Part shown: piece after piece, positions 1 through 64,000 of the stretch
How positions within the stretch are numbered: position 1 is the first letter of the stretch
Layout: every line of letters starts with the position of its first letter
From: the human T2T-CHM13v2.0 reference genome, Homo sapiens
NCBI RefSeq assembly: GCF_009914755.1
Contig: NC_060947.1
Length of the DNA stretch: 64,000 nucleotides
Reading direction: 5' to 3' (one strand)
Program-made: the position numbers and the translations under genes
The notes under the pieces: generated by a model
Told to the model about the DNA's origin: nothing
Databases searched by the model: none
Seen by the model: the letters and a program-made list of their open reading frames with translations, nothing else

Positions 1-185
1 AATAATAATTGTATATATTTATAGAGTACAATGTAATGTTTTGATATATTTACATAGATCAAACATTGTGAAATAATTATATTAAGCTAATTAATATATC
101 CATCACCTCATAAACTTATTTTTTGTGTTATGAATATTTAAGATGTACTATTTAGCAATTTTGAAATATATAATACATTTTTTTA
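1..185 (-). mobile_element. L1MA-type LINE-1 3' end fragment
   Basis: 'attaagctaattaatatatccatcacctcataaacttatt...ttagcaattttgaaatatataatacatt' is typical L1MA 3' UTR; a sister fragment lies at ~31700-31940. Confidence 0.7.
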
Positions 186-297
186 GCATGAGTATATTCC
201 AAATGTTGTGTGAGGCATACTTATACTAACCTTTTTGTTATTGTTTATTTGAAATTCCAATTAAAATGGGTGTTCTATATTTTATCTGGCTACTCTA
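186..297 (+). mobile_element. MER53 MITE, right half
   Basis: 'catacttatactaa...ttgtttatttgaaattccaattaaaatgggtgttctatatttt atctggctactcta'; matches the right arm of the full copy at 55487-55670. Confidence 0.65.
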
Positions 298-710
298 ATT
301 GGGAAATGAGCAGAAAAGCTCTAAGAACGCAAAAGAGCTGTCACAAATCCCTGGAACACAGGTACTCTGACATAATCTATCAATTGAACAAATACGTCCT
401 AAACTATTTTGTCATCTGGTTTCTCTGTCCACCAGGGCATATATATGCAGTTGTGTATAGGGTGCTTACAACATCATTGTTTATTTGAGGCACCATTCAT
501 AATGTTGACATCAAGATTTACTTATTTATTTTTAACCATTCTCTGGCATACAACAGTAGTGTCTTACTCAAACAAAGTCAGCACATTATGACAATTTTTG
601 GCAGATAGAATTAAGCATCTTGAGGAAGGGGCACCTTTTTCTAGTTCACATTAAGGTGTCATGGATAGTGGTAACCCTGTACTCATTGTAGATTAGCATA
701 AAATGTGCTG

Positions 711-955
711 CAGCATTTTTCAAACCATGGACTGTAACCCATTGATGGGCTGGGAAATCATGTTAGTGGGTCACGACCAACATTAGTGATGATAATGATG
801 GAATAGAATGGAATAGAATATCAGAGTGTGTTCTATGTAATAAACGTGTTGTCGTTGGGAGTTTCTATTCAGTTTCATATGTGTCTGTCTACTGGATGGT
901 AATAAAAATATATTTCTGTTTTTGTCTCACTGTCAAAAAGATTTGAAAAGCACTG
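711..955. mobile_element. hAT-Charlie MITE (MER112-like)
   Basis: Imperfect terminal inverted repeats cagcatttttcaaa...tttgaaaagcactg; internal gtgggtcacgacc and gaatagaat motifs. Confidence 0.55.
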
Positions 956-956
956 A

Positions 957-1212
957 TGTGGTGCTAAAGAACTTAAAATCTTGAGACCAGCACATCAGAG
1001 TCCAGATCCTAGTTCTGATACATGCTTGCTGTGTAACCTTAGGCAAATTACTCGACCCTTCTGGGCCTTGGTTACCCCATCTGCAATTTGGGGATAATAA
1101 TTGTACCTGCCTCCAGGGTTATTCTGAGGATTTAATTAATTAATCCATGCAAAGCACTTAGCACAAGGCCTGGCATATAACAGTGGATCAATGCAGTTTT
1201 TGCTGTTATTAT
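957..1212 (+). mobile_element. MIR SINE
   Basis: MIR core 'gctgtgtaaccttaggcaaattact...catctgcaatttggggataataat' and tail 'aaagcacttagcacaaggcctggcatata'. Confidence 0.85.
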
Positions 1213-1933
1213 CAGTGATTAACCGAGAGCTGAGGGGGTTGGAAGAGACAGGCTCATTAACTGTGGATGAGCAGTGACAGCTGACAGCCAGATGTGGAAA
1301 GAAAGGGAATTCAGAATAATGCAAAAGCAGATGAGGCACAATAAAGGATATTAATATAGATCACCCTGAGTCATCAGGAAAAGGTTAAATTATACCCAGG
1401 ATGTTCCGTCGAATAAGACAAATTTGTAATACATTTAGAAGGGTTTCCAATAAAAATAATCTAAATAAAAAGAATTTGAACACTTAACAGAAAATACCAG
1501 TTAATTGGATAAATTAATTTATATGGAAGTTTTGGTTCTACTGCAAGTCCAGTTAAACGAGGTACTCCAGTCTGAAATATTTCCTGCAAGCAATCTTGAC
1601 TCTCATGTAGGTTGCAGGCTCTCTGAGGGCAGAGACTGAATGTTTTATTTCTTCTGTATCTCCTGCAGAGTCAGTTTGGGGCCAAGCACACAGCTGTTAG
1701 TCCTAGGGTCCTCATTCCCCAGGTTAAAATCTGGGGGCCCCTCCCCCTGTCTCCAGTACAGAACACGTCTGCCAACTGTATCAGGTACTAGCCCAACACT
1801 GAGCATGGAGGGGTGGTGGTCTTCCCTTCATCTTGCTCCTAGCTGTCTTTGGGAGATGAGAGATGGGAGCAGCATGAGAGAGTTTGCAATCTCCTTTCAT
1901 AGCCTGTTGCTGCTTACTAATACTTGCCAGGTG

Positions 1934-1936
<3 letters not shown>

Positions 1937-1996
<60 letters not shown>

Positions 1997-2003
1997 GAGA
2001 GAG
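1937..2003. repeat. (TG)n microsatellite, ~27 units, followed by short (GA)n
   Basis: Directly visible. Confidence 0.98.
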
Positions 2004-2477
2004 AATATGAATGCATTCATCTTATGGCTCCAGAGCATTATTAGGCTGTTGGTTCAGAATTCTTTGGAGTATGAAGATTCCTTTAAAAATAACCATCATT
2101 TTTTACTGAGCAAATCAAACAGCTGATCTTGGAAGAGCTTGATAAAGACATTTAGATATCAATAATCATTTTCAAATCCATTTGGGGTCTGTAGCATAGC
2201 AATCCAACATTCACTTAGAAAGCCCAAGGTTTCTCTCAAAGTATGGACATGTGTAGAGACCCCTTTTTAATGTTTGCAGTTTTTATGAGGTACCTCTTCC
2301 TGTCCCACCCTCCCAACTGCCACATCTATAATAGTTGTGCTATTAGAATATAGCGACTGAGGAAGAAGTCCATGGGCAAATAAACCTATGAATTCAACTG
2401 CACTTTAAATGAATCAATCATAGCTATATCTATCTACATTAAAAATATAGCACATATATGAGCAAGACATATTTTAG

Positions 2478-2826
<349 letters not shown>

Positions 2827-2884
2827 TGCACTCCTTTCTCTTTGCAGTTGAACAACTTATTATTTTATTTATTCACTTGTTAAC

Positions 2885-3033
2885 TAATTTTAATGCCTGT
2901 CTCTCCCACTGTACTGTGACCACCATGAGATCAGGGAGTAACTTAATTTGTGCTCACTCTTGTTCTAAGACTCAGCACGAAGCCAGGGCCCTTCTAGATG
3001 CTTATTACATTTCTGCTAAATGAGGGGATGAAT
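2885..3033 (+). mobile_element. L2 3' end fragment
   Basis: 'tgtctctcccactgtactgtga...catgagatcaggga...gctaaatgaggggatgaat'. Confidence 0.6.
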
Positions 3034-3224
3034 GGCATAGCTGCTTATGCAGCTTCTGGGCTTTTGTATGATTCTTCTGAAACCAATCAGAATTGAGCTT
3101 TCCTAAGTCCACCCCAAGGCAAAAGGCAATGCACTTATAGGTGAAACTGCACACATATGATCTAGAGTGAGAGAAATCATGTGAGTGTTGAGCATTGTCA
3201 GTAGAACTTTATTAAAAAATACTT

Positions 3225-3585
3225 TGTATTAGTTCATTTTCACAGGGCTGATAAAGACATACCCGAGACTAGGTATGTCTTACAAAAGAAAGGGGTTTAT
3301 TGGACTTACAGCTCCACGTCTGGTGAGACCTCACAATCATGGTGGAAGGCAAAAGGCACTTTTTACTTGGTGGTGGCAAGAGAGAATGAGGGCCAAGTGA
3401 AACAAATTTCCTCTTATCAAACCATCAGATCTTATGAGACTTATTCACTACCAGGAGAACAGTATGGGGGAAACCGCCCCTATGATTCAGTTATCTCCCA
3501 CTGGGTCCCTCCCACAATACATGGGAATTATGGGAGTACAATTCAAGTTGAGATCTGGGTAGGGACACAGAGCCAAACCAAATCA
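3225..3585 (-). mobile_element. THE1A/B MaLR solo LTR
   Basis: tgtattagt...gccaaaccaaatca termini; 5-bp TSD tactt/tacat. Confidence 0.92.
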
Positions 3586-4149
3586 TACATATACAATACA
3601 TGACTGGGAGATAGAACAGCAGATTTATTTTAGTTGCATGGGCGAGGAGATAGTGTTCGAGCCAAGATCAAAAGGGCAGGTAAGAAGGCAACTAAATATC
3701 TTTCCTGTACTCCCTCTGTGTATGAAGGAAGTTATCTGGACAGAGTGGACTGCAGGAACCCAGGCCCTACAGTGGAAAAGAAAAGGATGTGCTAAAGGAA
3801 CAAGAGCAGGCTGATGATGCCCACTGAAGAAACTGATGGTAAATCATTGGCCTTTAAGAGAGTCTGTGGTTCTTGGGATACAACACAAATTAAGTTTTAT
3901 TTCTTATTTTGAGTCAGTAGCACATGCATATTGTGTGAAATTCAAAAGCAACAAAGGACAGTGAAAAGTGCATTTTTCTTCCATCCAGTCAGCCCTGCAG
4001 CTGCCAGTCCAGTTTCCTTCCTAAAAGGACTGCTATTGTCAGTTCTTAAGGGAAAATTTACACTAAGGAAAGTTTGCAGGTTCTGTTTGTGTGAAATAAA
4101 TGAATACATAAATCAGTAAACTAATAAGTAAATCAATCTTTTCCTATTT

Positions 4150-4860
4150 TTCACTTTCTTGAAATATACACCAGTAACATCTTGGTAACCATCCTTTCTC
4201 ACATCTTCCTCTGCATGTGTGCCTGTGTGCACACACACGCTATTTTACCTAAAGAGTACTACAGAATACAAGTTTTCACTGTGGGTACCTTTTTAAAAAA
4301 ATGTGAAGCCTTTTTTTCCTACCCTTTATATTGCTCCCAAAAGGTAACCAATGTGAATAACCTGGTAAGTCTCTTTTCATGTCTTCCTCCATGTTTGCAT
4401 AATTATATAGAACACTTATATTACATATACAAAAGGGAGGTTTTGGTTATTTGATTTTACAACAGTGGCATCCAAGTATCGTATATATACTACCACATCT
4501 TGCTTTTTTCACTTAATAATACACCATGGAAACCACCTCATTCCTTTAAGTGCTGGCATAAAAGGCCATGGTTTAGATATGCAGTTCACTCAGCCATACC
4601 CCTTCTCACAAACATGCCTTCCATTTCCAGTGCTTTTATTTCTGTGGAGTAGATTCCCATGAGTGGCATTGCTAGGATGAAATGTAGCTATATATTTAAT
4701 TTAGTAGATAATACCAGATTCTGGTCCAGACAGACTATAACAATTCATATTTTTACCACCAGTATATGAGAGTATACTTTCTCCAGCATGTTCACATTCA
4801 CTTTTGTAAAAAAACAAAATTAGGATAACGCTTCAATTTTTTGTCAGCTATTTGTTGACC
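4150..4860 (-). mobile_element. Highly decayed L1ME-type fragments
   Basis: L1-like phrases 'ctgtggagtagattcccatgagtggcattgctagga' and 'taccaccagtatatgagagta'. Confidence 0.45.
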
Positions 4861-4989
4861 CAAATCGGGAAATATTTTGAACACTGAAAATACTTGAGTA
4901 GATTCTCCTTCAAGGCCAGAGACCTGACTAAGAAAATGCTTTGACTTTATGCATTTGACTTTAACACAACTTGGGTTAATAATCAGCAT

Positions 4990-5215
4990 GATAGCTACCA
5001 ATTGCTGAGAACATCTGTTGCATTCAGTATTTGCTAAACATTGTCTCATTTAAACTTTTAAGAGCTATTAGAAGACGCTCTTACCCCTTCCCTTTTACAA
5101 ATGAAGAAATTCAAGTACAGAGAAGTTGAGAGACTTACCAAAGGTCACACAGCCAGGATGTGTCAGAATGGGTCTGTTTAAGTTCAGCATGGGATTCTTA
5201 TCTACAGTGCCACTA
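4990..5215 (-). mobile_element. MIR SINE
   Basis: 'ttttacaaatgaagaaattcaagtacagagaagttgagagacttaccaaaggtcacacagcca'. Confidence 0.75.
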
Positions 5216-5984
5216 TACTTTGATTAGCCTGTATACCTTTGGGCTACTGGAGGTTAAGGCTAGGCCTGACCTTTGTAAAGGTGTGCATTTGCTTTCTGCA
5301 GACAGTGAAAAATGAACTGGGAATACAGTCAAGGTCCTAAGTGCTCTGTGTTTGGACCTGGCCAACTGGATGTGGGCAGCTCTGTCTTGCAGCTCTTGAG
5401 AAGGTCAAACCCCTCCTGAGGAGCAAGAGTGTCCACTTAGCCAAGGGAAATCACGGTCCCAAGAAGAGAGGCTGGAGTCTATTTGTGCAGTGTGCATTGA
5501 GAACCTGGATTTTTGTCTCCTGTCCCCAGGCAGAATTTCTGTCATTCAGGAATGGGAAGTCTTTCCTTAAGTGCTCTTCCTCCACAGCCACTTTGCTTCC
5601 AAAAGCTTTCTAGCCTATCTCAGCAAAATAAGGCAGGTAAAGGGCTTCTGGAGAAAAAAGTCTCAGAACAACTGATCACCAGGTCTTGAATCTGCTTTCA
5701 TCCCTGCAGCTCTGTTTCTGTGTTGACAGGACCAGACCATGATGCATTCTCTAATATCACTGTGATAGAAGTGCTTATTTAAATGGATTCGTAGAGGTGA
5801 TGAAATTCCTCAGCACAGAATTCCAGCCAAAGATTCCTTGTGAGAGAAAGTGAAGGACACATTGCAATTCTACCCCAAGAGATACTTATAAAGAGAATCA
5901 GATGTGGATTGGTTCATCAAATAAAGAAAATCACTGATATTAATGCTTTGGCTGGAAATGGTTTCACCTTGATAGGGGAATCAA

Positions 5985-6200
5985 AATAACTATAGTTTAT
6001 TGAGCAATCAGTAAATGACAGGTGATTTGCATACGTTATCTCATTTTATCTTCACCACAACCCTAAAGAGGTAGGTACCATTACTGTGTCCATTTTGCAG
6101 ATGAGCCAGTTGAGGCTGGGGGGGAGGTCAGTGGCTTTCTGTCTGAGATAGTACTGTGAGTAACTGATGGGAGTTGAGACTGGAAATCAGGAGTGTCTCA
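5985..6200 (-). mobile_element. MIR SINE
   Basis: 'atctcattttatcttcaccacaaccctaaagaggtaggtacc...cattttgcagatgag'. Confidence 0.75.
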
Positions 6201-6434
6201 GCCTTCCTTAACCTCCTTGTCCTTCCCCCTGAGCCTGCTCAGGATTTTGGAGCTATCTTATTTTTTTGGGCAGTTGCATCTAAGCATCATTAGACATTCA
6301 TAATAACAACAGTTTCCATTTATCAGAGACCTGCTATGCGCTAGGCACTTCACATCTGTCCTATACAGTCTGTATGACTCTAAAATCTGAGCTTTCTGTT
6401 CTTGATTCTCCACCACTCTATCCCTACAGATAAA

Positions 6435-8010
6435 GTTTCTTTAGCGATACTGACCAAGGAAAAAAGAGAGAAGGCAAAAAAAAAAAAAAAATCACGAAAA
6501 TCAGGAATGGAATAGGGAACTTCACTACAGGACTTGCAGTCAACAAAAGGATAATAAGGGAATATTACAAACAAGTATGAACACATACCTTTGACAACAT
6601 AGATAATGTGAACTAATTCCTAGAAAAATGCAAATTTTCACAAGCCACCCAATATGAAATAGATAATTTGAAAAGCACTATAATTATTTTTAAAATGGAA
6701 TTCATAATTTAAAACTCAAATAAATCTCCAGAGTAAGATGGCTTCACTTGAGAATTCTACCTTGTGTTTAAAGAATAATCAATGGCAATTCTTCACAATC
6801 TTCTTCAGAAATAGAAGAGTAGAGAACACTTCTCAATTCCTCATATGAAACTAGTATTACTCTGATATAAAAACCGGGCAAAGACAGTCCAAAAAAAGTC
6901 TACAGACTAAGATTCCTTCTAAATATAGATGCAAAAATCCCTAACAAAACATTGGCAACTAGAATTCAGAAATATATAAAAACAATTATATACCATTACC
7001 AAGTGGGGTTTATTCCAGGGATGCAAGCCTTGTTCAACATTAAAAAAAATCAATTAATGTAATCCATCATATCAACAGGTTAAAGAAGAAAAATTACATG
7101 ATTATATCAACTGATGCAGGAAAAGTTTCCCAAAATTCAGCTTACTTGTGATAAAATCTCTCAGTGAACGAGAAATAGGGTACCACTTCCTCAGTTTGAT
7201 AAAGGATATCTATAAATATCTACAGCTAACATTACACTTAATAGTGAAAGGCAGAATGTTTTCCCCCAAAGATTGGCAATAAGGCAAGAATGTCTGCTCT
7301 TGTAACTCTTATTCAGCTTAAGACTGGAAGACATATCCAGTTCAATAATGCCAGAGAAAAATAAAACATGCAAAGTGGAAAAGAAAAATCAACCATCTCT
7401 ATTTGCAGTTAACGTGATGATCTACATAAGAAATCCAAAGGAATCTACACAAAATGCATAAAATTAACAAATGAGTTCAGAAAGTCACAGGATACAAAAT
7501 AAACTTACAAAAAGAAGTTACATTTTTATATACTGTATATACCAGTAATGAAGATGTTTAAGTTAAATTTTAAAAGTACAAGAGCATATGAAACTACTCA
7601 AAAATGAAATACTTACAGAACATGTATGTTTAAAAGTACAAAATAGTAATAAAAAATCATAGAATATCTAAATTAATGGAGAGAAATATGTGTTCATGGA
7701 TTGGAAGTTTCAACATAGTAAAGATGTCATTTCTCCCCAAATTGTTATAAAAATTTGCCCAATTCTTATAAAAATCCCTGCAATGTTTTATCTAAATATA
7801 GAAAAGATTTTTATGAAATGGCAAGGAAATGAGAATAGCTAAAGCAATTTTGAAAAGAAGAAAGTGAAAGGAATAACTCTATTTCAAAACTTATTATATA
7901 GGTACAGTCATCAAGATTGTGTGGTGTTGACTGAGGGATAGACTTATATATCAGTGGAAGAGAATAGAGAACCCAGATATAGCACCACACAAGTTCAGCC
8001 AACTAATTTT
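6435..8010 (+). mobile_element. Old L1M ORF2 segment (Z/RT region), decayed
   Basis: Recognisable ORF2 nucleotide motifs 'ccaagtggggtttattccagggatgcaag' and 'tgttcatggattggaag'; many stops and indels. Confidence 0.88.
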
Positions 8011-8471
8011 AAAATAGTAATAATATATCAATAGCAACAGAAATACTAATAATAAGCTATTAATATAATTAAATAGCATAACAAATTTCTAGATTTATAA
8101 AAAAATTGTGAGGATATTGCAGAGTTTTCATATAATCTGCAACCAGTTTCCCCTCTTATTGACACTTTAGTATAGCACATTTGTTACAATTGATGAACAA
8201 ATATTAATATATTATTATTAACTAAAGGGCACACTTAATTCAAATTTTTAAAGTTTTACCAAATGTTTATTTCTAACCTGGGATGTCATCCAGAATACTA
8301 AATTCTATTTAGTTATCATGCCTCCTTAGGCATTTCTTGACTTTCTTGACAGTTTCTCACTTGTTTTTGATAACTTTGGCAGTTTTGAGGAGCACTGGTC
8401 AGGTGTTTTCCAAAATGTCCTTCAACTGAGATTCATCTAATTGTTTTCTCGTAATTAGACTGGAGTTATGG

Positions 8472-8939
8472 TGCCATAGTTTTGATGTGGTTTGTCCCTG
8501 TCAAAACTCATGCTGAAATTTGATTCCCCAGTGTAGCACTGTTAGGTGGTGGGGCCCAGTGGGAGGTGTTTTGGTCATAGGGGTGGGTACCTTATGAATG
8601 GATTAATGCCCTCTCACAGTGGTGAGTGAGTTCTCCCTCTCATGGGAATGAATTAGATCCCATGAAAGCAGGTTGTTAAAAGGTTCTGGCTGCCTTGGTT
8701 TCTCTCTCTCTTGTTTTTTCTCTTGCCATGTGATCTCTTTGTACATGTCCACTCCCCTTCTGCTTTCCACTATGATGAGTGGAAGTAGCATGAGACTTTC
8801 ACCAGAAGCTGAGTAGATACCAGCACTATGCTTCTTGAGCTTCCAAGCCTGCAGGATTGTGAACTAAATAGATTTCTTTTCTTCATAAATTACCAAGCCT
8901 TAAGTATTCTATTATAGCAAGACAAAATGGACTAAGACA
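8472..8939 (+). mobile_element. MST (MSTC/D-like) MaLR solo LTR
   Basis: tgccatagttttgatgt...aaaatggactaagaca termini; 'aaaactcatgctgaaatttgattcccca'. Confidence 0.85.
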
Positions 8940-9291
8940 TGGGTTTCTGGGAGGAAGACCATAGAGGTAAAGTGCTCTTTCATCACATCATATCAAAGAT
9001 ACCTACCATCAATGTGAGAGCACTGTTGATGTTGACCTTGAACCTGGCTAAGACAGTGTTTGTCAGGTTTCTCCACTGTAAAGTTACTCTTCCTTCCCGC
9101 TTTCTATACTTTACTCAGAAGGAAGTCACCACACGAAGGCCACACTTATGGAGTCAGACAGTTATATTCCACTTCATTTAGGGTGAAATATCTATATAAA
9201 TTATTTGAAATTCTCTGCCTGGGATATTTACTTCTTTTTCTTTATTCATTCATGCATTCATTGAGTTATACCAGTATGGACTCATGGATAA

Positions 9292-9292
9292 C

Positions 9293-9323
<31 letters not shown>

Positions 9324-9388
9324 TTTTACTTTATTATTATTATACTTTAGGTTTTAGGGTACATGTGCACAATGTACAGGTTAGTTAC
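9292..9388 (-). mobile_element. Very short L1PA 3' end with (TTTA)n tail
   Basis: 'ttattattatactttaggttttagggtacatgtgcacaatgtacaggttagttac'. Confidence 0.85.
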
Positions 9389-9929
9389 TTTAGAATATAA
9401 TCTGATATTACTTTATTTTGTTGCTGAAAGCATTCCAGCTTTGGCCATTGGGAGCTCTTTTTCAGTTGTCTTTGTATCCCTTTCACACATCCCATCATTA
9501 TTGGTCCTCACTCCCTTTTCCCTTCCCTCCCCTCCCCTCCCTTTTCTTTCCCTCCTTGCTGCCTTCCTTTGTTCTTTTGAGTAATTCCTTACTTTCTGGC
9601 ACTATAGGATACTCTATGCTCATCTTCAATACTTCCTGCCCCAGTCCTAGAATCAGCCATTTCTCCAAGGATCCCTGATTCTTTTTATTGGAGAATGGTA
9701 ATAGAATCCAACATCTGCATGCAGGAAGTGTTCTTTGCTCCTGGGGTGTCATTGTTTCTAGGCCTTCTCACCTGATAGAGGCAGGAAATTTATGTGATTA
9801 TAATAACGTGTATATACACATATTTATAAATGTTTTTATATATATTAATGACTTGCCACTTCCTGCTTCCATTTTGTAGTCTAGCAAATCAAAATGCCCT
9901 AATCTCACCTTAATCTTATCTTGCTGGTT

Positions 9930-10170
9930 AACACCTCTGGACCCTTGTTTACGCTGTTGCCCTGCTTTGCCTCCTCCAGGAAGCTTTCCCTCTCATCTCT
10001 AGTCTGCGTTATCTGTGCTTCCATGGCACATGTTCATTTCTTTATCACTGCACTATTGTGGAATATTTGAATGACACTTTGTCTCTCTCCTCAATAGAGT
10101 ATGAGTTCCTTGTGTGAAAGGATTGGGTCTTATCAATTATGATACAATCAGCACTTGTCTCAGGGTGTAT
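9930..10170 (+). mobile_element. L2 fragment
   Basis: 'cctcctccaggaagctttccct...tgtctctctcctcaatagagtatgagttccttg'. Confidence 0.55.
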
Positions 10171-11111
10171 ATGTTCACCATCTTTCACAAAGGAAGGTGA
10201 ATATACACTGTACAAGTACAACTAGAATTTGTTAATGAATCAACTTCTTCAAATGAGGAATTATATTACTTTCTATTGAATATTTACTATATTTAAATAA
10301 CTGAGCTGGAGGGTTGTTTTGGCATTGCTTAACTGGAATTTAGTTGGATAATTGGGACTTTCAATATAAGTAGAGGCAATGGGAAATTAAAGTTAGTCTC
10401 AAAGGAAAGGGAATTTGTTGGATGGTATTCCATTTTCCCTCCTCATTATGTCCTGCTACACACCTAGTTAATAGACAAACAACAACAACAAAAAACCCAA
10501 TTGCTTACTGACCTCAGTAGTGAACCCCAAATACCACCCTCTCCTATGCAAGGTCTTTGAGAGGCCTTTGCCTAAAAGCTATTAATTAAAAATATAGATC
10601 CTACCCTTTTTCCACAAGCTCTCAGATTTTGGCCTTGCAAGTGGTCCCACTTTGTCCTTGTCTTTTTCTTTCATCTTCATAGAAATAGAGCTTAGTCTTT
10701 TTAAGTTCTGCAAAGATTAATTCCAGTTAATGCAGTAATATTCACTTATCTGCCATGCTGAATGCTGACTAGACAAAATAGGGGACAGCTGCGCCCAGTC
10801 ATTTTTGGTTGGGAAAATTCTAATCTGAGCCTCCATCATCAAGGTGAAGATGGCTGTGCAATTATTTACTTTCATGACAAGCCTAGGGCTGAGCTGGGTC
10901 AGGAATTTTGGTACCTACCTGCTTTATCACAACATTAGGCAGTAATCCTCTCTTAACATGCTTGCATGGATTTCCCCTTAAGTTAACTTTGCGTAATTGT
11001 ATTTTTTTTCAAATCAAAACATATTGGAGCTATTTTAACTCTGGTGCTTATATCTCTAGGGTGATATAAAATTCTAATAATATTGAGAAGAATATTTTGA
11101 AAACCTGTTTT

Positions 11112-11184
11112 AATTTTTATTTTTTTAATTTCCATGGGTTTTGGGGGAGCAGGTGGTATTTGTTTACATGGGTAAGTTCTTTAG
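11112..11184 (-). mobile_element. Ultra-short (73 bp) L1PB 3' insertion
   Basis: Matches the 3' terminus of the L1PB at 48766+; perfect 14-bp TSD tgaaaacctgtttt (11098-11111, 11185-11198). Confidence 0.88.
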
Positions 11185-11397
11185 TGAAAACCTGTTTTTT
11201 AAAGAAGAGTTTAATCTTTTGTTTTATTCATGTGACCAATTTATAATACAAAATACTTGAGCCATCAGATGATACTAATAGATTTTGCTTTAATGGCTCT
11301 CTGTGTAGACCTTCCTTTGTGAGAACTGGTGACAGATCACTATGTAGGAATTAATAGCATCAATGAGTAAGAATCACTTTATGCTTATTTTTAGTAG

Positions 11398-11475
11398 AAT
11401 CAAGAGAACTCCCTTCTGAAGCATTTACAGATTCGTAAATTATATACCAAAATCAGCAAGATTTTGAGAATGCCG
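11398..11475 (+). other. Candidate 78-nt internal exon of an unidentified transcript
   Basis: Acceptor 'cactttatgcttatttttagtag|', donor 'CCG|gtgagt'; unique sequence; one open frame NQENSLLKHLQIRKLYTKISKILRMP. Confidence 0.3.
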
Positions 11476-12139
11476 GTGAGTTGTTAGTAAAGAACTAGTG
11501 CTCAGCAGCTCTGCCAAAGCAAGACCTATAAGAGGGGAGGCATATCTATCTACCGTAAGGAATTTGTCTTGAAATATTACATTTTAACTCTTACTTGAAA
11601 CAACTCCAACTGAAGGACACAGATTGGTATGGGTGTTGGTTGTAATGGTCCTTACAGGAATGCAGAAAGACCTAGCTTTTTAATTGATGTATCAAAATCT
11701 GCAAGCTTTTGCTCGCTAGTGGTTAATTCTAATATGAAAAGGTTGAGAAGATGGTTACTTTTCCCACATGACTCAGATGAGTACTGAATTGAATAAAAAG
11801 TGGGCAGTGGTTGTGGTGTTATATGTGTATGGTGGGCAGGAGGGAATTAAAAGTAATGGCAGCAAGGCACAGCATCTCACTTCCTTCACTTTGAGCTTCT
11901 CTTCTTAGCCCTTCTAAGCATTCCATCACCATATTTTTTTTTCCTTTTCATGATTACTCATATTGTTCTCTGCCTAAATCCCATCATTCTAGGCCAGGCC
12001 CCATTCTTAACTTCTTCATTATACAACTATGATAATAAGTATACATATATTGAGCAATGTACATGTGTGAAACCCTATGGGAGACATTCTACACACATGA
12101 TAATGTTTAATCTCCACCAGACATTGTGGAATTAGTAAA

Positions 12140-12715
12140 AAGTGGTAGGAGATGATTTGAAGAAATAAGGAGAAACCAGATCAGGTAGGGGCTTGTGGGC
12201 CATGACAGTAATTTAGATTATTCTGAATGTGAATGGATGTCATTGGAGGGTTTTGAGCAGTAGAGTGATACAGTCTGACTTATATCATGAAGTGAGTTCT
12301 CTGGATGTCCTGTAGAATGTTGATTAAAAGGGGCCAAGAGCAGAAGCATGAAGACCAGTAAGGAGGCTTTTGGAATGGTAATGAAAAGATAATGGTATCT
12401 TGGGTCAGGGAAGTAGTGATGGAAATGGTAAGAAGTGCTGGATTCTAGATATCTTGCGAAGAATGAACTGACACTTCAGGCTGATGGGTTGGATATAGGA
12501 TAGTGACGGAAAGAAATTTAAGGATGACTTGAAGGTTTTTGGCCTGACCAACGGGGTATATGGTGGTGCCATTTATTTAGATGAGGAACACTGAGGGAGA
12601 GTTTAGGGCGAGACTGAAAACCAAGAGTTCAACTTTAGGCACATAGAGTTTGAGATGCCTATTAGATACCCAAGTGGAGAAGTTAGGTAGGTAGTTGTAT
12701 ATATGAGTCTAGAGA
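12140..12715 (-). mobile_element. L2 LINE segment
   Basis: 'cattggagggttttgagcag', 'gttttttggcctgaccaac' and 'gagtttgagatgcctattagatacccaagtggaga'. Confidence 0.85.
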
Positions 12716-13049
12716 TAAGAAGAATTTAACTGCTATTGCCACTCATTGATAGGGCTAGAAAATTATAGGAAGCAATTGGCCTGGGAGGTGGGGGAATAGA
12801 AGACCAAAGATAGACTTTTCTTGTGAGGAACTGGCCCAAGCTGCCATTGGCTCTACTATATCTTCAATATCACTATGTAACAGGGGTTTTGAAAATCTGT
12901 TATAAGACCTGTTCTGGACAACTGTCCTAGAAACTATGTAGGAGCAACATGAAATGACAATAAAAAGGAAGGATGGAGAATAGAACATGTGGAAGAAAAA
13001 TAAAATTATATTCTATTCAAAATGAGCTTCTACACCAAAATTTCAAAAC

Positions 13050-13917
13050 GCGTGAAAAATATCTACACTTAAGTGAGGTCACCAAGGAAATAAACGATCA
13101 GAATATGAATTCATTCAGAATGAAATGATTTTATGAAAAGATCTGTCATTTAAAAAATATGTTTAGGATGCTGAAAGAGGTAAATGAACAACTTTCATTG
13201 AAAATAGAAAATTATGAAATAAACAAGCAAAAAGAAATGAAAAATGAGACCACATGAATATAAAAGAACCAATCAGAAATCCTGGACATGAAAAAAAGTC
13301 ATTTAAATAAAAAATTCAAAAGAACATAAACTTTGGGTTGCATATAGTCAGAGAGAACATATTAAATTGCAAGACAGAGTACTGAGAAATTCTAAATATA
13401 GCAAAGAGAATGATTTTTTAAAAACAGAATAATGACATATGAGCTATAGATTGAGAGGCTTCAACAAATATTCTGTAGGAATGACAGAAGTGGTGAAGAA
13501 TATCGCAGAGAAGTAATGTTTGCTGATATGATAACTGAAAAAACATCCAGAATTGAATGCTTGAGTTCTCAGTTCTGTAGTATACATGAGATTTGAGCAG
13601 GATAAATGGAAATATACAGCTAGATACATCATAATAAAACTGCAGAACATTAAGGATTAAGATACTATCTTTAAAACTACCAGAAAACATTGATTACCTA
13701 TGAAAGAATCAATTAGACTCACAGTATATTTATCATCAGTAAAAAATAGTGTTATCTTAAAGTGCTAGATAAAAATAATTTCAAGAGTGAGGGTAGATCA
13801 AAGTATTTTTACACATGCTCAGCCTGCTATTTTACAGGTCAGAGAGGGTCACTAAAGGAACTCTTAAAATATATACTTAAAAAGAAGAAAGGGCAAGTTT
13901 AGAATACAAGAACAGGT
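13050..13917 (+). mobile_element. Ancient L1ME/HAL1-like ORF1 region (resumes ~14790-15620)
   Basis: A-rich decayed ORF1-like phrases 'gaaccaatcagaaatcctggacatgaaaa' and 'tagatacatcataataaaactgcagaacattaagga'. Confidence 0.55.
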
Positions 13918-14790
13918 TAAAACAGCATAGACATGGAATCAACCTAAATGCCCATCAAAGGTAGACTGGATAAAGAAAATGTGGTACATATACACCATGA
14001 AATACCATGCAGCTATAAAAAAGAATGAGATAATATCCTTTGTAGCAACATAGATGGATTTGGAAGACATTATCCTAAGTGAACTAATGCAGGAACAGAA
14101 AATCAAACACCACATGTTCTCACTTATAAGTGGGAGCTACACATTGAGTACACATGTGATCTGGTTTAGATCTGTGTCCCCGCCCAAATCTCATGTTGAT
14201 TTGTAATTTGAATGTTGGAGGAGGGGCCTGGTGTGAGGTGATTGGATCATGGGGGCAGATTTCTCTTTTGCTGTTCTCATGATAGTGACTGAGTTCTCAC
14301 GAGATCTGATTGTTTAAAAGTGTGTAGCACCTTCCCCTTCGCTCTCTTCCTCCTGCTCTGGCCATGTAAGACCTGCTTGCTTCCCCTTCACCTTCCACCA
14401 TGATTGAAAGTTTCCTGAGGCCTCCCCAGCCATACTGCCTATACATCCTGTGGAACTATGAGCCAATTAAACCTTTTTTTTTTTTTTTTTAAATGGATTA
14501 CTTAGTCTCAGGCATTTCTTTATAGCAGTGCAAGAACGGACTAATACAACATGGACACCTAATAATCAGTATTGAGTATCAATCAGTGCAAAGAAGGGAA
14601 TAATAGACACCAGGGCCTACTTGAGGGTGAAGCGTAGGAGGAGGGTGAGAATAAAAAAACTACCTGTCAGGTACCGTGTTTATTACCTGGGGGATGAAAT
14701 AATCTGTACACCAAACCCCTGCAACATGTAATTTATCCATATAACAAACATCCACATGTACCCCTGAAACTAAAAGTTAAAAAAACCAAA
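13918..14790 (+). mobile_element. L1PA15/16-L1PB-type 3' end
   Basis: 'atggaatcaacctaaatgcccatcaa...aatctgtacaccaaacccc...catgtacccctgaaactaaaagttaaaaaaa'. Confidence 0.9.
14157..14548 (+). mobile_element. MSTA MaLR solo LTR
   Basis: tgatctggttt...ggactaataca termini; perfect 5-bp TSD acatg. Confidence 0.93.
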
Positions 14791-16050
14791 AATAGATTAT
14801 ATAGTTATATATTTAATTAATTGAATGTAAGAATTACTTTTTGATGTTTAAGAAAATATAAAATTAATGCTCAAGATAAAATGAAAAATATTAGAGTATT
14901 TAGTTTGAGGTTATAATGTGCTAAGTTCTATATCATATTCAGTAGGTGAATGAAAATTATAATAATTTTAGGTTGTGTTAGAAAAAATTTATATATCCTT
15001 ATGACAGAAGTGGTGAAGAGTATTGCAGAGAAAAAATTAGTACAGTTTTATATATCCTTAAAATATTAAAAATAACCAGTAAAAACTAGAAATATTATCT
15101 ATAGCTTCAAAATATGTAGAGAAAAAATATAGAAAACTTTATAAATCAAATTGAAAGTCAAGAGAAAAAAAGAAACAGAAAATGATGCTATACAAAAAAC
15201 ATAAAATGAGAGAAAATTTCTAAAAATGTCAGCAATCATTATAAATGTGAATAGATTAAATTCAGCTATATAGAGGGAAAGATTACCAAATTATGAAACA
15301 AAGTCCAATTATATGCTGTTTGTATGATATACACCTAAAACCAAACCAACAGAACATTGAAGTTAATGAAATAGAACAAATAAATGCTATGTGAATTCTA
15401 ACCAAAAAAGGATTAGTGAGATAATAATATATCAAAGTGGAATTTGAGAGAAAATCATTAATAAAGAGAAACATTGCATAAAAATACATCAACTAGGTAT
15501 AATAACCGTGGACTTGTATGCCCCTAACTTTGAAATATACAAACAAAACCTAACAGATACACAGAGAGAATTAAACAAATCCACAATTATAGCAAGAGAT
15601 CTTAGCACATCTCTCTTCAAAATAGAAAGACCAACTGAGATAAATGTCGAGTAGAGAATCCAAAATTACTCAGCATATTAAGAATCAGAAAAAATTGTCC
15701 ACGTCCATAAAAAATAAACATATGCCAAATGCCAATATGATGCAGTTGTTGAAATTATATGACAAAGACTTTAACGTAGCTATCAAATGCTCTATCAAGT
15801 AAGGGTGAATGTTTTTGAAGTAAATAGAAATATAAAAAATGTCCTCAAAGAAATAAAAGATATAAAGAAAAAATAAATGAAAACTTTAGATCTTAAAACT
15901 GCAATAACTAATATAAAAAAACTCATTGCATGAACTCAAAAGTAGAATGGAGATGACAAATGCAAGAATCAGTGATCTTGAAGAAAAATCAATAGAAACA
16001 ATTCAATCTGAACAAAAGGGAGAAAAAATATTTTAAAAAATGAACAGGGC

Positions 16051-16400
<350 letters not shown>

Positions 16401-16788
16401 CTAAAAGTTTAACATATACATAATAGGAATTCCAGAAGGAGAGGAGAAATAGTGTAGGGCAGAAAACATATCGAAGAAATAGTGACTAAACATTTTCCAA
16501 ATTTGGCAAAAGATATACACTTAAAGATTATAAAAGTTCAGAGAACCTCTAGTAGTATTCATAAAAGAAAACATGATACATTAGACTTCATCAAAGTTAA
16601 AAATGTTTGAAATGAGAAAGACACTGATAGAAGAATGAAAAGCTACAGCCTAGGACAAAATATGTGCAAGTCACATATTCAATAAAAAATGTACAGCCGA
16701 ATATATAGGGGACTCTTGAAACTAAAAAGAAAACAAATGAGCCAATTTAATTAAAAGGGCAAAACATTTGGTGAGAAACTTCACAAAA

Positions 16789-16959
16789 GTATGTGTGTAT
16801 ATGTATGTATATATATAATATATATACACACACATATGTATATATATGCTCATATATATGAGCATCTCTTCGTGTTCCCATACATATATGTATATACACA
16901 TATATATATACTCATAGATGTATATACATATATGTATGGGAACACGAAGAGATGCTCAT
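16789..16959. repeat. TA/CA-rich microsatellite containing a perfect 41-bp inverted repeat
   Basis: 16858-16898 is the exact reverse complement of 16919-16959. Confidence 0.95.
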
Positions 16960-17822
16960 CATACAGAAATATTAGTTAAAACCACAGTGGGACACAGTGA
17001 CACAGACATTACAATACAAAGCTAAAAATAAAAGGCAATATAAAGTGTCAGTGAAAATGTAGAGTAAACTGGGAGTATCACGCACTGTTGGAATAATCAC
17101 TTTGAAAAACAGTTTGGCTGTTTCTTAAAGAATTAAACATACACCTACATGTGTTCCAGTTATTCCACTTCTAGGTATTTACCCAAAGGAGAAGAAAGCA
17201 CAAGTTCATATAAAAACTTGTACATAATGTTTATAGCTTTCTTTGTAATAGCTAAAAGCTGGAAGCAACTTCAATGTCTATCAACAGATGAATATATAAA
17301 AAATAGTGGTGTATGGATAAAAATGTGGAATACTACTCAGCAACAAAAATGAATGAACTATTGATATACACAACAACATGGATGATTCTCAGTATCATTA
17401 TGCTCAGTGAAAGAAGGTAGACACAAAAGACTACTTACTCTTTAATTCCCTTTATGTAAAAATCTAGAAAATATAAACTAACCTTTAGTGACAGAAAGCA
17501 GGTTAGCAGTTGCTTGGGAAGTGGGGTGCAGGAAACATGGGAAGGAGAGATTATCAAGAGGCCTGTGAAAATTTTAGGAGATTATAAATGAATATGTTCA
17601 CTATTTTAATTGAGGTGTTGGTTTACCAGATGTGTATGTGTGTGGAAACTTATCAAATTGCATACTTTAAACATGCAGTTTATTGTAGGTTAATTATTCC
17701 TCAATAGACTGTTTAAAACAAAAAGAAAAAAGAAAAACAAAAATACCAGAGACTGGGGCCAAATTATGAAAGATTTTACATAAAAAAAAAGTTTCCCTCC
17801 ATGACACAATTAATCACCTGGA

Positions 17823-17862
17823 TACATACACACACACACACACATACACACACACACACACA
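17823..17862. repeat. Interrupted (CA)n microsatellite
   Basis: Directly visible. Confidence 0.95.
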
Positions 17863-18535
17863 GCCAGTTTAACTGAGCTATAATTACATGCCATACAATT
17901 CATTGATTTAAAGTACAATAAACCATTTAATAAATGTGCATAATTGAATGATTTTTAGTATATACACTGAGTTGTGAGGTATATTTTTAACGCCGCTACC
18001 TCAACAGAATATGTTTTTAGTAATACACATGAATTAACACAAATAATTATAACCAGAAAGAAAATAAAGTGCAAATTTTCTCTATAAAACATTTTGCATA
18101 TAGTTGTCATAGTAAAAATCATAAGGCAATTTTAAGAAAATTAAGCAAAAGTAAAATGTAGGCAACTACTAAAATATGCAACTGATATAAAATTTTAGCA
18201 TTTTGATTTTTATGTAGTATTAATGAGCAATTAAAGAATACATTTCATGCTTGAGTATATTTTTCAAATTCAGTAAGATATTTTATTTTCAAATGCAATA
18301 AAAATGTCTTTATCCCCCCAAATTTTACTCCTTAAATTTAACACTTCGTTTCACCGATTTAGACACCAATAAAAGCAAGTGATTACACAGAATCACAGAG
18401 CTGAGGTGGTTGTTCTTTGCCTTTATAATCACATGCTATAATTTTTAATTTCATGTACTTTTAAAGTGTAGACATATGTGTCATATATTACCACAGGGAC
18501 TGCAGTCTGGAAGTATGCTCAAAGCAAGCTCAAAC

Positions 18536-19027
18536 TGAGGTAGGAGGCAGGACTTGACTCCAGAGGCGGGGCTTGGACAGCAGACCCAATTGAGGACTAG
18601 CTAAACCAGGTCTAGGGCAGAAGCAGCTTTCCTTAAGCCTTGTCTAGCAATGTGGCATGTCAATTTACCGTTGCCATGGCAACACCCAGGCGTTACTGCC
18701 TCTTTCCATGGCAATGACCTGACAACCTGGAAGTTACCACCCTCATCCTAGAAATTTCTGCATAAATTGCTCCTTAATTTGAATATAATTAAAAGTGGGA
18801 ATCAATATGAGTGCAGAACTGCCTCTGAGCTGCTACTCTGGGGACACTGCGTATGGGGCAGCCCTGCTCTGCAAGGAGCAGGAGCAGTACCTCTGCTGCT
18901 CTCTACACTTCTGCTTCAATTAAAGTTGCTGTTTAACACCACTGGCTTGCCTTTGAATTCTTTCCTGAGAGAAGCCAAGAACCCTCCCACCTAAGCCCCA
19001 AGTGTGGGGCTTGCCTGTCCTGCATCA
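18536..19027 (+). mobile_element. ERV1 solo LTR (MER66-like, MER41-related group)
   Basis: TG...CA termini, 4-bp TSD aaac, 'tgaggtaggaggcaggacttgactcc', attaaa signal, 'gaattctttcctgagagaagccaagaaccc'. Confidence 0.85.
18670..18683. promoter_or_regulatory. Perfect palindromic RFX X-box inside the LTR
   Basis: GTTGCCATGGCAAC; motif match only. Confidence 0.55.
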
Positions 19028-19959
19028 AAACAATTCCAAATTGTTAAGAGCTTACTTTAGAAAGGAACAGCCTATGTCTTGGACCAACTATTTAATAAGG
19101 ATTTATCCAAATTAACTTCCCTGTAGAATAAAATGATTATTAAAACATAAATATTAAAAATCAGCTAATTTGCACCTTGCATTGATTTTGTTCAAGCTTA
19201 AATTTAACCACAGCAATCTTTCACAACTCAGACCAAAAGAGGATTTGGGTAGGGAAAAATTGAAAACTTGTATCTGGTGCTAATAAGTAAAAGACTGACT
19301 TTTCCTGGGTTTTATTATTCTTATATTAAAATTCTCTGCAGACAATGTTTTTCTTTATGGCCAGCAAGTGGGCAGACCTCTGCCACTGCCCCCACACTTG
19401 GTAGGACACTGCTCCATCCTAAGCTACTTAACAAGAAAGTGACCTAATTAGTGCTGGGTTTGTGGCCTCCAAACTCTACTATTTGTCTATCAGGGTGCTG
19501 AGAGTGACTCCTGATAGGATGAGTTTTGGGTCCTCCTGAGGGCCTTTACTTGCTTATAGCATAGTGTGGGGTACAACATACACCACTATGACACGGGTGA
19601 CCTGGAGGTGGTTTTATTTTCTTTTTGTGGGGTGTGTTATTGCCACACACATCACACATAAAACCCTCCTCCTAACTGGGTTCTGGGAATTTAGACCTTG
19701 ATGTTGCTACCCACACCTACCCTAAGTACATGTAGAAACGCCAAAGCCCTTTTTCTTCTTGTCTGTGGGGCAAAGTGTTGATTTGTCTTCATTTCTTAGT
19801 CCTCACCCACTCCTTATCCCCCGATGGCTAACTGTATACCTGTTGGTCTGGCCCCCAACCTTACAGGACCCTGCCTCTCTCCCTCTTAGCAGTTTTTCTT
19901 CCTTAACCCCCTCCCCACTACAGACAAACATCCACATCATCCTTTTACATTGTGCTGAT

Positions 19960-19965
19960 TTTATT
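19960..19965 (-). terminator. Polyadenylation signal AATAAA of the lysine-rich gene
   Basis: 33 nt downstream of the TGA, followed by GT-rich 'gatgtggatgtttgtctgtagtgg'. Confidence 0.7.
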
Positions 19966-19998
19966 GCATTCATCAGCATGGGTGGAACACTGTTGGGC

Positions 19999-20340
19999 TC
20001 AGCTTTGGCCTTTATGTGATTGGTGATTCCCCAGAGTTGCTGTTGCTAGTTGTACGTTTCTGATCCAGGCTCTGCATTTACTGGCAGCAGAGATGGTTAC
20101 TTGGGATGGTTTGCTTTTGCCAGCGGCTTCTGGGCTTGCTCTTCTGATTTTCATTTTCTGTTGTCTTTTGTGCTTGCTCTTCTGATTTTTATGTTGTGTC
20201 TTATTCTGCTTGTGGTGACACACAAATATTGTTGGTCTCATTGTTATCCTAGGCTTTTTGGAGCAGGAAGGAGGTGATTGAGTTTTTTTTCTTGAATTCC
20301 TTTGAAGGGGTTTTTTTACCTTTATGATTTTCTTCTCCAC
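19999..20340 (-). CDS. Exon 2 of a lysine-rich CXorf51/SPANX-N-like protein (113 codons + TGA)
   Basis: Acceptor 'ctcactgtgttgtccttccag|GTG' with CTCAC branch-point-like motif; VEKKIIKVKKPLQRNSRKKTQSPPSCSKKPRITMRPTIFVCHHKQNK...; in frame with exon 1. Confidence 0.75.
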   Translation of the reverse strand: MEKKIIKVKKPLQRNSRKKTQSPPSCSKKPRITMRPTIFVCHHKQNKTQHKNQKSKHKRQQKMKIRRASPEAAGKSKPSQVTISAASKCRAWIRNVQLATATLGNHQSHKGQS

Positions 20341-20528
20341 CTGGAAGGACAACACAGTGAGCCAGAAGGACATCGGTTAAGGGGAAGAGAAAGAGGTTGT
20401 ATAGGAAGGGGAGCTTTATGAATAGGAGTGCAGGCTGAGGAAGGGGGTTGTGCTAGGCAAGGACAGGATAGGGGTCTTGAGAGAATAGAGGGGGAAGAAA
20501 AGAAGGAACAAGGATAGGATCATCTGAC

Positions 20529-20672
20529 CTTGCCATTTTTGTTGGTCTTTTGTTGAGAAGAGTTCTTCTTTTCCTTCTTCTCTTTGGTTCTTGGGGTAGG
20601 CTTTTTCGTGCTTAGAATTGGTTGTTTCATATTTTCTTTAGGCTTCACTGGTGTGTGGGTCTCCTTAGCCAT
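20529..20672 (-). CDS. Exon 1 of a lysine-rich CXorf51/SPANX-N-like protein (48 codons)
   Basis: Kozak aatATGG; MAKETHTPVKPKENMKQPILSTKKPTPRTKEKKEKKNSSQQKTNKNGK; donor AAG|gtcaga; phase-0 intron 20528-20341. Confidence 0.75.
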
Positions 20673-20830
20673 ATTTAAGCCTCCCAATGGTCTACCCCAT
20701 GCTCCTGACCTCCTTATGTATACCCACCCCTGGGTAATGAGGAGCCCCACCCTTCAGCTTTGTTTGGCCAGAATGGGGCACCCCTATCCAATGGTAGTCC
20801 TGGGGTGGCTTGGACATCACAAAGCGCTGA
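20673..20830 (-). promoter_or_regulatory. Putative proximal promoter and short 5' UTR
   Basis: TATA-like TATACATAA (20722-20714), CCAAT (20788-20792), CRE-like TGATGTCC (20819-20812). Confidence 0.45.
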
Positions 20831-21169
20831 TACCTCTGTGGGGGTGGTGTTGCTGGGGTAGCCAAAATGTGGTTGGAGAAAGGGGATTTTTCCACCCCAA
20901 ATACTACCCGAAGGTCCATTTCAAAATGACCTGCTACCCTCATCATTTCCCCATGTTCAATTCTGGTGGGTCACATAGCAGGGAGAAGGTGTTTCCTTAA
21001 AGGCATTCCCTACAGCCACCGCCATTCAGTGGTTCATTCTGTTCTCTCCCACCCTTTACCATGACCTACTATTTTAGATGTCTTATCTAAAATCCCTCCA
21101 AGGTACAGTGGCCTTATTTAATTCTCAGTCAAAATATGAATCATTCCACTTCCCTCAAACAAATTTCCA

Positions 21170-21470
21170 TTTGTATCTGTTTTGGTATGGTTTGTAAACT
21201 AAGACAGGCATTTTTGGGTTTGTTTTTTTTTTTTTGGTTTACATTTCTAAATGGTTGAGGAAAAAAAGCAAAAGAATATTTTATGATGTAAAAATTATGT
21301 GAAATTGAAATTTCAGTGTTCATAAAACTTTATTAGAACACAGATACACTAACTGTCAGCTATGGCTGCTTTCACACTACAACAGAGTAGTTGCGACAGA
21401 GATTGTATAGCCTGCACCACATAAAGTATTTGCTATCCGTCCTTTTAGAAAAAGAGATTGCCAACTCCTC
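21170..21470 (+). mobile_element. MER58B-like hAT-Charlie MITE
   Basis: 'ctatggctgctttcacactacaacagagtagttgcgacagaga...agaaaaagagattgccaactcct'. Confidence 0.8.
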
Positions 21471-23900
21471 ATCTATTCTGTTCCATTGATCTATTTGCCT
21501 ATCCTTATGCCAAAACCACATTGTCATGATTAATTTCATGTCATGTCACAATTTTATGCTAAGACATAAAATTAGGTAACACAGCTCATCCAACTTTGCT
21601 CCTCTTTTACAAGATCATTTCAGCTATTCTAGGTCCCTCATACATTCTTTTTTATTATTATTATGCTTTTAAGTTCTAGGGTACAAGTGCACAACGTGCA
21701 GGTTTGATACATAGGTATACATGTGCCATGTTGGTTTGCTGCACCCATTAACTCGTCATTTACATTAGGTATATCTCCTAATGCTATCCCTCCCCTAGCC
21801 CCGGACTCCCCAACAGGCCCCACTGTGTGATGCTCCTCACCCTGTGTCCAAGTGTTCTCATTGTTCAATTCCCGCCTATGAGTGAGAACATGTGGTGTTA
21901 GGTTTTCTGTTCTTGAGATAGTTTGCTCAGAATGATGGTTTCCAGCTTCATCCATGTTCCTGCAAAGGACATGAACTCATCCTTTTTTATGGCTGCATAG
22001 TATTCCATGGTGTATATGTGCCACATTTTCTTAATCCAGTCTATCACTGATGGACATTTGGGTTGGTTCCAAGTCTTTGCTATTGTGAATAGTGCCGCAA
22101 TAAACATACATGTTCATGTGTGTTTATAGTAGCATGATTCATAATCCTTTGGGTATATACCCAGTAATGGGATGGCTGGGTCAAATGGTATTTCTAGTTC
22201 TAGATCCTTGAGGAATCCCCACACTGTCTTCCACAATGGTTGAACTAATTTACACTCCCTACATTCTTAAAAATTTTAGAATCAGGTTTTCTATTAATGT
22301 TAAAGCCTGTTATGATTTCATTGTGATGGTGCTGAATTTATAAATCAATAAGGGGAGAATTGAAATCTTAACAACTTTGAGACCTTCAATTTGTAAACGT
22401 ATATCTCTTCATTTATTTAGGTGTTTAATTTATGTCTCCAATGTTTTGCAATGTTCAATTTGTTTAAAATTGGTATTGTTTCCTCCTTAAGTATTTGGTA
22501 GTAGTCATCTGTGAAGACATCCATTCCTGAAACTTTCCTTTTGAGAAGCTTTTATGTTTTGAATTAACTTTGGTATTTACACTATTCAAAAAGTCCAGTC
22601 TAATGTTATTTTGGAAAATTGTTTTTCAAAGGCTTTTTCCATTTCATCTAAATTGTCAGATTTGTTGGCATAAAGTTGTACATAATATTCCCTTCATAGT
22701 TTTGAAATGCGTGTAGCATGTGTAGCGATGCAACCTCTATAATTTCTGAAATTGGTAACTTATGTTTTGTGTTTTTTTTCTTGATTACTTTTAGCTAGGC
22801 TTTTATGAATTTTATTCCTCTAAAAACTATCTTCAGCTTCCTTGATTTCTGTCTATCATTTTGGCTTTTTCTATTTCAATTATTTCTGTTCCTTATCTTT
22901 ACTATTTTATTTTTTCTATTCAATTTCAATGTAATTTGTAGCCCCTTCAGGTGAAATCCTATATTATTCACTTCAAACCATTCTTCTTTTCTAATATAAA
23001 AATAAAGCTATAAATTTTCCACTTAGGACTGCTTAAGCTGCATCTCACAAAATTTGATATATTGTGTTTTCTTATGCAGTTTGATATATCTTTAATTTCA
23101 CTTCTAATTTCTTTTTAAACCATGAATTGTTTAGAAGAATGTCCCTAATTTCCAAGTATTGGGGATCTTCTAGATATGTTTTTGCTATTGGTTTCTGATT
23201 TAATTTCTTTGTGGTCAGAGAACATATTTCACTATTTAAATATTTTAAAATATATAGAAACTCATTTTATGACCCAGAATTTGGTTTACCTTGGTGTCGG
23301 TCAAATTTGGTTGATAGGAGTTTTCAAATACTACATATATCCTTACTAATTTATTTGTCTGCTTCATTTGTCAATAATTAATAGAAGAGATTTTAAATTT
23401 ACAGCTGTGATTATGGATTTATCTATTTCTCTTTTAACTTTGTAAAATTTTGCTTCATGTATTTTGAAGCTCCGTTATTTCTTCCATACTCATCTACTGT
23501 TTGCATTGCATATCTCCTCCATCCTGGTACTTTCAACCTAGCTGTGTTTTGTATTTTAAGTGCATTATTTGTTAAGAGCATATAATTGGATATTGATTTT
23601 TAAATCAAGTTCATCAACCTCTGTCTTTTGTTGGAGTGTTTAATACATGTGTATTTAGTGGGATTATTGACATGGCTGTGTTTAAGTGTACCCACTTTCT
23701 TTTTGTTTTCTATTTGGTCTCTCTGTTATTTGTTATATACATATCCTTCTTTTGTGTCTTCATTTGGGTTGAGAGTTTTTTTTTTTTTTGTATTTTATTC
23801 TGTTTTCTCCATTGGCTTTTTAATAATAGCTTTTTATATTATTATTTTTTATTTGTTGTGTGGATTACAATATGCATCCTTATCTTGTTACATTCAACAC
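21471..23900 (-). mobile_element. Old L1M ORF2 remnants
   Basis: 'tctattctgttccattgatctattt' and 'ctataaattttccacttaggactgcttaagctgcatctcacaaaatttgatat'. Confidence 0.75.
21650..22259 (-). mobile_element. 5'-truncated L1PA (PA6/7-like)
   Basis: Canonical L1PA 3' UTR and ORF2 C-terminus; TSD tacattctt (21641-21649, 22260-22268). Confidence 0.93.
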
Positions 23901-23907
23901 AGAATTA

Positions 23908-24902
23908 ATGGAAGTTCTAGCCAGATCAGTCAGCAAGAGAAAGAAAAAAAAGGCATCCAAATAGAGAAGTCAAGCTATCTCTCTACACAGACAATATGAT
24001 TCTATACCTAAAAAACCCTAAAGAGTCCACCAAAAGGCTCCTGGAACTGATAAATGACTTCAGTAAAGTTCCAGGATACAAAAATCATTGTAAAAAATCA
24101 GTACCATTTCTATACACAAATAATGGTCAAGCTGACAGCCAAATCAAGAAGTAATCCCATTTACAATAGCCACAAAAAAATTACCTAGGAATACATCTAA
24201 CCAAGGAGATGAAAGAGCTCTACAAGGAGATGTACAAAACACTGCTGAAAGAAGTTGTAGATGACACAAACAAATGGAAAAACATTCCTTGCTCATGAAT
24301 TGGAAGAATCAATATCATTCAAATGGACATACTGCCCAAAGCAGTCTACAGATTTCGACGTTATTCCTGTGAAACGACCAACATCACTTTTCACAGAATT
24401 GGGAAGAAACTATTCTAAAATTCATATGGAACCAAAAAGAGCCAGAATAGTCAAAGGACTTCTAGGCAAAAAGAACAAAGCTGGAGGCATCACACTACCT
24501 GACTTCAAACTATACTACAAAGCTACAGTGACCAAAACAGCATGATAGTGGTACAAAAACACACATAAACCAATGGAACAGAATAGAGAGCTGAGAAATA
24601 AACCCACACACCAACAGCCATCTGATCTTTGACAAAGTCAATAAAAGTTAGCAGTGAGGAAACAGCAGTCTTCATTAAATGGTGCTGGGATAGCTGGCTA
24701 GACATATGCAGAAGAATAAAACTGGACCCCTACCTTTCACCATATAAAAAAGTAACTCAAGGTGGATTAAAGATTTAAATGTAAGACTTCAAACTTTAAG
24801 AATCCTAGAAGAAAACCTAGGAAACACAACTCTGGACATCAGCCTTGGGAGAGAATTTATAGCTAGATCCTCAAAAGCAATTGTGACAACAACAAAAATT
24901 GA
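23908..24902 (+). mobile_element. L1PB/L1PA16-type ORF2 mid segment
   Basis: Encodes decayed [25 protein letters not shown]. Confidence 0.9.
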
Positions 24903-25030
24903 AGTGAGTCACGCCTCTGTCACCCTGGAGTAACCACATTGGTGCGTTCTCCGAGGCTTCTCCATCTCATTGTGAGGCTACTGGGAACAAGGCTTTATCA
25001 GGGTTTATGAGAGCAAAGTAGACCTGTGAT

Positions 25031-28000
25031 CAAGATGGTCAACTAGACACAGCCAGGGGGAACATCTGCCACTGAGGGATTGGGACATTGGGAAGACTGG
25101 TGCACTCTTAGCAGATCTTCAAAGGGAAGGCATTGAGAGCGGTTGTAGGGAAGACACAGATGTCGGGCGGAAGAGGGAGGAAGCTGGGAACCCTGCATGG
25201 GGCTACCATGCACCAGGACCCATTCCTATCCCCCAACAACTCCTGGGGAAGGGGTGAGTTGAAGAAGGAAAGAGCAACCTGCTCTAACCATGGGCCTTTG
25301 GAATCCTGGCCAGAGGAGTCCCCATGACCACTGTGGACACTTGAGTTGGCAAAGACAGCTGCTTACAGAAGTGGTCAGGGCAGAGTTCCAGCCAGTGTGG
25401 AGCCCAGAGGGTTTCATGCAGGAGCATCTGTAGTGGATCACAGCCAGGGACACCCATTCCCTTAGGCTCAACTTACTCCTATAGGAGACTTAGCCCTAGA
25501 GGAATTGTCACACATGAACTCTGCAGGGTGGTCTTGGCCATGAGATGGGACTGGTCCAACCTGAACACCCCTCAGCCTGCTGGACTCTCCCTGGGTGCTT
25601 GCAGTGCAGCCTCAGGTACCCAAAAGGGGTGTTCCTCTTGGTGGCCTGCATCACAGCTCCTGTGCTGGCAGACCACACCTGACAAGCAGAGAGCTCCACC
25701 AGAGCAGCCTCCACAGACACATATCAGCCTGCACATGCTCTCCTTCCACTGCAGCCTCCCCAGTGGTACCTTGCCTGCAGATACTAGCCCATGGCCACCT
25801 CCCAAATCACTTTGCTGGCATGTGTGTGCACAGGCAGATGTGCACCCTGCCATGCCACTTCTGCCAGCATGAATGCAGCCTGCCATTCCCATCAAAGCTT
25901 TGGAGGGCATGGAGCCCCTTAGCCTTACCTGCCACCAGCACCCTGCCCCTGTGTTGATGCTGCTGTTGCCAGAAACTAGGCAAAGAGAACAGAGACCTGC
26001 CCTGGCCCTGAGCAGCCACCGCCACCCATAAACACACACAAAGAGCTCACACAGTCCTGTGGCCACCAGGGCCCCACCACTATGCTAAAAGTGTCACCAG
26101 CACAAACATACACAAAGATGCCAGTGGGGCCCCCTGCTTCCCCATGACATGCTGCCAATGCTGCTGCTGCAAATGCCCACATGACAACCAGCATCCTGGC
26201 ACCTGCTAGCACCCCACTGCAGCTGAAAAGTGGACACCTTATCATGCTGCCACTGATACCACTCCTCCCATGGGCGAACAAAGATAAATCATGCTGCCGC
26301 AGCCCTACGAAGTGCTTTGGTTGGCACCGCCCATTGGACTGTTGTGACTAGTGGTCTGGGAGCACCTTGGCCCCTCCAGTGCAGCAGGTTCCTAACCTTA
26401 AGTGGCCAGAGAACAAAGCCAGGGCCTGATACTAGTCCTCCAGAGTTAGGACACCCAGTCTAGGAGTCCTGAGCTAAGCCTTAGCCCCCTAAAATCTTCC
26501 AGAAATGAATCCAGTTGACTGAAAAAACTTATGCCACAATCAAACCCCTAAGGTCATGAAATAGCATAAAAGGGGGAAAAAAATCCAAAAATAGCAACTT
26601 CAAAGATTGAAGGAAAATCAGCCCACAAAGATGAGAAAGAGCAATTGCCAGAAGTTTGACATTTCAAAAAGCCAGAGTGTCTTCTTTCCTCCAAACGACC
26701 ACACTAGTTCCCCAGCAGTGTTTCTTAAAGAGATGGAAATGACTGAAATGACAGAAATAGCATTCAGAATATTGATAGGAACAAAGATCATCAAGATTCA
26801 GGAGAACATTGAAACCCAATTCAAGAAAGCTAAGAATCACAATAAAATGATACAGGAGCTGACAGACAAAATAGCCAGTATTGAAAGGAACATAACTGAC
26901 TGATTCAGCTGAAAAACACACTACAAGAATTTCATAATGCAATTGTAAGTATTAACAGCAGAATAGACCAAGCCGAGGAAAGAATCTTAGAGCGTGAAGA
27001 CTGCCTTTCTGAAATGACAGTCAGAGAAAAATAAAAAAAACAAGAATGGAAAGGAATGGAAAAAAACCTCTGAGAAATATGGGATTATGTAAACAGACCA
27101 AATCTGTAACTCATTGGCATCCCTGAAAGAGATAGGGAGAATGGAAACAATTTGGAAAACTTATTTCAGGTTATCATCCATGAGAAATTCTGCAACCTAG
27201 TTAGAGAGGCCAACATTAAAATTAAGCTAATACAGAGAACTTTAGCAAGATACTTCACTAGAAGATCATCTCCAAGACATAATTATCAGATTCTCCAAGA
27301 TCAGATGAAAGAAAAAATCTGTTAAAGGCAGCTGGAGAGAAACGCCAGGTCAGCTGCAGAGGGAAGCCCATCAGACTAACAGCAGACCTCTCAGCAGAAA
27401 CCTTTCAAGCCAAAAGAGACTGGGGGCCTGTATTTAACATTCTTATAGAAAAGAAATTCCAACAGAGAATTTCATATACAGCCAAACTAAACTTCATAAG
27501 CAAATGAGAAATAAGATCCTTTTTGGACAAGCAAATGCTGAGGGAATTTGTTACCACCAGACCCGCCTTTTTAGAGCTCCTGAAAGAAGCAATAAATATG
27601 GAAAGGAAAGACCATTACCAGCCACTACAAAAACACTTAAGTACACGGGCCACTGACACTGTAAAGCAACCACACGAACAAGTTGGCATTATAACCAGCT
27701 AACAACATGATGACAGGATCAAATCCACACATATCGATACTAACCTTGAATGTAAAGAGGCTAAATGCTCCAGTTAAAAGTCACACAGTCTCAAGCTGGA
27801 TAAAGAAGCAAGACCTGATGGTAGGTATGCTGTCTTCAAGAGACCCATCTCATATGCTAGTTTAAAGTCCGTTTTGTCTGAGATTGTGAGCCCTGCTTTT
27901 TTCTGGTTTCCATTTGCTTGGTAGATTTCCTCCAACCCTTTATCTTGAGCCTGTGGGTGTTCTTGCATGTGAGAGTTTCTATTTCTTCCTGATTTAATCT

Positions 28001-29560
28001 AGGAGGGTTGTAAATTTCCAGGAATTTGTCCACCTCCTCTAGATTTTCTAGTTTGTGCACATAAAGGTTTTCATAGTAGCCTCAAATGATCTTTTGTATT
28101 TCTGTGGCACCAGTTATAATACCTCTTGTTTCATTTCTAATTGAGCTGATTGGGATTTTCTCTCTTCTCTTCTTGGCTAATCTCACTAATGATCTATTCA
28201 TTTTGTTTATCTTTTCATATAATCAACTTTTTGTTTGAATTATCTTTTGTATTTTTCTTTTTGTTTAAATTTCATGTAGTTATGCTCTGATATTTGTTAT
28301 TTCTTTTCTTCTGCTGGGTTTGGGTTTGGCTTGTTCTTGTTTCTCTAGTTCCTTGAGGTGTGACCTTAGATTGTCTATTTGTTCTCTTTCAGATTTTCTG
28401 TTGTAGTCATTTAATGCTATGAAATTTCCTCTTAGCACTGCTTTTGCTGTATCTCAGGTGTTTTGATAAGTTGTGTCATGATTATCATTCAGTTTAATGA
28501 AATTTTAAATTTCCATCTTGATCTCATTGTTGACGCAGAGATCATTCAGGAGTAGATTATTTAATTTCCATGTATTTTTATAGTTTTGAGGATTCCTTTT
28601 GGAGTTAATTTCCACTTTTATTCCATTGTGGTCTGAGAGGATACTTGATATAATTTTGATTTTCTTAAATTTATTGAGACTTGTTTTGTGACCTACTGTA
28701 TGGTCTATCTTGGAGAATGTTTTATATGCTGATGAAAATAATATATATTCTGCAGTTCTTAGGTAGAATGTTTTCTAAATGTCTATTAAGTCCACTTTTT
28801 CTAGTGTATCATTTAAGTCCATTGTTTCTTTGCTGATTTTCTGCTTTGATGGCATGTCTAGTACTGTCAGTGGAGTATTGAGTTCCCCCATTATTATTGT
28901 GTTGCTGGTAGGCTGTGGAGAACAGCGAATGCATATACATTGTTGGTGGGAGTGTAAATTAGTTTAGCTACTGTGGAATTAAGTTTGGAGATTTCTCAGA
29001 GAACTTAAAACAGAACTACCATTCAACCCAGCAATTATACCACCAAAAAGCATGTGCACTCAAATGTTTATCACAGCACCATTCACAATAGCAAAGAGGT
29101 GGAATCAACCTAGGTGCTCATCAATGGTGGATTGGATCAAGAAAATGTGGTACACATATGCCATGGAATACTATACAAAAAGAATGAAAGATGAAAAAGG
29201 TATACAAAAAGATGAAAAAGAATAAAATCATGTCCTTTGAAGCAACATGGAGGCAGCTGGAGGCCATTATCCTAAGTGAATTAATGCAGTAACAGAAAAC
29301 CAAATGCCACATGTTCTCACAAGTGGGAGCTAAACATTGGGTACTCATGAACATAAAAATGGCAACAGTAGATACTGAGGACTACTAGAGTGGGAGGGAG
29401 AGGGGGCAATTGTTGAAAAACTACTGGGTACTATGCTCTCTACCTAGATGATGGGATCAATCATACCCTAAACCTGAGCATCATGTGATATAGCCATGTA
29501 ATAAACCTGCACATGTTCCCCCTGAATGTAAAATAAAAGTCGAAGTTATAACAAACAAAT
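25031..29560 (+). mobile_element. Rearranged L1PB/L1P4 element: 5' UTR, ORF1, ORF2 start, inverted internal pieces (27858-28905), 3' end
   Basis: 5' motif caagatggtcaactaga; GC-rich UTR; ORF1-like peptide at 26607; ORF2 start atgacaggatcaaatccacac; strand switches at 27858 and ~28905. Confidence 0.88.
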
Positions 29561-31081
29561 AATATACCATTTATGTATAATAATAGTAAAATTATGTCAT
29601 GTTTACACCCTTCCTGCTTTTAGTGTTATCATTGTTTTATGTTTTACTTTTACTTATAACACCTCAAATATGTTGCTGTTATTACATGATTTCAACATTC
29701 AATTGCCCTTTAAAAATTTAAAGGAAAATAATGTGTTATATTTTACTACCTATTTAGAATTTCCAATGCTCTTCATTTATTACCTTATGTCTGAATTTCC
29801 ATATTGTTTTATCATTTTCATAGGTTTTCCTTAGCATTTTCATAGATTAGATACGCTGGCAACACAATTTGCCTTTATGTTTACAAGATTTTTTACTGGA
29901 CATAGATTTGTACATTGACAGGTTTTTTGAAATCACTGTATCACCAGCATCTGGCACGATTCCTGACACACATAGTGAAGTCATTCCTTAAACACAAGAT
30001 ACATCCTAAAATCAACATGTAAAATGAAAATCATCTGGTCAAATGACTTTGCGTAATGCCTTAGGAAGGTGCGACATTGAAGAATGACATTCTTTTCTCA
30101 GAACGTTCAGCACTGCCAGCTTCTCCTCCAGTGCAGGAGCAGATGACTGGGTTGTTCCTTTTGTTTGACCCGCAGATTAAGTAACTGGCTTGCACTCGTG
30201 GCTGACCACACTACATGCAAAATATGTATCTAAACAAAAGAATGACGTTCAGCAAAGTGAGGTGTTCACACTATGAAATGAAAGAACAAATTCGTGCCTT
30301 TCATCTCACACTCAACCCAGGGTATATATTAACTGAATATAATGGTGGGATAATTTGCCTGTACTATTTAAACAATTTTCTCCTAGTGTGTATAGCTGAA
30401 TTCATGTAAATGAAATATGTCCATGAATGCCAATGTCATAGCCACTCAAAAAGTTTCTTTGCATGAGTGACTTAATTAACGCTGTTCTCTCTACTTAAAT
30501 ATCTTCCTTTTGTCTCTGCCTATCAAAACCATACACATTTTCACAGCCAAGCTGATGAACCACTTATTCTCCCCAGCAGGCTAATTATTTCATTTATGAT
30601 GTGTCTACTCTGCAGCACATAATGCAAAACACCTAATACTCTTTGCCCTCCTTTAATGAATCCTCTTCCCATTTTAAAGATGACACTTAGATGTAGAGAG
30701 TTTAACTATCTTGCCCAAGATTGGTGTCATCTACCTTGTTCACTGCTGTCTCCCCAGTGCCAAGAACAGTGTCTTAACAAAAATCTGTTGACTGGGTAGA
30801 ATGGTTGTCAGATTCTTGACCTGTTTCAACTCATGACCCTAACCATGCTTTCTTAGTCTGTCATTTGCATACTGGCCCCAGCCAATAATATATTAATATT
30901 ATAGATCTTTGTTTTACATTTGTATTACAAAATCTGTAGGTATCTTAAATGTTTTTCCAAAGTGCACCTGCCATTTGAGAGTCTGATATGCTTCTCCTTC
31001 CTCATAGCCCCCGTAAGATGTAGGGTCTGTACCACCCACATGGCACTTAATAAGATATTGCTTTGCATTGTAGGTACTTGC

Positions 31082-31585
31082 TGTCATACCAGGCTCCTAT
31101 TAACTTCAACAGGGATGGCGCCGGGTTCAAGAGGCTGAAGAAGAGACCCAGAGCCAGCAAATGAGACAGAGGGTTTCATTAGCAGGAAACTTATATGCAG
31201 GGATGGTCCGGTGGTGCTGGACTGGACAGGAGAACCACCTTACATACAGGGAAAGTCCAGTGGTGGCGGGCTGGGCAGGACAACCACAACGGCTTACAAA
31301 AAGCAATCAGTTTATATAAGATATTCACTTAGCACCCTCCCCCTAACAACTTCCATCCAGCAAATTTCATTTAACCCAAAACAAAGGGCCTCACTCCCTT
31401 CTGCATTCCACTGGATGGCCAGGGGTCAGATGTTCCTCCTGGATATACAGGCAAGGAACGTATCTCCCAGTTGGCCATTTCTGGATTCCTCAGCTCAGAA
31501 CACACACTCAGGTGCACCTGCCATATAGGGTAATTCTCAGGTTATGCTTAAGTTTAATTTCACTTCCAGGTGTGTCTACCATACA
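31082..31585 (-). mobile_element. ERVL-class solo LTR (LTR32/LTR47-like)
   Basis: TG...CA termini; 5-bp TSD cttgc/tttgc; reverse strand begins tgtatggtagacacacctg...cttaagcataacctgagaat. Confidence 0.75.
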
Positions 31586-31689
31586 TTTGCATACACATCT
31601 CTACTGCTGTAGGAGGATAGATGCTCACTGACCGGTGTCATTCTCTGAAGTATTCATTAATGGAGTTTTGTTTAACATTGATTGATTGA

Positions 31690-31942
31690 TTTTAAGTTGA
31701 AATATAATGATATGTATTTGTCATATATAACATGTTTTGAAATATGTATGAATTTGGGAATGTGGCTAAATTGAGCTAATTAACATATGCATTACCTCAC
31801 ATACTTATTATTTTGTGGTGAGAACACCTAAAATCTACTCTCTTAGCAATTTTTAAGAATACAATACATTGTTATTAACTATAATCGCCATGTTGTACAA
31901 TAGATCTATTGAACTTATTCTTCCTAACTGAAATTTTGTATT
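31690..31942 (-). mobile_element. L1MA 3' end fragment
   Basis: 'gctaattaacatatgcattacctcacatacttatt...gtggtgagaacacctaaaatctactctcttagcaat'. Confidence 0.85.
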
Positions 31943-32659
31943 TGGACCCTAGTCTTGACAAGGTAAATGACTAGAGTTAATTGCCCTTCTGCTGACATGG
32001 TCAAGACCTTGACAATCTAGACCAAAGTAGATGTCTAAGCCTTGCAGACTCCTGGTTTCCATCATATTAGTGTCCTCTTGCCCATACTGACAGGAATTGG
32101 CCAACTGGTAACTATGCCTCAGTCTGTCTAATCAGGTGAGACCGTTTTCTTTAGCAACTGGCAACTTCTGGAACATCAGAGATTTACAAAATGTATTTTA
32201 CTGCTGACTAAATACGCAAATAAGAAGATAGAAGGGTGACTATTTAAATATTGATGTGAATTACTTAGATCTTAAGATTTACTAATGATTTATACATATC
32301 TGCCATGTGGCTTCGTGGAACCCTTGGATCATTCTAAAGTTCTGGACTAGGAACATGTTTAGCTTTTAACCAGAAAAAGAGATGCAACGATAATCATCAA
32401 CCACAAATGCATCTATTTTAATAAGCAGGGTTATGGTGAGGTTTGCAAATGCAGAAGTCATAGTTAGAAGGGATCATATAGTAAAAGGATCCAAGTTCAG
32501 AAAACTATCAATGGCAAAATCTAAACTAGGTAAAAATGCCTAAACTAGACTTCTAAGAGAATTTTTCCATGGGCTGTACCTGTATTATCCTTAACCAGTC
32601 AATCATTTTGATCACTACAGTGTGGGTTCAGGAGGGGTGGGTGGGGAGACAAATTTTGG

Positions 32660-33205
32660 CATTATGTACTAAGTGCTTACTGAATGCCAAGTTCTTTAAG
32701 TGGATTATCTCATTTAATTATTACAACTCAGGATGAAGATACTGTTATTATCACCATCTTATGGAAGAGGAAACCGAGGCTCACACAGATCGTGATTTGT
32801 TTATGATCATAGCCTATAAGGGCAGAGCTTAGATTTGAATCCAGATCTGACTCCATGTCCTGTGCTCATTTTGCTATACCACACTGCCTCTCCGTGGTCT
32901 CCTATTAACCTATGATAATAATAGCAATGTTTATTGGGAACTATAAGAGCAAAACAATTGAAAATCTGGGCTCGTGCTTTATAAAAGTTACCATTCATTG
33001 AGCGCTAGGCATGGTAATAAGGGCTTTACATATAATAGCTCGTTTAATCATCAAAACCACTCTACGATGTAGGCATTATTATTATATTTGCATTTTACAG
33101 ATGAGGGAAGTAAAGTTCAGAGGGGTTAAATGACTGGCCCATAGTTAGCTAGAAAGTTTCAGAGCCAGATTTCAAACCTGTCAGTTACCAGAGCTAGAGT
33201 CCTTA
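32660..33205 (-). mobile_element. Two MIR SINEs (~32660-32890 and ~32985-33205)
   Basis: Cores 'atggaagaggaaaccgaggctcacacag' and 'cattttacagatgagggaagtaaagttcagaggggttaaatgactggccc'. Confidence 0.8.
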
Positions 33206-33209
33206 TACC

Positions 33210-33375
33210 TCCAGTTCAAACCTGAATGTGCATAAGAATCACCTGATGAGGCTATGAAAATGTATATTCCTTAGCCGCATTCCTGAGAGTCTGAATAAGT
33301 AGGTCTTTTAAAGAAGTTCCCCAGGGGATTGGAATGCAAGGCCTCCATGGACCATCCTATGAAAACAGTGATCTG
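33210..33375. mobile_element. MER5-type hAT MITE
   Basis: 'gcataagaatcacctg...tctgaataagtaggtct...aagttccccaggggatt'. Confidence 0.6.
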
Positions 33376-33719
33376 CAGCACAAATATGGGCCTGGGGGAA
33401 AGAAAATTGAGTACAGCATAGGTTCCATGAGGAGCAGTCACAATTTTATCACAGTGCTGCTATGACTGTTTCTTTCTCCTTCTGACTTGCCCAAATTTGG
33501 ACTCCGTTTGCCTTTCTAGAACAAAAGCATTACCCTTTCTTTTTACTATCTCACACGGGCCAGATTCTGCTTTCCCAGCAAAATTAACAGCACCAATAAC
33601 AACAAATCGACTTACTCATTTTTCCTGATAGACCGGGGCTTCTTACTCTATTTTGTACCATGGATCCCATTGGCCTCTGGTGGAGCCTACGGTCCCCTTC
33701 TCAGAGTAATATTTCTTAA

Positions 33720-33981
33720 TTATTATTACTTTAAAGACAGGGTCTCTTTCTGTCATCCAGGCTGGAGTGCAGTGGCACAGTCATGACTCACTGCAGCCTC
33801 GATTTCCCGGGCTTCAGCAATCCTCCCACCCTCAGCCTCCTGAGTAGCTGGGACTACAGGTGCATGCCACCACACCTGCCTAATTTTTGTATTTTTTGGT
33901 AGAGACAGGGTTTTGCCATAGTTGCCCAGGCTGGTCTTGAACTCCTGGGCTCAAGCAATCCACCCGCCTTGGCCTCCCAAA
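33720..33981 (-). mobile_element. AluJ, slightly 5'-truncated, inserted in a hAT MITE remnant
   Basis: 'actcctgggctcaagcaatcc'; degenerate TSD agagtaatatttcttaa/agaataatactttttaa. Confidence 0.9.
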
Positions 33982-34002
33982 AGAATAATACTTTTTAATG
34001 GC

Positions 34003-34140
34003 TTTGAGGAATAACACTCTAAAGAGCCTCCAGTGATTGCTGCCTCCTTGTATTCATGCCCTTATATAATCTCCTTCACTTGTTTATGGTCTGGAGGTAA
34101 TAATTTATTTTGAACAAATTGAGTATACCAAAAGTGATGT
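34003..34140 (+). mobile_element. MLT1-type LTR 5' fragment
   Basis: 'cctccttgtattcatgcccttatataatctcctt...caaaagtgatgtcactt'. Confidence 0.55.
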
Positions 34141-34149
34141 CACTTTTGT

Positions 34150-36310
34150 GATCATGTTAAGATTTTCAATATAAGTTTCTTTGAAATATAATTCACATAC
34201 TATAAATTGTATTCTCTTAAGGTATGCAAAACAGTAGCATTTAGTATGTTACAATGTTGTACAACTATGACCAATATATATTCTATTAATATAAGATTTT
34301 TGTCACACCAAAAAGAAACCCAGTACCCATTAGCAGTCATTCCCCATTGTTCTCTCTCCCGAGCCTATGATAACCATTAATCTATTTTTGTCTGTACAAA
34401 TTTGCCTGTTCTGGATATTTCATAGAAATTGAATTATACAATAAGTGGTACTTTGTGACTGGCTTCTTTCAGTTAATGTAATGTTCTCAAGGTTCATCCA
34501 TGTTGTAGCATGTGCTAGTACCTGGTTCCATTCTTTGGCTGAATAATATTCCATGATATTGATAGGTTACATTTTACTTATCCATTCATCAGTTGACAGA
34601 CATTGGGTTTCCTCCACTTTTTTACTATTGTGAATAGTGCTGCTGTGAACATTCATGGACAAATTTTTGCATGAAAATATGTTTTCAATTCTCTTGGATG
34701 TATATCTAGGAGTGGAGTTGCTGGGTCATATGGTAACTCTATAATTAAATTAGAGAAACTGCCAAACTATTTCCTAAAGTGGCTGCAATATTTTACATCC
34801 CTACCAGCAATGTAGGAGAGTTGCAATTTTTCCACATCCTTGCCAACACTAGTTATTTTCTGTCTTTAATTGAAGCCATCTTAGTGGATGCGAAGTGACA
34901 TTTCATTGTGGTGTTGTTTTGCATTTTTCTATTGAACAATTTTTCACATCCTTATTGGTCATTTGTATATCTTCATTGGATAAATAGTTATTGAGATCCT
35001 TTGCCCACGTTTAAACTGGATTATTTGTCTTTTCTTATTCAATTTAAGAACCCTGTACATGTTTTGTATATTAGACCCTTAGCAGACATATCATTTATAA
35101 ATGTTTTGTCCTATCCTGTAGAGTCTTTTCTAACAATAGACTTAAGTTTTAGAGCAGTTTTTGATTTACAGAAAACCTGAGCAGCAAGTACAAAGATTTC
35201 CCATATATTCTTTCTCTCTCACTGCAATTTTCCCTACTATTAACATCTTGCATTAGTGTGGTACATTTGTTCAAACAGATGAACTGATATTGATACATTG
35301 TTAATTAAGTCCTAAATTCACATTAGCGTTTACTCTCCGTATTATATAATTCCATGCATTTTGACAAATGCATAATGTCATGTATCTACTATTATAGTTC
35401 ATAAAAAATAAGTTCACTTATGATTAAAGTGAAATAAAAATCACCTTAAAAGTCACCTGTGCTCCACCTATTACCCTCTCTCTCCTTTCTCCTGAACCCC
35501 TGGCAACCACTCATCTTTCTGTTGTCTAGAATTTCACCTTTTTCCAGAACGTCACATCGTTGGAATTATACAGCCTTTTTATATTGGCTTCTTTCACTAA
35601 GCAGTATGCAATTAAGGTTCCTTCACGTCTTTTTCTGATTTGATTGTTTATTCTTTTTCATTGCTGAACAGTATTCCATTTTCTGGATGTATCACAGTTT
35701 GTTTATCAACTCACCTGATGAGGAATATCTTGGTTGCCTCTAGTTTTTGGCAATTATAAGTAAAACTTTCATCTTAGGTTGTTTGTGCTGCTATAACAAA
35801 ATACCTGAGACTTCGTAGCTTATAGTGAACAAAAATTTATTTTTCACAGTTCTGGAGGCTTGGAAGTCCAAGATCAAGATGCTGGCAGGTTCAGTGTCTG
35901 GTGAGGGCCCATTCTTTTAAAATGGTGTTGTCTAGGTATCCTCAAATGGCAGAAAGGTAGAAGGACAAAAGAGAGCAAACTCCCTTCTTTCAAGCCTTTT
36001 CATAAGGACACCAATCCATTCACAAGAGCAGAGCCCTCATGGCTGAATTACCTCCTAAAGGTCCCACCTCTAAACATTGTTACATTGATGACTAAGTTTC
36101 AACATATGAATTCTGGGGGACAGATTAGACCATAGAAGCTACTACAAACATTCTTATGCAGGTTTTTGTGTGAGCATAAGTTTCCAACTCATTTGGGTAA
36201 ATACCTAGAGGTACAATCGATGGATCACATGGCAAAACTATGTTTAACTTTGCCAAATATTTAATTGAGATGTTTGTTCTCATATTGTTGAATTTTAAGT
36301 TTTTGAATTT
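34150..36310 (-). mobile_element. L1MB 3' end (34150-35130) with nested L1MC 3' end (35135-36255)
   Basis: L1MB 'aaaagaaacccagtacccattagcagtcattcccc'; L1MC 'ttttagagcagtttttgatttacagaaaa...cattagtgtggtacatttgtt'. Confidence 0.82.
35770..36136 (-). mobile_element. MLT1A-type MaLR solo LTR
   Basis: 'ctgctataacaaaatacctgagac...cacagttctggaggc...tttcaacatatgaattctggggga'. Confidence 0.88.
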
Positions 36311-37150
36311 ATTTTTTATTTTATTTATTTTTAAATTTTGTGGGTACATAATAGGTGTACCCACAAAATATAGTTTGTTACATAAGATATTTTGATACAG
36401 GCATGCAATGTATAATAATCACGTCAGGGTAAATGGGGAATCCATCACCTTAAGCATTTATCCTTTGTGTTACAAACAATCCAGTGATACATTTTTACTG
36501 TGCAATTAAATTATTTTTAACTATAGTCACCCTGTTATGCTAGCAAATACTAGATCTTATTCTTTCTAACTAATTTTTGTACCCATTAACCATCCCCACT
36601 TATCCCACATTTCCCTCCCCAGTACCCTTCCCAACCTCTGGTAACTATTCTACTCTCTATTTCCATGTCAGTTTGGTTTTTAAATTTTTAGTTCCCACTA
36701 ATAAGTGAGAACATGTGATGTTTGTCTTTTTGTGACTGGCTTATTTCACTGAACATAATGACCTCCAGTTCTATTCATGTTGTTGTAAATAATAGGATCT
36801 CATTCTTTGTTATGGTTGAATAGTACTCCTTTTATATATGTACCACATTTTCTTTATCCATTCATCTGCTAATGGACATTAGGTTGCCTCCAACTGTTGG
36901 CTATTATACATAGCCCTGTAACAAACATGAGAGTGAAGATATCTCTTCGATATACTGATTTCCTTTTTTGGGGAATGTACCTAGGAGTGGGATTGCTGGA
37001 TCATATGGCAGCTCTGTTTTTAGTTTTTTGAGAAACCTCCAAACGGTTCTCCATAGTGGTTGTACTAATTTACATTCCCATCAACAATGTACAAGTGTTC
37101 CCTTTATCCCTATCCTCACTAGCATTTGTTTTTGCCTGATTTTTGGATAA

Positions 37151-37503
<353 letters not shown>

Positions 37504-37961
37504 TGTATTTCTTTTATGATTGATGATGTTGAGCACATTTTCATATGTCTGTTTGCCATTTGTATCTCTTCTTTTGAGAAATGTCTATTCAAATCATGTG
37601 CCCATTTTTTGGTCAGATTATTAGATTTTTTTCCTATAGACCTGTTTGAACTCCTTATATTTTCTGGTTATTAATCTTTTGTCAAATGGGTAGTTTGCAA
37701 ATATTTTCTCCCATTGGTTGTCTCTTCACTTTGTTGATTATTTCCTTTGCTGTGCAAATGCTTTTAAACTCAATGTGATCCCATTTCTCCATTTTTGCTT
37801 TGGTTGCCTGTGCTTCTGGTGTAATGCTCAAGAAATCTTTGCCCAGTACAATGTTCTGGAGATTGTCCCCAATGTTTTCTTGTAGTAGTTTCATAGTTTG
37901 AGGTGTTAGATTTAATCTTTAATTCATTTTGATTTGATTTTAGTATATGGCAATAGGTAGG

Positions 37962-38325
37962 TGATATGGTTTGGCTCTGTGTCCCCACCCAAATCTCATC
38001 TTGAATTGTAGTTCCCATAATCCCTACCTGTCGTGGGAGGGACCTAGTGGGAAGTGATTGAATCATGGGGGCAGTTTTCCCCAGGCTGTTCTTGTGATAA
38101 TGAGCGAGCTCTCACAAGATCTGATGGTTTTATAAGTGTCTGGCATTTCCCTTGCTGGCACTCATTCTCTCTCCTGCTGCCCTGTGAAGAGGTGCCTTCT
38201 GTCATGATTTTAAGTTTCTTGAGGTCTCCCCAGCCATAAAGAACTGTGAGTCAATTAAATCTCTTTTCTTTATGAATTACCCAGTCTCATGTATTTTTAT
38301 AGTAGCCTGAGAATGGACTGATATA
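37962..38325 (+). mobile_element. THE1D-like MaLR solo LTR
   Basis: tgatatggtttggctctgtgtccccacccaaatctc...; TSD gtagg/gtaga. Confidence 0.92.
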
Positions 38326-39073
38326 GTAGAAGTCCAGTTTCATATTTCTGCATGTGAATATCCAGTTTTTCCAGCACCATTTATTGAAAAGATTGTCCTT
38401 TGCCCAATTTATGTTCTTGGAAACTTTGAAAAAGTGAGTCCACTGTAGGTATGTGGATTTATTTCTTGGTTCAGTGTTCTGTTCCACTGATCTATGTATC
38501 TGTTTTTTAAAATTTTATTTTAAAAGTAATGGGGTACTGGTGGCTTTTTGTTACATGGATACGTTCTTTAATGGTGATTTCTGAGATTTTGGTGCACCCA
38601 TCACACTAAAAGTACTGTGCTGTTTTGGTTACTATAGCTCTGTAGCATATTTTTATCTGTCTCCTCAAGCATTTACCCTTTGAGTTACAAACAATCCAAT
38701 TACATTCTTTAAGTTATTTTAAAATATGAAGTTATTATTGACTATAGTCACCTTGTTGTGCTATCAAATACTAGGTCTTATTTATTCTTTCTATTTTTTG
38801 TACCCAATAACCATCCCCTCCTCCCACACCCAACCCCCTACTACCCTTCCCAGTCTCTGGTAATGAGTTGAATTAAGACATTCAATTGTTTTGATGTCTA
38901 GATAACACAAATAACTGAGCATATGGAATGTTTGTCTTTCTGTGCTTGGCTTATTTCACTTAACATAATCATCTCGAGTTCCTTTCATGTTGTTGCAAAT
39001 GACTGGATCTTATACTTTTTATAGCTGAATAGTACTCGATTGTATATATGTACCACATTTTCTTTATCCATTC

Positions 39074-42613
<3,540 letters not shown>

Positions 42614-45600
42614 CTATTGATGGACACTTAGGTTTCTTCCAAATCTTAGCTATTGTAAACAGTGCTACAACAAACATGGGAATGGAGATATCTCTTTGAC
42701 ATGCTGATTTCCTTTCTTTTGGATATATCCCCAGCAGTGGGATTTCTGGATCATATGGCAGCTCTGTTTTTAGTTTTTGAGAAACCTCCAAACTGTTCTC
42801 CAGAGTCGTTGTACTAATTTACATTCCCACCAACAGTGTAGTTGGGTTCCCTTTTCTCCACACTCTCACCAGCATTTGCTATTGCTTGTCTTTTGAATAT
42901 AATCTGTTTTAACTGGGGTGAGATAATATCTCATTGTAGTTTTGATTTACATTTATCTGATGATCAGTGATGATGATCACCTTTTTGTATGCCTGTTTAC
43001 CATTGTATGTCTTCTTCTGAGAAATGTCTATTCAAATCTTGTGCCCATTTTGATTGGATTATTAGATTTTTTCACACAGAGTTGTTTGAGCTCCTTATGT
43101 ATTCTGGTTATTAATCCCTTGTCAGATGGATAGTTTGCATATATTTTCTCCTGTTCCGTGGGTTGTCTTTCCCTTTGTTGATTGTATCCTTGGCTGTGCA
43201 GAAGCTGTTTAATGTGATGTGATCCCATTTGTCCATTCTTGCTTTGGTTGTCTGTGTTTGTGGGGTATTGCTCAAGAAACTTTTGCCTAGTGCAATGTCC
43301 TAGAGATTTTTCTCATTGTTTTCTTGTAGGAGTTTTATAGTTTGAGGTCTTAGATTTAAGCCTTTAATCCATCTTGATTTGATTTTTTATATGCCAGTAG
43401 ATAGGGGTCTACTTTTATTCTTCTGCATATTCTCTTCAGCACCAGTTATTGAAGAGACTTTCTTTCCCCCAGTGCATGTTCTTGGCATCTTTGTCAACAA
43501 TAAGTTAATTGTAGGTGTGTGGATTTGTTTCTGGGTTCTCTATTCTGTTTTATTGGTCTATGTGTCCGTTTTTATGCCAGTACCATGCTGTTTTGGTTAC
43601 TATAGCTATGTATTATAATTTGAAATCAGGCAATGTGATTCTTCGCGTTTTCTTCTTTTTGTTCAGGATGGCTTTGGCTCTTTTGCATCTTTTCTGGTTC
43701 CATATAAATTTTGAGGATTGTTTTTCTTTTCTGTGGGAAAAATCTTAGATAGGGATTGTGTTGAATCTGTAGATTGCTTTGGGTACTGTGGACATTTTAA
43801 TAATATTGATTTTTCCAATCCATGAACATGGAATATTTTGCCATTGTTTGTGTCCTCTTCAATTATTTTAATCAGTGTTTTATAGTTGTTATTAGGAAGA
43901 TCTTTCACTTTTTTAGTTAATTCCCAGGTATTTAATTTTATGTGTGGCTATTGTAAATGGGATTACTTAAATTTTTTTTCACATTGTTCACTATTGGCAT
44001 ATAGAAATGCTACTGATTTTTGTATGTTGATTTTGTATGCTATAACTTTATTGAATTTGTTTATCAGTTCTAATAGCTTTCTTGTGGAGTCTTCAGATTT
44101 TTCCAAATAGAAGATCATATTATTTGCAAGCAATGATAATTTGACTTCTTCCACTCCACTTTGGATGCCGTTTATTTCTCTTGTCTGTTTGCCCTACCTA
44201 GGACTTCCAGTACTGTGTTGAATAACAATGGTGACAATGGCCACCCTTTTCATGCTCCAGATCTTAGAGGAAAGAGCTTTAGTTTTTTCCCATTCTGTGT
44301 GATACTACCTGTTGGTCTGTCATATATGATTTTTATTATGTTGAGGTATGTTCCTTCTGTCCCCAATTTCCTGAGGGTTTGTATTATGAAGGGATGTTGA
44401 ATTTTATCAAATGCTTTTCAGCAGCAATTGAAATGATAATATGGTTTTTATCCTTTATTCTGTTAATATGATGCATCATATTAATTGATTTGTGTATGCA
44501 TTTTTACATCCCAGGGATAAATACCACTCGGTCATGATGAATGATCTTTCTGATGTATTGTTCAATTCTGTTTAGTAGTATTTGTTGAGGATTTTTGCAT
44601 CAATATTCACCAAAGATATTGGCCTGTAGTATTCTTTTTTTTAATGTGTCTTTGTCTGGTTTTGTTATCAGGGTAATACTGGTCTCATAAAATGAGAGTG
44701 GAAGAGTTCCCTCCTCCTTTATTTTTCAGAATAGTTTAAGTAGGATTGGTATTAGTTCTTCTCTGAATATTTGGTAGAATTCAGCAGTGAAGCCATCAGG
44801 TTGCAGACTATTCTTTACTGGGAGATTTTTATTATGGCTTTGATGTAATTACTTGTTATTGGTCTGTTCAGATTTTGGATTTATTCCTGGTTCAAACTTG
44901 GTAGGTTGTACATACCTAGGAATTTGTCCATTTCTTCTAGATTTTCCAGTTTATTGGCACATTGTTCCTGGTAGCCACTAATAATCCTTTGAGTTTTCTG
45001 TAGTATCAGTTGTAATATCTCCTTTTTAGTTCTGATTTTATTTATTTTGATCTTCTCTCTTTTTTTCATAGTTAGTCTGGCTAATGGTTTGTCAATTTTG
45101 TTTAATTTTTCAAAAAAACAACTTTTTATTTCACTACTTTTGTATTTTTTTATTTCAATGTCATATATTTCTGCTCTGATCTTTATTATTTATTTATTTT
45201 CTTTTACTAATTTTGGGTTTTGTTTGCTGTTGCCTTTCTAGTTCTTTAGATGCATCATTAGGTTGTTTATTGGAAGATTTCATCTTTTTTAATGTATGCA
45301 TTTGTAGTTCTATTTCCCTCTTAGTACTGCTTTTGCTGTATACCATAGGTTTTAGTATGTTGTGCTTCCATTATCATTTGTCTCAAGAAATTCTTCCATT
45401 TCCTCATTAATTTCTTCATTGACACACTGCTCATTCAGAGCATACTGTTTAATTTTTATGCATTTGTATAGTTTCCAAAATTCCTCGTTATTAATTTCTA
45501 GTTATATTTCATTGTAGTCAGAGAAGATGCTTCATATTATTTCAGTTTTTTTGAATGTTTTAAGACTTGTTTTGCAACCTAACATATGGTCTACCCTTGA

Positions 45601-46590
45601 GAATGATCCATGTGCTGAGAAGACTGTGTATTGTGCAGCTCTTGTGTAAAATGTTCTGTAAATATGTATTAGATCTATTTGGTCTATAGTGCAGATTAAG
45701 TGTGAGGTTTCTTTGTTGATTTTTCTGTCTGGAAATGCTGTCTGATGCTAAGAGTAGGATGTAGAACTCTCCAACTGTAATTGTGTTGGGACCTATTTCT
45801 AGTTCTAATAATATTTGCTTTATGTATCTGGATACTCCAGTGTTAGGTGCATATATTTTTTAATTGTTATGGACTCTTGCTGAATGGACCTTTTTTATTA
45901 TATAGTGACCTTCTTTGTCTGTTGTTATAGTTCGTGTCTTGATTATCTATTTTGTCTAAGTATAGTGACTCCTGCTCTTTTTTGGTTTCCATTGGCATAG
46001 AATATCTTTTTCCATCTTTTCAGTGTATGTGTGCCTTTATATGTGAAGTGTGTTTCTTATAGACAACAGATCAATGGGTCTTTTTTGTTTCATCCCTTCA
46101 GCCAGTCTGTGTCATTTGATTAGAGAGTTTAGTCCATTTACATTCCATGTTATCTTTGGTAAGTAAGGACTTACCTCTGCCCTTTTGTTATTTATTTTCT
46201 GGTTATTTTGTGGTCTCTTGCTTCTTTTCTTCCTTGCTATCTTCCTGTACTGAAGGTGATTTTCTCTGGTGATATGATTTAGTTTCTTGTTTTTTATTTT
46301 TTATGTGTCCATTGTATGTTTTTTGGTTTGTGATTACCATGAGGCTTGCAAAATACTACCTTATAACCCATTATTTTAACCTGATAACAATTTTATACTA
46401 TTTGCTTAAACAAACAAGCAAGAACAAAAAGAAAACTAATGAAAACTCTATGCCTTAACTTTGTCCCCCTGCTTTTTAACATTTTTGTTTCTATTTTTAT
46501 CTTATTGTACTGACTATGTCTTGAAAAGTTGTTGTAGTTAGTATTTTTTATTGGTTCATTATTTAGTCATTCTACTTAGGTCAAGAATAG

Positions 46591-46968
46591 TGATATGGTT
46601 TGGCTGCGTCCCCACCCAAATCTCATCTTGAATTGTAGTTTCCATAATCCCCACGTGTCATGGGAAGGACCTAGTGTGTGGTAATTAAATCATGGGGGCA
46701 GTTACCTCCATGCTGTTCTCATGACAGTGAGTGAGTTCTCATGAGATCTGATGGTTTTATAAGGGGCTTTCCCTCGCTTCGCTCTGCACTTCTCCTTGCT
46801 GCCATAATGTGAAGAAGGATGTGTTTGCTTCACCTTCTGCCATGATTGTAAAAGTTTCCTGAGGTCTTCCCAGTCATGCTGAACTGTGAGTCAATTAAAT
46901 CTCCTTCCTTTATAAATTACCCAGTCTCGAGTTTGTCTTTATTAGCAGTGTGAGAATGGACTAATACA
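46591..46968 (+). mobile_element. THE1C-like MaLR solo LTR
   Basis: tgatatggtttgg...ggactaataca; TSD aatag/aatac. Confidence 0.93.
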
Positions 46969-48159
46969 AATACTTTATACACTACAGTACAGTGTTATAA
47001 TCTGTGCTTTTCTGTGTATTTACTATTATTGATAAGCTTTGTACCTTCAGGTGATTATTTACTGGTCATTACCCTTTTTTTCCTGATTGAAGTGCTTCCT
47101 TTAGCATTTCTTGTAGGACAGGTCTGCTATTGATGAAATCCCACAGCTTTTGTTTGTCTGGGAAAGTTTTTACTTCTCCTTCATCTTTGAAGGATATTTT
47201 CACTGGATATACTATCCTAGGGTAAAGGGTTTTTTTTTTTTTTTCCTTCAACATTTTAAATATGTCATGCCACCCTCTCCTGGCCTGTAAAGTTTCCACT
47301 GAAAGGTCTGCTGCCAAACTTATTGGCACTCCACTGTATGTTATTTGTCTTTTTTTTCTTGCTACTTTTAGAATCCTTTATTTTTGCCTTCGGGAATTTG
47401 ATTATTAAATGCCTTGAGGTAGCCTTTGAGTTAAATCTGCTTGGTGTTCTACATAACCTTCTTGTACTCAAATATTGATATCTTTCTCTAGGTTTAGGAA
47501 GTTCTCTGTTATTATTTCTTTAAATAAACTATCTACTCCTCTCTCTTTCTCTACCTCCTCTTTAAGGATAATAACTCTTAGATTTACCCTTTTGAATCTG
47601 TTCTCTAGATCCTATAGGTGTTATTCACTCTTTTTTATTCTTTTATCTCCTCTGGCTGTGTATTTTCAAATAGCCTGTCTTCAAGCTCACTAATTCTTTT
47701 GCTTTATCAATTCTGCTATTAAATGACTTTGATGCATTCTTCAGTATGCCAGTTGCGTTATTCAGCTCCAGAATTTCTGATTGATTCTTTTTAATCATTT
47801 CAATCTCTTTGTTAAATTTATCTGATAGAATTCGGGATTCCTTCTCTATGTTACCTTGAATTTCTTTTCAGTTTCTTCAATACAGTTATTTGACTTCTCT
47901 ATCTGAAAAGTTACATCTACTAGCATCAACACCATCCAGAAAAACATGACCTCACTAAATGAATTAAAGATGTTATTTCATGTCTCGGCATTGAAGAATT
48001 AGGTATTTATTGTAGTCTTCACTGTCTCAGCTTATTTGTAGCCATTCTTCTTGGGAAGGCTTTCCAGACATTTGAAAGGACTTGGGTATTTTGATCTAAG
48101 CTTTTCTAATATGCCAGCTGCAAGTTTCTTCTTTCTTGCCTAGACTTTTTTGGGGTTAG

Positions 48160-48605
48160 GGGGAGTGTACAAATTAATTGAAATTAATTACAACAAATTT
48201 AATATCTCTCAAAACTTTAAATGTACATATCCCTTGGTCCAGAAATTCTTTTTCTAGGAATTCATTATGCAAGTGCACCAAGATATATGTAGAAGGATAT
48301 TCACTACAATACCATTAGTAATGCTAACAACTAAATGTACATCAATAATTTTATTGCATAAATTACACCATGAAACTGTAAAAGCAACAAAGAATTGTTA
48401 TGTACTGCTAATGAAATGATCTCCAGAATATAGTAAGCAGAAAAAGTGGGAATCGAAGCAGTATGTATGATATGCTTCTATTTGATTATGCATAGAAATT
48501 TTCTGGAACTAGACACCAGAAACTGTTAATACTGTATACCACAGGGAATGGGAATGAGGAGTTGGGATTTGAAGTAGGAAGGGCATGTAATTTTTATTGT
48601 ATACC
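48160..48605 (+). mobile_element. L1ME 3' remnant
   Basis: 'ccagaaattctttttctaggaattcatt...caagtgcaccaagatatatgtagaaggatattcact'. Confidence 0.6.
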
Positions 48606-48765
48606 TGTTTTCCCAAACTGTGCACCAAAGTACCCTGTGTTCCTGGAGGAAATATGAAATTTCAAGGTAAAGACAATGATACTAGAAATCTATTAAATAT
48701 TGCCAAAGCTACTAAGTCAAGATAGTTTATAATTTCAACATTAGATCATGACACATTCCTTTCAT

Positions 48766-50080
48766 TTTTTCCTTTATAGGGAATTTTTGTTTTTGTTTTG
48801 TTTTTATTTTTCCATAAGTTATTGAGGATACAGGTGGTATTTGGTTACATGAGTAAGTTCTTTAGTGGTGATTTGTGAGATTTTGGTGCACTCATCACTC
48901 AAGCAGTATACATTGCACCATATTTGTAGTCTTTTATCCCTCACCCCCTACCACTCTTCCCCCTGAGTCCCCAAAGTTTATTGTATCATTCTTATGCTTT
49001 TCCTTATAGCTTAGCTCCCACGTATCAGTGTGAACATACGATGTTCGGTTTTCCATTCCTGAGTTACTTCACTTAGAAGAATAGTCTCTAATCTCATCCA
49101 GGTCGCTGCAAATGCTATTAAATCATTCCTTTTTATGGCTGACTAGTATTCCATTATATATATCTCTCACAGTTTCTTTATCCACTCATTGACTGATGGG
49201 CATTTGGGTTGCTTCCACGATTTTGTAATTGTGAATTATGCTGCTATAAACATGTGTGTGCAAGTATCTTTTTTGTATAATGACTTCTTTTCATCTGGGT
49301 AGATTCCCAGTAATGGGATTGCTGGATCAAATGGTAGTTCTATTTTTAGTTCTTTAAGGAATCTCTACACTGTTTTCCATAGTGGCTGTACTAGTTTGCA
49401 TTCCCACCAGCAGTGTAGAAGTGTCCCCTGATCAACGCATCCACGCCAACATCTATGTTTTTTGATTTTTTGATTATGGCCATTCTTGCAGGAATAAGGT
49501 GGCATCACATTATGGTTTTGATTTGCATTTCCCTGATCATTAGTGCTGTTGAACGTTTTTTCGTACCTTTGTTGGCCATTTGTATATCTTCTTTTGAAAA
49601 TTGCTATTCATGTCCTTAGTCCACTTTTTGATGAGATTGTTTGCTTTTTTCTTACTGATTTGTTTGAGTTCATTGTAGATTCTGGATATTAGTCCTTTGT
49701 CAAATGTATCAATTGTGAAGATTGTCTCCCACTCTGTGGGTTGTCTGTTTACTCTGCTGACTGTTCCTTTCGCTTTGCAAAAGTTCTTTAGTTTAATAAG
49801 GTCCCAGCTATTTATCTTTGTTTTTATTGCATTTGCTTTTGGGTTCTTGGTCATGAAATCCTTGCCTAAGCCAATGTCTCCAAGGGTTTTTCCAATGTTA
49901 TCTTCTAGAATTTTTATGTTTCAGGTCTTAGGTTTAAGTTCTTAATCCATCTTGAGTTGATTTTTGTATAAGGTGAGAGATGAGGAACCAGTTTTATTCT
50001 CCTACATGTGGCTAGCCAATTATCCCAGCACTATTTGTTGAAAAGGGTGTCCTCTCCCCACTTTATGTTTTTGTTTGCTT
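48766..50080 (-). mobile_element. 5'-truncated L1PB1-like, inserted in a probable Charlie remnant
   Basis: 'acaggtggtatttggttacatgagtaagttctttagtggtgatttgtgaga'; TSD acacattcctttca/acacatgcctttca. Confidence 0.92.
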
Positions 50081-50899
50081 ACAACACATGCCTTTCAATA
50101 ATATTATATCTTTGTGAAGTTGGCTTTGGGAAAGTTACTATGATAAAGTAACAAACCCTTTGGGTCATCTAAATGACACTCCATTACAATTTAACTTACC
50201 TTCCCTCTGAACTGACTGAAAAGGCCCTATCAGCTCAGGTAAAAAGATCTAGGAGGCTATTCTTCTTACTATCAAGGAAAAAGTTCCCCAAATCCCCAGA
50301 AAAGACTACTATAAAAGTGGGTAGGTACCATCATCAAATTATGTTTTAGAAAATCATGACTTTGCTAGGCAATGTTAGTAGAAGTTGACTTTGAAAGATG
50401 CTCAGATTATGTTAACACAATGTGAAAATTGAGGTATAATAGAGTCATGATTAATGTGCATATTTCCATATTGAAAGTTCTTAAAGGTTCATGGCTGCCC
50501 TTTGAGCTGGAGCAGCTCAGTATTTCTGGTTCAGCCTCTTTGATTGAAAATGCTCTCACCAGACTGACTAGGTTTCCCCAGTGCTTTGTCATTGGGCAGG
50601 AGCATTTCTTCTAAGTATATTGAAGCTATCTATAGGAAACCATGGCTCATAATGGTCTGGCTCCTTTCTTTTCTTGGGAATTGGACAGAGGACCTGATCT
50701 CAGGGTCTTGACTGAGGTCACCCATTAAGATTGTGACACAGCTAAGACTACAAACTAGGTCTTCTGGTCTAAGGTCAGTGCTCTGTCCATTCCACATCAT
50801 TCCCTCCAATGTCAGTGAAGTCATGATGGACTGAAGCAATGCTTTGACTAACTTTAAACTTAGGAGGTCAAGCAGACCTTGTGATAAAGGTCTAATTGT

Positions 50900-51290
50900 G
50901 AGACTTGTCTAACCCTCAGTTTCCTCACTTGTTTGATGGGGATGATAATAATATCTACCCCTCAGGATTTTGTAAAGATTAAGTGACATCCTGTAGACAA
51001 AGTGCTTAACATGGTGTCTGGCTCAGTGAAAATTTTTAGTAAATGTTGTCCCTTCCTCTTGGCTAAGAGTTTGATCTCTGGAGTGAGCAATGCAAGTTTC
51101 GGAGTCTCAGTCCTATCACTGTCTATATGTGTGACTTTGAGATCGTTACTTATCTCCTCTATGCCTTAGTTTCCTTATCTGTCTCACAGTATTGTTATGA
51201 GGATGCAATGGGATTATAGATATAAAGTGGTTGAATTCAGTGTTTCTCCTGAAGCAAGTAATCAACTATATATAGTGTGACATAATTATT
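50900..51290 (+). mobile_element. Two MIR fragments
   Basis: 'ctcagtttcctcacttgtttgatggggatgataata' and 'gccttagtttccttatctgt'. Confidence 0.75.
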
Positions 51291-51593
51291 AATGGCGAGG
51301 TTACTAAGAGGAATTTGGTGTGAGCTCCCTGCATGGAGTGATCCTAATCGTGAAATGGTGAAAGCCTGCCAATAGGATGTGTGCTTTGTGTCCTCCATGT
51401 CCTATTTTTCCTCTTCTTCCCTACCCAGCCGTTTATCCAATCCCATTCACAGATCCTTGCTTCATAGTCAGGTGTAAGTGGCCAACAGCATAAAATATTA
51501 CTACTCTCAGTGGGATTTGCATTTTCCAAGCGACTAAAATCCTAAATTGAAAGGAGGAAACTCTAGCGGGGCAAATCCAGCCCTGATTTAGAG

Positions 51594-51802
51594 CAGAGTT
51601 TCTCAGTCTCAGCACTGTGGACATTTTGGGCTGGATAGTTAATTTGGGGGACTTGTGCATTGTAGGATGTTTAGCACCACCTCTGGCCTCAACTTACTAA
51701 ATGCCAGTAGTGCAACAATGCTTTCCCCAGTTAAGACAAAAATGTCTAAGCACTGCTAAATATCCCCTGGGGAGAGAAATCACGCATAATTATGATCCAT
51801 TG
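51594..51802 (+). mobile_element. MER20 hAT MITE
   Basis: 'gcactgtggacattttgggctggata...gtgcattgtaggatgtttagcaccacctctggcctc'. Confidence 0.85.
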
Positions 51803-51854
51803 GTTTAGAGGATTCTGCAGGGAAGTGGGGCCTTCCAGGATATCTTAAATGACA

Positions 51855-52388
51855 CAGGGGTTATAAGTGCAAATGCCTTCAGGGACCAGGCAGAAATGGA
51901 AATGCAGAAAGCAGAAGAGTATAATATGATAAGGAGTGGTGGGGCTTGTGGCAAAATGGAGGGTGTATGCCCTATTTAAAGGCATTCAAAGTAAACATTT
52001 AAAGAAAAGCTCTCTGGCCGGGCATGGTGGCTCACACCTGTAATTCCAACACTTTAGGAGGCTGAGGAAGGAGGATTGCTTGAGGCCAGGAGTTTAAGAT
52101 AAGCTTAGGAAACATAGTGAGACCTCATCTCTGCATAAATATTTTAAAATTTTAGCTGGGAATGAGTAGTATGTACCTGTAGTCCCACCTACTCTGGAGG
52201 CTGAGGCAGGAAGATAAGTTGAACCCTGGAGTTGAACGTTGAAATGAGCTGTGATGATGTTACTGCACTCCAGCCCAGGCAACAGAGCAAGACCCTGTCT
52301 CTTAAAAGAAAAGAAATAAATTAAAAAGCTCTGTAAGCCAGACAAAGCATATATGAGGACTGAAATGGGCTGCCAGTTTCAAGCCCCA
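51855..52388 (+). mobile_element. MER102-like hAT MITE split by an AluJ
   Basis: caggggt...caaatgccttcagggaccaggcag...gccagtttcaagcccc. Confidence 0.6.
52016..52322 (+). mobile_element. AluJ
   Basis: 'gaggattgcttgaggccaggagttt'; TSD aaaagctctct/aaaagctctgt. Confidence 0.92.
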
Positions 52389-53649
52389 GGTGTAGGCTGT
52401 CCCTCAGGATGGTTCAACTGTGGTACGTGCTCTCCTCATTTGGGCCAGTGATTCCCCCAACCCAGTTTCTGCTTTTCCCCCCTCTGCCTTCTGCCTTCAA
52501 AATAAGGATGCTTTTAAATAGTCAAGGCATATTTTATTATCCTAGAATGTAGACTTAATTTTAAAGTTCACTAAAACTTTCAAACATATATGTGTTATTC
52601 AAATGGGCACATTTCAAATGTAATAATTTAAAACTGTCTATATGTTGTGTTAAAAATGGACAATAACTTGTAAGAACAGTAAAGGCAGGGGGAAAAATCA
52701 ACAAAAACCAGAAAAACATAGATGAAAATATTAGCAGGGGTTGTGCCCAGGTGAATTTTTCTCTATTTTTTGGTTTCCTATATATTTTTGTAAAGCTTAA
52801 TGTTATACTGGGGAAAGCATACACTTGAAAGAAGAGCTCTGTGTCATCCAGTACTTGTCCAGATGGGAAAAGTGTCATGAAATCAAATAAATAACAAAAA
52901 TTCTAATGGCTGAGCTAGTCCTCCTAATCCCTGCACTGTCAGAGGCTTCATGTCTGATGAACAAGAGAACCTGGAGTTCCCTGCGTGTGGTTATTAACAT
53001 TGATAATAATTGGAACACTAATCTCTGCCCACCACATTCTGTTCTCTGGTCGCTTTCTGCTGCTTTTTAATGACGCGCTTTTGCTTTTTCCCATGTATTC
53101 CGCATTATACACATGCTGTACTGCTCTACCTTCCCTCGATTTATGCATGTCTCTAGCAGATGGTTGGGCCAGTCCACCTCGGGTGCTTGTTTAGCATAAC
53201 AGAGAGCTCAACAACTGGGGCCCCACTCACAATGTTCAGCTTGCATTTCTGGATACTGGTGGGGTAAACACAGGGTTAAGGCCAGCACTTGCCATTTCCG
53301 ACCTACCTTTACTGCAGCTAGGGGTGGGTTTTCCTATTTGCTTTTCAAGAGTTGTTTTTCCTCTCTCATTTTTTCCACCCGCTACCCCCATTTTTTTCCC
53401 TTGGACTTCTCAGGTTTTCTATGAGACTTCTCATGGTAGTGGTGAGTACAGGGAATTTTCGAGGAAAAATTCCATTTTGGAAATCCAGCATTTGGAGTCC
53501 CTGCTTAATTTTTTAGTGGCTGAATCTTGTTGAAGGCGAGGGAGGCATCCTTCATTCACCTGCTCCTTTTCCCTCTTTGAAGAAGGATGTGCTGTATCAA
53601 CCATCCACTCTCCTCAGAATGGTGGAAATTTTGAGCACATGTGGATATG

Positions 53650-55060
53650 AGCAATTAAAGAAATCAGAATTGACCTCCAATAACACACTTCCAGTCTCTT
53701 GAAGCTTGTGAAGTAGTTCAAGTCAGCTTCCGGGTGCCGGGCCTCCTGGCTGCCTCAATTCAGAGCTACACTTCTCCCCATGCTCGTAGCACGTTGATTT
53801 CAAGCTCCTGCCATTCTAGGGAGTACTTATGGAGGCTTACTGTGGCAATATAAGCTACATTTTTTTTTCATCTGATCTGGGTCCTCAGATCTTCTGGGCT
53901 ATTATTTATGAAGAAAAAACTATCTTGTGATAAAACCATCTAAGGAGTTGAAGGTTGTTATTGTTCTAGGTTGCTACAAGATTTGCCTTAATGACTTAAG
54001 ATGAACACAGCTTGAGATAAGAAACCTGTAAAGTGCCAGTCTGAAGTTTCCTGTAATATGTAATTTCCATGTGGATGGAAAAAATTGATTTCTAATTTAT
54101 AAAATACGTCCCCCAATTCCAGTTATTACGTACTTTTCTAGTTTCAGCTTGAAATCACTCAGAGTGATGCGTCCACAGAAGGCAAAAAAGCGGGGGTTGC
54201 TTTCTTCCCACTCCAGGTGAAGAAGGAAAAAATGGAACTTTGTGGCGAGGAAGCCAAGAAAGCAGTTGGGGTGGTGTGATTGGTGGGGGAGGAGCCTGGA
54301 TAAATGGTGGTCTCCATATATTTTCAGGACGGCTCTTTTCTCTCCAGCACTGGAGGAAAATCAATATCTTGTTTTCAGATGGGTAAATGGAGTTGTCTCT
54401 TTAAAGTGCCCCGGTCAGTTCACCACACGTCGGGCAGCTGCTGCTTTCCAGGCTGCCCCGCGATTCCCAGGCTAGAAGGATTGACAAGGCGATGATAAAC
54501 TAACGTGCCCCCTCAGCTCTGGGTGTGCGCCATTGTTCCTGCAGCTGAGACCCTCTGCTGCTATTTGCTTTCTCCCACATACATTATTCAACAGCCCAGG
54601 AAAAGGCCAAGAACCTCTTTCATTCAGGAATTCTGTATTAAAATAATCAATTTCAAACTGAAGCCGGGAAGGCCAGCTTGCTACAGGGAGAGCCTATTAA
54701 TAAGCCACCAGTCTTTTCCATTTGCATTGAACTCATGCTGTATTGTGGTAATATGGGATTATTTTTTTTTTTCAGTTTCCTCCAAGAAACTAAACATTAC
54801 ATTGGTTCTCTTGCCCTTTCATAAATAGCATGTAGAAGAGCTTCTTCATTTGATCCCATCATTAATAGAACACTAGAGGCCATATTTGTGCCTGCTACTC
54901 TGCACTGACCAATTCTGATTTTGAAAGTACTTTAAAAAAGCCATTAGCTCTCCATGAAATGTAGCAAGAAGAAAAGTTTTCAAGTGTTTTGTTTTCCATT
55001 CATTGGCATTACGTTTCTTGTCTTGTCTCTCCTGCCCCCTGCCTCTAACCATTTCCCCAC
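53650..55060. promoter_or_regulatory. Repeat-free, CpG-retaining block; candidate cis-regulatory element
   Basis: Local CpG cluster at ~54100-54670; CCATTGTTC (SOX), TGATAA (GATA) and CAGCTG motifs. Confidence 0.35.
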
Positions 55061-55062
55061 GT

Positions 55063-55063
<1 letters not shown>

Positions 55064-55097
<34 letters not shown>
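55064..55097. repeat. (CA)n microsatellite
   Basis: Directly visible. Confidence 0.97.
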
Positions 55098-55098
<1 letters not shown>

Positions 55099-55486
55099 CG
55101 TTATATTCAAGCCCTAAGCCAAAAAATTAGAAACCTTACATGTACAAGTAAAGATAAATTTCAAGTGCTTTCCAGCAGCACCATGAGACACTCTCCCAAA
55201 TGGGTGTGTTTTCCCTATTTGGTTAATAAAGGGTTAATTTAAAAAACTCCCTTTCTGTGGCTTCCTTATTGTCAAAATTCTTTCTAGGCTTACATCTGTC
55301 CGTTTTCATGCCTTTAAACAATCAATGACCAAAAAGTAACTATTAATAATTACTATTCTATAGTCAATTCAACATTTATTAAACACCAACTGTGTACACG
55401 AGAAATCTCCAGGGCTTTAACTTGGGGCATCCCAATGAATCAGTTATAATTCCTCAAATGTCCCCTGAAACATGGATTTTTAATAT

Positions 55487-55670
55487 GGTTCCCAGATTTA
55501 GCAAATAAAAATATAAGGCACTCTCTTCAATTTGAATTTTAGAGAAATAAACAATTGTTTGGTGTAATTTGTGCCATGTCATCTTTGGGACATACTTATA
55601 CAAAAAATTCTCATTGTTTATTTGAAATTAAGATTTAACTGGGAGCCCTATATTATATCTGGAAACACTA
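55487..55670. mobile_element. MER53 palindromic MITE, full length
   Basis: ggttcccagatttagcaaataaaaat...tttgggacatacttatac...atctggaaacacta. Confidence 0.8.
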
Positions 55671-56349
55671 CTTAAAGGAATTCTTGATGTGATGATGAGG
55701 TTTTTGATGTTGCTATCTATTACTTTCTTCTCACCTCCAAAGCTTAGACCAGAGAGAAACTGATTGACTGAAGGCTTAGTTAGTAGGGTTCAACTTAATT
55801 AAAATTTTATTTTTCCATATTATAAGCTTTCTCAACTAAACTAAATAATTCTAAAATAACGTATAAAAATTCCTGTCCCACTAGTTGATTGATTTAATTA
55901 AAGTGGAAAAAAATTGCCCAGAAAAATTCACTGTGTATCCTACATTGTGCCACAGACTGCTAGGCATTAGGGAGACAAAGCTGAGGTAACTGTATCAATG
56001 AAAGTGCCCTGTGCAAGAATGCACAACGAATAATAGCCACAGCTGACTATGAGCATGCCCTAGCAGAGGAGAGACATACAGGGGCCAACTCTTGCAACCA
56101 GTGGTAGAAGTACATCCCAGAGGAGGGAGGACTCACTCAGCCTCGATTCTGCATAGTAGGGAAAGGTACAACAGACAAAGCACAGAGTATTGTCTACAAG
56201 GATCAATTCTGATTAATTCTTTTTTGAGGGCAGTCTGAGTGCTGAGGAACCTAGTAGACAGTGACTGCCCTCTGGGAGCTCACAGTGGGGTTACAAAAAG
56301 AAGACATGGTGCTTACAAGACAGAATGGGTGTCAAGAGGGTAGACAAAG

Positions 56350-56570
56350 TAGCAACTACCCTTTATTACTACAGGCTTACTATGTGCTAGGCATTATGCT
56401 AAGTGCTTCATGTAGCTTTGTTTCCTATATCCTCACAATATCCCTTTGACAATATCCCTTTCTGAGATGAGGAAGCTGAGCCTAAGCAAGGTAATTTGGT
56501 TTGCTCCACAAGGCCAAGTGCTGGTTCCTAGATTCAAACCCATATCTTAGGCCTAGGTGCTAGTCACCAT
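56350..56570 (-). mobile_element. MIR SINE
   Basis: 'gcttactatgtgctaggcattatgctaagtgctt...gagatgaggaagctgagcct'. Confidence 0.75.
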
Positions 56571-56689
56571 GTTCTTCTTTGGGGGCTAAAAGGAGGGAGA
56601 GAAAATCCTCTGAAAATTTATAGCAGCAATATAAATCCAAATACAGCAAGTATGTGATTCTCTTTTCTGTCCTACTGATCTATTTAGTA

Positions 56690-57800
56690 CAGTGCTAATA
56701 ATATACTGATTTGATTAGATTAAGGTGGTATTATAATGTGTTGGATATCTGGTACTACAAAATGATATTTTAATTCAGTGGGAACAAGATGGATAATTTA
56801 ATAAGTGATAATACATCTGGCATCCTTTGAGAGAAAAATAATATTGCATAAATACTATCTTTCATCACATACTAAAATAAATTCCAGAGGAAGACTTAAA
56901 TATAAAAAAATTACAATCTTGTAGAAAAATCCTGGAGTATATGTGCAAGACAGAGGACAAGATTGGATACTCAGAAGCTATGAAAGGAAAGAGGGGCTTA
57001 CTAAACATTATATGAATTTAAAAATTCTGTATGGCAAATGAAAACATAAATGAAAGCCACAGACAAATAATAATTTTAGAAATGTTTTTGTAATGCAAAG
57101 GGCAGATAGAAAGTATGTCTAAAATACACAAAGAGCTCTTGTAAATTGGGCAAAGGAGGCAAAAAACAACCTAAAGAAAAAATCAAGAAAGGATGTAAAG
57201 AGACACTTTCACAGAATAGTAATTTAACAAGCTAAGCAAACTTATGAAAAATGCTCAAATTCACTAATAGTCAAGGAGTTTCAAATTAAAGCAATAATGC
57301 GATATCACCTTACAGCCACCAGACAGGCAAAATGTTTAAAAGTGATACAGCTGCTTCCTGAAGAGATGTTGAAAGATCCTGAAATATGCTTTACCTCAGA
57401 AATCTCGTTCTTGAGGATATGTGCCATGGAAATATAAGCACCAATGTACAATACTCTCTATATAAGTTTGTTTATTATAGCATTTTCTGTAGTCATGCAC
57501 ATGCACACAGATGAAAACAAAGAGAATGTTGTTAATAGGGAAGATGCCTGAATAAATTGATAAGCCATCAATGCAGTGAAATATTATGCAAACATAAAAA
57601 AGAATAAAATAGAGCTCTACCAGGTGATTTGAAAGAGTTTCTATGAAGAATTGTTAAATATGAAAATAAGATGCAGAAAAATGTCCCATTTTAATACATA
57701 TTTTAAATGGTATATGTAACCTGTATATAATTATTTGGCCATGAAGAACGATATGAAAGGATACATACCAAGCTTTTAACATAGGTGGGAAGGGTAGTAG
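56690..57800 (+). mobile_element. L1ME 3' region, decayed
   Basis: 'catactaaaataaattccag' and 'atgaaaaatgctcaaattcactaatagtcaagga...caaattaaagcaataatg'. Confidence 0.7.
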
Positions 57801-58679
57801 AGTGGAAAGGGGTGTAGGGAGTAAATGATGTGGGTGGAGAAGATGGAGAGAAGTGAGCCATGTAAAAAAGGGGAAAACACAGAGACTACACTAAAGAAAA
57901 ATCCCATGCATGTTTGCATTTTTCTTCTTTAAGAAAAGTCTAGGCACTTTTTTGTTTGTTTGTTTGTTTGTTTTTTGCAACTTTTTCTGTGTAGCCCAAA
58001 AGAAGGTAATCATTGTTAGGCCTATTGATGGCGACTGCAGCTGTTAGCATATGTGCAAAACAGGCTCACATGACTGAGGAAGAAAATTCCAATTGCTATG
58101 AAGTATAACCTTCACTAGAGTATGGAGACCATAGATTTGCCCAAGACCATGAAATTCTGAGTGCATCAATTTTAAACAGTGCTTTTCAAAGCTTAGCTCC
58201 TGGTTAACAAGAATTACTAAGCAAAATGGAAAGTTCCCTGATGGCACACATTGGCAATAAACTGAGTTCTGCCATAATTATGGAATTGATTTGAGGGTTG
58301 TTCCTCTCTGTTTGCCTCTGTCCCAAAATCGCTCTGGCCCCTTCCATTCTGTTTCCTTAAACGTTTTCTGGTTGTCAACTTTACATCTCAGTGGTAGGCT
58401 TTTGGAAACCAAGTGGGCTATTTAAAGAAAAATGAAGAAAATATATCCTAGAATAGATTTAAGATGTCTGTGCTGCCAATATGTGCTGCCAATGTTGCTT
58501 GCAGTGGTTATTGGGAAACTTCCCACTTATAGTTCCTACAGACAGGGAGGAGGTCCTCCCTAACCAGAGAATCAATCCAATAAAAAGATACAGGATGCAG
58601 CCTTCTCCATCTCTCCAGAAAAAAATGCCAAGAACCTAAGCTGAGGCTTTGGTAATTGGTGTGGGAAAGACAGTTTGCT

Positions 58680-58935
58680 TCTCCAAGTCATGTGAATATT
58701 TTAAAGGGGAACTGAGATGACACCATTTATAGAAATACGCAGGTATGGAAGAAGAGCAGGTTTGGGGAGGTGAAAGATATTTCTCCAACAGATCCATGCC
58801 AGGCATCAGGGTGGATAGTTTGAGCAGGGCCTTGGAAAGGTGGGACTTGAATTTAGGAGAGAGGTAAGGCCTGCAATAGGTAAAACTAGAAGCCTGAAGC
58901 ACTGAAAGAGTCTAAGGAGAAGAAAAAAGAGACAA
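58680..58935 (-). mobile_element. L2 fragment
   Basis: 'gacaccatttatagaaata...gaagagcaggtttgggg...ttaggagagaggtaaggcctg'. Confidence 0.55.
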
Positions 58936-58943
58936 AGGAACCA

Positions 58944-59385
58944 TGTATTAGTCAGTGTTCTCTAGAGGTACTGAGCTAATAGGAGATATATATGAGTTTA
59001 TTAAGGAGTATTAAACTCACATGATCACAGGGTCCCACAATAGGCTGTCTGCAAGCCAAGGAGCGAGGAAGCCAATACGAGTCCCAAAACTGAAGAACTT
59101 GGAGTCTGATGTTGGAGGGCAAGAAGCATCCAGCAGCATGGGAGAAAGATGTAGGCTGGGAGGCTAAGCCAGTCTAGCCTTTTCATGTTTTTCTGCCTGC
59201 TTTATATCCTGGCCATGCTGGCAGCTGATCAGATGGTGCCTACCCAGATTAAGGGTGGGTCAGCCTTTCCCAGTCCACTGTCTCAAATGTTAATCTCCTT
59301 TGGCAACACCCTCACAGACACACCCAGGATCAATACTTTGCATCTTTCAACCCAATCAAGTTGACCCTCAGTATTAACTATCACA
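58944..59385 (-). mobile_element. MLT2A (MLT2A1-like) 3' LTR of HERV-L
   Basis: tgtattagtcagtgttctctagagg...cagtattaactatcaca; adjacent polypurine tract (caaggggtggact on minus). Confidence 0.93.
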
Positions 59386-59779
59386 AGTCCACCCCTTGTC
59401 AACTTGAACCCATACACATCTCCTGAGATCATACATAATCTTCAAATAAAGACAATAATAAGGTCATAATTACGCCTAACATAATGCAACTATTCCTTCA
59501 TACAACCGGAAATGCACCAATCCCCAACCCAAATGCTATTACATACAGTTAACAACACTTAAATGCTGATATGAAGTCAATAAATCTTCTGTCACATGAT
59601 AAAGGAAAAAGGAAATAAAATGAAGGTATTTTCATAGCACAAGTGTATACAGGCACAAACATGTTTTTAACAAAAGGAGGAGGAAATACTCATGACAATT
59701 ACAGTTCTCCTTTCTGCAACTGGTCACGTGGTCATAGCTGGTATTGATGATGACCTCCTTCTTCTACCAATTCTATATT

Positions 59780-62700
59780 CCCTTTGCCTTCAGCAAGCAC
59801 CTCAGCAGGTCATGGTTTTCTTCCTGGTGGAGTTACTCAAACCTTCATTCCTGAAGGTTGTGGGCCATTTGTAGTCCTGCCTGGATTGGGCTTTTGTAGT
59901 TTCTCATTGACCTTAATCACAGGGCATGGTAATACTAAGAGACACCCCAAGGGATCTCCTGTATTCTACGCATACTCTTCCTTACCTCCATTGTGGAGTA
60001 TTAGACTGATTTCTTCTTGATAGTTCAGGTTGATCACCCCAGCCAATACTGTAACTCTCTTCTTAGCCTGTTGGCTTAGAGGTAGGAGGAGCCCAAAGTG
60101 GCCAGTGACAATATTAACTTCCAGTTTAATGGAATCATTGTTGTTTCTCCTGGTAGCAGTGTTCCTCCCTCTGGAACTAAGACCTCTAGGCTAGCAGAAA
60201 ATAATGTCGCAGGAACAGAAAGTGAAAATTTTGCTAGTGAATCACTAGGGGTAATGGTGAGCGGTGCCACTTTCACTTCCATCCCTTGATTCCTGGACCC
60301 ATGAATCCTGGCTATAGAAGAAACAGTACCATATATTGCATGCTGATTCAGAGCATACACGACCTTCTGGAGAACTTTGCCCCAGACCTGCAAAGAATTG
60401 TCACCTAGTTGACGTTGTAATTGTGACTTTGAAAGGCCATTTCACCGTTCTATCAATCGAACTGCTTCAGGATGATGAAGAACATGGTAAGACCAGTGAA
60501 TTCTATAAGCATGAGCCCACTGTTGCACTTCTTTAGCCATAAAGTGAGTGCCTTGGTCAGAGGCAATGCTGTGTGGAATACCATGACAGTGGATAAGGCA
60601 TTCTATGAGTTCATGGATGGTAGTCTTCGCAGAAGCATTGCATGTAGGTTAGGCAAACCCATATCCGGAGTAAGTGTCTATTCCAGTGAGGACAAACTTC
60701 TGCCCTTTCTGTGATGGAAGAGCTCAAATATAATCAACCTGCCACCAGGTAGCTGGCTGATCACCCCAAGGAATTGTGCCATATCAAGAGCTCAGTATTG
60801 GTCTCTGCTGCTGGGAAATTGGACACTTAGCAGTGGCCACAGCCAGGTCAGCCTTGTTGAGTGGAAGTCCATGTTGCTGAGCCCATGCATAACCTCCATC
60901 CCTGCCACCATGGCCACTTTGCTCATGGGCCCGTTGGGTGATGACAGGGGTGGCTGGGGAAAGAGGCTGAGTGGTGTCCATAGAATGGGTCATCCTATCC
61001 ACTTGATTATTAAAACCCTCCTCTGCTGAGGTCACCCGTTGGTGAGCACTCACATGGGATACCAATATCTTCACAGTTTTTGACCACTCAGAGAGGTCCA
61101 TCCACACACCTCTTCCCCAAATTTCTGTCACCAATTTTCCAACCATGCTTCTTCCAAGTCCCTGACCATCCAGCCAAACCACTGGCTACAGGCTGTGAAT
61201 CAGAATATAATAGCATATCTGGCCATTTCTCCTTCCATGCGAAGTGCACAGCCATGTGCACTGCTTGAAGTTCTGCCCACTAGAAAGATTTCCCTTCATC
61301 ACTGTCCTAGAAAGAGGCTGTAGTGCTGCAGCTGTCCACTTTCGGGTGGTGCCTGCACATCTTGCAGAGCCATCTGTGAACCAGGCCCTAGTCTTCTCTT
61401 CCTCTGTCAATTGATCATAGAGAACTCTCCATGAGACCATTGGTGCAGGCTGGGGGAGAGAAAGCAAGGTGGCAGGAGTGGAGACCATGGGCATTTGAGC
61501 CACTTCCTCATGTAACTTACTTATGCCTTCAGGACCTGCTTGAGCCCAATCACATATATACCACTTCCATTTGATGATGGAATGCTGCTGTGCACGACCT
61601 ACTTTATGGCTAGACAGGTCAGAAAGCATCCAGTTCATGATAGGCAGTTTAGGTCACATGGTGACTTGATGACCCATAGTCAAACCTTCAGTTTCCACCA
61701 AAGCCCAGTAACAGGCCAAGAGCTGTCTCTCAAAAGGAGAGTAGTTATCTGCAGATGGCAGGGCCTTGTTCTGAAATCCTAGAGGCCTCCACTGTGATTC
61801 GCCTATGGGGGCCTGCCAGAGGCTCCAAACAGCATCCCTATCTGCCACTGACACCTCAAGCACCATTGGATCTGCTGGGTCATACAGCCCAAGTGGCAGA
61901 GCAGCTTGCACAGCAACCTGGACCTGTTGCAGACCCTTCTGTTCTGGACCCCACTCAAAACTGGCAGCCTTTCAGGTCACTCGATAAATGGGCTGGAGTA
62001 ACACACCCAAATGAGGAATGTGTTGCCTCCAAAATCCAAGTGGGCTCACTAGATGTTGTGCCTCTTTCTTGGTTGTAGGAGGGGCCAAATGCAGCAACTT
62101 ATCCTTCACCTTAGAAGGAATATCTCTACAGGCCCCATACCACTGGACTCCTAGAAATTTTACTGAGGTAGCAAGTCCCTGAATTTTAGTCAGATTTATT
62201 TCCCATCCTCTGGCATGCAAATGTCTCACCAATAAGTCCAGTGTGCTTGCTACTTCTTGCTCACTGGATCCAATCAGCATAATGCCATCAACGTAATGGA
62301 CCCAGTGTGATATCTTGTGGAAGCGAAAAGAGATCAAGGTCTCTCTGAATAAGATTATGACACAAAGCCAGAGAGTTGATATACCCCTGAAGTAGGACAG
62401 TAAAGGTATATTGCTGACCATGCCGGCTGACGGCAAATTGCTTCTGGTGGGCCTTATGGACAGGAATGTAGAAACAGGCATTTCCCAAGTCAATGACTGC
62501 ATACCAGGTACACAGAGATATGTTAATTTGCTCAAGCAACGAAACCACATCTGGTACAGCTGCTGCAATTGGAGTCACCACTTGTTTAAGCTTGTAATAC
62601 TCCGCTGTCATTCTCCAAGATCCGTCTGTCTTCTGCACAGGCCAAATAGAAGAGTTGAAGGGGGATGTGGTGGGAATCACCACTTCTGTGTCTTTCAAGT

Positions 62701-63130
62701 CTTTGATGGTGGCAGTAATTGCTGCAATCTCTTTCCAGGGATGCGATATTGTTTTTGATTTACTATTTTTCTAGGTATAGGCAGCCCTAATGGCTTTTAT
62801 TTGGCCTTTCCCACCATAATAGCCCTCACCCTCCCAGTCAGGGAGCCAATGTGGGGGTTCTACCAGCTGCTAAGTATGTCTATGCCAATTATGCATTCTG
62901 GCACTGGGGAAATGACACAGGATGAGTTCATGGACCCACTGAACCAACTGTAAGTCAGACCTGAGCTAAAGCTTCATTAATTACCTGACTTCCATAAGTC
63001 CCTACTTTAACTGAAGGATCACAATGACATTTTGAGTCCCCTGGAATCCACGTCAGCTAAGAGCCAGTGTCCAGTAGTCCCCGAAATATCTGATCATTTC
63101 CCTTTCTCAAAATGCACAGTTACCCTGATA
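59780..63130 (-). pseudogene. HERV-L pro-pol-dUTPase, disrupted
   Basis: Protease LLDTGS* (~63060-63085); RT SPFNSSIWPVQKTDGSWRMT and HYVDG (YxDD mutated); RNase H WFTDGSA; IN HEQSGHGG; dUTPase VLVPEGGTLLPGETTMIPLNW. Confidence 0.92.
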
Positions 63131-64000
63131 AAAGGCCGGAGGTCTCCTTGGGGAAGGATGGGAGAAAGATTAGCAGCATAAATTGTCAGTATTGTATTGG
63201 GGTCCTTCCTTAAGGGGACCCAGCCTCCCCTTCATTCAAGGGGTTCTGGGTGTGTAAACTTGCTCAAGTCTGGAAATTGATTAAGGGGCCATAATTCTCT
63301 GTTTCTATAATTCAAATTAGTATTTTGTCCATTCAACCTGAAGATTTCTGCTTATATAAATTAAGTAGAAATATAGTAGGCTTCCTATCAATTTCACTTC
63401 TGGGAACACCGTGATTAATTAGCCAATGCCAGAGCTCTACATAAGTCAAACTATTCTGATTGCTGCTTTGCCTCTGCTGTCCATTACAGTAGCTATGCCC
63501 ACCTTGCCTTCGGTGGTTGAGTGCCACCACTTGGCCCCTGCCACCTCGGGATCCAATTATTCCCATTGAATTTAAATTTTGTAGTTGAGTGACTGCAGAT
63601 CCCACTGTTAGATCTGACATACAGAGAAGAGCAATTACAGGGCTCTTCATAGATGCAGGTGCTGCCTCACAAATCTATTTTGCAAAGCACTGGTCAAGAG
63701 TATATCTTCTGGACCCTCCCAGCTGGGATGAGTAGGTCTAAAGTGACTAATCCACTCCACCATCCCAATCTCTCTAAGCATTTAGATCCCTTCCTCTACA
63801 TTAAATCAAGAGAGATCAGGCATTTCTAGCTCACTCACAGTGGGCCATCTTTTAATCCATATTTCAGCTAACCAAGCAAATAAGCTATTAGAAACTTTTT
63901 TTAACTCCCCGAGCTGCAACATTAAAAGCAGAGTCCCTACTTAGTGGGCCCAAATCGATAAATTCAGCCTGTTCCAACTCTGTTTCTTCCACCATTATCC
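63130..64000 (-). pseudogene. HERV-L gag 3' part, disrupted
   Basis: GGRGQVVALNHRRQGG...LWHWLINHGVPRSEID. Confidence 0.85.

What the first reader, a model, noticed from the sequence alone, without database searches (positions are those of the whole stretch)
19960..20722. Hidden intact two-exon gene encoding a 161-aa lysine-rich CXorf51/SPANX-N-like protein
Seen in sequence: two unremarkable minus-strand ORFs (20520-20750 and 19999-20373) join in frame across a 188-nt GT-AG phase-0 intron (AAG|gtcaga...ctcactgtgttgtccttccag|GTG). The ATG at 20672 has a strong Kozak context, the TGA ends at 19999, and AATAAA follows 33 nt later with a GT-rich tract. The product has about 35 K + 10 R versus 6 E and no D by manual count. 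It sits in a ~2-kb repeat-free island amid LINE-dense DNA. From memory, it is colinear with human CXorf51 (MAKVTSEPQKPNED...KKGKT...GVK-GLKTTRKAKRPLRGSS versus MAKETHTPVKPKEN...KEKKN...NGK-VEKKIIKVKKPLQRNS), and its exon 2 resembles SPANX-N (SLKKMKTSEYSTVLAFCYRK versus CSKKPRITMRPTIFVCHHK). Inference: a divergent, possibly unannotated or mis-annotated testis/spermatid basic nuclear protein gene that arose by DNA-level duplication (intron retained), probably X-linked. I cannot tell whether it is already annotated.
Basis: partly seen in the sequence, partly recalled or inferred. Interest (0 to 1): 0.92.

Follow-up and report, generated by a model that had tools for sequence, protein, structure and literature searches.

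The report
Overlooked CXorf51-like sperm-type protein gene
A small two-exon gene on the human X chromosome that the reference annotation lists as non-coding RNA carries an intact reading frame for a very basic 161-residue protein, a conserved mammalian relative of CXorf51 and, more distantly, of the SPANX sperm proteins.

Summary
On the minus strand there is an ATG at 20672, a 48-aa exon, a 188-nt phase-0 GT-AG intron, a 113-aa exon, a TGA at 19999 and AATAAA 33 nt later. The product has 35 K, 10 R, 6 E and 0 D. The exons match RefSeq lncRNA LOC105373343.

The frame is not a chance ORF. Proteins 75-97% identical over exon 2 are annotated in gorilla, siamang, a langur and three New World monkeys, and relatives at 44-50% in wolverine and donkey. 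They carry the same precomputed Pfam accession (PF27987) as CXorf51.

A profile comparison with CXorf51 gives 98.8% probability (E 5e-17). Promoter, exon 1, intron position and phase, and the start of exon 2 also align at DNA level. SPANX-N shares the promoter, exon 1 and the 3' end of the intron, but the Pfam SPAN-X model does not match.

A second, inverted copy lies 198 kb away.

Transcription in testis, translation and function were not testable here. Coding exons are no better conserved than the intron, apart from a C-terminal Cys/Trp motif.

Verdict: probably a real, fast-evolving, spermatid-type basic protein gene mis-typed as lncRNA in human. It is a new human member of a known family.

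The parts
20682..20830 (-). Promoter region shared with CXorf51, SPANX-N and other X paralogs; includes a CCAAA box (CCAAT in CXorf51)
   Evidence: 93 of 133 aligned bases (70%) identical to the CXorf51 upstream region. 57-69% identical upstream of the TATA-like box, and 62-72% from that box to the ATG, against 7 human paralog loci. Genome-wide hits to SPANX-N2/3/4/5 at E 1e-11 to 1e-14 cover this part plus exon 1. Non-primate read-through translations align across it.
20713..20722 (-). TATA-like box TATACATAAG, about 35-40 nt upstream of the annotated transcript start (20681)
   Evidence: Read. Conserved as GGTATACATA in CXorf51. Copy B carries a derived T>G at 20716.
20673..20681 (-). 5' UTR of the RefSeq model (9 nt)
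   Evidence: Hub annotation of XR_007091113.1; sequence.
20529..20672 (-). Coding part of exon 1, 48 aa (P0001). The second in-frame Met (codon 15) lies in the stretch that aligns just upstream of the SPANX-N start.
   Evidence: 100% identical in copy B. BLASTP to CXorf51 exon 1: 10/22 identities, E 8e-4. The donkey ortholog's exon 1 aligns to SPANX-N exon 1 and its 5' flank.
20341..20528 (-). 188-nt pyrimidine-rich phase-0 GT-AG intron, homologous to the 190-nt CXorf51 intron and to the 3' end of SPANX-N introns
   Evidence: (122 of 185 aligned bases, 66%). Among paralogs it is better conserved than the exons.
19999..20340 (-). Coding part of exon 2, 113 aa plus TGA (P0002)
   Evidence: Orthologs at 75-97% identity in primates.
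20212..20238 (-). Conserved core RPTIFVCHH (residues 83-91), shared in kind with CXorf51 (..GRYHR..) and SPANX (..TIIVYYYRK..)
   Evidence: P84, C89 and H91 are invariant in 11 orthologs. Aligned by hhalign to CXorf51 and to SPANX exon 2.
20038..20109 (-). C-terminal motif PSQVTISAASKCRAWIRNVQLATA (residues 126-149), specific to this subfamily
   Evidence: T130, K136, C137, A139, W140, R142 and A147 are invariant in 11 orthologs from primates and non-primates. KC[RK]AW is present in 17 of 47 family proteins and in none of the 15 CXorf51-type ones.
19940..19998 (-). 3' UTR with AATAAA at 19960-19965; a GT-rich tract follows 19940
   Evidence: hub annotation for the transcript end.
17573..33321 (.). 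About 15.7-kb segment duplicated in inverted orientation at chrX:138316139-138332349. It carries copy B of the gene, about 198 kb away.
   Evidence: blastn pieces at 94.9-97.6% identity. 352 substitutions in 15,646 aligned bases, unevenly spread.

Best explanation
The locus is a real protein-coding gene that human RefSeq types as lncRNA (LOC105373343). It encodes a 161-residue, lysine-rich, very basic (pI about 11.3), probably disordered protein.

The protein belongs to an old eutherian subfamily of the CXorf51 family (Pfam PF27987). One source names a member of that family 'spermatid nuclear transition protein 4-like'.

Shown:
- The spliced ORF and its signals.
- Its homology to CXorf51 along promoter, exon 1, intron and the first 104 residues.
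- Its more distant kinship with SPANX-N.
- Intact orthologous ORFs in primates, a carnivore and an equid.
- A subfamily-specific C-terminal Cys/Trp motif.
- A second, inverted human copy.

Inferred:
- It is transcribed from a TATA promoter of the SPANX/CXorf51 type in post-meiotic male germ cells.
- It is translated.
- It acts as a polycationic nucleic-acid or chromatin-binding protein during spermatid nuclear remodelling. The charge would give the binding, and the conserved RPTIFxCxH core and the ..SKCRAW.. tail would give specificity, such as a short helix or a Trp/Cys contact.
- The window's copy (A) looks like the better kept of the two.
For: ORF and signals:
- ORF, splice sites, Kozak context and poly(A) signal. 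The junction is the same as in the RefSeq transcript (hub).
- An ORF this long arose in 2 of 5000 shuffles. 74 of 1449 possible single substitutions would create a stop.

Orthologs:
- 8 of 8 candidates matched exon 2 at E 1e-61 to 8e-16. They include gorilla (161 aa), siamang, Trachypithecus, Callithrix, Cebus and Plecturocebus.
- The profile search adds Gulo gulo and Equus asinus, the latter named 'CXorf51A-like'.
- An exhaustive profile search of 1.84 billion proteins gave 32 proteins at E <= 1e-3, of ortholog type, CXorf51 type and SPANX-N-like type.
- In a tree of 35 rows the human gene sits with gorilla and siamang inside a clade of 10 rows with SH-aLRT 97, apart from CXorf51 and SPANX-N.
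- The C-terminal motif is nearly invariant from primates to non-primates.

Homology to CXorf51:
- hhalign probability 98.8%, E 5e-17.
- Same architecture: 44/48-aa exon 1, 190/188-nt phase-0 intron.
- DNA identity is 70% upstream, 62% in exon 1 and 66% in the intron.
- CXorf51 proteins carry PF27987.1 in 5 of 5 cases. Orthologs of this ORF carry it in 7 of 8 cases.

Family context from papers:
- CXorf51A is 108 aa, basic and disordered by NMR (PMC8481210, abstract and section 3).
- CXorf51 is testis-expressed (Jackson et al. preprint, passages).
- CXorf51 is seen in spermatid and sperm RNA once multi-mapped reads are kept (PMC3627604, passage).
- SPANX-N is post-meiotic, and a promoter fragment bound CTCF in vitro (PMC1831492, passages).

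Promoter: the CCAAA..TATA region is also kept in a non-primate read-through translation.
Against: - No expression, ribosome or peptide data could be consulted. RefSeq's own pipeline calls the human model non-coding.
- The local Pfam copy gives no match for either exon or for 10 orthologs. PF27987 is not in it, so the human sequence itself was never scored against that model.
- The orthologous 'proteins' are automatic predictions. Species with a broken frame would not appear in a protein database, which is an ascertainment bias.
- The low divergence of the exons between the two human copies (2 of 554 bases against 2.25% overall) is not significant. 2,099 of 14,245 same-shaped windows (14.7%) have 2 or fewer differences. 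A nearly identical 2-kb tract holds L1 fragments, so patchy gene conversion explains the low divergence.
- Both differences in the coding sequence change residues.
- Exons are no better conserved than non-coding parts. Against 7 human paralogs, exon 1 is 43-57% and exon 2 is 52-64% identical, against 61-80% for the intron. Non-primate read-through translations match the intron about as well as the exons.
- The human-Cebus protein distance of about 0.2 per site is near what I would expect for unconstrained X-linked sequence. That expectation is my own estimate.
Confidence: 0.72

Rival explanations
1. The locus is a relic in humans. The gene coded for a protein in the eutherian ancestor and perhaps still does in other species. 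In humans it is only a transcribed non-coding RNA, or a dying duplicate pair whose frame is still open by luck or by recent loss of constraint.
For: - RefSeq types it as lncRNA (hub).
- The rate of protein change in primates is close to a neutral expectation (together with my own estimate).
- Exons are not better conserved than the intron.
- Copy B has derived changes in the TATA-like box and near the start site, and N63I at a column invariant in 8 orthologs.
Against: - The frame is very exposed: 74 single substitutions would make a stop. Yet it is open in both human copies and in all 7 named primate and 2 named non-primate records found.
- Copy A keeps the ancestral promoter states shared with CXorf51.
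- The C-terminal motif is intact in human.
- Its accepted coding paralog CXorf51 evolves even faster on the same tree: about 0.29 against 0.2 per site between human and Cebus.
Confidence: 0.2
2. It is a proper member of the SPANX family, a sixth SPANX-N-type gene.
For: - Promoter plus exon 1 match SPANX-N2/3/4/5 at E 1e-11 to 1e-14.
- The 3' end of the intron is similar.
- The exon-2 core aligns weakly.
- Both have a two-exon plan and lie in Xq27.
Against: - The Pfam SPAN-X model finds 19 exon matches on the X, but none at either copy.
- It scores nothing on the two exons or on 10 orthologs at E <= 10.
- The product is basic with no Asp, whereas SPANX tails are acidic (alignment).
- The tree puts it apart from SPANX-N.
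Confidence: 0.03
3. It is the human ortholog of the biochemically described boar spermatid transition protein TP4 itself, rather than a paralog of it.
For: - A CXorf51-type marmoset protein of the same Pfam family is named 'spermatid nuclear transition protein 4-like' by a source.
- One unnamed ortholog-type protein (P0018) is 138 aa with two Trp. From recall only, boar TP4 is 138 residues and was studied by Trp fluorescence.
Against: - The TP4-like name sits on a CXorf51-type protein, while the donkey protein of this subfamily was named 'CXorf51A-like'. That suggests the TP4 reference sequence is nearer CXorf51.
- No TP4 sequence was available. The papers held only cite it, and the primary paper is not held.
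Confidence: 0.1
4. It is a chance ORF in a spliced non-coding transcript with no relatives.
For: Lys-rich, A-rich sequence with low complexity.
Against: 2 of 5000 shuffles reach this ORF length. Orthologs and paralogs match at E down to 1e-61 and 5e-17.
Confidence: 0.01

Closest known systems
CXorf51A/CXorf51B (human Xq27.3 palindrome genes; Pfam PF27987)
   Same: - X-linked, two exons, with a phase-0 intron of 188 against 190 nt at the same place.
- Homologous CCAAT/TATA promoter, MAK.. start, ..K.K[RK]PL.. at the start of exon 2, and an aromatic/His core.
- Basic composition.
- hhalign 98.8% over residues 1-104.
- Present as an inverted pair.
   Different: - 161 against 108 aa.
- The last roughly 57 residues, with the Cys/Trp motif, have no counterpart in CXorf51.
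- Separate clade.
- The arms of this pair are 95-97.6% identical and 198 kb apart. CXorf51 lies in a tight palindrome of 98.6% identity.
- Lys-rich rather than Lys/Arg-rich.
SPANX-N (Pfam SPAN-X, PF07458)
   Same: - Homologous promoter and 5' region and exon 1.
- Homologous 3' intron end.
- Colinear exon-2 core.
- Xq27 location and a small, probably unfolded product.
   Different: - Fails the SPAN-X model.
- Basic tail instead of an acidic one.
- 188-nt intron against about 8 kb in SPANX-N2/3 (coordinates).
- SPANX-N is reported as acrosomal (PMC1831492, abstract).
Boar/ram spermatid transition protein TP4 (recalled from Akama et al. 1995/1999; seen here only as citations and as a source's name for a family member)
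   Same: A small, basic spermatid nuclear protein. A source name links it to the same Pfam family.
   Different: No TP4 sequence was compared here. It is probably nearer the CXorf51 branch. Rat 'TP4' is an unrelated HMG-box protein (PMC5036535, passages).

Membership tests
CXorf51 family (Pfam PF27987) | Match to the family's Pfam model | not testable with these tools
   PF27987 is absent from the local Pfam copy. By proxy, 7 of 8 close relatives of exon 2 carry precomputed PF27987.1, including gorilla at 97% identity, and so do 5 of 5 CXorf51 proteins. The one relative without it (P0009) lacks residues 55-93.
CXorf51 family (Pfam PF27987) | Significant sequence or profile similarity to CXorf51 proteins | tested here: met
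   hhalign probability 98.8%, E 5e-17, 106 columns. CXorf51-type proteins are found by the ortholog profile at E 1.8e-9 to 5.6e-4 in 1.84 billion proteins. Single-sequence BLASTP is weak: E 8e-4 and 0.011.
CXorf51 family (Pfam PF27987) | Same gene plan: X-linked, two exons, short phase-0 intron at the homologous site, homologous promoter | tested here: met
CXorf51 family (Pfam PF27987) | Basic, intrinsically disordered product | tested here: inconclusive
   The basic charge is shown: 45 K+R against 6 E, pI 11.3. No PDB relative was found.
CXorf51 family (Pfam PF27987) | Testis or spermatid expression | not testable with these tools
   No expression data are at hand. There is only the RefSeq transcript model (hub) and the reports for CXorf51.
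SPANX (Pfam PF07458) | Score above the SPAN-X gathering cut-off (22 bits) | tested here: not met
   No hit at E <= 10 for the two exons or for 10 orthologs. The genome-wide scan finds 19 SPANX exon matches but none at either copy.
SPANX (Pfam PF07458) | Homologous promoter/5' region and exon 1 | tested here: met
   E 1e-11 to 1e-14, 66-68% identity over about 300 nt to four SPANX-N loci. The donkey ortholog aligns with SPANX-N exon 1.
SPANX (Pfam PF07458) | Acidic C-terminal part | tested here: not met
   0 Asp and 6 Glu; every 20-residue window from 1 to 160 has positive net charge. Compare the SPANX exon-2 alignment.
Boar-type TP4 | Orthology to the sequenced boar/ram protein | not tested
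   No TP4 sequence was available.

The most novel reading that the evidence does not exclude
Humans have a second CXorf51/TP4-type spermatid basic protein, in two copies. It has been kept since before primates and Laurasiatheria split, it has its own C-terminal Cys/Trp module, and it is missing from the human protein set because it is typed as lncRNA. SPANX, CXorf51, this gene and at least six further X-linked loci all descend from one ancestral two-exon gene. In that superfamily the promoter and the short pyrimidine-rich intron are held more tightly than the coding sequence. That points to a constrained regulatory or splicing element combined with diversifying selection on the proteins.
Probability: 0.45. 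Interest if true: 0.65.

Novelty: new member of a known kind. Interest (0 to 1): 0.5.

Why it matters
If it is translated, a conserved mammalian protein is absent from the human RefSeq protein set. It would then be invisible to exome interpretation, proteomics databases and infertility gene panels.

The two copies have exons that differ at 2 of 554 bases. Standard RNA-seq pipelines that drop multi-mapping reads would therefore under-count the gene, a problem already described for CXorf51 and SPANX (PMC3627604).

The DNA-level link between CXorf51, SPANX-N and several unplaced X loci gives one origin for several testis gene families of Xq27-q28. None of the five listed papers that mention both CXorf51 and SPANX (six hold both terms) appears, by title and abstract start, to discuss such a link (search; I opened only one of them, PMC3627604).

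Tried and rejected
- Between-copy constraint. Exon depletion of differences looked striking at first: 2 of 554 in the exons, against 5 of 188 in the intron and 84 of 2934 in the flanks. It fell away once the whole 15.7-kb duplication was scanned: 14.7% of same-shaped windows are as low, and a near-identical tract holds L1 fragments.
- Pfam on the single exons and on the orthologs gave nothing useful. PF27987 is not in the local library.
- A profile search of the human genome with an alignment is not accepted.
- PDB profile search: 0 matches at E <= 1.
- Rfam over 17000-34000: 0 families.
Nothing can be said on helices or disorder.
- Literature:
  - 'LOC105373343': 0 papers.
  - 'nuclear transition protein 4': 0 papers.
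  - TP4 appears only in reference lists.
  - The FEBS Letters paper is not held.
- Large X palindromes of Jackson et al. These require arm identity above 99% (passages), while this pair is 95-97.6% identical. I did not see their Table 1, which is an image, or their supplements.
- P0018's mass (16.2 kDa) did not match my recalled mass for boar TP4. No identification is claimed.
- Other exon-2 hits in the genome were E 1.28-9.63 and were treated as chance (7 of 9 matches).
Full report
**What is in the sequence**

On the minus strand a TATA-like box (TATACATAAG, 20722-20713) is followed by an ATG at 20672 in the context aaatATGg.
- Exon 1 codes 48 residues and ends AAG|gtcaga at 20529/20528 (P0001).
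- A 188-nt pyrimidine-rich intron ends ...ctcactgtgttgtccttccag|GTG at 20341/20340.
- Exon 2 continues in phase 0 for 113 residues to the TGA at 20001-19999 (P0002).
- AATAAA lies at 19965-19960, 33 nt past the stop, with a GT-rich tract after 19940.
- The stop-to-stop ORFs are 20520-20753 and 19999-20376.
- The 161-residue product has 35 K, 10 R, 6 E and no D. Its mass is 18.4 kDa, its pI 11.3 and its net charge about +39.

The hub's RefSeq row shows lncRNA LOC105373343 with exons 19940-20340 and 20529-20681, which is the same junction. The ORF fills 486 of the 554 transcript bases.

An ORF this long arose in 2 of 5000 dinucleotide-preserving shuffles of the spliced transcript. With the intron retained the frame stops after 50 residues.

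**A second copy**

The window's own genome has exactly one other strong match to each exon. It lies at chrX:138329244-138329914 on the plus strand. Exon 1 is 100% identical and exon 2 is 98% identical.

The remaining exon-2 matches have E 1.28-9.63 (7 of 9) and I treat them as chance.

blastn of fetched flanks shows an inverted duplication of about 15.7 kb. Window 17573-33321 matches chrX:138332349-138316139 in pieces of 94.9-97.6% identity, about 198 kb apart. I counted 352 substitutions in 15,646 aligned bases, or 2.25%.

From recalled X-chromosome divergences I would date the duplication to roughly the great-ape ancestor. That date is an inference.

Copy B differs from copy A as follows:
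- N63I, at a column invariant in 8 orthologs.
- Q101R.
- A derived T>G in the TATA-like box (20716).
- Derived changes at 20688-20690.

At 20716 and 20688-20690, copy A keeps the state shared with CXorf51.

**The test that failed**

The exons carry 2 differences in 554 bases, against 5 in 188 in the intron and 84 in 2934 in the flanks. This looked like constraint, but divergence along the duplication is patchy.
- 2,099 of 14,245 windows with the same exon-shaped mask (14.7%) have 2 or fewer differences.
- A 2-kb tract with 0-4 differences per 554 bases contains L1 ORF2 fragments.

Gene conversion is therefore enough to explain the pattern, and I draw no support for coding from it. Both coding differences are non-synonymous.

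**Orthologs**

Exon 2 found 8 of 8 candidates at E 1.3e-61 to 7.7e-16 in the 5.8-billion-protein collection:
- gorilla (161 aa, 97% identical over exon 2);
- siamang (160 aa, plus a shorter isoform);
- Trachypithecus francoisi, Callithrix, Cebus and Plecturocebus (75-88%);
- one unnamed read-through translation.

A profile of these (A1) added Gulo gulo (146 aa) and Equus asinus (153 aa, named 'uncharacterized protein CXorf51A-like' by its source). That search returned 13 proteins at E <= 1 among 8000 scored candidates.

All of these are automatic predictions.

The alignment of 11 ortholog-type proteins (A3) has invariant P84, C89 and H91 in a core RPTIFxCxH. It also has invariant T130, K136, C137, A139, W140, R142 and A147 in a C-terminal motif. 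Primates carry a 13-residue in-frame insertion before the motif.

**CXorf51**

I located the CXorf51 palindrome in the same genome. Its arms are 98.6% identical over 16.4 kb.

The gene there has a 44-residue exon 1, a 190-nt phase-0 intron and a 64-residue exon 2. The total of 108 aa is the length given for CXorf51A in PMC8481210 (abstract and section 3). Its exon 2 is 100% identical to a chimpanzee record named 'CXorf51B isoform 1'.

The DNA alignment to the window gene runs from the CCAAT/TATA region to the first ~120 nt of exon 2, after which the two diverge:

| Segment | Identity |
|---|---|
| Upstream (CCAAT/TATA region) | 93 of 133 aligned, 70% |
| ATG and exon 1 | 62% |
| Donor | AAGGT[C/G]AGATGATCC |
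| Intron | 122 of 185 aligned, 66% |
| Acceptor and start of exon 2 | alignable for ~120 nt |

Other comparisons:
- Profile against profile, orthologs (A3) versus 14 CXorf51-type proteins (A4): hhalign probability 98.8%, E 5e-17, 106 columns, residues 1-104 against 1-100.
- Single-sequence BLASTP is weak: E 8e-4 for exon 1 and 0.011 for exon 2.
- CXorf51 proteins carry precomputed PF27987.1 in 5 of 5 cases. Relatives of this ORF carry it in 7 of 8 cases.
- That model is not in the local Pfam copy, so the human sequence itself was not scored. The local copy gives nothing for the exons or for 10 orthologs.

**SPANX**

The Pfam SPAN-X model finds 19 exon matches on the X among 25 scored candidates, but none at either copy. 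Which match belongs to which SPANX gene is my assignment from recalled gene order. One locus (L022) encodes the peptide that PMC1831492 gives as SPANX-N positions 2-21.

Evidence for a relationship all the same:
- The donkey ortholog's exon 1 hits four SPANX-N exon-1 places at whole-genome E 0.023-0.36. It aligns to the SPANX-N exon 1 and its 5' flank.
- A read-through translation of a non-primate ortholog (P0013) matches the last ~100 nt of SPANX introns.
- A whole-genome DNA search with window 20341-20830 (promoter, exon 1, intron) returned 15 matches, all 15 on the X. They are the two copies, SPANX-N2/3/4/5 (E 1e-11 to 1e-14, 66-68% over ~300 nt), and places at 11.48, 138.79, 143.57, 147.32, 149.77, 149.78, 150.17 and 151.50 Mb.
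The score is weak: probability 11%, E 0.0027.

The gene is therefore a relative of SPANX, not a member.

**Family census**

The exhaustive profile search (A2 against 1,835,955,588 representatives) gave 32 proteins at E <= 1e-3, 11 at <= 1e-10 and 3 at <= 1e-30.

- 17 have KC[RK]AW;
- 15 have the CXorf51-type G[HR]Y.. motif;
- none has both.

Two intermediate proteins (P0026, P0043) score 18.8 and 18.0 bits on SPAN-X, below the cut-off of 22. The other 27 of the 29 scanned do not hit it.

The tree used 35 rows, IQ-TREE quick search, LG+G4.
- I left out read-through, truncated or fragmentary rows: P0006, P0009, P0010, P0013-P0017, P0020-P0022, P0025, P0037, P0040, P0042 and P0049.
- The human gene sits with gorilla and siamang inside a 10-row clade (SH-aLRT 97) with a species-like order, apart from CXorf51 and SPANX-N.
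- The tail columns unique to this clade were not removed and may inflate that split.
- Human-Cebus path length is about 0.2 per site, against about 0.29 for CXorf51.

**Is it coding?**

For:
- The frame is long and fragile, since 74 of 1449 single substitutions give a stop. Yet it is open in both human copies and in every named relative found.
- The tail motif is held across orders.
- Its accepted coding paralog changes faster.

Using recalled neutral rates, I estimate several disabling events would be expected on the human lineage alone since the split from New World monkeys. This is an estimate, not a computation on aligned DNA.

Against:
- The coding parts are the least conserved parts of the locus:

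| Segment | Identity to 7 human paralog loci |
|---|---|
| Upstream of TATA | 57-69% |
| TATA to ATG | 62-72% |
| Intron | 61-80% |
| Exon 1 | 43-57% |
| First 141 nt of exon 2 | 52-64% |

- Non-primate read-through translations align to the window from 20984 to 20035, with the intron about as alike as the exons.
- Broken orthologs would not be in a protein database.

This pattern fits a fast-evolving disordered protein with constrained regulatory DNA. It does not prove translation. I put real coding function in humans at about 0.7.

**How it most likely works (inferred)**

By homology of the promoter with SPANX-N, and by the reports on its relatives, the gene is probably switched on in post-meiotic male germ cells.
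- A SPANX-N promoter fragment bound CTCF in vitro (PMC1831492, passages).
- SPANX-N is post-meiotic (PMC1831492, abstract).
- CXorf51 is testis-expressed (Jackson et al. preprint, passages).
- CXorf51 is present in round-spermatid and sperm RNA (PMC3627604, passage).

The product has +39 charge spread along the chain, and CXorf51A is disordered by NMR (PMC8481210). It would therefore bind nucleic acid or chromatin electrostatically. The conserved core and the Cys/Trp tail would act as the specific contact.

One source names a family member 'spermatid nuclear transition protein 4-like'. From recall, boar TP4 is a DNA-binding spermatid protein. I could not compare its sequence.

**Novelty**

The family is known, orthologs are annotated as proteins elsewhere, and the transcript is annotated in human. 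What is new is that the human locus (two copies) looks coding, and that CXorf51, SPANX-N and further X loci share promoter and intron.

'LOC105373343' occurs in 0 papers of the searched library. Six papers hold both 'CXorf51' and 'SPANX'. By title and abstract start, the five listed appear to treat other subjects. I opened only PMC3627604. Supplements were not consulted.

Noticed in passing
window 20341-20528 (intron) and 20682-20830 (promoter); loci L049, L051-L056: Across 7 human X paralog loci the short pyrimidine-rich intron (61-80% identical) and the promoter (57-72%) are better conserved than the coding exons (43-64%). Either the intron and promoter hold a constrained element, or the exons are under diversifying selection.
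   Followed up: partly
L051 = chrX:11481601-11483500 (minus strand): A full-length paralog at about 11.48 Mb matches promoter, exon 1 and intron at E 5e-34 and 68% identity. It has an open exon-1 frame starting MAEITDKPQ.. The exon-2 frame that resembles the family (..KKPTIIVCYHMLNKK) is not the frame continued from exon 1 under the homologous acceptor. It may be a pseudogene or a diverged gene.
   Followed up: partly
L053 = chrX:138792501-138794400, about 220 kb beyond the window's end: A close relative of the Xp22 copy, with promoter and intron at 70-78% identity to the window gene. The start codon position reads Leu (..FNLAEI..), so it is probably a pseudogene.
   Followed up: partly
L052 (chrX:147.32 Mb), L054 (149.78 Mb), L055 (150.17 Mb), L056 (143.57 Mb); also hits at 149.766 and 151.50 Mb that were not fetched: Further X-linked loci share the family's promoter and intron. 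L054-L056 also carry CXorf51-like exon-2 frames (for example ..GRTLFSHYHEVNKNLNQ..), and L052 has a weaker exon-2 likeness seen only by eye. I could not tell whether they are annotated genes.
   Followed up: partly
window 22559-24775: A tract of the inverted duplication has only 0-4 differences per 554 bases, against 2.25% overall. It contains L1 ORF2-like fragments, which is the signature of gene conversion between the two copies 198 kb apart.
   Followed up: yes
chrX:138329057-138329228 (copy B promoter), equivalent to window 20860-20688: Copy B has 10 differences in the 180 bases upstream of the ATG. They include the TATA-like box and three adjacent bases next to the annotated start site, plus N63I at a column invariant in 8 orthologs. 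Copy B may be the decaying partner.
   Followed up: partly
L049/L050 = chrX:145060001-145080000: The CXorf51 palindrome in this assembly has arms 98.6% identical over 16.4 kb and its centre near 145,071,794. The two gene copies face away from the centre, each about 2.3-2.8 kb from it.
   Followed up: yes
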